Origin: an uncultured Bacteroidota bacterium
GTDB lineage: Bacteria; Bacteroidota; Ignavibacteria; UBA10030; UBA6906
Assembly: GCA_963700635.1 (NCBI GenBank)
Contig: CAVOYH010000004.1
Span: 384,001-448,000 of the forward strand
Length of the DNA stretch: 64,000 nt
Direction of reading: 5' to 3'
Numbering within the stretch: position 1 is the stretch's first letter; each line of letters opens with the position of its first letter. Positions 1-64,000 of the stretch are shown one piece after another. The position numbers and the translations under genes are program-made. The notes under the pieces are model-generated. The model was not told the DNA's origin and did not search any database. It saw only the letters and a list, made by a program, of their open reading frames with translations.

Positions 1-57
1 GCCTTGCGGAACGGGGGATCCTGTAAGTTTTATGGATCTGCAGCGTGGAATATTTAT

Positions 58-86
58 TTGACAAAGACCTCTTTTTTTCCTATAAT
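58..86 (+). promoter_or_regulatory. sigma70-type promoter, perfect consensus
   Basis: TTGACA (58-63), 17 nt spacer, TATAAT (81-86), upstream of the ORF at 150. Confidence 0.85.
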
Positions 87-149
87 TAGATGATTTAATT
101 CCCTAATCCAAGTACCCCATAGTCTAGTTCATAATTCAGGAGGGTTCAC

Positions 150-419
150 ATGTATAAACTCAACAGAAAGGTCACGACCATTGGGGTGACGCTTCTCTTC
201 TCCGGGTCGCTCCTGCTGTTTGGGTGCTCTTCGGGTCCCGACGAGGCCCAGATGAAGCAGCTCCAGACGCTGAAGGATGAAGTGGCCCAGCTCCAGAAGG
301 AAATCAAGGAGAAAGATGGGAAGAAGGCAGAGTTGGATCGTATCATTGCAGAAAAGAATGCAAAACTTAAGAAATGCAACGACGACCAGCAAATCGTGAA
401 ACAACGGCTCGCAAAGTAA
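150..419 (+). CDS. small coiled-coil lipoprotein
   Basis: Basic N-terminus, hydrophobic stretch, lipobox LLFG-C; heptad-rich mature region; SD AGGAGG upstream; ends in Lys. Confidence 0.8.
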   Translation: MYKLNRKVTTIGVTLLFSGSLLLFGCSSGPDEAQMKQLQTLKDEVAQLQKEIKEKDGKKAELDRIIAEKNAKLKKCNDDQQIVKQRLAK

Positions 420-444
420 CACACATAGCAAGGAGTTTCTAACA

Positions 445-1221
445 ATGAAATTGAATAGCATAGTATTCTTCCTGCTTGCGGCCGTGCTCATCCTGTCGTT
501 CGGACTTGCGACTGCACAGGAGATGACCAAGGACCAATGGCAGCAGGAACTGACCAAGATAACACAGACGCGCGATGAACTCCAGGCAAAGATGAAAACC
601 CTGGATGCTTCGATTGCCAGCGCGAACTCGATGTCCGTCAAACTTGACGCCGACTACGAGAAATGTCTGGACGAATTGTATGCCCTCGTCGGCTCCGATC
701 GCGAAAAGGCGTCTGCCTATCGTGACGAACTTGATGCAGCGGAAGCCAAAGCGGCTGAACTCATGCGTCTCTCGGACGCCGACCTGCTGGCGCGCAGCAG
801 TGAAGTCACCGATCTCGAGGCGAAGTCGAAAGAGCTGTGGGGAAACAAACTTTCGCTGATCCCCGAATTCTGGGATCGCCTCACCGAGCTTGACAATAAG
901 GTGAAGAGCCTGAAGACCACGCTGGCCAACCAGGTGCAGGTGTATACGGTCGGTACCTGGGCCCAGGATCGGGATTGCCTCTGGAATATCTCCAAGAAAC
1001 CGGCGATCTACGGTAATGCATGGCTCTGGCCGCGTATCTGGCAGGGAAATCGGGATCAGATTAAGGATCCTGATGTCATCCGCCGCGGACAGAAGTTGAC
1101 GATTCCGAAGGGCAACGTGATGACCGCGGAAGAGACTAGCGCAGCAAAGAAATATTACGCGAAAAAGGCAGCGGCTGACGCCGCCGCCATGACGACTCCG
1201 GCCACAGTACCGGCCAAGTAG
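445..1221 (+). CDS. exported coiled-coil protein with C-terminal LysM peptidoglycan-binding domain
   Basis: Signal peptide (ATA-QE); long helical region; YTVG..DCLWNIS..IYGNAWLWPRIWQGNRDQIKDPDVIRRGQKLTIP LysM pattern; SD AAGGAG. Confidence 0.85.
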   Translation: MKLNSIVFFLLAAVLILSFGLATAQEMTKDQWQQELTKITQTRDELQAKMKTLDASIASANSMSVKLDADYEKCLDELYALVGSDREKASAYRDELDAAEAKAAELMRLSDADLLARSSEVTDLEAKSKELWGNKLSLIPEFWDRLTELDNKVKSLKTTLANQVQVYTVGTWAQDRDCLWNISKKPAIYGNAWLWPRIWQGNRDQIKDPDVIRRGQKLTIPKGNVMTAEETSAAKKYYAKKAAADAAAMTTPATVPAK

Positions 1222-1248
1222 TAGTTCATGCGTCCTCGCGTCGATTCG

Positions 1249-1288
1249 AACCCCCTTCCCAGTGTCCGCACAGGGAAGGGGGTTTTTG
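1249..1288 (+). terminator. intrinsic terminator after lipoprotein-LysM operon
   Basis: AACCCCCTTCCC / GGGAAGGGGGTT 12-bp stem followed by a T run. Confidence 0.85.
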
Positions 1289-1312
1289 TCTTTATCGGAG
1301 AGCATACGGAAC

Positions 1313-2332
1313 GTGATTGAGAAAAAAATCAAGATCGAGGGTGCCGACACATTCGGACTCGTCGGACTGAATGACTCCAACCTGGAGATCGTGGAACGGC
1401 GTTTTGATGCTACGGTCGTCGTGCGGGGTGACCTGATCACGTTGCGCGGAACTGCTGACGAGGTTGATCACCTTGAAAAAATCTTCAAAGAGCTCCTGTT
1501 CCTACTGAGGAAGAATGGATCGCTTACGACGAACGACGTCGAGACAGTCATTGATCTTGTGACCGCAAATGGTGAACCCGCGGTGCCCAAGTCTCTCGCC
1601 TCCGGCCTGTCGAAGGACGAGCTGGACGCGGTCATCCTCTTTACAAAGAACCAGATCATCCGGTCAAAGACACCGGGCCAGCGCGAGTATCTCCGGCAGA
1701 TTCGTTCGAACGACATTGTCTTCGCCATAGGCCCGGCAGGAACTGGAAAAACGTATCTGGCGGTCGCCTTTGCGGTCGCCAGTCTGAAGAACAATGAGAT
1801 CACAAAAATTGTGCTTACCCGCCCGGCTGTTGAGGCTGGGGAAAGCCTCGGCTTCCTGCCCGGGGACCTCAAGGAAAAAATCGATCCGTATCTTCGCCCG
1901 TTGTACGATGCGCTGGATGATATGCTTCCCGGCGAAAAACTCCGGACGTATGTTGAGAAGCGGGTTATCGAAATTGCCCCTCTCGCGTACATGCGGGGCC
2001 GCACACTCAATAACGCGTTTGTCATTCTGGATGAAGCACAGAATGCCTCAGCCATGCAGATGAAAATGTTTCTTACGCGCCTCGGACCCAACTCCCGTGC
2101 CATCGTGACCGGGGATGTGACCCAGATTGATCTTCCCAGCAAACAGAGCTCCGGATTAGTGCAAATTCAGGAAGTGCTGCGGGGCGTGGGTGGAATTTCG
2201 TTTGTGTATTTTGACAAACAGGATGTTGTGCGGCATCGGCTGGTGAAGGACATCATTGACGCCTATGAGAAGTACCACAACGGCGGGCACCATGCCGGAG
2301 AGGCCGGCCAGAGCCCGGCAGGCGGGATGTGA
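1313..2332 (+). CDS. phoH: PhoH family ATPase (PhoH/YbeZ)
   Basis: GPAGTGKTYLA Walker A, RPAVEAGESLGFLPGDL, ILDEAQN, GDVTQIDLP; start moved to GTG 1313, downstream of the terminator. Confidence 0.93.
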   Translation: MIEKKIKIEGADTFGLVGLNDSNLEIVERRFDATVVVRGDLITLRGTADEVDHLEKIFKELLFLLRKNGSLTTNDVETVIDLVTANGEPAVPKSLASGLSKDELDAVILFTKNQIIRSKTPGQREYLRQIRSNDIVFAIGPAGTGKTYLAVAFAVASLKNNEITKIVLTRPAVEAGESLGFLPGDLKEKIDPYLRPLYDALDDMLPGEKLRTYVEKRVIEIAPLAYMRGRTLNNAFVILDEAQNASAMQMKMFLTRLGPNSRAIVTGDVTQIDLPSKQSSGLVQIQEVLRGVGGISFVYFDKQDVVRHRLVKDIIDAYEKYHNGGHHAGEAGQSPAGGM

Positions 2333-2358
2333 CGGGTTGGCGCGTTCGCGTCATCCTC

Positions 2359-3180
2359 TCAGGTTTTCTTGACGGTTTTCTTCTGACGCACGCGTGAACG
2401 TTTCTTCTTCTTTGCTTCCTCCCACAACGTGTCCATCTCCTGTAATGAACTGTCATGAGCGGTTTTTCCCCTCTTGGCCAGCTCCGCCTCGATATAATGG
2501 AACCGTGAGGTGAATTTCTTGATCGTGCTCCGGAGCGCATTTTCCGGATTGATGTGGAGGAATCGGGCATAATTGACGAGCGCGAACAGCAGATCGCCGA
2601 ATTCCTCTTCACGGCGAATGTGTTTCGTTCCGCGCAGCGCCTCGCGGACTTCCTCCAGCTCTTCACGGACTTTCTTCCAGACCTGCTCCTCGTTCTCCCA
2701 GTCGAATCCCACTTTTGCAGCCCGTTGTTGGACCCTCAGTGCTCTGATCAGTGCCGGCATGTGCTGTGGGATCCCCTCGAGCACAGAGGTGCGGCCTTCC
2801 TTCATCTTGAGCCGCTCCCAATTATCCTTGACCTCCTCCGCTGTGTCTACCTTCAACGTTCCAAAGACATGCGGGTGGCGGCGGATCAGCTTGTCCGTCT
2901 CCTGCGCGAACACGTCGCGCAAGGAAAACTCTCCGGACTGCTCGGCGATGGTTGCCTGGAGAACAACGTGAAGCATCAGATCGCCCAGTTCTTTGCTGAG
3001 TTCCCGCATATCGCCGTCATCCAAGGCATCCACGACTTCGTATGTTTCTTCGATGAGGGCGTGACGCAGAGATTTATGGGTCTGCTTCCGGTCCCAGGGA
3101 CAATCGCGACGGAGACGGCGGACTACCCGGACGAAGGCAAGAAATTCCTTCTGTGGAATGGTGGGATATGCTCTGGGCAT
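2359..3180 (-). CDS. mazG: nucleoside triphosphate pyrophosphohydrolase MazG
   Basis: CPWDRKQTH, EETYEV, ELGDL, KLIRRHPHVFG, second EEFGDLLF domain. Confidence 0.95.
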   Translation of the reverse strand: MPRAYPTIPQKEFLAFVRVVRRLRRDCPWDRKQTHKSLRHALIEETYEVVDALDDGDMRELSKELGDLMLHVVLQATIAEQSGEFSLRDVFAQETDKLIRRHPHVFGTLKVDTAEEVKDNWERLKMKEGRTSVLEGIPQHMPALIRALRVQQRAAKVGFDWENEEQVWKKVREELEEVREALRGTKHIRREEEFGDLLFALVNYARFLHINPENALRSTIKKFTSRFHYIEAELAKRGKTAHDSSLQEMDTLWEEAKKKKRSRVRQKKTVKKT

Positions 3181-3257
3181 GGAGAATCCTGAGGTGTGTG
3201 CGCTGGTTGTTCCGAAAGATGTATTTGGAGTGACAACGTAGCCAAATCAACTCTGAC

Positions 3258-3286
3258 TTGCAATCTTCCCTGTTTCTTCCTATCGT
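3258..3286 (+). promoter_or_regulatory. putative sigma70 promoter
   Basis: TTGCAA-N17-TATCGT upstream of the amidohydrolase. Confidence 0.5.
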
Positions 3287-3331
3287 GGGTCGTTGTTCAG
3301 CAGATCTTCCTCCAACCCAAGGGTTGCTCAC

Positions 3332-5029
3332 ATGCGCAAACTGGTTCTCATACTTCTCGGTGCAGCCGCCGGTCTGGCCCTTCTGTGGTTTCTCACCCGA
3401 CCCGAACACGCCGATATGCTGCTCGTCAACGGTATCGTGTATACCATGGATGCGGGAGGGGCGGTCGCCGAAGCCGTTGTTATCAGGGACGGAACTGTCA
3501 TCGGCGTGGGCCCGGCGGCTGAGATGAGAGATCGATTTGTGGCAGACACGGTGATAGATCTTGGGGGCAAGCCCGTCTATCCCGGTTTCGTGGATGCCCA
3601 TGCGCATCTCGAGGGGCTCGGTATCGCGCTCATGACTGTTGATCTCTCCGGCAGTGTCTCCATTGAAGAGGTGCAATCCCGTGTTCAAACGGACCTCCGG
3701 AATTCCGGGGGGCAATCCTGGGTGCGCGGCCGGGGATGGGATCAGAATCGATGGGCTGGCAAAAAGTTTCCATCCCGGATGGATCTCGATGCGGTAAGTG
3801 TTTCCACCCCGGTATTTCTGGTGCGGATTGATGGACATGCGGCATGGGTAAATAGTAAGGCACTCGAGCTGGCGGGAATCAGTTCGGCAACGCCTGATCC
3901 GCCTGGCGGCAGAATTCTGCGTGATGAAAACGGGAACCCCAGCGGAGTGCTCATTGACAACGCCATCGAAGCAGTACGCACGGTCATGCCCGGGCCCACC
4001 CGGGAGGACCGTATCCGTGCCGTTCGCCTGGCCGTGAACGAATGCCTGAGTGTCGGGCTGACAGGAATTCACGACATGGGTGTGGATCTGGAACTCATCA
4101 ACATCTACAAGGAATTGATCACCAACGGAGAATTCCCGTTCCGTATCTATGCAGCAATTGACGGACCGGGTCCGACCTGGGACTCACTCCGTGTCTCCGG
4201 TCCCGTGCTGGGCTTCGGGGATGATCATCTTACCATCCGTGCTCTCAAACTCTACGCTGACGGTGCACTCGGTTCACGGGGCGCCGCGCTCCTTGAACCC
4301 TACAGCGACGATCCGGGTAATCGCGGAATCACCATGCTGTCGTCCGGAGAAATGAAGGCCCTGGTACAGGATGCCGTGAAAGCGGGGTTCCAGGTGTGCA
4401 CCCATGCGATCGGAGACAGGGCCAATGCTATGACCCTTGATGTGTATGAGGAGGTCCTTCGGTCTTCCACACGTGATGCCCGGGATGTTCGGCTCCGGAT
4501 TGAACACGCTCAGGTGCTCTCACCGGAAGACATACCACGATTTGCCAGACTGGGCGTAATTCCCTCCATGCAGCCTACACACTGCACATCGGACATGCCA
4601 TGGGCGATTGAACGGCTGGGGGAGAAGCGCGCGCGGTATGCCTATGCATGGCGATCGCTGCTGGATGCGGGTAGCATCATCCCTGCGGGTTCAGATTTCC
4701 CGGTTGAACACCCATCGCCGCTGCTCGGATACTCGGCTTCCGTAACGCGGCAGAATGAATCAGGATACCCTGCCGGGGGATGGTCTCCGGAGCAGCGAAT
4801 GACAAGAATAGAAGCGCTGAAGGGCTTCACACTCTGGCCTGCCTATGCGGGAAAAAATGAAAGTCGATCGGGTTCTCTTGAAGTGGGGAAACATGCCGAT
4901 CTGACCGTTCTCCATCAGGACATTATGACCATTCCGGATGACCGGCTTGCCTCGGCTCGTGTTGCGTTGACCATCGTGGCCGGGAAGATCGTCTATCGAG
5001 GCGAGGAATCCTCCGGAAATACTCAATGA
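3332..5029 (+). CDS. amidohydrolase family 3 (YtcJ-like) metal-dependent hydrolase with N-terminal anchor/signal
   Basis: PGFVDAHAH, KLYADGALGSRGA, HAIGDRAN, RIEHAQ, GSDFPVE; start at ATG 3332. Confidence 0.9.
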   Translation: MRKLVLILLGAAAGLALLWFLTRPEHADMLLVNGIVYTMDAGGAVAEAVVIRDGTVIGVGPAAEMRDRFVADTVIDLGGKPVYPGFVDAHAHLEGLGIALMTVDLSGSVSIEEVQSRVQTDLRNSGGQSWVRGRGWDQNRWAGKKFPSRMDLDAVSVSTPVFLVRIDGHAAWVNSKALELAGISSATPDPPGGRILRDENGNPSGVLIDNAIEAVRTVMPGPTREDRIRAVRLAVNECLSVGLTGIHDMGVDLELINIYKELITNGEFPFRIYAAIDGPGPTWDSLRVSGPVLGFGDDHLTIRALKLYADGALGSRGAALLEPYSDDPGNRGITMLSSGEMKALVQDAVKAGFQVCTHAIGDRANAMTLDVYEEVLRSSTRDARDVRLRIEHAQVLSPEDIPRFARLGVIPSMQPTHCTSDMPWAIERLGEKRARYAYAWRSLLDAGSIIPAGSDFPVEHPSPLLGYSASVTRQNESGYPAGGWSPEQRMTRIEALKGFTLWPAYAGKNESRSGSLEVGKHADLTVLHQDIMTIPDDRLASARVALTIVAGKIVYRGEESSGNTQ

Positions 5030-5080
5030 AGAAAACGGATGTTTATCCGGCCCGGACGATCATGCTGAGGGTTCACACTC

Positions 5081-6310
5081 ATGCAATCTGTTGAGCGGCG
5101 CAATATCATCATCAATATCTCCGAGGGAGCGCTCTACATTTCATCCACGGCGTTTATTTCTCCCCAGACTGTTGTGCCGGCAATGGTCGCCCGGCTGGGG
5201 GGGACGAATGTTGAGATCGGGACGCTGGGGGTGCTGGTCTATCTGGGACTCTATATCCCTCAGCTCTTCGCTGCACGGTATGTGGAAACGCTCCCCTGGA
5301 AAAAGCCCTGGTCCATTTTCTTCGGTACCGCACAACGCACCGTGATCCTGTTTATGGGCCTTCTTGTGCTGCTCTTCGGCGATCTTCAAAGCGGCACCGT
5401 GCTCTGGGCGTTTCTTCTTCTCTTCTTTTTGAATTCCATTATGGGCGGCATTGCGACGCCGGGGTGGTTTGACCTATTTGCAAAACTGACATCCGTGAAA
5501 AAGCGCGGCCGGTTGGTGGGCATCCGAAATTCCCTTGGAGGAGTTGGTGCGTTTTTGGGTGGATTCATTCTGACCTGGTTGCTGGCGACGTACATGTTCC
5601 CCGTGAGTTATGCTGTCGGGTTCTTTATTGCGTTCCTGCTTCAGATGTCCTCGATTGTCGTGCAGTCACGGCTGATTGAATCCGATCCCAGCCCGGTGGT
5701 GCCCGGCCGGTCCATGATGGCCTTCCTCCGGAATCTTCCCGCTGTACTCAAATCCAACCCGGAATTCGGCCGATTCCTCTTCGCTTCCGCCTTTCTTGTC
5801 ATCGCCATGGTGCCCTCGGGATTTTTTACGGTCTATGTTCTCAGGGATTTTCAGGCTGATGAATCTGTAGTCGGACAGTACACACTCGCGATGGTCTCGA
5901 TTCAGGTTGTGAGCGCCCTGGCCATCGGTTTTATCACCGACCGGTATGGCAACAAGACTGCCCTGCTGTGCACATCCGCCGCAATGCTTCTCGCCAGCAC
6001 ATGGGCACTCTTTGCGCCCTCCCCCGGATGGTTTACGCTCGTGTACGTCTTCTTGGGGATCACGCTGGGCGGGGAAATGATGGCACGGTTCAACATGGCG
6101 ATCGAATACTGCCCGCCGGAATTACGATCCTCATTCGTGGGATTGATGAATACCGTGCTCGCGCCGTGTTATCTCGCCGGCCTTGCCGGTGGTGTCATCA
6201 GTGACGCCGTAGGGTATCAGGGCGTTTTTCTTCTGGGAATTCTGTGTTCTCTCATCGGAAGCTACCTCCTCATAACACGGGTCCGCGATCCGCGGCAGAT
6301 GGCGGAATGA
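5081..6310 (+). CDS. MFS transporter
   Basis: About 12 hydrophobic segments; GFITDRYGNK motif-A-like loop. Confidence 0.85.
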   Translation: MQSVERRNIIINISEGALYISSTAFISPQTVVPAMVARLGGTNVEIGTLGVLVYLGLYIPQLFAARYVETLPWKKPWSIFFGTAQRTVILFMGLLVLLFGDLQSGTVLWAFLLLFFLNSIMGGIATPGWFDLFAKLTSVKKRGRLVGIRNSLGGVGAFLGGFILTWLLATYMFPVSYAVGFFIAFLLQMSSIVVQSRLIESDPSPVVPGRSMMAFLRNLPAVLKSNPEFGRFLFASAFLVIAMVPSGFFTVYVLRDFQADESVVGQYTLAMVSIQVVSALAIGFITDRYGNKTALLCTSAAMLLASTWALFAPSPGWFTLVYVFLGITLGGEMMARFNMAIEYCPPELRSSFVGLMNTVLAPCYLAGLAGGVISDAVGYQGVFLLGILCSLIGSYLLITRVRDPRQMAE

Positions 6311-7227
6311 CAGGCCGGAGTGGCCCAAGCACCCGGCCGGTACCGGATCAATGGACCGTGCTGTCATTGATCCAATGGTCAACCGGGCATCTTGAAGACA
6401 TGGGATTTGATGAAACCCGGCTCCACGCTGAACTTCTGCTCGCCCACGTGCTCGGGCTTAAGCGACTGCAGTTGTACCTTCAGTTTGACCGTCCGCTGAC
6501 GCCGGACGAATTGGCTTCCTTCAAGCGAGTATTCAAGCGGCGCCTGGATCATGAGCCCCTGCAGTACATCCTTGGTGAAACGGAGTTTATGGGAATAACC
6601 CTTGCTGTTGCGCCGGGCGCTCTCATTCCCAGACCGGAGACCGAGCTGCTTGTTGAAAAGGTGGTCGCTCATGTTCGCTCTCTGGACCGCGAATCAGTAC
6701 GCGTTCTGGATGTTGGCACCGGATCAGGCAATATCGCTATCGCCGTGGCACGCCTCGCTCCTTCTGCAAGGGTCACGGCCGTTGATCACAGTCCGGAGGC
6801 GCTGACGATCGCCCGCCTCAACGTCGAACGGCATCACGAAAAGCATGTATCAGTCAGGCAAGGAGATGTGCGCCAGGGTGTGTGGGACGCGGACTCGTAT
6901 GATGTGGTGGTGTCAAATCCCCCGTATATCGCCATCGATGAGTACCTGAAACTACAACCCGAAGTCCGTGATCATGAGCCCCGTATCGCCCTGACCGATG
7001 AAGGTGATGGCCTTTCGTTCTATCGTACACTTTTTGCTCTGGCAGCAAAGGTGCTGGGATCCGGAGGGAGACTCTTCTGTGAGATCGGGTATGGCCAGGC
7101 TGATGCTATCGGGCTCCTGGCCAGCTCAGCCGGCATCCAGGTTCTGGATATATTTCCCGATCTGGCCGGAATTCCCCGTGTGCTTCACGGTCGCGTAGCT
7201 GTCATGCCTGTCAACGGAAGAGGATAA
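6307..7227 (+). CDS. prmC: release factor glutamine methyltransferase
   Basis: EPLQYILG, LIPRPETELLV, LDVGTGSG, VSNPPYI; ATG overlaps the upstream TGA. Confidence 0.93.
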   Translation: MTGRSGPSTRPVPDQWTVLSLIQWSTGHLEDMGFDETRLHAELLLAHVLGLKRLQLYLQFDRPLTPDELASFKRVFKRRLDHEPLQYILGETEFMGITLAVAPGALIPRPETELLVEKVVAHVRSLDRESVRVLDVGTGSGNIAIAVARLAPSARVTAVDHSPEALTIARLNVERHHEKHVSVRQGDVRQGVWDADSYDVVVSNPPYIAIDEYLKLQPEVRDHEPRIALTDEGDGLSFYRTLFALAAKVLGSGGRLFCEIGYGQADAIGLLASSAGIQVLDIFPDLAGIPRVLHGRVAVMPVNGRG

Positions 7228-7231
7228 TGGT

Positions 7232-7705
7232 ATGCGGGTTGTTCTCCAGCGGGTGAGCGAGGCCGGGGTACAGATTGACGGGAAGGACCATGCAAAAATC
7301 TCCATCGGATATCTGATTCTGCTGGGGATACGTCAGGGTGATACGCAGGAAGACGCGCGATTTCTCGCGGACAAATGTGCGGCGCTGCGGGTATTCGAGG
7401 ACAACCAGGGGAAGATGAACCTGGGGTTGCAGGATGTGGGAGGGAGTGTACTTGTGGTCTCTCAATTTACGTTGTATGCGGACGCCCAGAAGGGAAATCG
7501 CCCCGGATTCTCGCTTGCCGCAAGGCCTGACGAGGCAAGGCCGCTCTACGAGTTCTTCGTCCAGCGCCTGCGGACGACCCTGGGAGAGGACCGTGTGCTG
7601 ACCGGTGTGTTCGGGGCAATGATGCAGGTTCACCTCGTAAATGACGGGCCGGTGACAGTAATAGTAGAGAGTCCGGTTCGCACGGCAGAAAGGTCCGGAC
7701 CGTGA
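7232..7705 (+). CDS. dtd: D-aminoacyl-tRNA deacylase
   Basis: MRVVLQRVSEA, SQFTL, GNRPGF, NDGPVT. Confidence 0.96.
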   Translation: MRVVLQRVSEAGVQIDGKDHAKISIGYLILLGIRQGDTQEDARFLADKCAALRVFEDNQGKMNLGLQDVGGSVLVVSQFTLYADAQKGNRPGFSLAARPDEARPLYEFFVQRLRTTLGEDRVLTGVFGAMMQVHLVNDGPVTVIVESPVRTAERSGP

Positions 7706-8658
7706 CCCGCGTGCTCATGATTTTTCTCGATGGTGTCGGGATAGGCCTGAAGGATCCAGGGATAAATCCCGTCGTCGCGGCACGATTGCCCTTCTTGCGG
7801 GAACTCCTTGGGGGTGAAGTCCCGACGCTCGGGAAACGGCGATGGAATGCGCCACGCGCAACGGTTCTTCCTCTGGACGCAACACTCGGAGTTCCTGGCC
7901 TGCCGCAGAGCGGCACCGGGCAGACTGCTCTTTTTACCGGAGTGAATGCGGCCAAGTTGATCGGCAAACACTTCGGGCCGTTCCCGTACTCAACTCTCCG
8001 GCCGGTGATTGAAGCACACAGCATCTTCAAACGCCTCCAGCTGGCAGGACGTGCAAGCTGTTTTGCTAACGCATTTCCACAGAAGTATTTCGACTACATT
8101 GAGAATCGGAAGACCAGAACCACCGTCACGACGTTTTCGTGCCTCACAGCCGGGATCCCGATACGACGCGCTGCTGACCTTGTCCAGGGGAAGGGGGTTT
8201 CCGCAGATATTACAGGAGAAGGGTGGGCTGCACTGGGTCATCCCACCGTCCCGGTCATCACACCGCAGGAAGCGGGACGGCGTCTTGTTGCACTGACAGG
8301 AGAGTATGAGTTTGTTCTTTTTGAATACTGGAAAACCGATCAGGCAGGGCACAGCCGGAACATGGCTGGCGCAGTGCACATCCTCGAGATGTTTGATGAT
8401 CTCCTCGGCGGTGTGCTTGAAGCAGCTGATAGTACACAGACGCTGATCGTTCTCACGAGTGACCACGGCAATATTGAAGACATTTCGACAAAGACCCATA
8501 CCCGTTATCCCGTCCCCCTGATTCTCGCCGGCACACGTCATGCCGATGTAGCCGAACGAGTTCTGCACTTCGGGGGCCGCTCGCCCGATCTCACACATGT
8601 CCTCCCGACACTTATGGAGGTTCTGGGTGCAGAGCGCGGGCAACCGCAATCACCATAG
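7702..8658 (+). CDS. alkaline-phosphatase-superfamily metalloenzyme (phosphoglycerate/phosphopentomutase-like)
   Basis: FLDGVG, LPQSGTGQT, DQAGH and SDHGN metal-ligand motifs. Confidence 0.8.
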   Translation: MTRVLMIFLDGVGIGLKDPGINPVVAARLPFLRELLGGEVPTLGKRRWNAPRATVLPLDATLGVPGLPQSGTGQTALFTGVNAAKLIGKHFGPFPYSTLRPVIEAHSIFKRLQLAGRASCFANAFPQKYFDYIENRKTRTTVTTFSCLTAGIPIRRAADLVQGKGVSADITGEGWAALGHPTVPVITPQEAGRRLVALTGEYEFVLFEYWKTDQAGHSRNMAGAVHILEMFDDLLGGVLEAADSTQTLIVLTSDHGNIEDISTKTHTRYPVPLILAGTRHADVAERVLHFGGRSPDLTHVLPTLMEVLGAERGQPQSP

Positions 8659-10987
8659 CTGGCCGGCCCTCTTCGCTGCTCTTCTCCTCACCGTCGGCAT
8701 TGTTCCAGGTTACCGATATGGCCTCCCGTTCGTATCATCGGAACTTGCCGCGGGGGGAATTCTCCTCCTTTCCGTCGCCGTCTGCGCCTCCACAATCCGC
8801 ACCCCGCATGGGGTCTCTCCTCTGCTGTCCCTCATCGGTGCGGGGATCGTTGTCTCGACGGGAGCAGTGATGGGTGCTGCTGCGCGGTCGGCAGAGCCAC
8901 TGCTGCCTGTAACAATAACCGGCGAACCTGTGACGGTCATCGGAGAGGTCCTGGAGCCTCCATCGTGGTCCGGGAACTCCCTCAGGTTTCGTCTCGCCGT
9001 CCATACGATTCTCTCGGACACGATTGTCACGCACGTCCCGGTCACCGCGCTGGTTGCCGTTCGTAGCGGGGAGGGTGCAGAATCCACCATCGTGCCCGAC
9101 TACGGAATGACGGTGGTGCTTCACGGATTGCTCGAACTACCCCGTTCCGCTCCTAATCCCGGGGAGTTTGACGCCCGGGCATACTACCGCGCCAACGACA
9201 TTGCCATACTCCTGCGTGTCCGGGGAAACCACCATGTTTGTATCCTCGACAGTGGTGGTGGCTGGTGGGCTATGCGCACCATCGTGGCCCCTGCCAGGCG
9301 AACGCTTCTCGATCATATCGACCGCAGCATCGGCGGTGAGGAGGGCGAGTTTCTGAAGGGGCTGATGATCGGGGAGCGGGGCGGGCTCAGCCCGCAGTTA
9401 CGTGCTGCCTTTCTTACCTCGGGCGTGGCGCATATCCTTGCGGTTTCGGGTTCCAATGTGGCCGTCGTGGCAGCCGCCTTGTTCGCCATACTCCTGCTCC
9501 TACGAATTCCGCGGCGCCTGCATGCATATCCGGTGGCCTGCGCGATGCTTCTGTATATGCTCCTGACCGGGAGCCAGCCTTCCGTGGTTCGAGCCACGAT
9601 TATGGCTCTTGTCGGTCTGCTCGTTTCCCGCAGGGGAATCCGGGGTAATGGCTTAAATGCCATTGGAATTGCTGCACTGATCATGTTCTTTCTGGACGTC
9701 CGGCAGGTATTCGATATGGGCTTCCAGCTTTCCTTTGGTGCAGTGCTGTCGATCATTCTTCTCTACCCGAAAGTCAACCGGCGCATCATCGCTTGGAAGG
9801 GAAATACGCGGTTCCGCCGGATCACCAGGGGAGGGCTCCGGCTTGCCGCAGTGTCGCTTGTGGCATCGGTCGGGACCTTCCCCTTGAGCGCCGGGGCCTT
9901 CGGGCAGGTCTCGGTCATCGGGCTTCTCGCCAACATTGTCGTTGTTCCTGTAAGTGGATGGTCCGTTGTGCTCGGGCTGCTGTCCGCTGCCGCTGAACCT
10001 CTCAGCGCAACTGCTGCAGCATCGCTCAGCGCACTGAACGCCTCAGTGCTCGCGTTCACGTTGCGTGTTGTCAGCATAAGCGCCGGCATTCCCTGGGCCT
10101 CATTTACAACGTTCTGGTTTGAACCGGTGTACACATTTCCATTTCTCGGCGTTCTTGGCATTGCGTATCACGCCGGAGATCCTTCCACCCGGCGCCTCTG
10201 GTGTATCGTTGCGCTTGCGGGCACCAACCTCGCGGTGTATCTTCCCGGGCGATATCAGCGGGAGCCGGGAACGTTCTTCGTCACGGCTATTGACGTCGGC
10301 CAGGGTGATGCAATCCTGCTGGAACATCCTGATGGAGGCGCGGCTCTTATCGATACAGGTCCGGTTCCGTTTGACGAGCGCAGAGGACTCGTTCCATTCT
10401 TGAGGCGGCGGGGCATTTCAGCTCTTGACGTCGTGGTTATCACACATCCCCATGACGACCATAACGGTGGCCTGAGTTCTCTGTGCAAGGTGATTGCGGT
10501 CGGGCGATTGATCACCCATTCGACAGCACGTGCCGGGACGCTCATCTCCTGGAAAGACGATTGCCGCCTGCAAATTCTGCATGCAGCGCCACCCGATGCC
10601 GGTCTTCCGGCTCCAGAGCAGAATCCGAATCGTCTCTCCGTGGTCGTGCGCCTGGTGTATGGCAGAACCGCCTTTTTGTTCGCGGCAGATGCTGAAGTAC
10701 CGGAGGAAGTACGGATGATACACGGATACGGAGTCGGGCTTGAATCTACTGCGCTGAAAGTCGGGCATCATGGCAGTGCCTCTGCGACCACAGATGCCTG
10801 GCTGGATGCTGTGCAGCCGGTCTATGCCATCATCACTGTCGGACAGAGGAACCGCTTTGGGCATCCATCGGCGGCAGTGCTTCGCCGGCTGCTGAAACGC
10901 GGAATCCACATCGCGCGAACAGACGAGGATGGTGCAGTGATGCTGGGCAGCGACGGTACAACCGTCCGCCGGTATCTCTGGCGTTAG
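8597..10987 (+). CDS. comEC: DNA internalisation competence protein ComEC/Rec2 (start uncertain)
   Basis: NPGEFD, HILAVSGSNV, PSVVRA, GFQLSF, DVGQGD, THPHDDH MBL motif, KVGHHGS, NRFGHP. Confidence 0.92.
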   Translation: MSSRHLWRFWVQSAGNRNHHSWPALFAALLLTVGIVPGYRYGLPFVSSELAAGGILLLSVAVCASTIRTPHGVSPLLSLIGAGIVVSTGAVMGAAARSAEPLLPVTITGEPVTVIGEVLEPPSWSGNSLRFRLAVHTILSDTIVTHVPVTALVAVRSGEGAESTIVPDYGMTVVLHGLLELPRSAPNPGEFDARAYYRANDIAILLRVRGNHHVCILDSGGGWWAMRTIVAPARRTLLDHIDRSIGGEEGEFLKGLMIGERGGLSPQLRAAFLTSGVAHILAVSGSNVAVVAAALFAILLLLRIPRRLHAYPVACAMLLYMLLTGSQPSVVRATIMALVGLLVSRRGIRGNGLNAIGIAALIMFFLDVRQVFDMGFQLSFGAVLSIILLYPKVNRRIIAWKGNTRFRRITRGGLRLAAVSLVASVGTFPLSAGAFGQVSVIGLLANIVVVPVSGWSVVLGLLSAAAEPLSATAAASLSALNASVLAFTLRVVSISAGIPWASFTTFWFEPVYTFPFLGVLGIAYHAGDPSTRRLWCIVALAGTNLAVYLPGRYQREPGTFFVTAIDVGQGDAILLEHPDGGAALIDTGPVPFDERRGLVPFLRRRGISALDVVVITHPHDDHNGGLSSLCKVIAVGRLITHSTARAGTLISWKDDCRLQILHAAPPDAGLPAPEQNPNRLSVVVRLVYGRTAFLFAADAEVPEEVRMIHGYGVGLESTALKVGHHGSASATTDAWLDAVQPVYAIITVGQRNRFGHPSAAVLRRLLKRGIHIARTDEDGAVMLGSDGTTVRRYLWR

Positions 10988-10995
10988 CCGTTGGT

Positions 10996-11024
10996 TTGCA
11001 TTTCCTGGACGGGATGAGTATACT
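10996..11024 (+). promoter_or_regulatory. putative sigma70 promoter
   Basis: TTGCAT-N17-TATACT upstream of the TrmH-family gene. Confidence 0.6.
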
Positions 11025-11055
11025 GTGACATCTGCGACCAAGGGTAACTCTGACC

Positions 11056-11850
11056 ATGACTGTAAGCAGGACACACCTCAAGCATCTTCGCGATCTCAAC
11101 CGGAAGAAAGGGCGGGACGAGACAGACACGTTCATTGTTGACGGCGTGCGGCTGGTGCGGGAAGCCCTCCATTCGTCATACACCCTCCTTGAATGCTACC
11201 ATACTGCCGAGGCCGCAGCGGATCCCGCGACTGCATCACTCATCACCCTGGCGGAGCGTCGGTCGTGTCCCGTCCACCGGATTTCAGCCCGTGACATGGA
11301 GAGTGTATCTGACACAGTAACAGCCCAGGGTCTCCTCGCGGTGGTCCGCCAGCAACACCCCGTACTCGAGGAAGTTCTCGGGCAGACCGCAGGTGAATCC
11401 GTGGTTGTTGCGCTGGACGGTGTTGGCGATCCGGGAAATCTTGGGTCCATCATCCGGACGTCCGACTGGTTTGGCGTGCACTCCGTCCTTGTCGGGAGGC
11501 AGAGTGTTGATCTCTACACGCCCAAGGTGGTACGCAGCACGATGGGAAGCTTGTTCCATCTTCCGGTTGTTTCGGATGTGGACCTGCTTGCCGCGCTCTC
11601 TCATGCCAGGGAATTGGGGTATACGATTTATGGGGCCGATGCCGACGGGGAGGCGCATTTTGACCGGGTCCGCTTCGCTCAACGATCGATTCTCGTGTTG
11701 GGCAACGAGGCGTGGGGTTTGTCAGATCCGGTGCGCACGATCACGGATGTGAGGGTGGCGATCCGGCGCTATGGCAGCGCCGAATCTTTGAACGTGGGCG
11801 TCGCGTGTGGAATTCTTCTTTCCGGTGTGCACCGTTTGCTGGACCAATAA
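11056..11850 (+). CDS. TrmH/SpoU family RNA 2'-O-methyltransferase
   Basis: DPGNLGSIIRT, LGNEAWG, ESLNVGVA SPOUT motifs. Confidence 0.92.
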   Translation: MTVSRTHLKHLRDLNRKKGRDETDTFIVDGVRLVREALHSSYTLLECYHTAEAAADPATASLITLAERRSCPVHRISARDMESVSDTVTAQGLLAVVRQQHPVLEEVLGQTAGESVVVALDGVGDPGNLGSIIRTSDWFGVHSVLVGRQSVDLYTPKVVRSTMGSLFHLPVVSDVDLLAALSHARELGYTIYGADADGEAHFDRVRFAQRSILVLGNEAWGLSDPVRTITDVRVAIRRYGSAESLNVGVACGILLSGVHRLLDQ

Positions 11851-11861
11851 CCTCTGATTGG

Positions 11862-12758
11862 ATGATGACCCTTCTTCCTCCCGGTTTTCGTATCGGTCAC
11901 TGGAGTGACCCCGCCGCCCGCACGGGCTGTTCCGTTATTCTCTGTCCGCCTTCTACAGTTGGTGGATGTGATGTACGCGGAAATTCTCCGGGAAGTCGGG
12001 AGTTGGCACTCCTGGCAAGCGAAAAAAGTATGCAGGAGGTTCATGCGGTTCTGCTCACGGGCGGCAGCGCCTTCGGGTTGGCGGCGGCTGATGGAGTGAT
12101 GCAATTTCTGGAAGAACACCAGATCGGATATGCCACGCCCTGGGCGCGGGTCCCCATCGTTCCCGCAGCGGTCATCTTCGATCTGAACGTGGGATCTGCG
12201 AGCATACGGCCAACGCCAGCCGCGGGATATGCGGCCTGCGTGGCCGCGGTGGGAAGTGTTGAGGGGGGTTGCAGGGGTGCCGGAACCGGGGCCACAATCG
12301 GAAAATGGAGAGGCCTTGACCGATCCATGCCCGGCGGATTGGGTGTGGCAGGCGAACGGTTCGGAGAAGTTGTTATGGTGGCCGTGGCCGTAGTGAATGC
12401 AGTCGGTGACGTACTCGCCGAGGACGGGACCATTCTTGCGGGAGCGACCGGAACACATGGTGGATGGGCGGCAAAGGAAGCCCGGTTCGGCCTGGATCAG
12501 CCACCTCCGCTCACGAATACGACTCTGGTAGCCCTGCTTACCAATGCGAGGCTCACGAAGGTGGAAGCAAACCGCGCGGCCTCGCGCGGACATGATGGCA
12601 TGGCACGGGCTGTCAAACCGGTCCACACTTCACACGACGGCGACATCGTCTTCGTGCTCGCATCTGGGGCTGTCCAGACCGGCTTCGAGCCGGTAGCAGA
12701 GATGGGTGCCGAAATGACGGCGGCGGCCATCCGTGATGCAGTCCGTTCCCGGGCATAG
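11862..12758 (+). CDS. peptidase family S58/P1 (DmpA-like)
   Basis: GCDVRGNSPGSRE, LTGGSAFGLAAA, PIVPAAVIFDL, GAGTGA, NTTL, HTSHDGD; start set to ATG 11862. Confidence 0.88.
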   Translation: MMTLLPPGFRIGHWSDPAARTGCSVILCPPSTVGGCDVRGNSPGSRELALLASEKSMQEVHAVLLTGGSAFGLAAADGVMQFLEEHQIGYATPWARVPIVPAAVIFDLNVGSASIRPTPAAGYAACVAAVGSVEGGCRGAGTGATIGKWRGLDRSMPGGLGVAGERFGEVVMVAVAVVNAVGDVLAEDGTILAGATGTHGGWAAKEARFGLDQPPPLTNTTLVALLTNARLTKVEANRAASRGHDGMARAVKPVHTSHDGDIVFVLASGAVQTGFEPVAEMGAEMTAAAIRDAVRSRA

Positions 12759-12925
12759 GCGCCTTCTCTCGGCGCCGCAGCTCTCACGCCGGAAGACCCG
12801 CCATTGATTTCCGGCTTCCAACTCCGACAAATCACACCGTATTTTTTTGGTGCGGGTATGTACCGGTCTCACGCGCGTGCCAGGAATGAAGTGCTGGACC
12901 GCTTGTCAACGAGGGCAGGACCATC

Positions 12926-13396
12926 ATGATACCAATGGTCAGCAGAATCATAGAGGTCTGTGTGTTCAGGTTCCGGGCCGATCATATTGAATACCTTGTT
13001 CTCCGACGCGCGCCACAGGAACAGGTCCATCCGGGAATGTGGCAGATTGTCACCGGCAGGGTGGAAGAGGGAGAAAAGGCCCTGAATACGGCCTTGCGGG
13101 AACTACAAGAGGAAACGGGGCTGGTGCCGGAACACTGCTGGTCTCTGCCAATGCTCACCTTTTTTTTTGATGTACGCAGCAATGCCATCAACATGTGCCC
13201 TGTTTTTGCCGTGCAAGTGAAGGATGGGACGAATCCTGTCCTGTCCGGTGAACACATAACGTATGCCTGGCTTCCACATGAGTCCGCGCGGACACGCCTG
13301 GTCTGGCCGAGCCATCGCAAAGCTGTTGATCTGGTGGACCGGTACATCGTCAAGGGGGAGGAGGCGGCATACAGGTTAGAACTGGACGTTTCTTGA
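12926..13396 (+). CDS. NUDIX hydrolase (NudB-like)
   Basis: WQIVTGRVEEGEKALNTALRELQEETGL Nudix box; LSGEH. Confidence 0.88.
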   Translation: MIPMVSRIIEVCVFRFRADHIEYLVLRRAPQEQVHPGMWQIVTGRVEEGEKALNTALRELQEETGLVPEHCWSLPMLTFFFDVRSNAINMCPVFAVQVKDGTNPVLSGEHITYAWLPHESARTRLVWPSHRKAVDLVDRYIVKGEEAAYRLELDVS

Positions 13397-13421
13397 AACT
13401 CTAGGGGGCTTTCCGTACCTT
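13393..13421 (+). promoter_or_regulatory. putative sigma70 promoter
   Basis: TTGAAA-N17-TACCTT before the PfkB-mtnA-recO-degP run. Confidence 0.45.
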
Positions 13422-13470
13422 ATACTGCAATTGTTCCGATTTTCGGTTTCATCAATGCACTGGAGACCCC

Positions 13471-14385
13471 GTGAGCGTGCTCGTTGTCGGTTCCGTAGCC
13501 CTTGATACGATTGAAACACCGTTCGGTTCAGTGCATGATGCGGTCGGTGGATCTGCAACCTATATCTCCGCCGCGGCAAGCTACTTCGTCAGCCCCATCC
13601 GGCTTGTTGGTGTGGTCGGAGGGGATTTCCCCCGCGAAGGGCTGGCATTTCTTGAGGAACGTAAGGTTGATCTGGAAGGACTCGAGGTTATCGCAAACGG
13701 CAAGACATTCCGCTGGTCGGGCCGATATCATTATGATTTGAATATGCGGGACACACTCTCCACCGACCTGAACGTGTTTGAACGATTTGATCCGAAGATC
13801 CCGGAGCGGCACCGGAAAATCCGTACGGTGTGCCTGGGCAACATTGATCCGGTTCTCCAGCGTAAGGTGCTCCAACAAATGGAGAATCCCCGCATTGTCG
13901 TGTGCGACACGATGAACTACTGGATCGAGGGCAAGCGGGAAGAACTCCTGAAGACGCTCACGATGATCAATGTGTTGATTCTGAATGACTCTGAAGCACG
14001 GCTATTATCAAAAGAACCGAATCTGATCAAGGCGTCGAAGGTGATCCGCAGTATGGGCCCCGGCGTTATCATCATCAAAAAGGGAGAGCACGGTGCGCTG
14101 CTGCTCACCGATTCCGTGGTCTTCTCTGCGCCGGCCTACCCCATGGAAAATATTTTTGATCCGACAGGTGCAGGGGATTCATTTGCCGGAGGTTTTATCG
14201 GATGGCTGGCCCGGACAGAAGACATGTCGGAAGAGAATCTAAAACGCGCAGTGATCTACGGCAGTACGCTCGCTTCATTTTGTGTTGAGAAGTTCGGTGT
14301 TGAGGGATTGTCAGACCTGACGTATCTTCGCATCCAGGACCGGTTCCGTGAGTTCAGAGAGCTTTCCCGATTTGATGAGGACTGA
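13471..14385 (+). CDS. PfkB/ribokinase family carbohydrate or nucleoside kinase
   Basis: VVGSVALD, GGSATY, NDSEA, DPTGAGDSFAGG. Confidence 0.9.
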   Translation: MSVLVVGSVALDTIETPFGSVHDAVGGSATYISAAASYFVSPIRLVGVVGGDFPREGLAFLEERKVDLEGLEVIANGKTFRWSGRYHYDLNMRDTLSTDLNVFERFDPKIPERHRKIRTVCLGNIDPVLQRKVLQQMENPRIVVCDTMNYWIEGKREELLKTLTMINVLILNDSEARLLSKEPNLIKASKVIRSMGPGVIIIKKGEHGALLLTDSVVFSAPAYPMENIFDPTGAGDSFAGGFIGWLARTEDMSEENLKRAVIYGSTLASFCVEKFGVEGLSDLTYLRIQDRFREFRELSRFDED

Positions 14386-14393
14386 TTGACACC

Positions 14394-15431
14394 ATGAAGG
14401 CTGTTGACTGGACCGATGGCCAAATACGGTTTCTCGACCAGACGCTCCTCCCGCACGAGGAGCGTTTTGTCGATACTCACGACGTCCGCGTGGTGGAAGA
14501 GGCCATCCGAAAACTCAGAATCCGGGGCGCGCCTGCCATCGGGGTGGCGGCGGCATTCGCCGTGGTACTTGCCGCGAGGGGGGGTGAAGGGAGTGATGGA
14601 CGCACACTCCGCGAGCGCGTCGAAAATGCTGTGGCCGTCTTGAGAATGACCCGCCCTACAGCGGTGAATCTGTTCAACGCCCTCCACCGCATGCAGCGGG
14701 TAGTGGACATGCACCCCCGGGAGGGTGACGATGACCTTCTGCCGCTGCTCATGCAGGAGGCAAAGAGAATTCAGGAAGAAGATCAACGGGCCTGTGACAG
14801 AATAGGAGAACTCGGGGCTTCGCTCCTTGGGACAGGGGTTTCACTCCTGACGCACTGTAACGCCGGGGCGCTGGCGACGGCGGGCAGTGGTACTGCCCTG
14901 AGCATCATTACAACGGCAGCCCGGGAGGGAAAAGTTGTGAGGGTATTTGCGGACGAAACCAGACCTCTGCTGCAGGGGGCACGGCTGACTGCCTGGGAGC
15001 TGCAGAAAGCCGGGATACCGGTTGTATTGATAACGGATAGTACCGCGGGATCAGTTCTGCGGGAAGGCAGAGTGCAGGCAGTGATTGTCGGAGCGGATCG
15101 TATCGCGGCCAACGGAGACACCGCGAACAAAGTTGGTACCTATCCCCTCGCAGTCCTCGCTCACCGTCATCATGTTCCGTTCTATGTTGCAGCTCCAACG
15201 TCGACGCTGGATGCACATTCCGCTGATGGGTCGGCCATTCCGATTGAGGAGCGTGATCCGATGGAAGTGACACACTTTGCCGGAGTCCGGGTTGCGCCTG
15301 ACGGAGTCGGCGTGTATGCTCCCGCCTTTGACGTGACGCCGAACCAACTCATTTCCGCCATTGTTACAGAGAACGGAATCCTCCGTCAGCCTTTTGATGC
15401 GTCTATCGCAAGGACATTGCAGACTTTATGA
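14394..15431 (+). CDS. mtnA: S-methyl-5-thioribose-1-phosphate isomerase
   Basis: LDQTLLP, IRGAPAIG, TRPTAVNL, LTHCNAGALAT, ETRPLLQGARLTAWEL, NKVGTY, FDVTP. Confidence 0.93.
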   Translation: MKAVDWTDGQIRFLDQTLLPHEERFVDTHDVRVVEEAIRKLRIRGAPAIGVAAAFAVVLAARGGEGSDGRTLRERVENAVAVLRMTRPTAVNLFNALHRMQRVVDMHPREGDDDLLPLLMQEAKRIQEEDQRACDRIGELGASLLGTGVSLLTHCNAGALATAGSGTALSIITTAAREGKVVRVFADETRPLLQGARLTAWELQKAGIPVVLITDSTAGSVLREGRVQAVIVGADRIAANGDTANKVGTYPLAVLAHRHHVPFYVAAPTSTLDAHSADGSAIPIEERDPMEVTHFAGVRVAPDGVGVYAPAFDVTPNQLISAIVTENGILRQPFDASIARTLQTL

Positions 15432-16201
15432 TCGTCAAAAGTGACGCCATCGTCCTCAAAACGATGAAATTCCGGGAATCCAGCATTATTGCTACGCTTC
15501 TGACACGGGACTATGGCAAAGTGTCAGTCATCGCAAAAGGTATCAGGAATAGGTCCCGTGGGGGAGCTTCCGCCCTGGAACCGATGAATTATGTGCGGGT
15601 CGTCATCTACCGTAAACCGGGAAGAGATCTTCAACTCATGACGCAGTGTGACCCGGTCCGTGTTTTTAAGGGGCTTTCGGATGATTTAGAACGGATGGCT
15701 GTCGGGATGGCCGCAGTAGAGCTCACCAATCTCGCCATTTCCCCCGACGAAACTCATCCTGAGGTATTTGACCTTGTGGTGGGTACTCTGGAAGCGTTGA
15801 GCAGTGCAACTCGGCACCCTGGAAATGCGTTATACTATTTTGAGGTACAGCTGTTAGGCTTGCTGGGATTTCGACCCGAATTACGCCGTTGCGTTCTCTG
15901 CGAAGGTCCGATCGCGACAATAGCGGGGCGCTCCGGGGGGGTATCGTTTCGATTGAGCGTGCACGGGGTTCTCTGCTCAGCGTGCGAGAATCGTGAACAC
16001 GGCGAGATGAGTATGACACTGCCGGCCCTGCATGCTCTGGCGGCGTTACAGGATACGCTGCTGGCCGAAGCGGCATTTCGGATCATGCTGACGCCGGAGA
16101 TGCGACGTACCATCGAAGAGGTGTTACGCTGGCTTGTCATGCACCACCTCACGGGCATGAAGCCGCTTCGATCAGAACAGGTGTTTTCAAAGTTGACGTG
16201 A
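15428..16201 (+). CDS. recO: DNA repair protein RecO
   Basis: AIVLK..FRESS..LLTRDYGKVSVIAKG OB fold; LGFRPEL..CVLC..CSAC zinc motif. Confidence 0.92.
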   Translation: MIVKSDAIVLKTMKFRESSIIATLLTRDYGKVSVIAKGIRNRSRGGASALEPMNYVRVVIYRKPGRDLQLMTQCDPVRVFKGLSDDLERMAVGMAAVELTNLAISPDETHPEVFDLVVGTLEALSSATRHPGNALYYFEVQLLGLLGFRPELRRCVLCEGPIATIAGRSGGVSFRLSVHGVLCSACENREHGEMSMTLPALHALAALQDTLLAEAAFRIMLTPEMRRTIEEVLRWLVMHHLTGMKPLRSEQVFSKLT

Positions 16202-16226
16202 ATTTTCTTGAACGGAGGAAAGTGAA

Positions 16227-17759
16227 ATGGTAAAGAAGTATGTTTTTGCATCTGTGCTCCTGGTGGCCGTGGGCATTATCGTCGGTGCGATACTGGTCTC
16301 ATCTGTGGGGAATGGCGTGGATCTGGGTTTCGCGCTGGGCTCGGGTGACGTCAAACTCGGAGGAACCGCACCAGTCGCTATCCAGAATCAAGCAGTAAAA
16401 GCCCTGAGCGACAATTTCGCCGCGGTGTCAAAGGCGGTATCACCTTCAGTTGTTGCGATTAAGACGACGACAACGGGTAAGGAACGTCAGAGCAGAATGC
16501 CGCGCGACTTTTTCCACTTTTTTGGACCGGAACTGCAAAACCCGAATCAGGCGCCTGAGCCCTCACAGGGATTTGGGTCCGGGGTGATCCTTACGGCCGA
16601 CGGCTACATCGCTACCAACAACCATGTTGTCGAGGGCGCGGCTGATGGCGGGATCGAGGTGACACTCAATGATAAGGTTTATTTTAAGGCAAAACTTGTT
16701 GGGGCAGATCCCTCAACGGACCTTGCGGTGATTAAGGTCGAAGCGACGGACCTTGTTCCCGCGGCGCTTGGCAACTCCGAATCTGTTCAGGTTGGGGAAT
16801 GGGTCGTTGCCATCGGCAATCCGCTTGGCCTCACCTCCACGGTGACCGCAGGGATCGTCTCCGCGATCGGGCGGAATATCAACATCATCCAGGATAACTA
16901 TGGGATTGAGAATTTTATCCAGACCGACGCGGCAATCAACCCGGGGAACAGCGGCGGAGCGTTAGTAAACATGAGCGGCGAACTGATCGGTATCAACACC
17001 GCTATTGCCACGACAAACGCCAGATATCAGGGATATGGGTTCGCAGTCCCGGTGAACCTGTTGAAGACGGTAGCCGCTGATCTTATAAAGTACGGGGAGG
17101 TGCGCAGGGGATACGTCGGCGTATCGATCGGACTTGTGGATCAGAAAATGGCTGATGCGCTGGGGATGAAGGAAGCGAAGGGGGTAATGGTTCAGGCGCT
17201 GGTTGCAGACGGAGCGGCCAGGGCGGCGGGCATTAAGGAAGGGGATGTGATCCTTACCGTTGACGGGCGCGAAGTGAACAGGCAGAATGAACTTCAGTCG
17301 TATATTGCCACACGCCATCCGGGCGATGAAGTCACGCTGAAGGTGTTCCGGGATGGAAAGACGTTCGAGAAAAAGGTTGTCTTACGGCCACGACAGCCGG
17401 AACCCGAAATCGCACGCGGGGAGGGCGAGAAACCGGCAGAACGGGAGGCCACAGCGGATTCACCGCGAAGTGTCACGTTTGACAATCTTGGATTTGGTGT
17501 TCGGGCGCTTACTTCAGCGGAAGCCAAAGCGCTCAACGGTGAAAAAGGCGTGATCGTGGCAGACGTTAAGCCGTACGGGGAGGCGGCCAGCCGGTCCATC
17601 CGGAAGGACGATATCATCCTGGAAGCCGACCGGAAAGAAGTTGCCTCGCCGGCCGATCTGAAGAGGATCATCGAGGGTCGAAAAGCAGGGGAATCAGTTC
17701 TATTTAGGGTCAAACGGGACAACACAACCGCCTTTATAGCGCTGCAGATACCCCGTTAA
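16227..17759 (+). CDS. Do/DegP (HtrA) serine endoprotease with two PDZ domains
   Basis: TNNHVV, DLAVIK, IQTDAAINPGNSGG triad; two PDZ domains. Confidence 0.95.
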   Translation: MVKKYVFASVLLVAVGIIVGAILVSSVGNGVDLGFALGSGDVKLGGTAPVAIQNQAVKALSDNFAAVSKAVSPSVVAIKTTTTGKERQSRMPRDFFHFFGPELQNPNQAPEPSQGFGSGVILTADGYIATNNHVVEGAADGGIEVTLNDKVYFKAKLVGADPSTDLAVIKVEATDLVPAALGNSESVQVGEWVVAIGNPLGLTSTVTAGIVSAIGRNINIIQDNYGIENFIQTDAAINPGNSGGALVNMSGELIGINTAIATTNARYQGYGFAVPVNLLKTVAADLIKYGEVRRGYVGVSIGLVDQKMADALGMKEAKGVMVQALVADGAARAAGIKEGDVILTVDGREVNRQNELQSYIATRHPGDEVTLKVFRDGKTFEKKVVLRPRQPEPEIARGEGEKPAEREATADSPRSVTFDNLGFGVRALTSAEAKALNGEKGVIVADVKPYGEAASRSIRKDDIILEADRKEVASPADLKRIIEGRKAGESVLFRVKRDNTTAFIALQIPR

Positions 17760-17773
17760 TATCCCACAGACTC

Positions 17774-17818
17774 CGGACGGGTCCCTGCATTGACTGCCGG
17801 GGCCCGTCTGTTTTTTTT
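17774..17818 (+). terminator. intrinsic terminator
   Basis: CGGACGGGTCCC / GGGGCCCGTCTG stem (with GU pairs) followed by T8. Confidence 0.8.
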
Positions 17819-17836
17819 GCGATTCGGGCCGAAAAC

Positions 17837-17865
17837 TTGACAAATAGACCCCTTGGACGTATATT
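17837..17865 (+). promoter_or_regulatory. sigma70 promoter
   Basis: TTGACA-N17-TATATT. Confidence 0.75.
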
Positions 17866-17988
17866 TTTTAATACGTTGGACCAGTTGACACATAAGGGGA
17901 AGGCAACTTCAGCGCACATAGGAGTGTATACGGTCACCCGGGTCGGCTTAACGCGAAGGTTCTTATTCTGAATCAGAATTACGAGCCC

Positions 17989-18450
17989 ATGAGCGTCGTG
18001 AATGTCAAGAAGGCCATAGGTCTTCTGTTTCGCGGTAAAGCAGAGCTGATTGAGGCACAGAACGGACAGCTTGTCCGTGCCGTGTCGGTGGCGATGCCGT
18101 TCCCCAGCATTGTCCGCCTGTCAGTGTTTGTCAAAGTCCCCTACAAGAAGATCATACTATCCCGCAAGAACATCCTCCGCCGCGACGGGCATCGGTGTCA
18201 ATATTGTGGAAGGGGGGACCTTCCATTGACGGTAGACCATGTGATTCCCGTGTCACGTGGAGGAGAGGACGCCTGGGAGAACCTGGTCTGTGCCTGTGTC
18301 CGGTGCAACAACAAGAAGGGAGACCGGACTCCGGAGGAGGCGCTGATATCCTTGCGACGCAAACCCATGCGCCCCAACCATGTCACGTTTATCCGTCATG
18401 TGGTGGGGTCTCTCGACGAGCGGTGGAAGCCCTACCTTTTCCTGAATTGA
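17989..18450 (+). CDS. HNH endonuclease (McrA-like); true start probably upstream
   Basis: RKNILRRDGHRCQYCG, LTVDHVIPVSRGG, WENLVCACVRCNNKKG; family-like VLILNQNYEP lies in frame 5' of the first ATG. Confidence 0.88.
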   Translation: MSVVNVKKAIGLLFRGKAELIEAQNGQLVRAVSVAMPFPSIVRLSVFVKVPYKKIILSRKNILRRDGHRCQYCGRGDLPLTVDHVIPVSRGGEDAWENLVCACVRCNNKKGDRTPEEALISLRRKPMRPNHVTFIRHVVGSLDERWKPYLFLN

Positions 18451-18508
18451 TGCAGGCCGGGGTCATTCGCTCGGATGTCCCCCTGCACACCAATCCACTA
18501 CGGATCGT

Positions 18509-19489
18509 ATGAATCAACGTAAGACTATTCTGAGCGGGATGCGCCCGACCGGCAAACTCCATCTTGGCCATCTGGTGGGTGCGCTGGAAAGTTGGGTCGC
18601 ATTACAGGGCGAGTATGACAATTTTCATCTTATTGCAGACTATCATGTCCTGACCACCAATCTCGACTCTTCCGCCATTCAGGCTAATTCCATCGACATG
18701 ACCATCGATTGGCTGGCGGCGGGCATCGACCCCTCACGGAGTCCGGTTTTCCGCCAGTCGCAGATCAAGGAGCATGCCGAGCTGCATCTGATCTTTTCAA
18801 TGCTTATTACCGCCGCCCGTCTCGAACGGAATCCCGCGGTAAAAGACCAGGTTCGTGATTTGCAGATTGAGAATATTACCTACGGCCACCTGGGATACCC
18901 GGTGCTGCAAGCGGCTGACATCCTCCTGTACAAAGGCGATCTCGTGCCGGTTGGTGAAGATCAGGTTCCGCACGTCGAGATCTCCCGCGAGATAGCCCGG
19001 CGTTTTAATACACAGTATGGAACGGTGTTTCCCGAACCGGAGCCAAAACTTACACAATTTGCCCGCCTTCCGGGGCTCGACGGAAAGCGTATGAGCAAGT
19101 CGGTAGGCAATACGATTGTGCTCTCAGATCCGCCGGACGTGATTCAACAAAAACTGCGCGGGGCGGTAACTGATCCGTTGAAGGTCCGGAAAAATGATCC
19201 CGGCCGGCCGGAGATTTGCCTGGTGTTCACGTATCATCAGAAGTTTAACCCGGCGGAAACCGGCGAGATCGCGGCAGGGTGCCGGTCCGGAGCTCTCGGG
19301 TGTGTGGAATGCAAGCGCCGCGTATGCGCCCGGATCACGGATGCGCTGGCTCCATTTCGTGAGAAACGTGCATACTTTGATGCACATCCCGGAGAGGTCG
19401 AACAGATCCTTGACGATGGGGAACAACGTGCTCGCCTTCGCGCCCGGGAGACCATGGCCGAAGTTCACACCGCCATGAAATTCGGATAA
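18509..19489 (+). CDS. trpS: tryptophan--tRNA ligase
   Basis: SGMRPTGKLHLGH, YPVLQAADIL, VPVGEDQ, KRMSKS. Confidence 0.97.
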   Translation: MNQRKTILSGMRPTGKLHLGHLVGALESWVALQGEYDNFHLIADYHVLTTNLDSSAIQANSIDMTIDWLAAGIDPSRSPVFRQSQIKEHAELHLIFSMLITAARLERNPAVKDQVRDLQIENITYGHLGYPVLQAADILLYKGDLVPVGEDQVPHVEISREIARRFNTQYGTVFPEPEPKLTQFARLPGLDGKRMSKSVGNTIVLSDPPDVIQQKLRGAVTDPLKVRKNDPGRPEICLVFTYHQKFNPAETGEIAAGCRSGALGCVECKRRVCARITDALAPFREKRAYFDAHPGEVEQILDDGEQRARLRARETMAEVHTAMKFG

Positions 19490-19493
19490 TAGC

Positions 19494-20237
19494 ATGTATC
19501 GCGTTAAACTCACAGAATTCGAAGGCCCGCTCGACCTCCTCCTGTTCTTTATCAAACGGGATGAGCTGGACATCACCAACATCCCGATTTCACAGATTAC
19601 CCAGGAGTTCCTTGAATACTTGCATCTGATGGCGTCGCTTGACCTCGAGCTGGCAGGTGACTTTATCGTCATGGCGGCGACCCTGATGCAGATTAAGGTG
19701 CGCATGTTGCTGCCGCGTGATGAACAAACCACGGAAGAGGAAGATCCGCGGGCGGAACTTGTGCGTCGCCTGATCGAGTACAAACGGTTCAAAGAGATGG
19801 CACAGGAATTCGGTTCACTGGAAGAGGAAGAACGGAAAATCTACTACCGGCGGTTCTTTGATGCCGACACAACAATCCTCGTGGAAGAGGAGGAGGATGG
19901 ATTCCTCAAGGATATCTCCCTCTTCAACCTTATTGCGGCATACAAATCGGCACTCGATCAGATGCCGCGAAAGATCGTCCACGAGGTCCAGTTGATGTCG
20001 GTTTCGGTGGACGAACAAATGAGCTTTGTCATGGATTTTCTTCGTGTGCATGGTCCGACGACCTTACTTCAGCTCGTCGCGCATATGGTTGAAAAAATCC
20101 GCGTCATCGTCACGGTCATGGCGGTGCTGGAACTCACAAAGAACAAGGTGATTGGTCTTGCCGCCGTGGAGGGCCGCGAAGATATCGCGATCCGGCCTTT
20201 GATCCCACTCGCGCCCATGACCATTGCGATGCCATGA
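19494..20237 (+). CDS. scpA: segregation and condensation protein A
   Basis: FEGPLDLLL, MAATLMQIKVRMLLP, DPRAELVRRLIEY. Confidence 0.95.
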   Translation: MYRVKLTEFEGPLDLLLFFIKRDELDITNIPISQITQEFLEYLHLMASLDLELAGDFIVMAATLMQIKVRMLLPRDEQTTEEEDPRAELVRRLIEYKRFKEMAQEFGSLEEEERKIYYRRFFDADTTILVEEEEDGFLKDISLFNLIAAYKSALDQMPRKIVHEVQLMSVSVDEQMSFVMDFLRVHGPTTLLQLVAHMVEKIRVIVTVMAVLELTKNKVIGLAAVEGREDIAIRPLIPLAPMTIAMP

Positions 20238-20926
20238 ATGCCGAACTCCTCCCACCGCCCGTCAGCAGACAAATCCTGGACATTCTTGAGGCACTCCTGT
20301 TTGCCGCGGACGAACCGCTTTCGACCAGGCAGCTGATCGATCTGCTGGATTACCTGTCAGACCAGGAACGTCCTCGGCCCCTGAATGCGGACACAATCCT
20401 CTCGTGCATCATGTTTATGAATCGCGAGTATGAGCATCACGGCAGAACCTTCCGCATCAAAGCCATCGCGGGCGGATTCCAGTTTGCCACGCTGCCTGAG
20501 TATGCTGTTTGGCTCGGCCGGTTGGTGAAAGAAAAATCAAAACGAAAGCTCTCCGTCTCCGCGCTCGAGAGCCTTGCGGTGATCGCCTATAAACAACCCG
20601 TGACAAAGCCGGAAATCGAAGCAATCCGGGGCGTGAACGCGGACTACGTCCTCCGTACCTTGATGGAGCGGAATCTTGTCACGATTGTTGGACGTGCGGC
20701 AACGCCGGGAAGGCCTCTGCTCTACGGTACCACAAGCGATTTCCTCAAACATTTTGGCCTGAATGACCTCGCCGAACTTCCCAAACCGCGGGAAATCAAC
20801 GAACTTATGGCAGAAGCCGAATATGAGGTGGAAAAACGTATGCTGCGTGAGCTTGAGGAGAAAAAGGCGGCGGAAGAAGAAAGTGATGGCGGACAGGGAC
20901 TTCACCTGGTCGGAGACGACGAATGA
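20234..20926 (+). CDS. scpB: segregation and condensation protein B
   Basis: LEALLFA, LESLAVIAYKQPVT, IRGVN, GRPLLYGTT..FL..FGL. Confidence 0.95.
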   Translation: MNAELLPPPVSRQILDILEALLFAADEPLSTRQLIDLLDYLSDQERPRPLNADTILSCIMFMNREYEHHGRTFRIKAIAGGFQFATLPEYAVWLGRLVKEKSKRKLSVSALESLAVIAYKQPVTKPEIEAIRGVNADYVLRTLMERNLVTIVGRAATPGRPLLYGTTSDFLKHFGLNDLAELPKPREINELMAEAEYEVEKRMLRELEEKKAAEEESDGGQGLHLVGDDE

Positions 20927-21696
20927 TCAAACGCGCGCCTAAAGCCTCCACACGCCAGGATGACGCCGGGCAGAAGGTACGGCTCAACCGTTTCCTCAGC
21001 ATGTGCGGCGTGTCCTCCCGACGCAAAGCGGATGAAATGATTTCCGGCGGACTCGTCAAGGTGAACGGCGTTGTGATGACCACGCTGGGTTGTACCGTGC
21101 GTCCGGGAAAGGACCGCGTGTTCGTGAATGGTAAAGAGGTTGCCCATGTGGACGCGCCGATCTACCTGGTGATGAACAAGCCGAAAGATACCATCACAAC
21201 GGCACATGATGAACGCGGACGTCCCACGGTGATGGATCTTGTTCACTCACGGAAACGTGTGTTTCCCGTCGGGCGACTTGATCGGAATACCACCGGCGTA
21301 CTCCTGTTCACAAACGATGGCGAATTCGCACACGCCATGATGCACCCCCGCTCCAAAGTCCCGAAAGCATACCTTGTCACCTGTGACAAAGCCGTGGAAC
21401 GCGACCACATCGCACAACTGCGGACAGGGATCCGTCTGGACAAGAAGATGACTGCACCCGCTGAGGTGTTTCCGGTGCCGGGAAGTCGCGGGAAAGAGGT
21501 CGGCATCACCATCCGGGAAGGCTGGAACAGGCAGATCCGCCGCATGTTCGAATCATTCGAATACGATGTCCGCAAACTCGACCGGGTCGCCTACGGTCCG
21601 GTAACGAAGGAAGGACTTCCACGCGGGGCAACGCGCGCTCTTACGCCCAGAGAAATACGCGAGTTGAAACGGGTTGCAGGCATCGAGAGGGATTGA
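20923..21696 (+). CDS. RsuA/RluB family pseudouridine synthase
   Basis: RLNRFLS..SRRKAD S4 domain; FPVGRLDRNTTGVLLFTNDG; EGWNRQIRRM; follows scpAB as rluB typically does. Confidence 0.92.
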   Translation: MIKRAPKASTRQDDAGQKVRLNRFLSMCGVSSRRKADEMISGGLVKVNGVVMTTLGCTVRPGKDRVFVNGKEVAHVDAPIYLVMNKPKDTITTAHDERGRPTVMDLVHSRKRVFPVGRLDRNTTGVLLFTNDGEFAHAMMHPRSKVPKAYLVTCDKAVERDHIAQLRTGIRLDKKMTAPAEVFPVPGSRGKEVGITIREGWNRQIRRMFESFEYDVRKLDRVAYGPVTKEGLPRGATRALTPREIRELKRVAGIERD

Positions 21697-21699
21697 TCC

Positions 21700-22755
21700 A
21701 TGCAGAAAACCACACTCCGCTTTGTCATGTGTGTTCTTACCCCCGCGTTGCTTCTCGCTTCCTGCTCCCGATCCGTGTACCGGGAAGTGTATCCTACACT
21801 TACCGATAAACGGTACGATTCCGAGTTCCCGTACAGGGGTTGCTCCGAGCAATTGGAGGCGATCAGCGAAACGGTGCATATGCTCAGCAGCATCGCCTAC
21901 TACAGAACGTATACATTTACCGAATCTGAACGGATCACCCGTTCACAACTGACGCCCCGCCTTTTCAAAGAGAGGCAGGATCGATCCGTCTATGTGAACA
22001 GCACGGCCTCGGGGACTGCTACGGTGATTCACTACGACGAGCGGCGCGTGGTTCTTATGTCCTGCGCGCATATCGTGGACTTCGAAGATACGGTGCTCTC
22101 GTTTTATGTGGGGAGCGACCGGCGGATGACGACGGCCCTCAAAAGTGTCGCGGTCAAGGAGAAACAGACAAACTATGTGGCCGTCCTGCCGGAAGGTGGC
22201 GAGATGACCATCCTCGCGATGGACAAGAAGGAAGATATTGTGCTGCTAGGAAAACGGTTTTCGACAGAGCCTGCGAATCGAATCCGGGTGTTCAATTATC
22301 CGGCCGGCAAGGCCCGCGAGCTGGAATGGGGATCATTCGTCTACCTTTTCGGATATCCGTCCGGCTACAAGATGGTGACAAAGGGTATTATCAGCAGTCC
22401 CAACAAAGACCGCCGTGGCACATTTATGGTGGATGCCATGTTCAGCCGTGGTTTCAGCGGGGGGATCGCCCTGGCAATCCGGGATGGAGTGCCGAATTTT
22501 GAACTTGTCGGGATTATCAAACTGGTGTCCGCACGGTCTTCGTATGTTCTGGTTCCAGAAAAAGAGAATGGGGAGACCGTCTACGACCCTGCAGTTCCGT
22601 ACTCGGGCTCCCTGTATGTCGAGCGAAAGACGGAAATCGAATCCGGGATTACCCAGGCAGTGCCTGTTGAGGCGATTCGTGAATTCATCCGGGCAAGTGC
22701 GCCGGCCCTCCTGGATATGGGATATACGGTGACTGGATTGTTGAAACAGGAGTGA
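21700..22755 (+). CDS. trypsin-like serine protease lipoprotein
   Basis: Lipobox LLAS-C; SCAHIV, DIVLL, RGFSGG catalytic-triad pattern. Confidence 0.72.
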   Translation: MQKTTLRFVMCVLTPALLLASCSRSVYREVYPTLTDKRYDSEFPYRGCSEQLEAISETVHMLSSIAYYRTYTFTESERITRSQLTPRLFKERQDRSVYVNSTASGTATVIHYDERRVVLMSCAHIVDFEDTVLSFYVGSDRRMTTALKSVAVKEKQTNYVAVLPEGGEMTILAMDKKEDIVLLGKRFSTEPANRIRVFNYPAGKARELEWGSFVYLFGYPSGYKMVTKGIISSPNKDRRGTFMVDAMFSRGFSGGIALAIRDGVPNFELVGIIKLVSARSSYVLVPEKENGETVYDPAVPYSGSLYVERKTEIESGITQAVPVEAIREFIRASAPALLDMGYTVTGLLKQE

Positions 22756-22764
22756 CAGATCCCA

Positions 22765-23604
22765 GTGCCTGATCAGTTAAAAAGTATTCTGCTCTCGGAT
22801 CTTGCGCTCGCGCGGCGTATCGAAGCCGCTGATGCCGCCGTGGGGGTGACATCGGCCGAGATCCACGCCCGGCTGCATCCGGAATCGGGCGCGTTGGCGG
22901 AACCGATAGCCGGTGGGATCGCCGTGTTTGTGGGGGTCAATTCGTCGTTGACGCAGGCATTGGGGATCGGCATGCGGGGACCGGTCCGGTCCTCGGAGAT
23001 GGACCGGCTTGAACGGTTTTTCGTTTCGCGCGGTGCGCCGGTTCACGTGGAAGTGTGCCCGATGGCCGATCCATCATTGCTGGAAGAACTCGGAAAACGG
23101 GGATATGACCTGCGGGAATTCTCCAACATGCTCGTGCGCAGGATACGCGTCATCGAAATGCCCCCTGCAGCCTCATCGCCGATCAGCGTGCAGCTAAGCT
23201 CGCCAGAGGAAGCTGATGTATGGGCGCGGACGGTGGCGATCGGATTTGGTGAAGATCTCGCTGACACATCGGAGAATGTTTAGGTGCTCCGCGATCTTGT
23301 CCTCCGGCCGACGACGAAATGCGTCCTTGCGTGGGTGGGGGGAAGGCCTGCGGGAGGTGGCGCGTTGTCTATCCACGATGGCGTGGCTGCCATTTTTGGA
23401 GCCAGCACCCTTCCCTCGTTCCGACGCCTGGGCGTGCAGAGTGCTGTGATCCGGGCACTGATCACCTATGCACTCGAAGCTGATTGTGATGTTGCATACA
23501 CACTCACCCGCCCCGGCAGCGTGTCCCAGCGTAATGTTGAACGCCAGGGATTCCGGGTGGCCTACACGCGGTGTTCGCTTGTGCGTCCTGAAGAACGAAA
23601 GTAG
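22765..23604 (+). pseudogene. GNAT family acetyltransferase interrupted by in-frame TAG (23281-23283)
   Basis: Two same-frame ORFs separated only by TAG; C-terminal half has ASTLPSFRRLGVQ acetyl-CoA motif and SQRNVERQGF. Confidence 0.75.
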
Positions 23605-23616
23605 ATCAATACTCGA

Positions 23617-24696
23617 ATGCCAGAAGGCCCTGAACCTATGCCCACTCACGTTGCACAGCGGGCACGGCGTGAATTCCTCCACGCAGCCGGTGCCACCGTT
23701 GCTGCCAGTCTGTTCCTGCCTGACACCGCCCTTGCCGGACCCCGGCCCGCTCGAAAACCCCCCCGTCTGAAAGAAGGGGATACCGTCGGGCTCATTAATC
23801 CCGCCGGCGCCACCCATGTCAGGGCGGATCTGGACATTGTGACGGAGACGCTGGAAACTCTCGGACTCTCCTGGAAATTTGGCGAACACCTCACGGACCG
23901 ATACGGGTATCTGGCAGGCAGCGATGCAGACCGCGCTTCCGATATCAACACCATGTTTGGGGATCCGGACATCCATGCCATTATGGCAGTCCGGGGAGGA
24001 TGGGGGTGTAACAGGCTGCTCGATCTGCTCGACTATGATCTGATCGCCCGGCGCCCCAAGATCCTCGTGGGATATAGTGACATCACTTCGTTGCTCGTCG
24101 CCTGTCATGCACGATCCGGTCTGGTAACATTCCACGGACCGGTCGGGACATCCACCTGGAATCAATTCTCCGTCGGCTATTTTAAGCGGGTGCTTATGGA
24201 TGGGAGCCAGGAGGTGTTCCGGAACCCGCGGATCACCGGTGACAACCTCGCACAGACCCGCGACCGCATACAGGTGATAACACCGGGTACGGCCCGCGGC
24301 GTTCTTGTCGGAGGCAACCTGTCTGTCCTGACCGCCATGATCGGGTCTGCCTATCTTCCGCGATGGGAAAAGGTGATTCTCTTTCTTGAGGATGACGGGG
24401 AACAGATCTACAGGATCGATCGGATGCTGACGCATCTTCGTCTGGCGGGAATTCTCGAAACCCTTGCAGGCTTTGTGTTCGGCAAATGCACACACTGTGA
24501 GCCCGCGGACGGGTACGGATCCCTTACCCTGGAGGAGGTCTTCCGTGATCTTGTCGCACCGCTCCGGATTCCCGCCTTCGCCGGCGCGATGATCGGGCAC
24601 ATTGAAAACAAATTCACGGTGCCGCTTGGCATCGAGGTGGAGATGAATGCGGATGATGGGAGTATTCGCATGCTGGAGAGTGCGGTAGAGTTGTAG
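23617..24696 (+). CDS. LD-carboxypeptidase (peptidase S66) with Tat signal
   Basis: ARREFL twin-arginine; RGGWG, GYSDIT, FHGP, GGNL, FLED, IGH. Confidence 0.92.
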   Translation: MPEGPEPMPTHVAQRARREFLHAAGATVAASLFLPDTALAGPRPARKPPRLKEGDTVGLINPAGATHVRADLDIVTETLETLGLSWKFGEHLTDRYGYLAGSDADRASDINTMFGDPDIHAIMAVRGGWGCNRLLDLLDYDLIARRPKILVGYSDITSLLVACHARSGLVTFHGPVGTSTWNQFSVGYFKRVLMDGSQEVFRNPRITGDNLAQTRDRIQVITPGTARGVLVGGNLSVLTAMIGSAYLPRWEKVILFLEDDGEQIYRIDRMLTHLRLAGILETLAGFVFGKCTHCEPADGYGSLTLEEVFRDLVAPLRIPAFAGAMIGHIENKFTVPLGIEVEMNADDGSIRMLESAVEL

Positions 24697-24740
24697 CACG
24701 TTGTGGTACCTCATCGTTTGTTCACACCAGAGAGGTTTGT

Positions 24741-25403
24741 ATGGCATCAGTGGTCTCACGCCTGTTCTCCGAAACCGATCGTGACCGTATCCGCGCAGCC
24801 GTTGTTGACGCCGAGCAGAAAACGTCGGGAGAAATCGTCCCATATGTAGTTGATCGATGTGACACGTACGAATTTGCCGAGTGGCGGGGCGGAGCACTTC
24901 TTGGGATGACCGTCGCAACGGTGTTCGCCGCACTCCACGAACTGACCCCCCTCTGGCTTCCGCTGGATTTCGCCGGGCTTGTCATCGTCACCATTGTCGC
25001 ATTTGTGGCAGGGATGCTGATGGTGCGGATTTTCCGCCCGCTGAAGCGCGTGCTGGCCGGAGGCGCGGAGATAGATCACCGTGTTTCTCAACGGGCAGCG
25101 GAAGCATTTGTGTCTGAAGAAGTGTTCAAAACACAGGATCGAACCGGGATACTCCTCTTTGTCAGTCTGCTGGAACACCGCGTTCTCGTGGTCGGTGATG
25201 CCGGCATCAACAGGGTGGTCAAGAAGTCAGACTGGGAGGATGTTGTGGCTACCGTGATCGCAGGTCTGAAAGCGGGTACTCCCGCTGACGGGCTCGTCCG
25301 TGCGATTGGCTTGTGCGGCGAACTTCTGCAAGGATCAGGGGTGCAGCGTCGCGCCGACGACACGGATGAACTGTCAGACGGCTTGAGAATGAGCGATCGA
25401 TGA
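24741..25403 (+). CDS. TPM-domain membrane protein
   Basis: AEQKTSGEIV, TQDRTGILLFVS..EHRVLVVGDAGI, DELSD. Confidence 0.85.
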   Translation: MASVVSRLFSETDRDRIRAAVVDAEQKTSGEIVPYVVDRCDTYEFAEWRGGALLGMTVATVFAALHELTPLWLPLDFAGLVIVTIVAFVAGMLMVRIFRPLKRVLAGGAEIDHRVSQRAAEAFVSEEVFKTQDRTGILLFVSLLEHRVLVVGDAGINRVVKKSDWEDVVATVIAGLKAGTPADGLVRAIGLCGELLQGSGVQRRADDTDELSDGLRMSDR

Positions 25404-26323
25404 AAATTCCTTCACGATATGCTGCTGGTGCGGCGATACTTCTCGCCGGTGTCCTCCTGTTCGGCCTGATCATTTCCCGGGCCGGGGCGACCGAAATACC
25501 ATACCTTGGTGGCCGTGTGAACGATCTTGCGGATCTGCTGTCGGCAGACTCCGCGCGTGAGCTGGAAACGCTGCTCGCGCAGCATGAAGACTCCACGTCA
25601 AACCAGGTCGTCCTCCTTACCATCCACTCGCTGGAAAATGAAGCTATCGAGGAGTACGCAATCCGCGTGGTTGATACCTGGAAGCTCGGGAAAAAGGGGA
25701 AGGATAACGGAGTGCTGCTCCTTATCGCAAAAGACGACAGACAGGTGCGGATCGAAGTTGGAAGGGGGCTGGAAGGTTCGCTGACTGACGTTCTCTGTGC
25801 CCGTATCATACGGAATGAGATTGTGCCGAAGTTCAAGAGCGGGGAGTATGACAGGGGTGTGCGTGCCGGATTGGAGGCGATTCTTGCCGCGATCGCCGGA
25901 GAATATACAGCCGAGGACGGAGATGGAGAGGGGGAAGACTTCGCCGTCAATATTGTCGCATTCCTTTTCTTCCTCGTCATTGTGGGTTTGTTTACATTGA
26001 TGGCGCTGGCCACTCCCGGATGCGGGGGTTGGTTTATCTATGCATTTCTCCTCCCGTTCTGGGGTACCTTTCCGTATGCCACGCTCGGCGCGCCGGTCGG
26101 ACCGGCTTTGGGTCTATTGTACGCATTCGGCTTCCCCCTTATAAAAATATTTCTCCCCAAGACAACCTGGGGCAAGGGCGTGATGAAGCGCATTGGAACT
26201 ACGGCACTGTCCGGCGGCGGGAGCAGGGGTGGATGGAGTTCCGGCGGGAGCCGCTCCTCCGGGGGCGGTTTCTCTGGAGGAGGCGGAAGTTTTTCCGGCG
26301 GCGGATCATCGGGGAGCTGGTGA
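25400..26323 (+). CDS. TPM-domain (YgcG-like) protein with Gly/Ser tail
   Basis: RVNDLADLLS, WKLGKKGKDNGVLLL, RIEVGRGLEG, C-terminal FSGGGGSFSGGGSSGSW. Confidence 0.9.
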   Translation: MKIPSRYAAGAAILLAGVLLFGLIISRAGATEIPYLGGRVNDLADLLSADSARELETLLAQHEDSTSNQVVLLTIHSLENEAIEEYAIRVVDTWKLGKKGKDNGVLLLIAKDDRQVRIEVGRGLEGSLTDVLCARIIRNEIVPKFKSGEYDRGVRAGLEAILAAIAGEYTAEDGDGEGEDFAVNIVAFLFFLVIVGLFTLMALATPGCGGWFIYAFLLPFWGTFPYATLGAPVGPALGLLYAFGFPLIKIFLPKTTWGKGVMKRIGTTALSGGGSRGGWSSGGSRSSGGGFSGGGGSFSGGGSSGSW

Positions 26324-26324
26324 G

Positions 26325-27557
26325 ATGAACTCGACTGCAGTCTACCGCATATGGTCCGTTGTGATGTTCGGCGCTACAACCGTCATCGCCGTGCTCAGTC
26401 CGCTGCACGTTCTGACGGCCGCGACTCCAGAACCCTGGACCCGCATGCTGGATTATGCAGTCGCAGTTCTTATGGTGATCGATATTGTCGTGCGCTGGAA
26501 AAGAATGCGGACACTCAGGATGTACCGGGTAAGGTGGTTCGTCATTGACGTGGTTGCGGCACTGCCGTTTGTCAGCCTCCTCGGACTTCCGTCTTTTGAA
26601 CTCCTCCGTTTGGGCAAGCTCCTGCGCGTCGTGCAGAGCATGCGGGAATGGTGGTCGCACTACCTTGATCGATGGAATGTCTTTCGCCTGGTCTATTCCG
26701 CGTACTGGATAGCGCTGGTGGTGCACGGACTTTCCTGCGGCTGGGTTGCCGTTCGGGCGCTGACACCCGGAACGCACGGGCTCGAAAACAGTTATCTCAA
26801 GGCCCTCTACTGGTGTGTCACGACGTTAACCTCCGTGGGGTATGGCGATATTACGCCCAGGACGGACTTCGAAACGCTCTACGCAGTGTTCGTCATGGCG
26901 GCCGGCGTGGGCATGTTTGCCTACGTGGTTGGCAATATTGCCCATATCATTTCGAATTTGCATCCATCCAGAGTGCGGTATGTCGAGACAATGGAAGGGA
27001 TAAACGCGTTTCTGGAATACCGCGGACTCCCCGCCGCGCTGCGGCGGCGAATCCGCGAGTATTATTCCTACCGGTGGGAGAAGCGGCTGGGTTTTGACGA
27101 GTCGGCCATCCTGGATGATCTCTCTCCCTCACTCCAGGGGGATGTCTCGTTGTTTCTCAAGAGAGACGTGATCCAGAAGGTCCCGTTTTTCCATGGCGCG
27201 ACGGACGAACTGATCAGAGAAATAGCACTCGCCATGCGCCCGCAGGTGTACATGCCCGGCGATCTTGTATTCCGGGCGGGGGAGAAGGGCGGAGAAATGT
27301 TTTTTATCGGCCGCGGTCGCATTGAAGTGCTTGGAAAGGACGGAATCACCGTGCAGGCCACCCTCGGGGACGGTCAGTTTTTCGGAGAGGGAGCACTCGT
27401 ACTCGGTCAACCTCGCAGCGCAAGCGTGCGCGCGGCGGGTTTCTGTGATCTGTACGCGCTCGACAAAAAATCCTTCGACGGAATTATCTCGCGGTACCCG
27501 GAATTTGCAGACCATATTGATGCCATGATCCGGGAACGGTTCGGGCAATCAGAATAG
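26325..27557 (+). CDS. cyclic-nucleotide-gated K+ channel (SthK-like)
   Basis: S4 LLRLGKLLRV, pore TTLTSVGYGDI, C-linker, CNBD FFGEGAL..RSASVRA; start ATG 26325. Confidence 0.9.
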   Translation: MNSTAVYRIWSVVMFGATTVIAVLSPLHVLTAATPEPWTRMLDYAVAVLMVIDIVVRWKRMRTLRMYRVRWFVIDVVAALPFVSLLGLPSFELLRLGKLLRVVQSMREWWSHYLDRWNVFRLVYSAYWIALVVHGLSCGWVAVRALTPGTHGLENSYLKALYWCVTTLTSVGYGDITPRTDFETLYAVFVMAAGVGMFAYVVGNIAHIISNLHPSRVRYVETMEGINAFLEYRGLPAALRRRIREYYSYRWEKRLGFDESAILDDLSPSLQGDVSLFLKRDVIQKVPFFHGATDELIREIALAMRPQVYMPGDLVFRAGEKGGEMFFIGRGRIEVLGKDGITVQATLGDGQFFGEGALVLGQPRSASVRAAGFCDLYALDKKSFDGIISRYPEFADHIDAMIRERFGQSE

Positions 27558-27592
27558 TCATACGCCATCGATACAGAAAGGAAGTAACGGCA

Positions 27593-29785
27593 ATGATGAG
27601 TCTTCTCTTTTCACCGCACGATCGTCGGTCGGTGTCTCCGTTACAACTCGTGCTGTGTGCCGCTTTGCTCTTCTCCACCGGAGTACAACCCGGACTGGCT
27701 GACGAAGGGATGTTTCCCCTCACAGAACTGAAGGCGCTGGATCTGCGCGCCAGAGGACTCACCATCAGTGCGGATGAGCTGTACAATCCGCAGGGAGTGA
27801 GCCTGATTGATGCCATCGTGAATATCGGGGGATGTACGGGTTCATTCGTTTCGCAGGACGGACTTATCCTGACAAACCATCATTGTGCCTTCCCCGCCGT
27901 TCAGGCTGCGAGTACCCCGGCAAAAGACTATGTCACACACGGGTTTCTGGCACACCAACGACATGAAGAAATTCGTGCCAGGGGAAATACCGTTCGTATC
28001 ATTGAGTCGTACCGTGACGTATCCGATGAAGTGCTGGAGGTACTGGCTGATTCAATGTCGCCGGGAGAACGGACGCGGGCGCTTTCTTCACGGACCAAGG
28101 CCATTGTGGCCGAAACAGAAAACCGGCACCCGGGAAAGCGAGCCGAGGTGGCGGAGATGTTCGCCGGGCGAACCTATGTGCTTTTTGTCTATATCTACCT
28201 GCGTGACGTCCGCCTGGTGTATGTCCCGCCCCGCGGAATTGGGGATTTTGGCGGGGAGGAAGACAACTGGATGTGGCCGCGGCACACGGGGGATTTTGCG
28301 TTCATGCGCGCATATGTCGGGCCCGATGGAGCCCCGGCAGACTATGCGCCCGGGAATATTCCCTTCCGGCCGAAAAAGTGGTTGCGTATCCAGCCAGACG
28401 GTGTCAATGAAGAAGATGCGGTGTTTATCTTGGGATACCCGGGGAGAACATACCGTCACCGGACATCACATTTTCTGGCCTACGAAGAGGAGGGCCGGCT
28501 CCCGGCAGTTGCGGGCCTGTACGAATGGCAGATAGCGACAATCCGCCGGCTGGGTGCAGCCGACCGGAGTGTTGAGCTGAAATACGACGCACGCGTAAAA
28601 TCACTTTCGAACACTGCAAAGAACTCCCGCGGTAAGCTCCAGGGACTCCAGCGTCTCCACCTTGTACAGTCAAAACGCGACGAAGAAAAAAGGATGCAGG
28701 AATTTATCCTTGCCGATACACGGCTGCGCGAGCAGTATGGCACCATGCTCCAGGATATCGCCGGGGTGTACGAGGCCATGACGGCGACAGCAGCTGCGGA
28801 AGTGTTGCTGGACAATCTCCGCAGCAGCACGATCTCCCTCTCCCTTGCATTCACCGCCACCCAAGGTGCCAGAGAATTGCGCAAGCCCGATCTTCAGCGT
28901 GATGCTCCCTTCATGGAAAGAAACCTGGCGCGTACGAAGGATGGCGTGCGCCTGAGTCTGCAGAATTTTTATGAACCTATCGACAGAGCGTTGTTTGCCG
29001 AGACGCTGCGTCGGCTCCGCAACCTGCCACAGACACAACACCATGGGATCCTGGATTCGCTGTTTTCAGAGATAGAACAGCAGGGTGGCACAGACCGCTG
29101 GATGGAACAACTCTACGCGCGCGCAACACTGCGAACGCCGGAAGCCGTGTTTGCGCTTATGGATGGATCCCCGGAAGAAGCGGACCGATCACCGGACCCA
29201 TTTGTCGGCCTGGCCCGGCGACTCGCCCCCGTCTACCAGATGCTGAAAGAGCAGCGCCAGGAGCGGGAAGGCAGGCTCACGCGCCTTCATGCCGGCCTTG
29301 TCGAAGTAAAACAGGCCTTCCAGAAGACGACGTTCATTCCTGATGCAAATAGCACGCTTCGCTTCACATTCGGGCGCGTCCGGGGTTATGCTCCGGCTGA
29401 CGCAACGCTGTTCAGGCCGATTACAACGTTAAAGGGAATCGTCGAAAAAACGACAGGCGTCGAACCATTCCACGCGCCCGACAAACTGCTTGCGCTGTAC
29501 CGGGCACGATTGTTCGGGAGATATGCGCACACGTCCCTGGGCTCTGTCCCTGTGGCCCTCCTGTACAACCTTGATACCACCGGGGGGAACTCAGGGAGTC
29601 CGCTTCTGAATGCGGCCGGTGAACTGGTCGGCGTAAACTTCGACAGAACGCTCGAAGCGACAATCAATGACTATGCCTGGAGTGAGGAGTACAGCCGCTC
29701 CATCGCCGTGGACATCCGCTACGTTCTGTGGGTTACCGAATTTATAGGGGGTGCACAGAACGTGCTTCAGGAGCTCGGCGTCTGA
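27593..29785 (+). CDS. peptidase S46 (dipeptidyl peptidase 7/11 family)
   Basis: ADEGMF, GGCTGSFVS..LTNHHC, NWMWPRHTGDF, PDANSTLR, TTGGNSGSP. Confidence 0.95.
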   Translation: MMSLLFSPHDRRSVSPLQLVLCAALLFSTGVQPGLADEGMFPLTELKALDLRARGLTISADELYNPQGVSLIDAIVNIGGCTGSFVSQDGLILTNHHCAFPAVQAASTPAKDYVTHGFLAHQRHEEIRARGNTVRIIESYRDVSDEVLEVLADSMSPGERTRALSSRTKAIVAETENRHPGKRAEVAEMFAGRTYVLFVYIYLRDVRLVYVPPRGIGDFGGEEDNWMWPRHTGDFAFMRAYVGPDGAPADYAPGNIPFRPKKWLRIQPDGVNEEDAVFILGYPGRTYRHRTSHFLAYEEEGRLPAVAGLYEWQIATIRRLGAADRSVELKYDARVKSLSNTAKNSRGKLQGLQRLHLVQSKRDEEKRMQEFILADTRLREQYGTMLQDIAGVYEAMTATAAAEVLLDNLRSSTISLSLAFTATQGARELRKPDLQRDAPFMERNLARTKDGVRLSLQNFYEPIDRALFAETLRRLRNLPQTQHHGILDSLFSEIEQQGGTDRWMEQLYARATLRTPEAVFALMDGSPEEADRSPDPFVGLARRLAPVYQMLKEQRQEREGRLTRLHAGLVEVKQAFQKTTFIPDANSTLRFTFGRVRGYAPADATLFRPITTLKGIVEKTTGVEPFHAPDKLLALYRARLFGRYAHTSLGSVPVALLYNLDTTGGNSGSPLLNAAGELVGVNFDRTLEATINDYAWSEEYSRSIAVDIRYVLWVTEFIGGAQNVLQELGV

Positions 29786-29837
29786 GAGCTCCGTAACAGC
29801 AGCAATAACAACCGGTTCTGGCCCCATGCACAAAAGC

Positions 29838-29866
29838 TTGAAAACGTCAGGCACGGTTGGTATCTT
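29838..29866 (+). promoter_or_regulatory. putative sigma70 promoter
   Basis: TTGAAA-N17-TATCTT; its position favours ATG 29891 over GTG 29870 as the start. Confidence 0.55.
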
Positions 29867-29890
29867 TATGTGAACACTCCGATCCTTCAA

Positions 29891-31981
29891 ATGAACATGC
29901 CACTTCGCATCCTGCTCTCCCGTGCTGTACGCACATGCATGTGGACCTGTCTGTGCTCTTCTCTCCTCTTTTCCCAGCCGGGGACAGACGGGGAGCCCTT
30001 TCTTTTGACCGGACACACCGATGCCGTCCTCGCACTCACATTCAGCCCCGACGGCAAGTTCCTTGTGAGCGGGGGGAAGGATGAATCCCTGCGGATCTGG
30101 GAACGAAAAGGCGCCGTGTATGAACCCGGCACCGTCCTTGATGCAGGGCGTACGATCCGTACTGTAACGTTCTCGGCGGATGGCCGCATGTGCATCGAGG
30201 GCGGAGACCGGGTGCGTGATACGGACAACCATCTCGGTATCTGGTATGCAGGAGGTGCGTCGCTCAGCACTAGAGTGTTGGACGATACGTGGAACGTCGA
30301 CGTCCTGGCTCTCGCGCTCAATGGCAAACGAAAAGCTATTGCCTGTGGACTCGGCGACTATACGATAAAAGTCGTGGATGCAACAACCCTTCGCGCTCTG
30401 TCGCGACTGGAAGGTCACGTGGGAGAGGTGCAGGCCGTTGCGTACAACCATGACGGGACGATTCTGGCTACCGGCGGCGAAGGGGGGGCTATCCTGCTCT
30501 GGAATGCCGCAACGGGCAAGCTCACCGCGACGCTCGCCGGGCATGCTGGCGAGGTGCTGGCGCTGGCCTTTCACCCGAACGGGAAAGTACTCGCTTCAGC
30601 CGGGTCCGATCAACAGATTATTCTGTGGAATGTTGCAAGCAGATCAATCACGAAATCGTTGCTGGGGCACACCGACGATGTGACATGCCTTGCGTTTAGC
30701 CCCGACGGAAAGATGCTGGCATCGGGAAGCCTGGATTACACGGTGAGACTCTGGTCGGCGGACACGGGCACGGAGCTGAGAATTCTTCCCGGCCATGAGG
30801 ACGCGGTGTACGGTGTGGCCTTCGCACCCTCGGGCGGCCTGCTGGCGAGTGCAGGCGGAGATGAGATCATCCGGCTCTGGAATCTCACACCGGGTAAGCG
30901 AAAGATACCCCCTCCCGTGGCAGATATCCCCCAGACCGACATAGCCGACAAAATCCCGGCGCGGATTACACTTCTGGAACCATCTCCCTCGCGCGGCATG
31001 AAGGTCGTGCAGCAACAGGAGAAGGTCACAATCAAGGGTAAAGTAACGCCTGCAGCAGGGATCCAGAAAGTATACGTCAATGAGAAGGAAGCCCGGCTTG
31101 TGAAAAACGGCGAGTTCTCGATCCCTGTCCTTCTGGAGGAAGGGGAGAACGTCATGACGATCCGTGCTGTGGACAAGAAACAGAATGCGGTCGAGGAAAC
31201 ATTCACTGTTACCCGTGAGTCACCCTCTGTCGCCCGCCAGCTTGTGGCACGCCGCGGCAAGGAGTACGCTCTTCTGTTTGCGCTGGACGAATACGATGAA
31301 TGGAGACCGCTCACAAATCCCGTCAATGATGCCAAGGCAATCGCGGCGGAATTACGGTCGTCATATGGATTTGAGACGGAGTTGCTCTCGAACCCGACCC
31401 AGGCGGAAATCCTCTCAACGCTGCGTTCATATGCCGCACGGACGTATGCCGACGGTGATCAGTTGCTGCTTTTTATTGCGGGGCACGGCCAGTTTGATGA
31501 GGTTCTGGGGGACGGGTACATTGTGGGCCGCGATTCCCGGTTGCGTGATGACATCAAGACCAGCTATATTTCCCATTCCACGTTACGCACCGTGATTAAC
31601 AACATCCCCTGCAGGCATATCCTTCTTATTGTCGATGCCTGCTTCGGAGGCACGTTTGATCCGTTGATCGCCGCAAATCAGAGAGGTGATGACGAATACA
31701 GCCAGGTGACGAAGACAGAATTTATTGAGAGGAAACTGCGCTTCAAGACACGGCGTTTTCTCACCTCAGGGGGGAAGGAATATGTTCCTGATGGCCGGCC
31801 CGGACAACATTCGCCATTCACGCGCCGTTTTCTGGAAGCCCTACGCAGTTACGGTGGGAAGGATGGTATCCTGACACTCGGTGAAGTTCATCAATACATT
31901 GAAAAGGTCACACCTGAACCGCGGGGGGGAGAATTCGGCTCCAACGATCCTGGTAGTGACTTCCTGTTCATCGCACGCTAG
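29891..31981 (+). CDS. WD40 repeat + Ig-like + caspase-family (C14) domain protein
   Basis: Five clear GH...W repeats plus degenerate ones; Ig-like LEEGENVMTIRAVD; L.NPVNDA, FIAGHG and VDACFGG His/Cys dyad; HSPFT. Confidence 0.88.
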   Translation: MNMPLRILLSRAVRTCMWTCLCSSLLFSQPGTDGEPFLLTGHTDAVLALTFSPDGKFLVSGGKDESLRIWERKGAVYEPGTVLDAGRTIRTVTFSADGRMCIEGGDRVRDTDNHLGIWYAGGASLSTRVLDDTWNVDVLALALNGKRKAIACGLGDYTIKVVDATTLRALSRLEGHVGEVQAVAYNHDGTILATGGEGGAILLWNAATGKLTATLAGHAGEVLALAFHPNGKVLASAGSDQQIILWNVASRSITKSLLGHTDDVTCLAFSPDGKMLASGSLDYTVRLWSADTGTELRILPGHEDAVYGVAFAPSGGLLASAGGDEIIRLWNLTPGKRKIPPPVADIPQTDIADKIPARITLLEPSPSRGMKVVQQQEKVTIKGKVTPAAGIQKVYVNEKEARLVKNGEFSIPVLLEEGENVMTIRAVDKKQNAVEETFTVTRESPSVARQLVARRGKEYALLFALDEYDEWRPLTNPVNDAKAIAAELRSSYGFETELLSNPTQAEILSTLRSYAARTYADGDQLLLFIAGHGQFDEVLGDGYIVGRDSRLRDDIKTSYISHSTLRTVINNIPCRHILLIVDACFGGTFDPLIAANQRGDDEYSQVTKTEFIERKLRFKTRRFLTSGGKEYVPDGRPGQHSPFTRRFLEALRSYGGKDGILTLGEVHQYIEKVTPEPRGGEFGSNDPGSDFLFIAR

Positions 31982-31996
31982 TTCACCGCGAATTCC

Positions 31997-33541
31997 ATGC
32001 GCTCTCTTTTCGTATTGCTCATCCCGTGCATGATGTCTGCTCAGGCCCCCGACTGGGTAACCGGTATGGGGGGCGGGGCAACGTATCCTTCCTCGACGTA
32101 CCTCACCGGTTTTGGCATCGCCCAGCTGAAGGCAGGGAAACCCCGGAATGAAGTTCTGGAAGAGGCCGTGAACGGCGCCCTCCGGAACGCTGCTGAAAAA
32201 GTGCGTGTGTCCATTCTTGGTACGGTCGAATTGCGGACAGAAGAACGGGACACTTCATTAAGTCAATATTTCAGCACCGTGACACAATCCCGGACCACTC
32301 TGGAGCTGGAGGGATTGGACAGCAAGACGTATCTTGACGACAAAGCGGGGCTTCTGTACGCTCTGGTCTTTGCCCGCCGGGACCAGTTGTTCGATCGATA
32401 TAACCGGACTGCCGGTCTGTTACGGGCGCGGCTTGCCGTCCTTCTGAAGAGCGGAAGAGCTGCTGCGGCGGCCAATGATCTTGCCAACGCGCTGACGAGT
32501 TATCTTCAGGTTTTGCCACTCTTCCGGCAGATCGAAGAGCTCGAAGGAATCTTGATGGTCCTTCGCGAGAGCAGCCCGGGGCAGATGGAGAAGACATCCG
32601 CCTCCGCACGCCATGACGCAGAGCTGACTGCTTCCGTCGAACAGGAGATGGTACGGTTACTTCAGCGGCCGGTACGAACACTTGATGATGCCGCCACCCT
32701 CCTTACCCATATTCTCGCCGGGCAACTCGGGGAGAAACACCTCACGATGGGCATTGAGCCCCCTTCTTTTCAGGACACACGATCTGGAAGTCCGTTCTCC
32801 CGGTATCTGCATGAATCACTTCTCAGCAGTGCCGCATCGATCCCCTCGTGGGAAGTCCACGCCGCAGAAGCACCGCTTCGTGTGCGCGGCGTGCAGGAAG
32901 GCGACCGGATCCTCGTCCGGGGGACCTATTGGGATGTGGCCGGCGGAGTGCGCGTTCGCATCATTGCGCGAAAGGCCCCCGGCGGTACGATTGTTGGGAG
33001 CGCCTCCGTGACAATTGCCGAAGCGATTGTTGATGCTTCCGGGCTTGCTACGACGCCGGCGAATTTCTCAGAGGTCGCACACGACCTCCGGAAGATTGAA
33101 CATGAAACTGCCCCTCATGGTGGACTCCAGCTGGAGTTGTGGACCAACAAAGGCGAAGAGAATCCGGTGTTCGTCCGCGGTGAAAGAATGCGCGTCTTTG
33201 TGCGGGCAAATATGCCGTGCGTTGTACGTCTGATCTATCATCTGGCCGACGGACAGCGGACACTGTTGCTTGATGAGTACCGGATCACAGCCGGCGCGGT
33301 GCGGAATGCCATTCGCGTCCCGGGTGAGTTTGAATGTGATGCTCCCTACGGGGCTGAGATCCTCCAGGCCTTCGCCTCAACCACAACCCTTCCGCGTCTG
33401 GCGGTCGAGCAACGCGGGGGTTACGCCTACATAACGGGCACCCTCGATGCGTTGTTACGCACCTCCCGAGCCCAATCCACACCGGGCTCCGGGTCACTCA
33501 CCGCTGAAGCCCGGGTGGTGGTGACAACTATGCCGGAATAA
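31997..33541 (+). CDS. exported protein, LPP20-like N-terminus and DUF4384-like C-terminus
   Basis: Signal peptide then APDWV..YLTGFG; C-terminal LWTNKG..GERMRVFVRAN..APYGAEILQAFAS. Confidence 0.6.
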   Translation: MRSLFVLLIPCMMSAQAPDWVTGMGGGATYPSSTYLTGFGIAQLKAGKPRNEVLEEAVNGALRNAAEKVRVSILGTVELRTEERDTSLSQYFSTVTQSRTTLELEGLDSKTYLDDKAGLLYALVFARRDQLFDRYNRTAGLLRARLAVLLKSGRAAAAANDLANALTSYLQVLPLFRQIEELEGILMVLRESSPGQMEKTSASARHDAELTASVEQEMVRLLQRPVRTLDDAATLLTHILAGQLGEKHLTMGIEPPSFQDTRSGSPFSRYLHESLLSSAASIPSWEVHAAEAPLRVRGVQEGDRILVRGTYWDVAGGVRVRIIARKAPGGTIVGSASVTIAEAIVDASGLATTPANFSEVAHDLRKIEHETAPHGGLQLELWTNKGEENPVFVRGERMRVFVRANMPCVVRLIYHLADGQRTLLLDEYRITAGAVRNAIRVPGEFECDAPYGAEILQAFASTTTLPRLAVEQRGGYAYITGTLDALLRTSRAQSTPGSGSLTAEARVVVTTMPE

Positions 33542-33634
33542 TCTGCCAGAAGAAAGTGTGTCCGCTGCTGGACTCTGAGCGTGCCGTTTCGTAAATTTCA
33601 GTAATAACACTTCTTTTCATATGTGGAATGTCCC

Positions 33635-33928
33635 ATGGAATTAGGGCGCGTCGAAGGCACGATTGTTTCTACTGCCAAAACAGGCCGGCTCAAGGGCTAC
33701 AAGCTCCTGCTGATCAATCTGATCGGACCCGATGCGTCACCCGGCAGTAACCATGTCGTCGCCGTAGACGCCGTAGGCGCAGGAGAGGGAGAAGTTGTTA
33801 TTGTTGTGCGCGGCAGTTCCGCCCGGCAGGTTGATGACCTTTCCAATATCCCCACCGATACCAGCATCGTGGCTATCGTTGATTCCATCGAGTATAGGGG
33901 CAAAACCGTCTTCCGGAAGAGTTCCTGA
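33635..33928 (+). CDS. BMC vertex pentamer (EutN/CcmL family) 1
   Basis: MELGRVEGTIVST.K, VAVDAVGAGEGEVV..GSSAR, D.SIVAIVD. Confidence 0.95.
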   Translation: MELGRVEGTIVSTAKTGRLKGYKLLLINLIGPDASPGSNHVVAVDAVGAGEGEVVIVVRGSSARQVDDLSNIPTDTSIVAIVDSIEYRGKTVFRKSS

Positions 33929-34201
33929 ATGAAACTCGGGAAAGTGACCGGTAAAGTCTGGGCTACCATCAAGGATCCCAAACTCAACGGTATTCCCCTT
34001 TTCGTTATGCAGCCCGTGGACGAGTCAGGCAATGCCCTGGGAAACGAACTGATTGCCGCGGATACCATCGGGTCGCGCGAAGGCGATCTCGTGTTTTGGG
34101 TTGGCGGAGCAGAGGCAACGTTCGTTTTCCCCCAACGACAGATTCCAAGTGACGTTTCCATCGTGGGTCTGGTGGATCGACTCGACCTTCAAGACGACTG
34201 A
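33929..34201 (+). CDS. BMC vertex pentamer (EutN/CcmL family) 2
   Basis: MKLGKVTGKVWATIK, AADTIGSREGD, DVSIVGLVD. Confidence 0.93.
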   Translation: MKLGKVTGKVWATIKDPKLNGIPLFVMQPVDESGNALGNELIAADTIGSREGDLVFWVGGAEATFVFPQRQIPSDVSIVGLVDRLDLQDD

Positions 34202-34205
34202 AACC

Positions 34206-34490
34206 ATGATCCTCTGCAAAGTAGTTGGCAATATTGTCTCCACCGTCAAGCATAATGCATACCGGAACGCGAAAATCATGCTTGTGCGGCCGGTCAGTCC
34301 TGACGGGGTTACAAAATCAGGAACAATGGTGGCCGTGGATACCGTGGGAGCCGGGGAGGGCAATATTGTTCTGGTGGCATCGGAGGGCCGGGCCGCGATG
34401 GAGATTCTCGGGTTTACCGCCCGCCAGCCCCTTCGCAGCGTGATTGTAGGCATTGTCGATCATATCGAATATGACCGGAAGCGTGAATGA
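34206..34490 (+). CDS. BMC vertex pentamer (EutN/CcmL family) 3
   Basis: MILCKVVGNIVSTVK, VAVDTVGAGEG, EGRAA, IVGIVD; start ATG 34206. Confidence 0.93.
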   Translation: MILCKVVGNIVSTVKHNAYRNAKIMLVRPVSPDGVTKSGTMVAVDTVGAGEGNIVLVASEGRAAMEILGFTARQPLRSVIVGIVDHIEYDRKRE

Positions 34491-35143
34491 GACCAGAGGA
34501 ATTGCGGCCCTATGTGGAGCGTGCGGTGCGCGAGGCGATCGAACGTCAGCTGTCATCACCTTCACATAACAAGGTGCCGCTGAACATTTCGGCGCGCCAT
34601 CTGCATATCCGCCAGGATCATCTGGAAATGCTGTTTGGTGCCGGGACCCAGCTCACAAAGCTGAGAGATCTGCTGCAGCCGGGAGAATTCGCCGCAAACG
34701 AAACCGTCACGGTTGTCGGCCACAACCGCCGTGTGTTCGAGCAGGTACGTATTCTTGGACCTGTGCGGAAAGCGACGCAGGTGGAGCTCTCGTATACAGA
34801 TGGACGGTATCTGGGAATGGATCTCCCGGCGCGCGTGTCGGGCGACATCGCCGGTACGCATCCGGTCGTCCTGGTCGGTCCAAAAGGATCACTCTATCTT
34901 CCGGAGGGGGTGATTCGGGCGTTGCGCCATATTCACTGCAGCGAAGAAGACGCCCTCCGCCTCGGTCTGCGCAACGGTCAGATGGTGAATGTCCGAACAA
35001 CAGGGCCTATGGCGGTCACGCTCCACCAGGTGTTACTCAGGGTGGGGAAGAATGCGCGCAGGGAAATGCACATCGATACAGACGAAGCGAACGCAGCAGG
35101 GCTGGGGGCCGGGGCAACGGGAGAGATTGTGAAGGAAACCTGA
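34487..35143 (+). CDS. pduL: PduL-type phosphotransacylase with N-terminal encapsulation peptide
   Basis: SARHLH, L.QPGEFAA, VRILGPVR..TQVE, RHIH, MHIDTDEANA; N-terminal amphipathic helix. Confidence 0.93.
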   Translation: MRPEELRPYVERAVREAIERQLSSPSHNKVPLNISARHLHIRQDHLEMLFGAGTQLTKLRDLLQPGEFAANETVTVVGHNRRVFEQVRILGPVRKATQVELSYTDGRYLGMDLPARVSGDIAGTHPVVLVGPKGSLYLPEGVIRALRHIHCSEEDALRLGLRNGQMVNVRTTGPMAVTLHQVLLRVGKNARREMHIDTDEANAAGLGAGATGEIVKET

Positions 35144-35181
35144 TCAAACAGGGTGAATTGAGAATACTGACGTGAGGTTGC

Positions 35182-36603
35182 GTGATAGACCAGAAAAGTA
35201 TCACTGACATTGTGGAAACTGTGGTTGCCCGCCTGAAAGCGGAAGGAGTGGCGGGAACCGGTCCCCCTCCGGTCGCACATGGTTCTGGCGTCTTTGAACG
35301 GATAGAGGATGCGATTGCAGCGGCCCGTGATGCACAACCCCAGTGGGCTTCTACCCCCCGGGCCGTCAAAGAGCGCGTCATCACGGCGCTGCGCAATGTG
35401 ATGCATGCCCATGCGGAAGATCTTGCCCGCCGGGAATGGGAAGAGACAGGGCTCGGACGTGTTGAAGACAAAGTGGTGAAAATTCACAATGCTGCAAATG
35501 CCACCCCCGGGTGTGAGGACCTTGACACACGCTCCTGGAGTGGCGACAAGGGACTGGTAGTCGAAGAGTTCGCCCCCTACGGCGTTGTCGCCGCCGTGAC
35601 ACCGTCGACCCACCCTGTCCCTGTACTGTTTAACAGTCTCGTCATTATCATCGCCTCAGGGAATACCGTTGTGTTTAACGTCCATCCCGCGGCGAAACAG
35701 GTATCCGCTCACGCCCTGAAGCTGTTCCACCGTGCCATCTGCGAGAATGGCGGGCCTTCGCATGTCGCCACCATGGTTGCCGAACCAACAATCGAGAGCG
35801 CGAATACACTTTTTCGCGAACGCTCGATCCGTCTCATCGGAGCTACCGGCGGACCCGGCCTGGTAAAATCGGCGTTCAGCTCAGGCAAAAAGGTTATCGC
35901 GGCCGGACCCGGCAATCCTCCGGTTCTCGTGGATGAAACGGCCGACCTGGACATGGCTGCAAAGCACGTTATCGAGGGGGCCTCGTTCGATAACAACATC
36001 CTCTGCATCGCCGAGAAAGAGGCTTTTGTGGTTGATGGGGTCTATCGCCAGTTCCTGGATGCGCTCGCACGACACGGAGCGGTGCGACTGACCCGCGAAC
36101 AAATCCAGACGCTTGCGCGGAAGGTTTTCCTGAAGAATGAGCGGGGGGAAGTGCAGACCAGCCGCGAGTTCGTCGGCAAAAATGCCAATGTCCTGGCCCG
36201 CGCCGTCGGGATAACACTTCCTGACAGTGCCCGTCTTCTGTACGGCGAAGCGGAGTTTGACTGTGAGTTCGTCCAGGAAGAACAAATGATGCCGTACCTT
36301 CCCGTGGTGCGTGTCCGCGATGTTGATGAAGGTATCAGCCTCGCACACAAGGCAGAACACCGGTACGGACACACCGCGATGATTCATTCCAACAATCTTG
36401 AAACCATCACGCGGTTTAGCAGAACTCTGAACACATCGATTATCGTCGTGAACGGTTCCAGTCTCGTCGGGCTCGGCGGCTTGGCGGGCGAAGGAACATT
36501 CTCGCATACTGTTTCGAGTCCGACCGGTGAGGGGGTCTGTACTCCCCGCCATTTTGCCCGTACGCGGCGTCTGGCATTTGGAAAGAGTCTTCATTTCGTC
36601 TGA
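35182..36603 (+). CDS. CoA-acylating aldehyde dehydrogenase (EutE/PduP family) with encapsulation peptide
   Basis: ETGLGRVEDK, ATGGPGLV, AGPGNPP, SFDNNILCIAEKE, PTGEG; N-terminal SITDIVETVVARL. Confidence 0.93.
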   Translation: MIDQKSITDIVETVVARLKAEGVAGTGPPPVAHGSGVFERIEDAIAAARDAQPQWASTPRAVKERVITALRNVMHAHAEDLARREWEETGLGRVEDKVVKIHNAANATPGCEDLDTRSWSGDKGLVVEEFAPYGVVAAVTPSTHPVPVLFNSLVIIIASGNTVVFNVHPAAKQVSAHALKLFHRAICENGGPSHVATMVAEPTIESANTLFRERSIRLIGATGGPGLVKSAFSSGKKVIAAGPGNPPVLVDETADLDMAAKHVIEGASFDNNILCIAEKEAFVVDGVYRQFLDALARHGAVRLTREQIQTLARKVFLKNERGEVQTSREFVGKNANVLARAVGITLPDSARLLYGEAEFDCEFVQEEQMMPYLPVVRVRDVDEGISLAHKAEHRYGHTAMIHSNNLETITRFSRTLNTSIIVVNGSSLVGLGGLAGEGTFSHTVSSPTGEGVCTPRHFARTRRLAFGKSLHFV

Positions 36604-36686
36604 CGATTGATGCAGTACTCTGACGATGAACACTAAACGTAAGAAACGACAATACTTCACATTTTCTCACACCTAGGAGCACTCAC

Positions 36687-36974
36687 ATGGCAATGGAAGC
36701 ACTTGGAATGATCGAAACCCGCGGACTTGTCGGGTCTATCGAGGCGGCGGATGCAATGGTCAAAGCCGCGCGCGTACAGCTTATCGGCAAGGTGCTTGTC
36801 GGTGGCGGACTCGTGACCATTTTTGTTCGCGGTGATGTCGCGGCGTGTAAGGCGGCGACGGATGCCGGTGCGGCAGCAGCACAGCGGGTCGGTGAGCTGG
36901 TCAGCTCCCATGTGATTCCGCGTCCGCATGATGAAATCGAAACCATTCTCCCTCAGCGGACTGACAAAGCATAA
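36687..36974 (+). CDS. BMC hexamer shell protein (EutM/PduA-like)
   Basis: [39 protein letters not shown]. Confidence 0.97.
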
Positions 36975-36985
36975 GGAATCTTCAG

Positions 36986-37771
36986 GTGAACAACCTGCTT
37001 ACCCTGAAACGGGACCTTGTTGAAGTTGGCCGCCGTGTGTACGCACGCGGTTATGTTGCGTCCAACGACGGAAATATCAGTGCACGACTTGACGAAAAAC
37101 GTGTTGTCATTACCCCGACCGGCGTCAGCAAAGGGTTTATGACGCCCGAAGATATGACGGTTGTGGACCTGGAAGGGAAGGTGCTCTCCGGAACCCGAAA
37201 ACCATCGTCCGAAGTGTACATGCATCTTGCCGTCTACAAAAACCGGCCGGATATCCACAGCGTGTGTCATGCACATCCCCCGTATGCGACCGGATTTGCC
37301 GTGGCGGGGATCCCCCTGGACAAATGTATCCTCCCCGAAGTGGTGATTGTCCTGGGCGGTATTCCCCTCGTGGAGTATGGAACGCCCGGTACCGAAGATT
37401 TCTTCAGGCCCGTCCTCAAGATTCTCGACAAGTACGATGCGTTCCTGCTGGCGAACCACGGTGCGCTCACCATCGGCAAGGATATCTATAACGCCTACTA
37501 CAAGATGGAAACGCTTGAGCACTTCGCCCACATTGCCTTTGTCGCCGAACAGCTCGGTCACATGACGGTGCTGAACAGAGATCAGGTGCAGAAACTGACT
37601 GATCTCAGGCAGAAGTTCGGGATCCGGACAAGCGTCGGTTGCGTAACATGTGATGATGATGCGTCAACCTGCGCCGCACCCGACCCCGAACCGCCGGCCG
37701 GAGGGCAGGACAATGAGTCGCTCATCCGGAGCATCACCGATGCGGTCATGAAGAAACTCCAGCAGTCGTAA
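36986..37771 (+). CDS. class II aldolase (FucA-like) with C-terminal encapsulation peptide
   Basis: DGNIS, ITPTG, PSSE..MH, VCHAHPPYAT, LLANHG; C-terminal SLIRSITDAVMKKL. Confidence 0.92.
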   Translation: MNNLLTLKRDLVEVGRRVYARGYVASNDGNISARLDEKRVVITPTGVSKGFMTPEDMTVVDLEGKVLSGTRKPSSEVYMHLAVYKNRPDIHSVCHAHPPYATGFAVAGIPLDKCILPEVVIVLGGIPLVEYGTPGTEDFFRPVLKILDKYDAFLLANHGALTIGKDIYNAYYKMETLEHFAHIAFVAEQLGHMTVLNRDQVQKLTDLRQKFGIRTSVGCVTCDDDASTCAAPDPEPPAGGQDNESLIRSITDAVMKKLQQS

Positions 37772-38958
37772 TGAACATCATCGTCTGCAACATCGGTTCG
37801 AGCAGCTTCAAGTTCCAGCTGCTCGACATGCCGGGGGAACGCCAGCGTGCACGCGGGTACACCGAACGCGTGGGCGCGCAGGACGCGATCACGACGTACT
37901 GGGTTGAGGACCGGCAGGTCTACCAGGCGGTAAAGGGCGTTCCCTCACACCGTGAGGCCGTACAGGATGCCATTGACTTTCTGGTCGATCCAAAGAACGG
38001 CGTGCTTTCTTCGCTCGATCAGATCGAAGGCGTAGGATTCAAGACCGTGCAGGGTGGAGAGAAAAATGGTTCTGTTTTCCTGACCGAGGATGTTCTGGAA
38101 GCCATGGAAGTGTACAGGGATCTGGCCCCCGCGCACAATCCCCCGTATCTGACGGCAATCAGAATGTTCAGGGAACTCCTTCCCCGTACGCCGCTTGTCG
38201 GCGTGTTCGAACCGGGATTCCATACGACGATACCGGAGTACGCCCGGGTGTACGGGGCTCCGTTTGAGTGGTATGAACGCCTGGGCGTAAAAAAATACGG
38301 GTATCACGGCGCATCGCACAAGTTTATTGCCACGGAGACGGTGCGGCGGTTTGGCCTGCCTGTCGACAATCACCGGATAATCTCCTGCCACCTTGGCGGC
38401 TCCTCATCACTGTGCGCGATCAAGAATGGGGTTTCCATTGACACCTCAATGGGCTTCACCCCGCAATCAGGCCTTCTTCAGGGTACCCGGGTCGGGGATA
38501 TGGATCCGTTTGTTCTGCCGTTTGTGATGAAGAAGAAGGGGATCACGCTCGATCAGGCGCTTGCGGAATGTTCAAAAAACGGGGGTCTGGCAGGGATTTC
38601 GGGAATCTCCGCCGATATGCGGGATATCAATGCAGCCGTGGCGCGGGGGGATCGCCGTGCCCGCCTCGCGCGTGACCGCTTTGTCTATGACTGCAAGCGT
38701 TACGTGGGGGAATACCTTGTGTTGCTGGAGGGCGTGGATGTGATTGTCTTTACGGGCGGGATCGGCCAGCGTGATGCGGCTCTGCGTCGAGAAGTACTCA
38801 GCGCCCTGAGTTTTCTCGGGCTGAAGCTCGACGATGCGAAGAATAACGCGCATGCAGATCGTATCACTACGGCAGATTCAACCATCGTCGGAGTGGTTCT
38901 GGCGACCGATGAAGAGATTGTCGTTGCCCGTGAGACCGTACGGGTGATCGGGCAATAG
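37771..38958 (+). CDS. acetate/propionate kinase family, divergent active site
   Basis: NIGSSSFKF, APAHNP, YGYHGASH, CHLGGSSS, DTSMGFTP, GTRVGD, FTGGIG, TDEE. Confidence 0.92.
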   Translation: MNIIVCNIGSSSFKFQLLDMPGERQRARGYTERVGAQDAITTYWVEDRQVYQAVKGVPSHREAVQDAIDFLVDPKNGVLSSLDQIEGVGFKTVQGGEKNGSVFLTEDVLEAMEVYRDLAPAHNPPYLTAIRMFRELLPRTPLVGVFEPGFHTTIPEYARVYGAPFEWYERLGVKKYGYHGASHKFIATETVRRFGLPVDNHRIISCHLGGSSSLCAIKNGVSIDTSMGFTPQSGLLQGTRVGDMDPFVLPFVMKKKGITLDQALAECSKNGGLAGISGISADMRDINAAVARGDRRARLARDRFVYDCKRYVGEYLVLLEGVDVIVFTGGIGQRDAALRREVLSALSFLGLKLDDAKNNAHADRITTADSTIVGVVLATDEEIVVARETVRVIGQ

Positions 38959-40107
38959 TCACTCCCTGTCCTTCCCGCCAATACGTTGTACGTCGCCTGT
39001 TTCCCCCGTGTCCTTTTCCGGATCGTTCATCACCCGGGATTGATGCTCGATCGATTCCCGGTGGATGATCTCAAAAAGTTTCATGACGAACTCTTTTGTC
39101 AGGTTCTTCTCCCGCCCCTCTTCCAGCCGCGTCCGGACAATTTCATCCCAGCGTGATGATTGCAGAATTGTAGTGTTGCTCTTTTTCTTATAGGCGCCTA
39201 TCTCCTCCGCCACCGCCATACGTTCCGACATGATATCCAGGACGCCGTGGTCGATCTTGTCGATGCGTTCCCGCAGCTCCTCGAGCTTGGTGCGTGTCAT
39301 TACATCGCCAATGCTCTCCTGCCGGAAAACAAGATGGTTTAAGAGGACCCCTGTTTCCTCGGGTGTCAGCTGTTGTTGCGCATCACTGAGTGCTTCCGCA
39401 GGATGGATGTGTGATTCGATCATGAGGCCGTCGAAATTCAGATCCATGGCAGTCTGAGCCACTTCCTGGAGTGTATCCGTGCGGCCGCAGATATGGCTGG
39501 GATCGCAGACGATGGGAAGCCCGGGAACGCGCCGTTTGAGCTCAATCGGGATTTCCCAGTTGGGCTTGTTCCGGTATTTGGACCGTTCGAAGGTCGAGAA
39601 GCCGCGATGGATTGCGCCCAGTTTTGTGATGCCCGCCTTGTTGATACGTTCAAGAGCTCCGATCCACAGCTCGATATCCGGATTGATAGGGTTTTTTACG
39701 AGCACCGGCGTATCAGTTCCGCGGATTGTATCGGCGATTTCCTGCACGACAAATGGGTTGGCGGTGGATCGTGCGCCGATCCAGAGGATATCAATCCCCG
39801 CCTTGAGGGCTTCTTCAACATGACGGCTGTTTGCGACTTCGACGGCGGTAGGGAGGCCTGTTGCTTTTCCTGCGGCCCGGATCCAGCTCAATGCAACGCC
39901 TCCGATTCCTTCGAATGCAGAGGGCCGTGTGCGGGGTTTCCAGACGCCCGCCCTGAGGGCGTGTACGCGGCCGAGTTTCTTCAACTCCAATGCCGTCTGC
40001 AATACCTGGCTTTCACTTTCGGCGCTGCAGGGTCCAGAAATGATCAGCGGTCGCGGTGCATCAAGTCCGATCAAGCGCTGACGTTCAAACGATAAATGTG
40101 CCTCCAT
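38959..40107 (-). CDS. bifunctional DAHP synthase / chorismate mutase
   Basis: ISGPCSAE, WKPRTRP, WIGAR, IHRGF, DPSH, GLMIESH; C-terminal LEELRERIDKID CM domain. Confidence 0.93.
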   Translation of the reverse strand: MEAHLSFERQRLIGLDAPRPLIISGPCSAESESQVLQTALELKKLGRVHALRAGVWKPRTRPSAFEGIGGVALSWIRAAGKATGLPTAVEVANSRHVEEALKAGIDILWIGARSTANPFVVQEIADTIRGTDTPVLVKNPINPDIELWIGALERINKAGITKLGAIHRGFSTFERSKYRNKPNWEIPIELKRRVPGLPIVCDPSHICGRTDTLQEVAQTAMDLNFDGLMIESHIHPAEALSDAQQQLTPEETGVLLNHLVFRQESIGDVMTRTKLEELRERIDKIDHGVLDIMSERMAVAEEIGAYKKKSNTTILQSSRWDEIVRTRLEEGREKNLTKEFVMKLFEIIHRESIEHQSRVMNDPEKDTGETGDVQRIGGKDRE

Positions 40108-40154
40108 TTCGGGTAATCCTTTTCGTTGTACGGTAATCGATTTCTGTCTCAGTG

Positions 40155-41036
40155 CTATCCGCCGTCAGGTCCATTATGGCCGCTACCATTAAGCCCCGCC
40201 AGCACCCTCCGGATTTCATTTGCCTCTTCCATGGTGCGTGCCAAGTGCTCCGTGCGCCCGGATTCCAGCATCTGCTTGAATGCGGTGATGTTTCGGATGT
40301 ATGCATCCAGGGCTTCACAAACAAATTCCGCATTCTGTTCGAAAATCGGAGCCCACATGGCCGGTGAGCTTTTTGCAAGACGCACCGTGGATTCAAAGCC
40401 GGAACCGGCAAGGGCAAAAATCGTGGACGTGCTCTTCTCGATCTCAAGGACCGTGGTTGCAAGGACGAATGAGGTGATATGCGAAATATGCGAGACGTAT
40501 GCGGCATGGCGATCGTGATCGTCGGCGCCCATAAAAAGAAGGCGCATGCCGAGAACCGTGTACAGGTGTTTGACACGTTCCAGTGCATCGACATCACTGG
40601 CGCCGGATTCGCAGAGGATCCCCGGCTTGCCACGGAAAAGATCCTTCTGTGCTGCTGCGGGGCCGCTGTTCTCCGTACCCGCAATCGGATGGGAAGGCAC
40701 AAATCGACCCCGGCGCGGATGAGCGCGTACGGCATTACAAATGGTACGTTTTGTTGACCCCGCATCGGTCACCACCGTGCCGGGGTTTATCATGTCCAGG
40801 ATATGGGGGAGTATGTTTACTGCAGCGCTGACAGGCACAGCGAGGATGATCAGGTCAGCCGACCGCACGCCCTGATCCAGGGTTACGATTTCGTCAATAA
40901 GGCCGAGATGGAGCGCAGCTGCGGAATGGGCCTCATTCTGATCTACCCCCAATACCCGATCGGAAAAACCCGCAGCTCGAAGATCCAGTGCCATGGATCC
41001 TCCAATAAGCCCGACACCGATCACTGTCGTCGTCAT
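40155..41036 (-). CDS. tyrA: prephenate dehydrogenase
   Basis: IGVGLIGGS, DAGSTK, HPIAGTE, HD..AYVSH, STVRLAKSSP.MW. Confidence 0.92.
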   Translation of the reverse strand: MTTTVIGVGLIGGSMALDLRAAGFSDRVLGVDQNEAHSAAALHLGLIDEIVTLDQGVRSADLIILAVPVSAAVNILPHILDMINPGTVVTDAGSTKRTICNAVRAHPRRGRFVPSHPIAGTENSGPAAAQKDLFRGKPGILCESGASDVDALERVKHLYTVLGMRLLFMGADDHDRHAAYVSHISHITSFVLATTVLEIEKSTSTIFALAGSGFESTVRLAKSSPAMWAPIFEQNAEFVCEALDAYIRNITAFKQMLESGRTEHLARTMEEANEIRRVLAGLNGSGHNGPDGG

Positions 41037-42226
41037 ACAACCTCCCGTGGGGCACTGGCAGAAGGGACATGCGTGCTCACACGATCTGATGCGGCTTGCA
41101 GTATGTTCACCGGACTGCAGAGGGAGAGGCGAAGGTAGCGCGCCCCCCTCGGTCCGAAGATGCTGCCCGGTGTAATAAAGAGTTGCATGGTCTGCAGGAT
41201 CCAGTCGCTGAAAAGCCTCGCTTCCGGTGCGTCGTCAGGAATGCGTCCCCACGCGAACATGCCCGCCTGACCGGATTCCACGGTACAGCGGAGTTTTTCG
41301 AGAAGCGACGTCCCGATGGCGCGCCGACGGTCATACTCGGTCTGCACTTGACGATACCATTCCGGACCGGCCTGCAATGCGGCGATCGCAGCCTCCTGGA
41401 CCGGAAGAAAGATGCCTGATTCGACATTACTTGCCACCCGTAGAACGGTTTCGATGTAGTCTTTACGGCCGGTAAGCCAGCCCAGGCGCCATCCCGCCAT
41501 ATTGTGTGACTTGCTCATGGATCCAAATTCGACCGCAACGTCTTTGGCCCCGTCGCACGAAAGAATGCTCATCGGTTCTGCCGTGGAACTCAGCATGGAA
41601 TACGGATTATCGTGGCAGATGAGGATACGGTGTCGCCGGCCGAAATCCACAAGGCGTTGAAGAGTGGACCGTTGCGCCGGCGCACCGGTTGGCATGTGGG
41701 GATAATTGGCCCAGAGCATTGTCACACCCGAACGGTCCAAACGCTCGAGCTCCGCCCAGTCAGGTGCCCAACCCTCTTCCGGATTGAGCGGGTACACGGC
41801 GATCTCACCTCCGGCAAGGCGTGTGACGGATGTGTACGTCGGGTACGACAGGTCGCTCACGAGCGCCCGATTTCCTGGATTAAGAAAGGCGAGGGCAAGA
41901 TAGATCATCCCCTGCTTGGAGCCCGGCAACGGAAGGATCTCAGTTGCAGGATCAACCGAGAGTCCGTGCGTGGAGTCGAGGTAGACTGAAATGGCTTCGC
42001 GCAGGGCGGGCAGGCCCTTGTACGCCTGATAGCCATGGTGATCTACTTTGCGGGCAGAAGAAGCGAGCTGTTCGATCGTTGATGGAGAGGGGGGCAGATC
42101 CGGATTGCCGATCCCCAGGTTAATGACCGGGATTCCACGTGAGACCATCGCCCGAATTTCCTGGAGCTTGGAGGAAAAATAATATTCTTCGACGCTCCGC
42201 AGGCGTTCAGAAGGCGGAATGATCAT
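41033..42226 (-). CDS. class I/II PLP aminotransferase (likely aromatic)
   Basis: LGIGNPD, NYPHMPTG, HDNPY, SMSKSHNMAGWRLG; position within the Phe/Tyr operon. Confidence 0.9.
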   Translation of the reverse strand: MIIPPSERLRSVEEYYFSSKLQEIRAMVSRGIPVINLGIGNPDLPPSPSTIEQLASSARKVDHHGYQAYKGLPALREAISVYLDSTHGLSVDPATEILPLPGSKQGMIYLALAFLNPGNRALVSDLSYPTYTSVTRLAGGEIAVYPLNPEEGWAPDWAELERLDRSGVTMLWANYPHMPTGAPAQRSTLQRLVDFGRRHRILICHDNPYSMLSSTAEPMSILSCDGAKDVAVEFGSMSKSHNMAGWRLGWLTGRKDYIETVLRVASNVESGIFLPVQEAAIAALQAGPEWYRQVQTEYDRRRAIGTSLLEKLRCTVESGQAGMFAWGRIPDDAPEARLFSDWILQTMQLFITPGSIFGPRGARYLRLSLCSPVNILQAASDRVSTHVPSASAPREVV

Positions 42227-43068
42227 AGAACTTTTTTCCCTCGCGGATAGGTGCCGAGAATATGCAATTCATGAACGTAAGGGGTGATTGACGCAAGTGC
42301 GTCCTTCAGGTGCTGAAGGTCATCAAATTCAAGGTCTATGTGCATAAAATATTCCCACTCGCGCCCGAGCACAGGCAGTGACTGAATTTTCGTGAGGTTA
42401 CACCCGTAGTCGGCCAGAATTGTTAGCACGCGGGCCAGACTTCCCCTGGTGTGCGAAACATGGAACGCCACGGAGGCTTTGTCCGGGGGCAGGATGTGCC
42501 CGTTGAGCTGGTCTCTATCGGTGAGAACGAGAAAACGTGTAAAATTTCTTTTGTGGGTTTCGATGCCGGGTGCGAGTATTTGAAGTCCGTACAGAGCCGC
42601 GGCGCGTTTTCCTCCAATCGCGCCTACCCCCTTTTTGTGGTGATCCTTGATCCAGGCCGCACTTCCAGCCGTGTCTGAAGTCTCAACCAGTCGCACATGA
42701 GGATGTTTTTCGAAAAACGTGTGACACTGCTGGATGGCCATCGGATGGGAGTGTACTTCGCGGATATCCTCAAGTTTCTGCCCGGGTAGCGCCATAAGAT
42801 TTTGCCGGATGGCCAGATACACTTCACCAATGATGGCTAGCGTGGAGGTTCGCAGGAGGGCGTAGTTCGGAAGAATTGTCCCTGCGACCGTGTTTTCGAT
42901 TGCCATGACAGCATACCGGGCTTTTCGCTTTTTCATGACCTGGAAAAGGTCGCGAAATGTCTCACAGGGGACAATGGTGAACGGGTCAGGGAAATGCTGT
43001 GCCGACGCCTCGTCGTGAAACGAGCCAGCGACTCCCTGTATCGCAATCGTAAGTTGGTCTGGGTCCAT
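42223..43068 (-). CDS. pheA: prephenate dehydratase with ACT domain
   Basis: IAIQG..GSFH, AIENTVAG, SHPMAIQQC, NFTRFLVL, NLTKIQSLP. Confidence 0.93.
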   Translation of the reverse strand: MDPDQLTIAIQGVAGSFHDEASAQHFPDPFTIVPCETFRDLFQVMKKRKARYAVMAIENTVAGTILPNYALLRTSTLAIIGEVYLAIRQNLMALPGQKLEDIREVHSHPMAIQQCHTFFEKHPHVRLVETSDTAGSAAWIKDHHKKGVGAIGGKRAAALYGLQILAPGIETHKRNFTRFLVLTDRDQLNGHILPPDKASVAFHVSHTRGSLARVLTILADYGCNLTKIQSLPVLGREWEYFMHIDLEFDDLQHLKDALASITPYVHELHILGTYPRGKKVL

Positions 43069-43071
43069 ATA

Positions 43072-43099
43072 ACGAAAAATCCCGACTTTTGTCGGGATT
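43072..43099 (-). terminator. attenuator terminator hairpin of the pheA operon leader
   Basis: Minus strand AATCCCGAC-AAAA-GTCGGGATT-TTTCGTT, ending 3 nt before the pheA ATG. Confidence 0.85.
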
Positions 43100-43127
43100 G
43101 GTTATTGACTATGCAGTGAGGGGTGCA

Positions 43128-43199
43128 TCAGTCCCGACAGGATTCGCTCGCGGGATAAAAGTAATAAAAAGAAAAGCCGTGATAGACGTTCGTTAGCAT
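43128..43199 (-). CDS. Phe/Tyr-rich attenuator leader peptide MLTNVYHGFSFYYFYPASESCRD
   Basis: Translated by hand; 3 Phe + 4 Tyr, six of them in FSFYYFY; 3' end TGTCGGGA is complementary to the terminator 5' arm. Confidence 0.88.
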   Translation of the reverse strand: MLTNVYHGFSFYYFYPASESCRD

Positions 43200-43339
43200 A
43201 CATCCAAGGAAAAGGTTTTCGCCATCAATAGCAAGCGGAAAAAAATGTCCTGGAATCCCGCACCGGCGATGTCAGGGTTTGTAAAGGCTTGCCCTCATGC
43301 GCGCGCAGTGGTCGTGCTTGCCTCTCACCGGTTTGCTGC

Positions 43340-44242
43340 CTAAAGAATCCTGTGCTGGGTGAGGAACTCCCTGATCTCGATGTAAATGCGGAGCATCTCG
43401 TCACGTGAGAATCCTCCATGATTGCCATCGGGGATGGTCACGAGACGGTTCGGGACTCCGGCCTTGTCCAGAGCCGCATGGAGCCGGGTTGCATGTGCAT
43501 ACGGCACAAGCTGGTCTCTGGTCCCATGGATCGAGAGTATGGGTGGAAGACCAGCGCGAACATAGGAAAGGGGAGACACGCGCCGTGCAATTTCCTTCCG
43601 GTCGCTCCGGCTTCCGATCCAGGAAACAGCGTAGTTCTGCCGGTTCGGCCCGGAAAGCAGATCTGCCACATCCGTAATGCCAAACCAATTGATGATGGCG
43701 GCGACAGTCAGTCTCGGACTGGTTTGATCCCAGTCCGTTGATGCGTCAAAGCCCGCTGTTGAATCCAGCATTCCGGTGGTCAGCGCAAGATGGCCGCCGG
43801 CAGAGCCTCCTGTGACGACGATGCGTGACGTGTCAAAGTTGTACGTCTTCGCATTCTTCATGACCCACTTAAGAGCGAGGCGGCAATCTTCGACGGCGGC
43901 GGGCGCTAGCGCAACGCGGGCCAGACGGTACTCCACATTCACAATCGAAAACCCCATCCCGAAATATGGGAGAAGTCCGACCAGACTACCTTCCTTCGTT
44001 CCTGCCACCCAGCCTCCGCCATGGATGTTCACGATTGTCGGCACGGGACCGGTATCGCTTCGCCGGGCGTACACATCAAGCTTACAGTCATATCCGTCGG
44101 CGACAGAGTATGTGATATTGGGGACAGTCCAATACCCTCTCTGCATATCAATGGCCCAGGGGATGGGTTCGGGAAGTTGCGGCTGGCCCGATGTGGGGAC
44201 GGCAATCAAGAGAGCAAGGGAAACAAGAATGAATGAGCGCAT
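43340..44242 (-). CDS. secreted alpha/beta hydrolase (esterase, HSL/BD-FAE-like)
   Basis: Signal peptide; IHGGGW, GGSAGGHL, HGTRDQLVP, HGGF. Confidence 0.9.
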   Translation of the reverse strand: MRSFILVSLALLIAVPTSGQPQLPEPIPWAIDMQRGYWTVPNITYSVADGYDCKLDVYARRSDTGPVPTIVNIHGGGWVAGTKEGSLVGLLPYFGMGFSIVNVEYRLARVALAPAAVEDCRLALKWVMKNAKTYNFDTSRIVVTGGSAGGHLALTTGMLDSTAGFDASTDWDQTSPRLTVAAIINWFGITDVADLLSGPNRQNYAVSWIGSRSDRKEIARRVSPLSYVRAGLPPILSIHGTRDQLVPYAHATRLHAALDKAGVPNRLVTIPDGNHGGFSRDEMLRIYIEIREFLTQHRIL

Positions 44243-44287
44243 CGTGACCTCGATTAGCGTGGTGACATCAGGTGAAACTTCTGTCTC

Positions 44288-44316
44288 AATATAGTCGGGT
44301 CATGGTCGAGAATCAA
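44288..44316 (-). promoter_or_regulatory. putative sigma70 promoter
   Basis: Minus strand TTGATT-N17-TATATT. Confidence 0.5.
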
Positions 44317-44338
44317 CCACGGTTCCCGGTACGTCCGG

Positions 44339-45172
44339 TCAGGAAGAACGGGTTTGCGGGGCATACAGGACGGCCGCTTTCTCGGCGGAAGAAACAATGC
44401 CTCTGATGAGTGCAGAACTGAATCCATGGTGTTCCATCTGATTCAGGCCCGCTATCGTACAACCCTGCGGCGTTGTGACCTTATCGAGCTCTCCTTCAGG
44501 GTGGACGCCTGCTTGCACCAGCAAACTTGCCGCACCCCGCGCAGTCTGGGCAGCCATCAGGAGCGCCTCATCAGCGTGAAAACCTATTTCAATTCCTCCC
44601 TGGGACGCAGCCCGGACCGCCCGCAAAAAGAACGCGATCCCGCAGGCACAGAGTGCGGTGGCCGGAACCATGAGGGTTTCATCTATCACCAGAGTCTTGC
44701 CGAGTGCGTCAAAAAGCGACTTTACCGCGGGCATTACTGCGTCGGCGTGATGGTCTGCGGCGAGACAGGTCATTGACTCCCGGATCGAAATGGCGGTATT
44801 GGGCATGGCCCTGACAATGGGAATGTCCATTCCCAGCTGTGTGCGGATCTGCAGAATCGATGCGCCGGACACGACGGAGATGAGTGTGTGACGCCGCGGA
44901 TCAAGAACCGGGCGTATTTCCGCAAGAAGCGCGTTCAGCTGCTGCGGTGTGACGGCGAGGACGACCATGGTGGATGAAGAGACGGCCTGCACATTGTCAC
45001 TGGTCGTGATAAATCCTTCTGATTGAAAATGATCGAGAAGGGGAAGACGGCGTCGTGTAAGGACGATGCGGTCGGGCGTGAGAACTCTGGCTGAGACCAG
45101 TCCCCGGGCTATCGCTGCTCCAATGTTCCCGGTGCCAAGTATTGATATACGATTTTCCGTCCTGTCCATCAT
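44339..45172 (-). CDS. proC: pyrroline-5-carboxylate reductase
   Basis: ILGTGNIG, LAVTPQ, VRAMPNT, QTARGAA, KVTTPQGCTIAGL; start ATG 45172 or 45169. Confidence 0.93.
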   Translation of the reverse strand: MMDRTENRISILGTGNIGAAIARGLVSARVLTPDRIVLTRRRLPLLDHFQSEGFITTSDNVQAVSSSTMVVLAVTPQQLNALLAEIRPVLDPRRHTLISVVSGASILQIRTQLGMDIPIVRAMPNTAISIRESMTCLAADHHADAVMPAVKSLFDALGKTLVIDETLMVPATALCACGIAFFLRAVRAASQGGIEIGFHADEALLMAAQTARGAASLLVQAGVHPEGELDKVTTPQGCTIAGLNQMEHHGFSSALIRGIVSSAEKAAVLYAPQTRSS

Positions 45173-45246
45173 CTGCGTCCTTAAGAGATGTCTGAGAAAG
45201 ATACATTGATTGAGATCGCTGACCTGGCTGAGAACTCTCCTCATAC

Positions 45247-45280
45247 ACAGACCGACTTCAGGAGGCTGAAGTCGGTCTGT
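45247..45280. terminator. perfect 15-bp stem hairpin in the proC leader (terminator, pause or attenuator)
   Basis: ACAGACCGACTTCAG-GAGG-CTGAAGTCGGTCTGT; only a weak U-tract on the minus strand. Confidence 0.55.
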
Positions 45281-45310
45281 TGTTGACAACCACACAGCAT
45301 CAGGCCCACC

Positions 45311-45391
45311 TCACCCGTCACCTGACGGGGTGTTCGGGTTGGCGGGTGGCACAACACTGCTTGTCTTCGTACCGGGGAGGCGCACATTCAT
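45311..45391 (-). CDS. candidate Pro-rich leader peptide MNVRLPGTKTSSVVPPANPNTPSGDG
   Basis: Translated by hand; 5 Pro, four in PPANPNTP; ATG sits at the predicted +1; upstream of proC. Confidence 0.55.
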   Translation of the reverse strand: MNVRLPGTKTSSVVPPANPNTPSGDG

Positions 45392-45397
45392 GCGATA

Positions 45398-45426
45398 AAC
45401 ATAACGTATTCCATCCACGATGTCAA
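45398..45426 (-). promoter_or_regulatory. sigma70 promoter for the proC leader
   Basis: Minus strand TTGACA (45426-45421)-N17-TATGTT (45403-45398), 6 nt, then ATG 45391. Confidence 0.7.
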
Positions 45427-45863
45427 TTGTTGTCAGCTCCTTTACCCGTTCCATGCTGATGGAGCCGCCGGGGGTTATCGACCAGCGTGCCGGCTTTTAG
45501 TTTTTCCAGCGCCGCGTCGATCGTCAGCTCATCCGTAAGTATGGGAACGATCCCCGCTGCGATAAGGTGCTGATGGGCGCCCATGCCCATCCCGCGTGCA
45601 ACGAGCACGGCGCAGTCGGATATGGGGGCGGTCATGGTTTCGTGCTTACGTTCATGACCATGCCCGTGATGTTCCTGCCCGTGATGTTCCTGTCCGTGAT
45701 GTTCCTGTCCGCCAAACGTGTGATGGCCTGCTTTCGGAATACGCACCCGTTGAAGTTCCTGCTGATCCTGCACGGTGACCACTTCATAAAACTTCGCCCG
45801 TCCGAAGTGGGCGGAGATGGCGTTACCGTCGTCCGTTACAAAAGCAATTTTGTTCTGTTGCAT
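45423..45863 (-). CDS. NifB/NifX (FeMo-cofactor-binding-like) family protein with His-rich insert
   Basis: KIAFVTDDG..ISAHFGRAK, DCAVLVARGMG.GA, GIVPI; (GQEHH)3 insert. Confidence 0.85.
   Translation of the reverse strand: MQQNKIAFVTDDGNAISAHFGRAKFYEVVTVQDQQELQRVRIPKAGHHTFGGQEHHGQEHHGQEHHGHGHERKHETMTAPISDCAVLVARGMGMGAHQHLIAAGIVPILTDELTIDAALEKLKAGTLVDNPRRLHQHGTGKGADNN
45664..45708. repeat. 3 x 15-bp tandem repeat encoding GQEHH
   Basis: CCGTGATGTTCCTGY three times. Confidence 0.9.
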
Positions 45864-45928
45864 GATATTGGCCTTCTCTTCTGAATATCCCTCGTTGTGA
45901 AGGTGTTCCGTGGATTAGATGCCGCCGG

Positions 45929-46771
45929 CTACCACCCGGTGGCGTAAACGATCATTCCCGTAGTCAATCCAAAAATGAGGTTGAAGATCTTGATTTTTAC
46001 TGAGTCGCTGACTGAATGTGCAAGCATCGGGAGCATGCTATGGCCATCCTGCACAATCGAGCTGGTAAGCAACACGGAAAATGGAACGAGTCCATTTGCG
46101 AACATGGTTACGATGAGTAGGTGTGGACCGGATTGCGGAATGAGTCCGATGAGCGAGCTGAAAAGGAGAATGACAAATGGGTACCGTGAAGCCAATCCCT
46201 GCAGGTCGGCGTATTGCAGGCCGATTTCGACGATGAGCAATGCGGTGAATGTCCAGAGGGCGACTTTCCACAGGTGTCGCCGGAGAATGTGGTGCCAGAT
46301 GTGTTCCACGAAATAGTGGCGAAACCCCGACTCAGCGGGATGAAGAATCGGTACGGCACAATCACTGCTCGTACGGATTCGCAGACGCCTGACAAAAACA
46401 TCGGTGATCCATCCGAATCCCATGCCGCAGACTGCGAGCAGGAAGAAAAGGGGGATGGCTGTTTCCGGGATCAGCGCGAGCATGACAAAGGCTTCATCGC
46501 CGGAAGCCGCAACCATTGCGCCGGTCAGGGCGCCGAAACTGATCATGCCGTGGATATAGAGCGAGACGGATGTGAAACCCCCGATACAACCCGGGATTGC
46601 TCCGACCGCCGGGGCGACGACATACTGTCTCCATTGACGCGCCCCGCGGAGGATACCCGCTATGCGTCCATGCGTCCACACATTCAACAGATCCACCAGG
46701 AGCATCATCACGAACACCAGGAGGGTGACCTGGGTGGTCTCGCGAAGGACAGGAACAAGCAAGTCAGGCAT
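45929..46771 (-). CDS. putative manganese/metal transporter membrane protein
   Basis: GAIPGCIGGF, ASGDEAFVML, EHIWHHI, GLIPQSGPHL, SIVQDGH. Confidence 0.72.
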   Translation of the reverse strand: MPDLLVPVLRETTQVTLLVFVMMLLVDLLNVWTHGRIAGILRGARQWRQYVVAPAVGAIPGCIGGFTSVSLYIHGMISFGALTGAMVAASGDEAFVMLALIPETAIPLFFLLAVCGMGFGWITDVFVRRLRIRTSSDCAVPILHPAESGFRHYFVEHIWHHILRRHLWKVALWTFTALLIVEIGLQYADLQGLASRYPFVILLFSSLIGLIPQSGPHLLIVTMFANGLVPFSVLLTSSIVQDGHSMLPMLAHSVSDSVKIKIFNLIFGLTTGMIVYATGW

Positions 46772-46783
46772 AGGGATTCCTCA

Positions 46784-47170
46784 TTATTGCCCGCACCGGG
46801 GGCAACGGAACGAATCGGTGACGGCCGTTGGTACATCCCAGGGCTGGCGGCACCGTTTGCAGCGGACGCGTGCGTGATGGGTGTACACGATTTCTCCTCC
46901 GCCGATTTGCAGTCCCTTGCCGTGTATCAGGGCGTCGGCGACGGTGTTCCGGGCGCGACCCAGAATCCGCCCGAACGTCGGACGTGAGATATTCATCTTT
47001 GCCGCACCCTCCTCGTGTGAATCACCTTCACCATCGGCCAGGCGTAACGCCTCAAATTCATCGACGGTCAGGAAGTTGAATGTCAGGTGTGAGAGTGGGA
47101 CACCACGCGGTTTAAAAATGGTCACACGGGGAGCAGAGGCTACGTAACGTTGTCTGACGGGTCGGGACAT
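46784..47170 (-). CDS. DUF134 (UPF0251) HTH regulator with C-terminal zinc ribbon
   Basis: MSRP..R, FKPRG, LTVDEFEALRLAD, M.ISRPTFGRIL..AR..VADALI.GK, CKRC..CPRC. Confidence 0.88.
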   Translation of the reverse strand: MSRPVRQRYVASAPRVTIFKPRGVPLSHLTFNFLTVDEFEALRLADGEGDSHEEGAAKMNISRPTFGRILGRARNTVADALIHGKGLQIGGGEIVYTHHARVRCKRCRQPWDVPTAVTDSFRCPRCGQ

Positions 47171-47172
47171 GA

Positions 47173-47198
47173 TAGTAATGAGCATATGCTCATTACTA
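47173..47198. promoter_or_regulatory. perfect 26-bp palindrome, probable operator
   Basis: TAGTAATGAGCAT|ATGCTCATTACTA between the -10 box and the DUF134 start. Confidence 0.75.
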
Positions 47199-47226
47199 GT
47201 ATACAACAATCCTCTCCCGTTGTCAA
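47198..47226 (-). promoter_or_regulatory. sigma70 promoter of the DUF134 operon
   Basis: Minus strand TTGACA-N17-TATACT. Confidence 0.8.
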
Positions 47227-47250
47227 GTCCGGGGGATAGCGGGCGGGGCT

Positions 47251-48480
47251 TTAGGGGGTGAATTTGCTCAGGATGTCTCTGACTGCGTCCTTGTGCACGG
47301 CGCACCCGAGCATTTTCAGTTTTACGTAATCTTCATGGAAAAAATAATAACCGGGATGGTCGTTGTTGTAAGCGCTGCTCCAGGAATCCTTGACCAGGAA
47401 CCAGTCCGCGCCGCCCCATTCCGTATACCCCACAAGGTGGAGGCCGTGATCATCGGCCGTTGTGCCGTTGCTGAACCGGAATTGCCTCGCCGCGTCATCG
47501 ATCGCAGCGGCGGGGATGTCGAATGAAGGAATCACCGCGATGCCCGCCTTGCCCCGCGAGTATCCCCCCTCAGAAAAATCCCCTCCGATCGCGAGCGAGT
47601 ACCCGTTGCGGATGGATCGTTTGATAATGGTCATAAACTCGTCCAGCGGGACATTGTGGTAGTCCTTGCTGTGCCACCAGTTATCCGGGACTTCAAACTC
47701 GATGGTGCGATAGTACGGGTGTTCCAGAAGTGACAGGAAGTCCACGTAATCGTCAGGGTCCAACCGGATTACTGTCTTCAGGTATTCTTTCGGAGTCAAA
47801 CGCTTTCCATCAACCACAACGGTTGCCGGTGGTGTGCCGATGTAATGATCCAGAATCGCCCGCACGGTGGAAAGCACTTCCTCCTCGTTCCACGCTGCCG
47901 CTTCTTTTACGCCGTTAAGAAACCTCTTGAATTCCGGAAACAGCGTGTATTCGTGATCGTGATATGGGTCGCCGTGCCTGAGTCCGGTGTATGCCTCCGC
48001 CGGGAGTGCCCCGTACTGCTTCCAGATCCTGAACACGGCGTTGGCTTCCGAACCTTCCCCGAGATACGTTTCTCCACGTGTCCTGACAAACGCCCGTGCT
48101 TTCTCGACATATTCCCAGTACACCGTGTGAAGCTCTGAAAGCTTGATCGAACGGCCGGTTGTTCGGAGTATCTCTGATTCGAGAAGAGATGTCGTTGAAT
48201 AACACCAGCACATCCCGGAACGCCCCTGCATCAAGGGCGGAAGATGTTTTACCGAAGTAAAATCCCCGATCCCCTTTGGCTGGGGGATCGCGGCAAAGTC
48301 CACCATCATGGTCTTTTTCTTTGCATCTTTCCCGGACTTTCTGGCTTCCAGTCGGGCCGAGATGGAATCCAGCATGATGTCGGTGCGTACTTCAAAGACC
48401 GGACGGTACGCGTTTTCCTGGGCGTGAGCCAGAATGCCGAACGTCAGGAGAAGCGAAGTGCAGAAGAAGCGTCGATACAT
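47251..48480 (-). CDS. secreted C1 family cysteine aminopeptidase
   Basis: Signal peptide; QGRSGMCWCYS, DDHGLHLVG, VKDSW. Confidence 0.88.
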   Translation of the reverse strand: MYRRFFCTSLLLTFGILAHAQENAYRPVFEVRTDIMLDSISARLEARKSGKDAKKKTMMVDFAAIPQPKGIGDFTSVKHLPPLMQGRSGMCWCYSTTSLLESEILRTTGRSIKLSELHTVYWEYVEKARAFVRTRGETYLGEGSEANAVFRIWKQYGALPAEAYTGLRHGDPYHDHEYTLFPEFKRFLNGVKEAAAWNEEEVLSTVRAILDHYIGTPPATVVVDGKRLTPKEYLKTVIRLDPDDYVDFLSLLEHPYYRTIEFEVPDNWWHSKDYHNVPLDEFMTIIKRSIRNGYSLAIGGDFSEGGYSRGKAGIAVIPSFDIPAAAIDDAARQFRFSNGTTADDHGLHLVGYTEWGGADWFLVKDSWSSAYNNDHPGYYFFHEDYVKLKMLGCAVHKDAVRDILSKFTP

Positions 48481-48538
48481 AATGCTGTCCTTTGACATGT
48501 GAGTCAACCAAGGGGATACCAGACACCGGGCACACTAT

Positions 48539-51713
<3,175 letters not shown>

Positions 51714-51736
51714 TCAAGGTCTTCAGAAGATCACGC

Positions 51737-53764
51737 CTATTTGAACCTGATCTCAAACTCAGGAATTGCTCCGGAATCCGTGACCCGCACATCTGCCGAC
51801 CTGTCACCGGCGCTGATGCGCACTGTATATCCTGTCGGTTCCTTCTTGATTGTTGCACTCCGTGCTACCCCTTGTACGGGGGAGGGGAGCAGCACGGTCA
51901 CCAGACAGACGTCCTTTGAGGGAATCGTTGTGGCGACATCGGCAAAAGGATACAACTGCGCCTTGTCAGGAGGAATATCCGGCAACGCTGCAGTATACGC
52001 GATGCCGGCATTGGAGGCGGCACGGCCAACGAGGCGGGCATTCGGCCTGCCTACGGTAAATGCATCAGGGGTTGCATTTGTCGTTCCATTGCCATCCGTG
52101 TTGTAGGCGTAGAAACGGGCCTGGATTGTAGAGGGGGTGGTCTTCTTGCTGACCTTGTCGACGACCACCACCGCACGGATATCGGTCAGCGTGATCACGG
52201 TTCGTGTGATGGCCTGGACATCGGGCAGGACGAGTTGATATGCCGGCGTAGCGTCACTTGTCCAGAAGAAGTATCCCTGCCGTTCTCCATGCCGGATAAT
52301 CGACGCCGAAGCCTGCGACGCGTTGGTCCCTTCGCGCCCATCCACATACTGATGCCCCTGGCCATCAATCAGCACAGAGCTATGTCCTCCGGTCAGTCGC
52401 ATTTTCCATGAAGGATCCCGGAAACTGTACGGGGGCCTCATGGGGTCAACGACAAGCCGTTCGCCAAAACACTTTACAATAAGTCCGTTGCGATCTGCAT
52501 GTTCATGATTAAATGCAGGCCCGCTCCGCATGGCGACGACAAGATCATCGGGGAGATATCCGGTACGGCCGACCACCCAGTCAAGATCCGAAATCCAGAG
52601 ACGGGTACCCTGAGGAGGAGGGGTTGACGCAACAGTTGTATCGTAGTACAACACTGACCAGATGTCTTTTGACGTTGCAAGATTCTCGCCGAACCATCGG
52701 GCCAGGCCGTCCCTTGTCTGGCGGGAAATCCAGAAGGAGACAGAGGCATGCCCTCCCGAGCTGGCGTCGCTAAAATTGACGGTGGCATGGAGGTCATCCC
52801 GTGCGGGGAGCGTCATTGCCAGGAGGTAGTCCTGATAACCGCTCCAATTAAGCATGTCCGTGAGGTCCGCGACGCCCCCCCGGTGCAGGGCATCGATGGC
52901 CTGAACGATGTGCAGCGTCGTATAATGGGCATAGGAAACGCCCTCGTCGTAGGACCCATCACGCGCGTAGATGTCGCGGAATGTATTCACGCTATACGTC
53001 GCCTGTTCCAGCCAGCGTCGTGTATCGTCGGTCTCTCCCCAGTACTTCCGATACACGAGGGCGGTAAGCGCAAGTGCGGAGGCGGGAATAGCCTTCAGGT
53101 TGATCGTATTCAGGATGATCGGCCATCGGGCGAGACTGAGTTCCCGGTCCAGCGGGCGGTGGGTGAAGTAGGTGCTGGCGGTATCCATCGTCCACCCCTT
53201 CACACGATCAGGATAACGCATACCATAGGTAGCCCGGAAGCTTGGCTCCGTTCCACGCTCGGCCATCGTTGTGAGCCAGCGTTTTCTCAATTCGAGTGGA
53301 AGACGCTCTCCGAGGGCCTCCACCACAAGTGCAACAGCGATTCCGGAATTCGGCGCGCGTTGCAGCCCGATCATATCTGTACCACCTTCCAGGAAATAAT
53401 CCCACTTCGGGAATTTCATCAGAGATTCGATACATTCCCGGGCCAGATCGGCTGCATCAGCATCCCCTGTATAGAGATACACCAGGGCCATCTGTTGCGC
53501 GAGGTTTCCGATCCGGGCGATATCGTACAACTGGTCATTGTAACGGACCTCGGAGCGTAGAAAATGCCGCTCGCGGACACGGTCCAGCGTGTCCATCTGA
53601 CCCCTCAGCGTAGAGAAAAGCGGATGGCCGGCGTACAATTGCCGGTAACGGGCCACGTTCTGTGGTTCAAAAAAGACACCTCCGTCAGAACCGGCGGCGA
53701 AAACAAATTGTGAACAAAAAAGAAGACCAAGGATGAGTGGAGTGCGTAAAGTTCGTGAGAACAT
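51737..53764 (-). CDS. secreted heparinase II/III-like (polysaccharide lyase-like) protein
   Basis: Signal peptide; DGSYDEGVSYAHY, NFSD, HEHADRN, HSSVLIDGQG. Confidence 0.72.
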   Translation of the reverse strand: MFSRTLRTPLILGLLFCSQFVFAAGSDGGVFFEPQNVARYRQLYAGHPLFSTLRGQMDTLDRVRERHFLRSEVRYNDQLYDIARIGNLAQQMALVYLYTGDADAADLARECIESLMKFPKWDYFLEGGTDMIGLQRAPNSGIAVALVVEALGERLPLELRKRWLTTMAERGTEPSFRATYGMRYPDRVKGWTMDTASTYFTHRPLDRELSLARWPIILNTINLKAIPASALALTALVYRKYWGETDDTRRWLEQATYSVNTFRDIYARDGSYDEGVSYAHYTTLHIVQAIDALHRGGVADLTDMLNWSGYQDYLLAMTLPARDDLHATVNFSDASSGGHASVSFWISRQTRDGLARWFGENLATSKDIWSVLYYDTTVASTPPPQGTRLWISDLDWVVGRTGYLPDDLVVAMRSGPAFNHEHADRNGLIVKCFGERLVVDPMRPPYSFRDPSWKMRLTGGHSSVLIDGQGHQYVDGREGTNASQASASIIRHGERQGYFFWTSDATPAYQLVLPDVQAITRTVITLTDIRAVVVVDKVSKKTTPSTIQARFYAYNTDGNGTTNATPDAFTVGRPNARLVGRAASNAGIAYTAALPDIPPDKAQLYPFADVATTIPSKDVCLVTVLLPSPVQGVARSATIKKEPTGYTVRISAGDRSADVRVTDSGAIPEFEIRFK

Positions 53765-54120
53765 GGAGTCTCCGTGCTCGGGTGGGGGAGTCAGGTGGCT
53801 TAGGATATTTGAAACCTATGGAATCATTCATCGAGAATCAATGGAAATTGACATTGTAGAGGTTCATGACGATATTACCCGGTAACATCCTGAACAAGAC
53901 AATCAGAAGGAGAACCACAAACTGGTGCGGTGGATCCTCCACCGTATTGCTTGCAGGTGCACGGATTGTGTATGACGTGTCAGGGACGTTAATGAGTCCG
54001 GGATACGCAGTTATGCCATTTGTCCAGTTTGGGCTGAGAACAGGGCTTTAAGGGTCCTTGCCTCTTATTCCTGAACTCTGTAGGTTAGATTGACATCGTT
54101 CCGTTCTTTCGGGAAATCAT

Positions 54121-55167
54121 ATGGCAGGACGCCACGTTCTCATTGTGATCCCACTGATTCTGCAGGGAGCCGGGAGTTCCACCGGTCTCGCGCAGAATCC
54201 ATCCTCCACGCCGCCGGATTCCTCTGCGGCCCACCAGATTCTGTATGATCCTTTCGGACCGGAGAACGCGCCCGATCATACCGGTCAGGGATCCGGTGGC
54301 TCTGTAATCCCCACCCCTCACGAAAACACCATTCAATCCTCCTTCACGCGGATCAATGCTGATTATTTCGGCATCCAGTATATGCTGGATTCCCCGCTTC
54401 AGATTGCGGTTGGTTCGGGATGGTCTGCGTATGAGACCCACGGATATAGCGTCCAGGGCAGACTTCGAACGACCGGATTCAAAGAATGGACCTTTGAGCC
54501 GCTCAGAGAAGAGAATGTTCCGTACTACCTTCTCTCCACGGAGGTCTCGTTCGAATACCCGTTTCGGGAGCGCGGGTTCAGAGCATACAAGGTGAGGATA
54601 CACTGGATCACCGAAACCATGGGACTGGGAATGCCCGGTATCGGTGTGGTTGTATCCAAAGGAAACCTCATGCTCGCAGGTGACCGTGCGATGGGCCGGA
54701 GAGTTGAATTCGAAGGGACATGGATTCAGGTTGCGGGGGGATACGTGATGCCTCTTTCGCCCAGGAAAGGCGGGGTGAACCTCGCGATCTGCGGGGGTCT
54801 CGATCTGCTGGGAATAAAATACCAGGCCTATTTTACGGACCCCGGAGATTTTCTGGGGGCCAAGATCGGGTCAATCGGATGGATGGCTTCCCTCGGATGG
54901 AATGCAAACACCTTTTTCAACCTTGCAGGCTATCTTGGCGGGGAATATGGTTTTTCCACGGGCGCCCTCATTACCCATTCCAACAAGATTGTCTTCTCGG
55001 ACATCGCTCGGACTTCAGTGTTCCTGGGCCTGCAGGGGACGGGACGCTGGTTTAACGTGGTCGGCGGTATCCAGAAGGAGTGGGAGTATATCGACTTTCA
55101 GAGCACCGAGGTGTCTGACCGGGCGCTACGGTACTACTTCGGAGTGAACGTGTACATCCGGCGATAA
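54121..55167 (+). CDS. hypothetical exported protein, possible outer-membrane beta-barrel
   Basis: Signal-like N-terminus, P/S-rich linker, alternating Gly/aromatic strands, C-terminal YYFGVNVY. Confidence 0.55.
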   Translation: MAGRHVLIVIPLILQGAGSSTGLAQNPSSTPPDSSAAHQILYDPFGPENAPDHTGQGSGGSVIPTPHENTIQSSFTRINADYFGIQYMLDSPLQIAVGSGWSAYETHGYSVQGRLRTTGFKEWTFEPLREENVPYYLLSTEVSFEYPFRERGFRAYKVRIHWITETMGLGMPGIGVVVSKGNLMLAGDRAMGRRVEFEGTWIQVAGGYVMPLSPRKGGVNLAICGGLDLLGIKYQAYFTDPGDFLGAKIGSIGWMASLGWNANTFFNLAGYLGGEYGFSTGALITHSNKIVFSDIARTSVFLGLQGTGRWFNVVGGIQKEWEYIDFQSTEVSDRALRYYFGVNVYIRR

Positions 55168-55180
55168 GGAGAAGCGAGTC

Positions 55181-56983
55181 ATGCGCGGAGTGGCATGGGG
55201 ATGGGTCTGTGCAAGTTTGCTGCTGGGGTCCTGCAGACTGTATGAAGGCGGGGGGACATTCCACGTTGCTCTGGAAGATCCTCCGGCGGTTTCGCTCGGC
55301 GAGCTTTCCCGTTACTATGACGAACGATCTGGCGGACTCATCACGCCGGCTGTCACGGACACAGCGTTGTTTCGCCGCGCGCTCTCTTTCACGTGGGATC
55401 CGTTCAACAGGCGCCGTGTCGTGGCACCATCGGTCTGCGGACACGACGAAGTGCAGAGCCTTTTTGTCTTTGATGAATCCCGGTTTGTTCACGAGTCAGG
55501 GGAGACTGACTTCCTGCGGGCGGTCTACCATGCCTATGCCGGATGGCCGTTTGACCATGCGCGGCAGGCATCCATTCTGCCCTACAGGACGCTTGCCAGT
55601 TGGGGAGGGTTGTTTTTCCCACCGATCAAGGAGCTCACCCATCCGGTTCCATTCTACTATGCTGGATTTGACGCCGGTTTTGATCCGGCGGCAGCAGAGT
55701 CCCCGTATTTTGATCCGGAGTTTCAGCGGTCTCTTGATCTCGAAACCCAGACCGAGCTGACCTATGGGAACACTCTGCGTGCGCTGTACAACGGCCGGGA
55801 GTCATACCCCGAAAAACTGCGGATGGTGTCTTCTGCGCGCAAGTTTCTGTATGTTGCCGTGATGACGATCGTTGCCGATTCCACGGGTCGCGAACTCATC
55901 CGACTGATGGTAAACCGGAAGCGTGCGGGGGTGGATGTACGATTGATCATCGATGACTTTTACACGTTCTCCATCTCCAGCTTCGCCGTCGGCACTCTTG
56001 AACGGGAAGGAATCCCGGTGGCCAGGGTTGCGGACAAGCGGCTGAACCAGATTGACAGGATGTTCCACAACAAATTCTGGATTCGGGACGGCGAAGAGGC
56101 GGTGTTGGGTGGTATGAACGTGCTCGACTACGAAAACACATCCACGGGATTTGATTTTCAGAATCGGGACACGGATCTGCTGGTACGGGGACCGGCCGTG
56201 ACGAGTCTTCTGGACAGCTACATCAAGCTCTGGAAGCGGTATGACAGAGAGGCGAGACCGATAACCCTTGGCGAGTCCACCCTGGCACTTCGGCTCGCGG
56301 AGGAACGTGCAGCCGGAGTTCGCGGGGCGGAACATTATGCCCGTTGGCTGGGGGATCCACGAACGCGGATGAACGGCATCTGTCGCACCGCGGTTCAGGG
56401 CGATGATGCCGATCCGCAGAAGATTGTCACGTTGTTAACGCGCTACGCAGAAAAGGCCAGGCATTCATTCTACTTCTCAACTCCTGGGGTCGAGTGCGAA
56501 CCACAATCCGATTCGCCGGGAGGCATTGATCTGCTGGCCCGGGTCTTGCTCGACAAGATCCGGGAACCTTCATTTCAGGGCGCTGTCGTGACAAACGGTA
56601 TCGATGGAGGATGGGGGGAGTCCACGATATTTCTCCGCACCCGGGTCAAGGATTCCGAGTTGGTGGACGATCCTTTGTGGATTGACATCATGACGCCAAT
56701 CGTTGACGGTGGAGGCAGGGATGTGGCACGGGGTGTTCGCGTGACGATGAAGCCGTTCTTGCGGGTCGGGCTGAGGGTCTACCAGTACATCAACTACATC
56801 CACGCCAAAGAGTTTTATTTCGACAGGCTGCTTTCCGCAGTTGGTAGTTGGAATTTTGACATGTACTCGGCGGATCGGAATCACGAATCCATGATTTTCT
56901 GTCTGGACGATTCTCTCAGGGTGCAGATGGAGAGGCACCTGGTACTGGACATGGTAAATTCCGTGCCGGTCCTTCTAAAATGA
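55181..56983 (+). CDS. phospholipase D superfamily lipoprotein (cardiolipin-synthase-like)
   Basis: Lipobox LLGS-C; two HKD motifs HNKFWIRD..GGMN and HAKEFYFD..GSWN. Confidence 0.85.
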   Translation: MRGVAWGWVCASLLLGSCRLYEGGGTFHVALEDPPAVSLGELSRYYDERSGGLITPAVTDTALFRRALSFTWDPFNRRRVVAPSVCGHDEVQSLFVFDESRFVHESGETDFLRAVYHAYAGWPFDHARQASILPYRTLASWGGLFFPPIKELTHPVPFYYAGFDAGFDPAAAESPYFDPEFQRSLDLETQTELTYGNTLRALYNGRESYPEKLRMVSSARKFLYVAVMTIVADSTGRELIRLMVNRKRAGVDVRLIIDDFYTFSISSFAVGTLEREGIPVARVADKRLNQIDRMFHNKFWIRDGEEAVLGGMNVLDYENTSTGFDFQNRDTDLLVRGPAVTSLLDSYIKLWKRYDREARPITLGESTLALRLAEERAAGVRGAEHYARWLGDPRTRMNGICRTAVQGDDADPQKIVTLLTRYAEKARHSFYFSTPGVECEPQSDSPGGIDLLARVLLDKIREPSFQGAVVTNGIDGGWGESTIFLRTRVKDSELVDDPLWIDIMTPIVDGGGRDVARGVRVTMKPFLRVGLRVYQYINYIHAKEFYFDRLLSAVGSWNFDMYSADRNHESMIFCLDDSLRVQMERHLVLDMVNSVPVLLK

Positions 56984-57075
56984 AATGCCGCCGCTCCCCC
57001 CGGGCGTCATACGATGCCGGTTCTTCCTGAAACGGTCGCATGACGCCTGCGGGGCCCGGAGAGCATCAGCTTCAG

Positions 57076-58485
57076 TCAGTGTAATCCCGAAGCGCCGGAA
57101 AGTTGTTTTACCAGATCGCCGGCGACGGCCTTTGCATCCCCGAAGAGCATGAATGTGCGATTCTGGAAATAGAGTTCATTATCTATTCCTGCAAACCCCG
57201 GGTTCTTGCTCCGCTTGATGGCAAACACCGTGCGCGCCTTATCGGCGTCAATGATGGGCATCCCGTAGATGGGGGTGGATTTGTCGGTTCTTGCAGCGGG
57301 GTTTACCACATCGTTGGCTCCGATCACCAGGGCGACGTCGCATTGTGGCATATCCGAATTGATGTCATCCATCGAAACCTGATCAGCATACGGGATATCC
57401 GCCTCGGCCAGAAGCACGTTCATGTGTCCGGGCATCCTCCCCGCAACGGGATGAATGGCGAATTTTACTGATATCCCCCGTTTGGTCAGCTGGTCGTACA
57501 GCTCGCGGACTCTGTGCTGTGCCTGCGCGACAGCCATTCCGTATCCGGGGATGATGACGACGAGGGATGCCTGATCCAGAATCTGTGCGGCGCCTTCGAT
57601 CGTCTCCTCTTTGTACCTTCTCTCGTCTCCTCCCACCTTTGCAGCTTTCACCTGCCCGAATGCTCCAAAGAGCACGTTGGTAAATGATCTGTTCATGGCG
57701 CGGCACATGATAATGGAAAGAATCAGACCGCTTGATCCATCCAGGGCGCCGGCGATGATGAGGAGTTTGTTGTCGAGCACGAATCCCATGGCCACTGCCG
57801 CGAGGCCTGCGTACGAGTTCAGGATGGAAATCACCGTGGGCATATCCGCTCCGCCGATCGGGATGATCAACAGCACACCGAACATCAGCGCGAGTGTAAT
57901 GATGATGGGGAAGGCGATCGCGGCCCACGGACTGGTCGGATCAAGAACCACCAGCACGCCGAGAGCCACAGCAAGGATCATGAGCCCAATGTTCGAAGCG
58001 TTCTGAAGAGGATAGATGACCGGGCGTTGCGGTATCCACTTGAGTTCCTGGAGTTTGCCTGCCGCCATGAGGCTTCCGGTGAAAGTGAGAAAACCCAGAA
58101 GCACTTCGAGGATGATGGCGGAAGTCCGGAACGGAGTCAACTGGACGGCTCCTTCGCTGAGCCAGAGGTAGAACTTTGCCGTGCCGACAAGTCCGGCCGC
58201 CAGGCCGCCAAATGCGTGGGAGAGTGCAGTTCGTTGAGGAACGGCAGTCAGTGCGACGCGTGAGAGGGGAACACCAACGATAAATCCGGCGATGATCGCA
58301 AGGATGATCCAGACATGATGGATGATGCCGGGTTGTATCCACGTTGCCAGCACCGCGAGCACCATTGCCGCCACACCGGCGCGCACACTTTTTCGCGCGG
58401 TTTTTGGGTCATTCATCCAGTGGAGCGAGAAGACAAAGAGAGCTGACGCCGCCACGTACGCCAACTGTGCCAGTGAGGGGATCAT
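57076..58485 (-). CDS. pntB: NAD(P) transhydrogenase subunit beta
   Basis: IGGADMPTVIS.LNSY, MCRAMNRS, PGYGMAVAQAQ, HPVAGRMPGHMNVLLAEA, GANDVVNP. Confidence 0.96.
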   Translation of the reverse strand: MIPSLAQLAYVAASALFVFSLHWMNDPKTARKSVRAGVAAMVLAVLATWIQPGIIHHVWIILAIIAGFIVGVPLSRVALTAVPQRTALSHAFGGLAAGLVGTAKFYLWLSEGAVQLTPFRTSAIILEVLLGFLTFTGSLMAAGKLQELKWIPQRPVIYPLQNASNIGLMILAVALGVLVVLDPTSPWAAIAFPIIITLALMFGVLLIIPIGGADMPTVISILNSYAGLAAVAMGFVLDNKLLIIAGALDGSSGLILSIIMCRAMNRSFTNVLFGAFGQVKAAKVGGDERRYKEETIEGAAQILDQASLVVIIPGYGMAVAQAQHRVRELYDQLTKRGISVKFAIHPVAGRMPGHMNVLLAEADIPYADQVSMDDINSDMPQCDVALVIGANDVVNPAARTDKSTPIYGMPIIDADKARTVFAIKRSKNPGFAGIDNELYFQNRTFMLFGDAKAVAGDLVKQLSGASGLH

Positions 58486-58946
58486 GGCCGATCCTCCTGG
58501 CGCGTCTGTTTGAACATTTTCAGCATACGATCAGTAATAAGGAATCCGCTGACAATGTTGGTCATGGAGGCAAAAAGCGCGATGGCACCGAGAATACGAT
58601 ATTCCACCGGGTAGTCCGACCCGGTGACAATGATCGATCCTACGACTGCAATCGCTGAAATGGCATTCGTCAGGGACATCAGGGGAGTGTGGAGTAAACG
58701 TGAGACCTTTGCGATCACTCCCATGCCGATAAAGGTTGCAAGGACGAACACAAAGATCATCGACCAGTAGTCGCTCGGGGGTGCAGCATGTGGATCAGCC
58801 TGAACATGTCCCGGAGCCGCCTCAGAATGTGGTGCAGCGGGTACAGCCGCGGGCTGGTCGGGCGTGATTTCCTGCGACAGCGTAGTCGTTTGCACTGCAA
58901 GGACACACAGCAGGACGCCGAGCCCGAAGGTGGCAAGAAGCTTCAT
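58482..58946 (-). CDS. pntA: NAD(P) transhydrogenase subunit alpha, membrane part (PntA2) with N-terminal extension
   Basis: LHTPLMSLTNAISAI, NIVSGFLITDRMLKMF. Confidence 0.9.
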   Translation of the reverse strand: MKLLATFGLGVLLCVLAVQTTTLSQEITPDQPAAVPAAPHSEAAPGHVQADPHAAPPSDYWSMIFVFVLATFIGMGVIAKVSRLLHTPLMSLTNAISAIAVVGSIIVTGSDYPVEYRILGAIALFASMTNIVSGFLITDRMLKMFKQTRQEDRP

Positions 58947-59098
58947 GGGGAATTCTCCTGAAAAATTTGTAGGACGAAATCTACAAATATTGGAGGAATT
59001 GTCAAAGGCTCATCTTTATTCTTTCTTCTCAGCTTTTCCCTCATTATACTTGACCAATTCGGATCAACATGTTATTCCGTAACCATCCTGAACGCCGC

Positions 59099-60478
59099 AT
59101 GACCTCAACCCAAACGGTTACCGAGAGACTGGACAGTCTGTACGAATTTGACCGAGAACCGGTCGCGGATTCGCATCTTTACGGTGCGGGCAAATTCTGG
59201 GGTGTGTATGCCGGGGAGCATATTGCGGGAACCGAGTATATTATCGGGCCGCTGTTTGTGGCGCACGGGGTGACGGTGACCGATTTCTTCGGCGGCCTTC
59301 TGCTCGGCAATCTCCTGGCAGTTCTGAGCTGGGCGTTTATTGTGGCTCCCATCGCCGTCAGGACCCGGCTTACACTCTACTGGCAGCTTCGTAAAATCGC
59401 CGGTCCCGGCCTTACCGCCGCATACAGCCTTGTAAACGCCCTGATGTTCTGTTTTCTCGCCGGCTCCATGATCTCTGTCGCGGCGACAGCAGTCGGCCTT
59501 CCGTTTAATATGGATATGCCCCGGCTTGACGACACACTCCCGAACAGTATTGAGTGGGTCCTTGTTGTTCTTGGCGTCGGATCTGTGGTAACCCTCCTGG
59601 CGATTCTGGGTTTTGAGAAACTTGCCCATTTTGCGAAGATCGCATCTCCGTGGATGGTCCTTGTGTTTGTTGCAGGCGCACTCGCCGTGCTTCCCACTCT
59701 CGGTGTCAGTTCCGTTGATGATTTCTGGCGTGTGGCGAAAGAAAAGATCTGGACCGGAACCCCGTTCCCAGGGATGCATCAGTTTACCTTCTGGCATGTG
59801 ACGTTCTTTGCCTGGTTCTGCAACCTGGCAATGCACATCGGCATGGCGGATATGTCGCTGCTGCGGTTTGCGCGTAAATGGACGTATGGATTCACCAGCG
59901 CGGCCGGGATGTTTCTCGGACATGTCGTCGCCTGGGTGGCATCCGGAATACTTTGTGCCGCTGCCGCAGGCAATGTCGCTCCCGGACCGATCGCGTATCT
60001 TGGTGCGGGTGTTGCCGGAGCGGTTTCTGTCGTGATTGCCGGCTGGACGACAGCCAATCCAACACTGTACCGGGCCGGACTCGCTCTGCAGGTTGCCACT
60101 CCGAATTGGAAACGATGGAAGGTGACTCTCGGTGCTGGATTGCTCACCACCGTCGCAGCCCTGTTCCCTGCTCTGATGATGAAGCTTCTGGATTTTGTTG
60201 CGCTCTACGGGCTTATATTGATGCCGATGGGCGCGGTGATCTTTGCCGACTTCTGGCTCTTCCCGAAACTCCGACTCCGTCCGGCGTATGCCGAGACACG
60301 GCGCCTGCTTGTTTCATGGCCCGCCCTCGCGGCATGGGTTATCTCGCTGGCAGTGTGTTTTGTGTTGCCCGTGGAATTGTACTTCAAGGCGCTTCCGGGT
60401 TGGTTCGTCGCTGTTGTAACCTTTGTCGCCGCGAGTTACGTGCAGCAACGATCCGAAGAGAAAGGAGCAGCACGTTGA
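59099..60478 (+). CDS. NCS1 / purine-cytosine permease family transporter
   Basis: About 12 TM segments; YAGEHIAGTE, GNLLAVLSW, WTTANPTLY. Confidence 0.75.
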   Translation: MTSTQTVTERLDSLYEFDREPVADSHLYGAGKFWGVYAGEHIAGTEYIIGPLFVAHGVTVTDFFGGLLLGNLLAVLSWAFIVAPIAVRTRLTLYWQLRKIAGPGLTAAYSLVNALMFCFLAGSMISVAATAVGLPFNMDMPRLDDTLPNSIEWVLVVLGVGSVVTLLAILGFEKLAHFAKIASPWMVLVFVAGALAVLPTLGVSSVDDFWRVAKEKIWTGTPFPGMHQFTFWHVTFFAWFCNLAMHIGMADMSLLRFARKWTYGFTSAAGMFLGHVVAWVASGILCAAAAGNVAPGPIAYLGAGVAGAVSVVIAGWTTANPTLYRAGLALQVATPNWKRWKVTLGAGLLTTVAALFPALMMKLLDFVALYGLILMPMGAVIFADFWLFPKLRLRPAYAETRRLLVSWPALAAWVISLAVCFVLPVELYFKALPGWFVAVVTFVAASYVQQRSEEKGAAR

Positions 60479-60642
60479 AACTCCTGCTAAAAAGTGCTTC
60501 GATGGCCGGACTCGGCCTCACCATCATACCTGCGGTGCTGGTTGCTTCCGGAGGTCTCCGCTGGCAGACTCATGCGGACCTTATGATCGCCGGGATGATC
60601 CTGTGGTTTGTCACCGCGCCCTTCTGGATGAAAAAAGATTGA
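60475..60642 (+). CDS. small two-helix membrane protein (55 aa)
   Basis: TTG start with SD AAGGAG, overlapping the permease stop; two hydrophobic segments, ends FWMKKD. Confidence 0.7.
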   Translation: MKLLLKSASMAGLGLTIIPAVLVASGGLRWQTHADLMIAGMILWFVTAPFWMKKD

Positions 60643-60652
60643 GAGGGTTTCC

Positions 60653-62149
60653 ATGCAGATCATTGTTTCCCGTCTCCTTGTCCTCATCCTCCTCATCACG
60701 CCCTATCTCTCCGCCCAACCGCCATCCCCCCCCGCGGTGAAGGTGGGGGTGTTCGGGATCGGCCTCGATACCTACTGGGGACAGTTTGAAGGTCTCCGTG
60801 ACCGGCTCGAAGGATATCTGAACCGTATTGAAACACGACTCTCCACACTCGGGGTTGATGTTGTTTCGGGAGGGCTCGTAGATAATGTCGACAAGGCCCG
60901 GCACACCGCCGCCTTGATGAAATCGCAGGATGTGCGCGTACTATTCCTCTATGTCTCAACGTACGCGCTCTCGTCAACGGTGCTGCCTGTACTGCAGCAG
61001 GCAAATGTGCCGGTGGTCATCCTCAATCTGCAGCCCGAAAAGTCTATCGACTACAAGGCGTTTAATGCGCTGGGTGATCGTGGCAAAATGACCGGGGAGT
61101 GGCTTGCGTACTGTCAGGCTTGTGCGGTGCCGGAAGTGGCGAATATCTGCCTCAAAACAGGGGTACATTTTTCTCTCATAACGGGAACACTTGAGGACCC
61201 GGTCTCCTGGAACGAAATAGCGGAATGGGTGGATGCTGCGAGGGTGGCGGGGATAATGCGGGACAACCGTCTTGGTATCCTCGGTCACTACTACAATGGA
61301 ATGCTGGATGTGTATGCCGATGTCGCGCTGCAATCTGTGGTCTTTGGCACACACGTTGAACATCTTGAGATTGATGCCCTGAAGATGTTTCGGCGCCAGG
61401 TGAGCGAGGAAGAAGTGAAGGCAAAAATCCGCGAGATCCGTCAGTCGTTTACGGTTCTTCCCGAATGTGGGGAGGCTGAAATCGAACGTGCAGCGCGCAC
61501 GGCCTGTGCGTTGGACCGTCTGGTGGCCGACAGGCGTCTCGGCGGGATCGCATACTACTATGAAGGAAGTCCGGGAAGCGAGGAAGAAGATATTGTCACA
61601 TCTCTGATTGTGGGCAACTCACTGCTCACGGCCCGGCACATTCCGGTCGCCGGTGAATGTGAGGTCCGTAATGTGCAGGCAATGAAGATCCTTGATGCGT
61701 TCGGTGCCGGTGGATCGTTCAGCGAGTTTTATCTGATGGATTTTCATGACGATGTGGTCCTTCTGGGTCATGACGGACCCGGCCACATTGGTATCGCTGA
61801 GGGAAAACCTCTCCTCAGGCCCCTCGGGGTGTTTCACGGCAAACCCGGCACGGGGCTCTCTGTTGAAATGAAAGTGAAGCATGGCCCGGTCACCCTTCTG
61901 TCTGTGGTTCAGACGCGGGAGGGAAAACTTAAGCTCCTCGTTGCAGAAGGGGACTGTGTCCCTGGTCCCACCCTGGAAATCGGGAATACCAATAGCCGTT
62001 ACCGGTTCGCATGCGGTGCGCGCGGGTTTGTGGATGCGTGGAGCAAGGAGGGACCGGCCCACCATTGTGCGATCGGGACGGGACATGTCGTTTCACGGCT
62101 TAGAAAATTCGCTGCCCTGGTCAATCTCGAGCTTGTGGAAATTCGCTGA
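60653..62149 (+). CDS. L-fucose/L-arabinose isomerase family protein with N-terminal signal-like extension
   Basis: KVGVFGIGLDTYWGQFEGL, YYNGMLDVY, AGECE, SFSEFY, GHDGPGH, GPAHHCAIG. Confidence 0.8.
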   Translation: MQIIVSRLLVLILLITPYLSAQPPSPPAVKVGVFGIGLDTYWGQFEGLRDRLEGYLNRIETRLSTLGVDVVSGGLVDNVDKARHTAALMKSQDVRVLFLYVSTYALSSTVLPVLQQANVPVVILNLQPEKSIDYKAFNALGDRGKMTGEWLAYCQACAVPEVANICLKTGVHFSLITGTLEDPVSWNEIAEWVDAARVAGIMRDNRLGILGHYYNGMLDVYADVALQSVVFGTHVEHLEIDALKMFRRQVSEEEVKAKIREIRQSFTVLPECGEAEIERAARTACALDRLVADRRLGGIAYYYEGSPGSEEEDIVTSLIVGNSLLTARHIPVAGECEVRNVQAMKILDAFGAGGSFSEFYLMDFHDDVVLLGHDGPGHIGIAEGKPLLRPLGVFHGKPGTGLSVEMKVKHGPVTLLSVVQTREGKLKLLVAEGDCVPGPTLEIGNTNSRYRFACGARGFVDAWSKEGPAHHCAIGTGHVVSRLRKFAALVNLELVEIR

Positions 62150-62164
62150 CCAGCGTGAAACGTC

Positions 62165-63289
62165 TCAGGTGAGCTGTTTGATGAAGCACCGCCGGCGCTT
62201 ATGCTGGCGTCGCTCGAAGATTTTCCAGTGCGCCTGGACGAGTTTGTTCTCTTCGAGTTCAACGTTGGATTCCGCGGAGACAATTCCGGTCCGGATAACC
62301 GATTCGCCCAGCGCGGTTATCAGGAGGGCGTCTGCTCCCTTACCCTGCAGGTCTCTCCGGATTGCACCGAGGTACAGGTCAACATAGCGTGGCCTCTTCA
62401 TGGCAAGCAGAAGGTGGATGAAACCGAAGGGAAGAATCCGGCCGTTTGCCTTTTGAAGCGCGCGCGAAAAAGAAGGCATCCCGATGACGAATCCGGCAAC
62501 CCGATCCTCTGCGTCAACAAGGACCTTCGTGTACTCCGGAGAAACATTCGGGATATAGAGTTTCACATAATAGTCGATTTCCTTGGGCGTCAGTGGCACA
62601 AAGCCATACAACCCGGTATACGTGTCATTGATAATCTCAAATATCTGGTGGGCATACGGGAGGAAGTCCTTGGCTTTGCGCGCTGCCAGGACGCGCACGC
62701 CGCGCCGGTCTGCCGTGATCGCCGCGATGCGGAGTGCTTTCTCCGGAATCTCGTCGGGAACGGTGATCTGGTATTCGAGCCAATCCACATCCTTCACGTA
62801 ACCGCGGGCTTCCATATGTTTGGGGTAGTACGGGTAATTGTAGAGCGTCGCCATCGTGCCCAATTCCTGAAACCCTTCTACAAGCATCCCCTCACGGTCC
62901 ATATCCGAAAATCCGAGCGGTCCATGGAGCGCGGTCATACCCTCGGCCCGGGCCCACTGTTCCACCGTCTCGAGCAGCGCGGCGAATACTTCTTCATCGT
63001 CGATAAAGTCAAGCCAGCCAAAGCGGCCGGTGGTTTTGCCCCAGAGTTTTACGTAGGAATGGTTGATAATGCCCGCAACCCGTCCCACGGTTTTCCCGTT
63101 CCGCTCAGCAAGCCAGTATCGTGCCGTGCAATGCTCAAACGCAGGGTTCTTGTCCCGCCGCAGGGTATTCCGCTCATCAAATATAAGCGGAGGGATCCAG
63201 AAGGGATTCTTCCGGTAGAGCGAAAACGGGAAAGTGATGAAGGCGTGCAGCTGCTGGCGCGTGGTGACTTCACGTATATGTACGGGCAT
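62165..63289 (-). CDS. GNAT-fold (YghO-like) protein
   Basis: FITFPFSLY..WIPPL, NPAFEH, GRVAGI, GPLGFS..EGMLVEGF, YNYPYY; start ATG 63289. Confidence 0.75.
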   Translation of the reverse strand: MPVHIREVTTRQQLHAFITFPFSLYRKNPFWIPPLIFDERNTLRRDKNPAFEHCTARYWLAERNGKTVGRVAGIINHSYVKLWGKTTGRFGWLDFIDDEEVFAALLETVEQWARAEGMTALHGPLGFSDMDREGMLVEGFQELGTMATLYNYPYYPKHMEARGYVKDVDWLEYQITVPDEIPEKALRIAAITADRRGVRVLAARKAKDFLPYAHQIFEIINDTYTGLYGFVPLTPKEIDYYVKLYIPNVSPEYTKVLVDAEDRVAGFVIGMPSFSRALQKANGRILPFGFIHLLLAMKRPRYVDLYLGAIRRDLQGKGADALLITALGESVIRTGIVSAESNVELEENKLVQAHWKIFERRQHKRRRCFIKQLT

Positions 63290-63350
63290 AGGAAAGGCCT
63301 TTGGAGAATGAGCTGTAACCGAGGAAAACAAGAGCCATTACAGTCATACT

Positions 63351-63379
63351 AATATAGCGATTGAAATTACGGAGTGCAA
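63351..63379 (-). promoter_or_regulatory. putative sigma70 promoter
   Basis: Minus strand TTGCAC-N17-TATATT. Confidence 0.5.
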
Positions 63380-63448
63380 TGTCCCCCGTTGTTCGCATAC
63401 CGGATCGCGGTCGGGGGATTCTTCCTTCTGCGAATCTGTCGTCTGGTA

Positions 63449-63477
63449 TTGACAAATCGAACTTGCACACGTATCTT
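63449..63477 (+). promoter_or_regulatory. putative sigma70 promoter
   Basis: TTGACA-N17-TATCTT. Confidence 0.6.
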
Positions 63478-63570
63478 CTCAACCAGACCGCGTCTGCCCA
63501 CGTCCCAGTCATCAGATCGCCGGCACCACACAGAGATCTTCCCGGAGGGAGGAATCACCCGACCGACAGA

Positions 63571-64000
63571 ATGTCAACCAAGGCCTCCCAAATAGCGCTG
63601 CAAACGGGCATATTCTCCCTTCTGCTCGGCATAGTCTGGTTATTTGCCGGGGAATCTCTCATGCAGATTGTCCTTCCCGGGGACAGCGACTCCGGCGCAC
63701 GGTCGAGGGAGTGGGATCTGCTGGGCGTTCTGCTTTTTACGATACTTCTTACCGGGATGGTGTATATCCTGATTCGGCTTCACACCAGGCCCGACGGTGC
63801 CCCGGTGTGGGGCAGGTCCCGGCCTTCAACCCAATCGTTCCGATTCCAATCTCTCGCGGAATCCACAGCCGATGTGCTCTGGGTTGTCGATGCGGAGACG
63901 CTCCATTTTCTGTATGTGAGCAGTTCCGTCGCGACTCTACGCGGGTTCTCTGCTGCGGAAGTCCTCACACAGAATCTTTCCGCCGCGCTCACCCGTGATT
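63571..64000 (+). CDS. membrane PAS-domain sensor protein, truncated by the window edge (not in ORF track)
   Basis: Open frame from ATG 63571: two TM helices, then RFQSLAESTADVLWVVD..FLYVSSSV..LRGFS.AEV PAS pattern. Confidence 0.75.
   Translation, partial: MSTKASQIALQTGIFSLLLGIVWLFAGESLMQIVLPGDSDSGARSREWDLLGVLLFTILLTGMVYILIRLHTRPDGAPVWGRSRPSTQSFRFQSLAESTADVLWVVDAETLHFLYVSSSVATLRGFSAAEVLTQNLSAALTRD

Follow-up and report, generated by a model that had tools for sequence, protein, structure and literature searches.

Genes of the locus

The window, the whole 64,000-nucleotide stretch of DNA that was analyzed, comes from an uncultured Bacteroidota bacterium of the Ignavibacteria lineage. At 33635..38958 it carries eight genes on the + strand for the shell and enzymes of a bacterial microcompartment (BMC). 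Pfam matches were obtained for all eight, and NCBIfam scores over the curated cut-off for four of them, in agreement with the identities proposed in an initial annotation of the sequence. Checked by translation, all eight are real and lie where that annotation had placed them, apart from the ATG of the third BMC-P gene, which is at 34206 and not at 34209. The genes and the features within them are as follows (NCBIfam scores were judged against curated cut-offs; Pfam domains are given as E-values).

33635..33928, + strand: BMC-P paralogue 1, shell vertex pentamer (PF03319, E 1.1e-27)
33929..34201, + strand: BMC-P paralogue 2 (PF03319, E 3.7e-26)
34206..34490, + strand: BMC-P paralogue 3 (PF03319, E 1.1e-22; the scan began at 34209 and the ATG was set from the translation)
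34487..35143, + strand: PduL-type phosphotransacylase (PF06130, E 7.1e-67; NF011652, 232 bits, cut-off 209)
34496..34552, + strand: encapsulation-peptide-like helix, PduL N terminus, about residues 4-22 (hydrophobic moment 0.64, 97th percentile within the protein)
35182..36603, + strand: CoA-acylating aldehyde dehydrogenase (AldDH), EutE/PduP-like (PF00171, E 1.3e-40; NF011927, 551 bits, cut-off 403)
35194..35238, + strand: encapsulation-peptide-like helix, AldDH N terminus, about residues 5-19 (hydrophobic moment 0.53, 95th percentile)
36687..36974, + strand: BMC-H hexamer (PF00936, E 7.8e-29; NF012018 EutM, 145.5 bits, cut-off 133)
36986..37771, + strand: class II (Zn) aldolase, the signature enzyme (PF00596, E 1.6e-52)
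37640..37672, + strand: Cys219/Cys222/Cys229 triad in the aldolase tether (CxxCx(3-12)C motif)
37715..37765, + strand: encapsulation-peptide-like helix, aldolase C terminus, about residues 244-260 (tail/shell-gene co-occurrence; AlphaFold2 model)
37771..38958, + strand: acetate/propionate-family kinase, AckA (PF00871, E 5.9e-109; TIGR00016, 370 bits, cut-off 293)

The three BMC-P genes accounted for all PF03319 matches in the genome. Paralogue 1 shares 33-40% identity with paralogues 2 and 3 and 84-94% with its orthologues in loci L011-L017. PduL is predicted to recycle CoA and form acyl-phosphate, and AckA is predicted to convert acyl-phosphate to acid and ATP. The operon is neighbored by genes for an S46 peptidase and a WD40-caspase fusion, a lipoprotein-like ORF and convergent aromatic amino-acid genes. 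Translations and a Pfam scan of the operon and its flanks revealed no second hexamer, BMC-T, dehydrogenase, regulator or sugar kinase, as the initial annotation had listed.

Putative targeting helices and the aldolase

The three terminal peptides previously quoted for PduL, AldDH and the aldolase are present exactly as written. Each falls within its own protein's top 5% of helical hydrophobic moment, and 3-5% of shuffles scored at least as high. Judged from their sequences, these three enzymes carry terminal amphipathic, encapsulation-peptide-like helices. The PduL motif, which lies ahead of the catalytic domain and shares its register with the AldDH and aldolase helices, is kept in most of the 31 orthologues shown; those of L041 and L047 start later than the others. 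The AldDH helix is kept in 36 of the 38 sequences of the common peptide profile (its own sequence counted). The AckA kinase has no terminal extension; the hydrophobic moment of its N terminus is unremarkable (0.24), and that of its C-terminal window (0.46) was equaled or exceeded in 21% of shuffles. This kinase is probably cytosolic.

The aldolase consists of a core to about residue 215, a tether and a terminal helix. AlphaFold2 placed a helix at residues 243-260 after an unstructured segment (211-242), at low confidence (mean pLDDT 61.9). Shell genes were found in 50 of the 53 loci whose aldolase has the tail, and 24 of the 26 loci without the tail had none. Further, the CxxCx(3-12)C motif occurred in 38/53 orthologues with the terminal helix versus 1/26 without it. 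C219 is invariant in 28 sequences, as are H95, H97, H158 and E76, which align with S. pneumoniae FucA (4C24) in the columns that we take to be the three Zn-binding histidines and catalytic glutamate of FucA. No NCBIfam equivalog, whatever the aldolase substrate, scored over its cut-off against the enzyme. By sequence it is about equally distant from FucA, the 5-deoxyribulose-1-phosphate aldolase 6BTD and the 6VOQ aldolase.

Satellite shell genes and probable redox module

The search for satellite BMC-H and BMC-T genes that the initial annotation had proposed gave five BMC-domain matches at three places in the genome. Contig C3 carries two BMC-H genes (97 and 174 amino acids), one with a C-terminal extension of about 90 amino acids; the sole BMC-H of the operon shares 77% and 70% identity with them. 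On contig C5, downstream of xanthine-dehydrogenase-family genes, a 441-amino-acid PduS-like flavin/Fe-S NADH dehydrogenase (PF01512, PF13534, PF13375 and PF10531) is followed 3 nt later by a 183-amino-acid tandem-BMC protein (BMC-T). The latter aligns over its full length with the PduT structures 3PAC (E 6e-43) and 3N79 (E 9e-40), and its pore cysteine aligns with the PduT cluster cysteine.

In its account of the MNdh/BMC-T(SE) module, PMC11626177 describes PduS/PduT as an NAD+-regenerating electron conduit that replaces alcohol dehydrogenase, and counts 361 loci with the pair and without that enzyme. As in the module described there, the PduS-like protein combines an FMN/NADH domain with two 4Fe-4S motifs, a PduT homologue is encoded beside it, and the system has an AldDH but no alcohol dehydrogenase. 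Unlike in that description, the pair here is a satellite, and the pore motif is CSGK instead of the published CP(G/S)K; most members of the clade have CSGK (14/19, 4/4 and 3/3 orthologues). The redox balance, earlier called unexplained, would be accounted for by this published replacement.

The initial annotation had seen in the locus a stripped-down variant, its shell pared down to three pentamers and one hexamer, without an NADH-recycling partner. The gene content of the operon and its flanks agrees with such a reading, 8 of 80 related loci show the compact eight-gene order as well, and searches of the genome (97% complete) found neither a DeoR-family gene, whose absence from the locus had been remarked on, nor an Fe-ADH over the cut-off. 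However, the genome encodes the two further BMC-H proteins, the BMC-T and the PduS-like NADH dehydrogenase, and these satellites are conserved alongside the operon: the three-place pattern was seen in 4/5 close relatives, and both satellite loci were syntenic in 4/4 relatives examined. Further, PduS and BMC-T lie inside the locus in 19 of 80 aldolase-anchored loci, and in L019 both extra BMC-H genes, PduS and BMC-T immediately follow AckA. Since other places in the genome encode the parts that the locus seems to lack, the operon is not a minimal new variant, and we regard a new, truly reduced shell as highly improbable.

Relation to known microcompartments

By its gene content, the operon is assigned as the main locus of a catalogued BMC type, MIC4 ("metabolosome with incomplete core 4"; Sutter et al., 2021, Nat Commun; PMC8217296). 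It is an ordinary member of that known but uncharacterized type. MIC4 as summarized in the catalog shares with it an AldDH with an N-terminal targeting peptide, PTAC, a pfam00596 aldolase, a pfam00871 acetate kinase, a BMC-P triplet, in some loci a single standard BMC-H, and a PduS homologue with a PduT-type BMC-T bearing a pore cysteine; its hosts include Ignavibacteria, Bacteroidetes, KSB1 and Calditrichaeota (PMC8217296). In contrast to that summary, PduS and BMC-T here lie on another contig, outside the operon, two extra BMC-H genes are found at yet another site, and a DeoR gene is lacking. The MIC4 entry in the supplement of Sutter et al. (2021) holds no experimental characterization. The satellite loci fit the description of FRAG1 in the same catalog, where the fragmented loci of Ignavibacteria are shell-only, without enzymes or targeting-peptide matches; unlike in FRAG1, the BMC-P triplet here shares its operon with four enzymes (PMC8217296).

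The closest loci come from Ignavibacteria/Bacteroidota-like organisms, as expected for the Ignavibacteria-like host that had been suggested. The likeness to PVM and PVM-like aldolase-type metabolosomes, also pointed out in advance, holds. Experimental work on the PVM metabolosome was reportedly carried out by Erbilgin et al. in 2014. As described in PMC4207490, the PVM organelle of Planctomycetes and Verrucomicrobia serves fucose and rhamnose catabolism through lactaldehyde, has a DeoR regulator and an NAD+ recycler of the lactate/malate-dehydrogenase type, and belongs to these two other phyla only. Unlike that organelle, the present system has neither DeoR nor that dehydrogenase, and has PduS and BMC-T instead.

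Candidate substrates of the aldolase

L-Rhamnulose-1-phosphate is the best supported candidate substrate, as judged from gene content. The genome encodes RhaA (NF002203, 636 bits versus a cut-off of 572) and two kinases with rhamnulokinase TIGR02627 as their best match (518 and 508 bits, just under the cut-off of 528), which are 44% identical to kinases adjoining RhaA in L096 and L097. The only other PF00596 gene is AraD, adjoining ribulokinase. Among 151 genomes of the order, RhaA was present in 14 of the 18 with this aldolase clade (full-length aldolase, at least 49% identity) and missing from the other 4, versus 5 of the 133 remaining genomes, counts that overstate independence because genomes of one order are kin. 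Further, RhaA, a kinase and a DeoR gene flank a homologous BMC locus in three genomes, whose aldolases are only 50-52% identical to that of the operon. In the present genome the operon and RhaA are separated by 246 kb, and the rhamnulokinase-like genes are found on different stretches, so the argument for rhamnose comes from co-occurrence and from these three genomes. A genome search for LutB and LutC homologues found none. The lactaldehyde from a deoxy sugar put forward in the initial annotation is retained, with rhamnose as the sugar by RhaA co-occurrence and linkage, and no evidence was found for its pentose-derived glycolaldehyde.

The aldolase might instead serve mainly in the salvage of SAM by-products through a DHAP shunt, splitting the MtnA product, 5-methylthio- or 5-deoxy-ribulose-1-phosphate, to yield DHAP plus an aldehyde, either (methylthio)acetaldehyde or acetaldehyde, that AldDH would detoxify. 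MtnA is encoded in the window (14394-15431; NF004326, 443 bits versus 271), the genome has no MtnB and AraD is its only other class II aldolase, 6BTD ranks near the top of the PDB matches to the aldolase (E 3e-26), and more distant aldolase homologues adjoin metF in L189 and L190. An aldolase homologue was found in 121/138 genomes with MtnA versus 2/13 without, but MtnA is near-universal (138/151) and tracks neither BMCs (105/151) nor the aldolase clade (18/151), which is discriminated by RhaA. Unrelated genes fill the 19 kb between MtnA and the operon, and salvage seems to carry little flux for an organelle that has a branch yielding ATP; such a role is unlikely. Similarly, we hold it improbable that the substrate is another ketose phosphate, either L-fuculose-1-phosphate from fucose or a pentulose phosphate yielding glycolaldehyde, as in PVM organelles. 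These use both fucose and rhamnose, and class II aldolases are called promiscuous in the PVM account (PMC4207490); FucA models rank with the best matches in both NCBIfam and the PDB, and fuller relatives of the operon encode a PfkB kinase as well as an RpiB-like protein that has a helix at its N terminus. However, no FucI N-terminal domain scored over the cut-off in this genome, its two kinases reach 174 and 156 bits with the fuculokinase model versus 518 and 508 bits with that for rhamnulokinase, a separate enzyme, AraD, serves the arabinose route, and RpiB-like cargo with a targeting helix was not found in the genome.

Deoxyribose-phosphate aldolase as probable further cargo

The top new match in a genome-wide peptide-profile scan was an SPU-type deoxyribose-phosphate aldolase (DERA) gene 72 kb upstream of the operon (deoC TIGR00126, 269 bits versus 117.3, aligned from residue 73). 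Its profile score was modest (8.6 bits). DERA orthologues covering the N-terminal extension adjoin shell genes in 38 of 80 loci, and a 4-bit profile cut recovered only 22 of these 38. DERA was present in 89/105 genomes of the order sample with BMC-P versus 2/46 without. The protein is 50-58% identical, extension included, to shell-linked DERAs of Chloroflexi-type (mostly Anaerolineales) loci. We infer, with less certainty, that it carries an SPU-type N-terminal targeting extension, and it probably acts on deoxyribose-5-phosphate to supply the shell of the operon with acetaldehyde. The sugar-phosphate-utilizing (SPU) BMCs described in PMC11585597 likewise have a DERA with an N-terminal extension. 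Unlike in that description, the DERA gene here stands alone, far from the shell operon, the RpiB of the genome lacks the N-terminal helix of SPU RPIs, and the AldDH peptide is N-terminal, whereas it is C-terminal in SPU6 (PMC11585597).

Proposed mechanism

A ketose-1-phosphate, most likely L-rhamnulose-1-phosphate made by cytosolic RhaA and rhamnulokinase, would enter the shell, where the tethered aldolase would split it into DHAP and lactaldehyde. AldDH would oxidize the aldehyde to acyl-CoA, yielding NADH; PduL would convert acyl-CoA to acyl-phosphate and return CoA, and the AckA kinase would make ATP outside the shell. NAD+ would be regained without alcohol dehydrogenase, the PduS-like enzyme handing its electrons to the Fe-S cluster of the BMC-T pore and from there to an acceptor beyond the shell. 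DERA may, less certainly, supply acetaldehyde as a second aldehyde. We consider it likely that a MIC4-type aldehyde-oxidizing metabolosome works in this manner, with the operon as its main locus and its other genes scattered in the genome.

Gene content of the BMC operon

The source genome (4.2 Mb in six contigs, 97% complete, 6.7% contamination) carries a bacterial microcompartment (BMC) operon at window positions 33635-38958 (+ strand). It consists of eight tightly packed ORFs, with neighbours that overlap by a few bases at one extreme and stand 83 nt apart at the other. The window itself spans C4:384001-448000.

Genes of the operon (window positions, strand, product, Pfam family and E-value)
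33635-33928, +, BMC-P 1, PF03319, 1.1e-27
33929-34201, +, BMC-P 2, PF03319, 3.7e-26
34206-34490, +, BMC-P 3, PF03319, 1.1e-22
34487-35143, +, PduL (PTAC), PF06130, 7.1e-67
35182-36603, +, AldDH, PF00171, 1.3e-40
36687-36974, +, BMC-H, PF00936, 7.8e-29
36986-37771, +, class II aldolase, PF00596, 1.6e-52
37771-38958, +, acetate kinase, PF00871, 5.9e-109

The three adjacent BMC-P paralogues were 30-40% identical to one another. AldDH was assigned to the EutE/PduP-like acylating subfamily (NCBIfam NF011927; score 551 bits, cut-off 403), and no NCBIfam equivalog matched the aldolase at or above its cut-off. The ATG of the third BMC-P lies at 34206 and not at 34209; the three peptides quoted in the initial annotation were all present. 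The upstream flank encodes an S46 peptidase, a WD40-caspase fusion and a lipoprotein-like ORF, and the downstream flank holds convergent genes of aromatic amino-acid biosynthesis. The gene content of operon and flanks therefore bears out the list of parts said to be absent from the locus (a second hexamer, BMC-T, an NADH-recycling dehydrogenase, a DeoR regulator and a sugar kinase). The fusion protein (703 aa, 29870-31981), just 5' of the operon, joins WD40 repeats to a C-terminal caspase (peptidase C14) domain. Scans for sigma-70 promoters and terminators gave counts not above those of shuffled sequences, though this phylum may not follow the consensus used.

Satellite loci encode further shell proteins and a putative redox module

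When the whole genome was searched, PF03319 gave three matches, all in the operon, and PF00936 gave five matches in three places. The satellite on contig C3 encodes a 97-aa BMC-H followed by a 174-aa BMC-H with a C-terminal extension of ~90 residues. This extension (gene at 10423-10947 of L009, the fetched C3 locus) ends in a charged helical segment and had no Pfam match and no significant PDB sequence match. A BMC-H extension of this kind, 'analogous to EutK', is described for FRAG1 loci in the 2021 catalog (PMC8217296).

The satellite on contig C5, outside the operon, encodes a 441-aa PduS-like protein with Nuo51-type FMN/NADH, SLBB and 4Fe-4S dicluster domains and an RnfC-type barrel; 3 nt past its gene starts that of a 183-aa tandem-BMC protein (BMC-T). 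The BMC-T aligned end to end with PduT structures, with TICSGKY on the TICPGKF of PduT, so the cluster cysteine is retained. Its pore motif reads CSGK, compared with the published CP(G/S)K, and the cysteine aligns with that of PduT. PduS-like proteins, renamed MNdh, were shown to regenerate NAD+ by exporting NADH electrons by way of the PduT-type Fe-S cluster, and 361 loci were counted that have the PduS/PduT pair and lack an alcohol dehydrogenase (PMC11626177; PNAS 2024). This published module, whose genes lie away from the operon in the source genome, would answer the operon's redox problem.

Three xanthine-dehydrogenase-family ORFs (FAD/2Fe-2S, hammerhead and MoCo domains; 4570-8382 of L010, the fetched C5 locus) end 30 nt 5' of the PduS-like gene and occupied the same position in 4/4 relatives. 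Since all neighbours are syntenic there, no functional link between these genes and PduS can be drawn.

Arrangement of the organelle genes in relatives

Using the aldolase as anchor in public genomes, we confirmed 506 related loci and kept the best 80. Among these best 80 of 506, the compact eight-gene order was found in 8 (L011-L017 and L054), and PduS and BMC-T lay inside the locus in 19, in most of these flanked by the BMC-P triplet and PduL. In L019, two extra BMC-H genes, PduS and BMC-T directly follow the kinase; this otherwise complete locus also contains inserted PD-(D/E)XK nuclease and DUF559 genes (7570-7947 and 9994-10491). Two fuller loci annotated with Pfam, L025 and L041, begin with a DeoR gene and encode a protein of ~250 aa that starts with a helix and, in L041, has an RpiB-like domain at its end; L025 has an additional PfkB kinase. 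A tblastn search of the source genome for this RpiB-like cargo and the PfkB kinase returned no more than an RpiB of housekeeping appearance and PfkB kinases of a generic kind.

In four of the five close relatives, five BMC domains were likewise distributed over three places; the remaining one, a fragmented assembly, gave one BMC match. Both satellites and their neighbours were syntenic in 4/4 relatives fetched. Single-locus views are misleading in this group, where the organelle genes of Ignavibacteria-like genomes are spread over at least four places.

The operon and satellites match the MIC4 type by gene content

The 2021 catalog (Sutter 2021; PMC8217296, supplement) lists 15 MIC4 loci from Actinobacteria, Bacteroidetes, Calditrichaeota, KSB1, Firmicutes and Ignavibacteria. 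As described there, their enzymes are an AldDh with an N-terminal peptide, a PTAC, a pfam00596 aldolase and a pfam00871 kinase, and their shell comprises a BMC-P triplet, assigned to the green, grey and orange clades, with a single standard BMC-H in some loci; a PduS homologue and a PduT-type BMC-T bearing the pore cysteine complete the set (PMC8217296). The operon has the pfam00171 AldDh with its N-terminal encapsulation peptide, a helix conserved in orthologues, and the PTAC, aldolase and kinase in the main locus. The PduS/PduT pair with the pore cysteine is also present in the genome, but as the C5 satellite and not in the operon. FRAG1, with 57 loci mostly from Ignavibacteria, is described in the supplement as shell-only, with no enzymes and with negative HMM searches for targeting peptides (PMC8217296). 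The C3 and C5 satellites, both conserved in 4/4 relatives, match the catalog's account of FRAG1 in other respects, whereas the BMC-P triplet here stands in an operon with four enzymes. On the catalog's descriptions of MIC4 and FRAG1, operon and satellites therefore fit MIC4 by gene content, with FRAG1-like dispersed shell genes (PMC8217296).

PVM loci, in the 2014 taxonomy, contain a class II aldolase, a DeoR regulator, an acetate kinase and a recycler of the lactate/malate-dehydrogenase type and act on fucose and rhamnose; PVM-like loci include that of the ignavibacterium Melioribacter roseus (PMC4207490). The initial annotation was right about the kind of organelle, an aldolase-type BMC resembling PVM and PVM-like loci. 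However, the 97%-complete genome had no PF00455 match for a DeoR-family regulator, and two DeoR proteins of related loci, used as tblastn queries, likewise had no match. No recycler of the lactate/malate-dehydrogenase type was found in the operon or flanks, where AldDH is the only dehydrogenase. Further, PVM hosts are Planctomycetes and Verrucomicrobia, whereas the closest loci among the best 80 of 506 are labelled Bacteroidota/Ignavibacteriota. Because regulator, recycler and host taxon all differ, the operon is not a PVM member.

We concluded that the locus, filed by gene content, is a further member of the catalogued MIC4 type with parts in satellites, and not a novel, minimal organelle that leaves cofactor recycling unsolved. 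The label 'minimal' gives way to the extra BMC-H, BMC-T and PduS-like dehydrogenase in satellite loci of the same genome, and the supposedly unexplained redox balance to the presence of the published PduS/PduT module (PMC11626177). This is the outcome that the initial annotation had itself named as refuting its reading, a known subtype whose absent parts lie in satellites, although MIC4 is characterised bioinformatically only.

Targeting peptides and the aldolase tether

The terminal helices of PduL, AldDH and the aldolase align in a common register, xxΦΦxxΦΦxxΦΦxxL. No terminal extension is present in the kinase, where the moments of the end windows were not distinct from those of shuffled sequences. 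Shell genes were found in 50/53 loci in which the aldolase carries the terminal helix, and were absent from 24/26 loci in which it does not. Between core and helix, the aldolase tether contains Cys219, Cys222 and Cys229 in a CxxCx6C arrangement (37640-37672), and CxxCx(3-12)C occurred in 38/53 tailed as against 1/26 untailed orthologues. This three-cysteine motif may be a metal site. An AlphaFold2 model of the aldolase (28-sequence alignment), a poor one with a mean pLDDT of 61.9, left residues 211-242 unstructured and formed a helix from 243 to 260, which weakly suggests that the helix is tethered.

Distant aldolase homologues, 37-46% identical, adjoin ddl and metF in three further loci (L188 5705-6502, L189 17312-18082 and L190 6114-6749). 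Those of L188 and L189, from genomes with BMC-P, end in amphipathic tails; the third, a tailless protein of 211 aa, belongs to a genome that lacks BMC-P.

Candidate substrates of the class II aldolase

The aldolase was about equally close in sequence to FucA, 5-deoxyribulose-1-P aldolase and the 6VOQ aldolase, and sequence alone does not decide its substrate. The positions matching the metal ligands and catalytic glutamate of FucA are conserved. The sole other PF00596 gene of the genome is AraD, which adjoins ribulokinase. No FucI exceeded its cut-off in the genome, RhaA was clear, and two paralogous kinases had rhamnulokinase as by far their best model, with scores just below cut-off. These kinases, 67% identical to each other, lie in paralogous segments (L094, C4:75000-94000; L095, C3:1899000-1918000) with the same gene order: TonB receptor, aldo-keto reductase, FHA/SLT protein, kinase.

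We sampled 151 genomes evenly from the order to which the source genome belongs. RhaA was present in 19, and 14 of these 19 were among the 18 genomes with an aldolase at least 49% identical over the full length, although kinship among genomes of one order inflates such counts. The group of 18 is set by aldolase similarity and coverage and not by tail presence, because the L188 and L189 homologues, whose matches end near residue 210-235, do have tails. Further, three of those genomes have the homologous BMC locus flanked by RhaA, a DeoR gene and a rhamnulokinase-like kinase, and one of the three has LutB/LutC-type lactate-utilisation genes too; tblastn found no match to LutB or LutC in the source genome. 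A 446-aa protein with two tandem class II aldolase domains is encoded between RhaA and LutB-like genes, beside a BMC locus of a related genome, in L097 (6714-8054). From genome content, RhaA co-occurrence and linkage in three genomes, we therefore rate L-rhamnulose-1-phosphate, cleaved to lactaldehyde, as the most likely substrate, with confidence slightly on the favourable side of even.

An MtnA-derived product is still a live alternative. MtnA is encoded in the window and no MtnB was found in the genome; further, an aldolase homologue was present in 121/138 genomes with MtnA as against 2/13 without. MtnA is, however, almost universal and fails to single out this aldolase clade. The window holds a NUDIX gene, a PfkB kinase gene and the bona fide MtnA in a row (12926-15431). 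Since the genome offers no other candidate enzyme, a bolder extension of the two-aldolase organelle proposed below is that the class II aldolase would take the MtnA product too.

An extended DERA as candidate second cargo

We ran the peptide profile on all six-frame ORFs of the genome. The best match after the aldolase itself was a deoxyribose-phosphate aldolase (DERA), encoded on the minus strand at C4:344760-345611, which is upstream of the operon by 72 kb. The deoC model aligned only from residue 73, ahead of which lie an amphipathic helix (2-17) and then a Cys-rich stretch of the extension's own. The profile is weak on DERA N-termini: a 4-bit cut caught 22/38 shell-linked and 10/42 unlinked loci.

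Among 80 loci of DERA relatives, 38 had shell genes within 7 kb. These were mostly of the SPU type from Anaerolineales, with the order RpiB-DERA-BMC-P-AldDH-BMC-H, and most of the 38 matched from residues 1-7 of the extension, about ten from 27-69. Another 38/80, mostly Ignavibacteria/Bacteroidota, had the extension and no shell gene nearby; the extension was lacking in 4/80, none with shell genes. In the order sample (n = 151), a DERA matched over the extension was present in 89/105 genomes with the BMC-P triplet as against 2/46 without.

The SPU DERA, its N-terminal extension of ~70 residues and its complex with RPI have been characterised, and on that description the DERA extension is therefore already known (PMC11585597; 2024). 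The extension, common to shell-linked orthologues, is present here. In contrast to SPU, in which DERA lies in the shell locus and RPI bears an N-terminal peptide, here 72 kb separate the DERA gene from the operon, and RpiB of the genome starts without a helix. That RpiB (8824-9492 of L091, a C1 locus) has a 74-residue N-terminal extension homologous to the middle domain of some SPU-locus RPIs. Extended DERA as dispersed cargo in Ignavibacteria-like genomes was not found in open-access papers and bioRxiv.

A proposed shared aldehyde organelle

Our functional readings of the organelle draw on sequence, synteny and co-occurrence among related genomes. We tentatively propose, as a possibility held at well under even confidence, that the shell is a shared, genome-dispersed aldehyde organelle served by at least two differently tagged aldolases, class II and DERA. 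The MIC4 class II aldolase would convert rhamnulose-1-P to lactaldehyde inside the shell, the SPU-type DERA would feed the same shell with acetaldehyde from deoxyribose-5-P, and electron export would recycle NAD+.

For MIC4, the source genome and its relatives point to a specific substrate open to testing, L-rhamnose, and supply the full list of parts with which the organelle could be rebuilt in a heterologous host. If the proposal is true, the tagged DERA would be the cargo that the 'shell-only' FRAG1 compartments of Ignavibacteria have seemed to lack. The tagged DERA suggests a function for FRAG1, the commonest BMC of this group and one so far without assigned enzymes.
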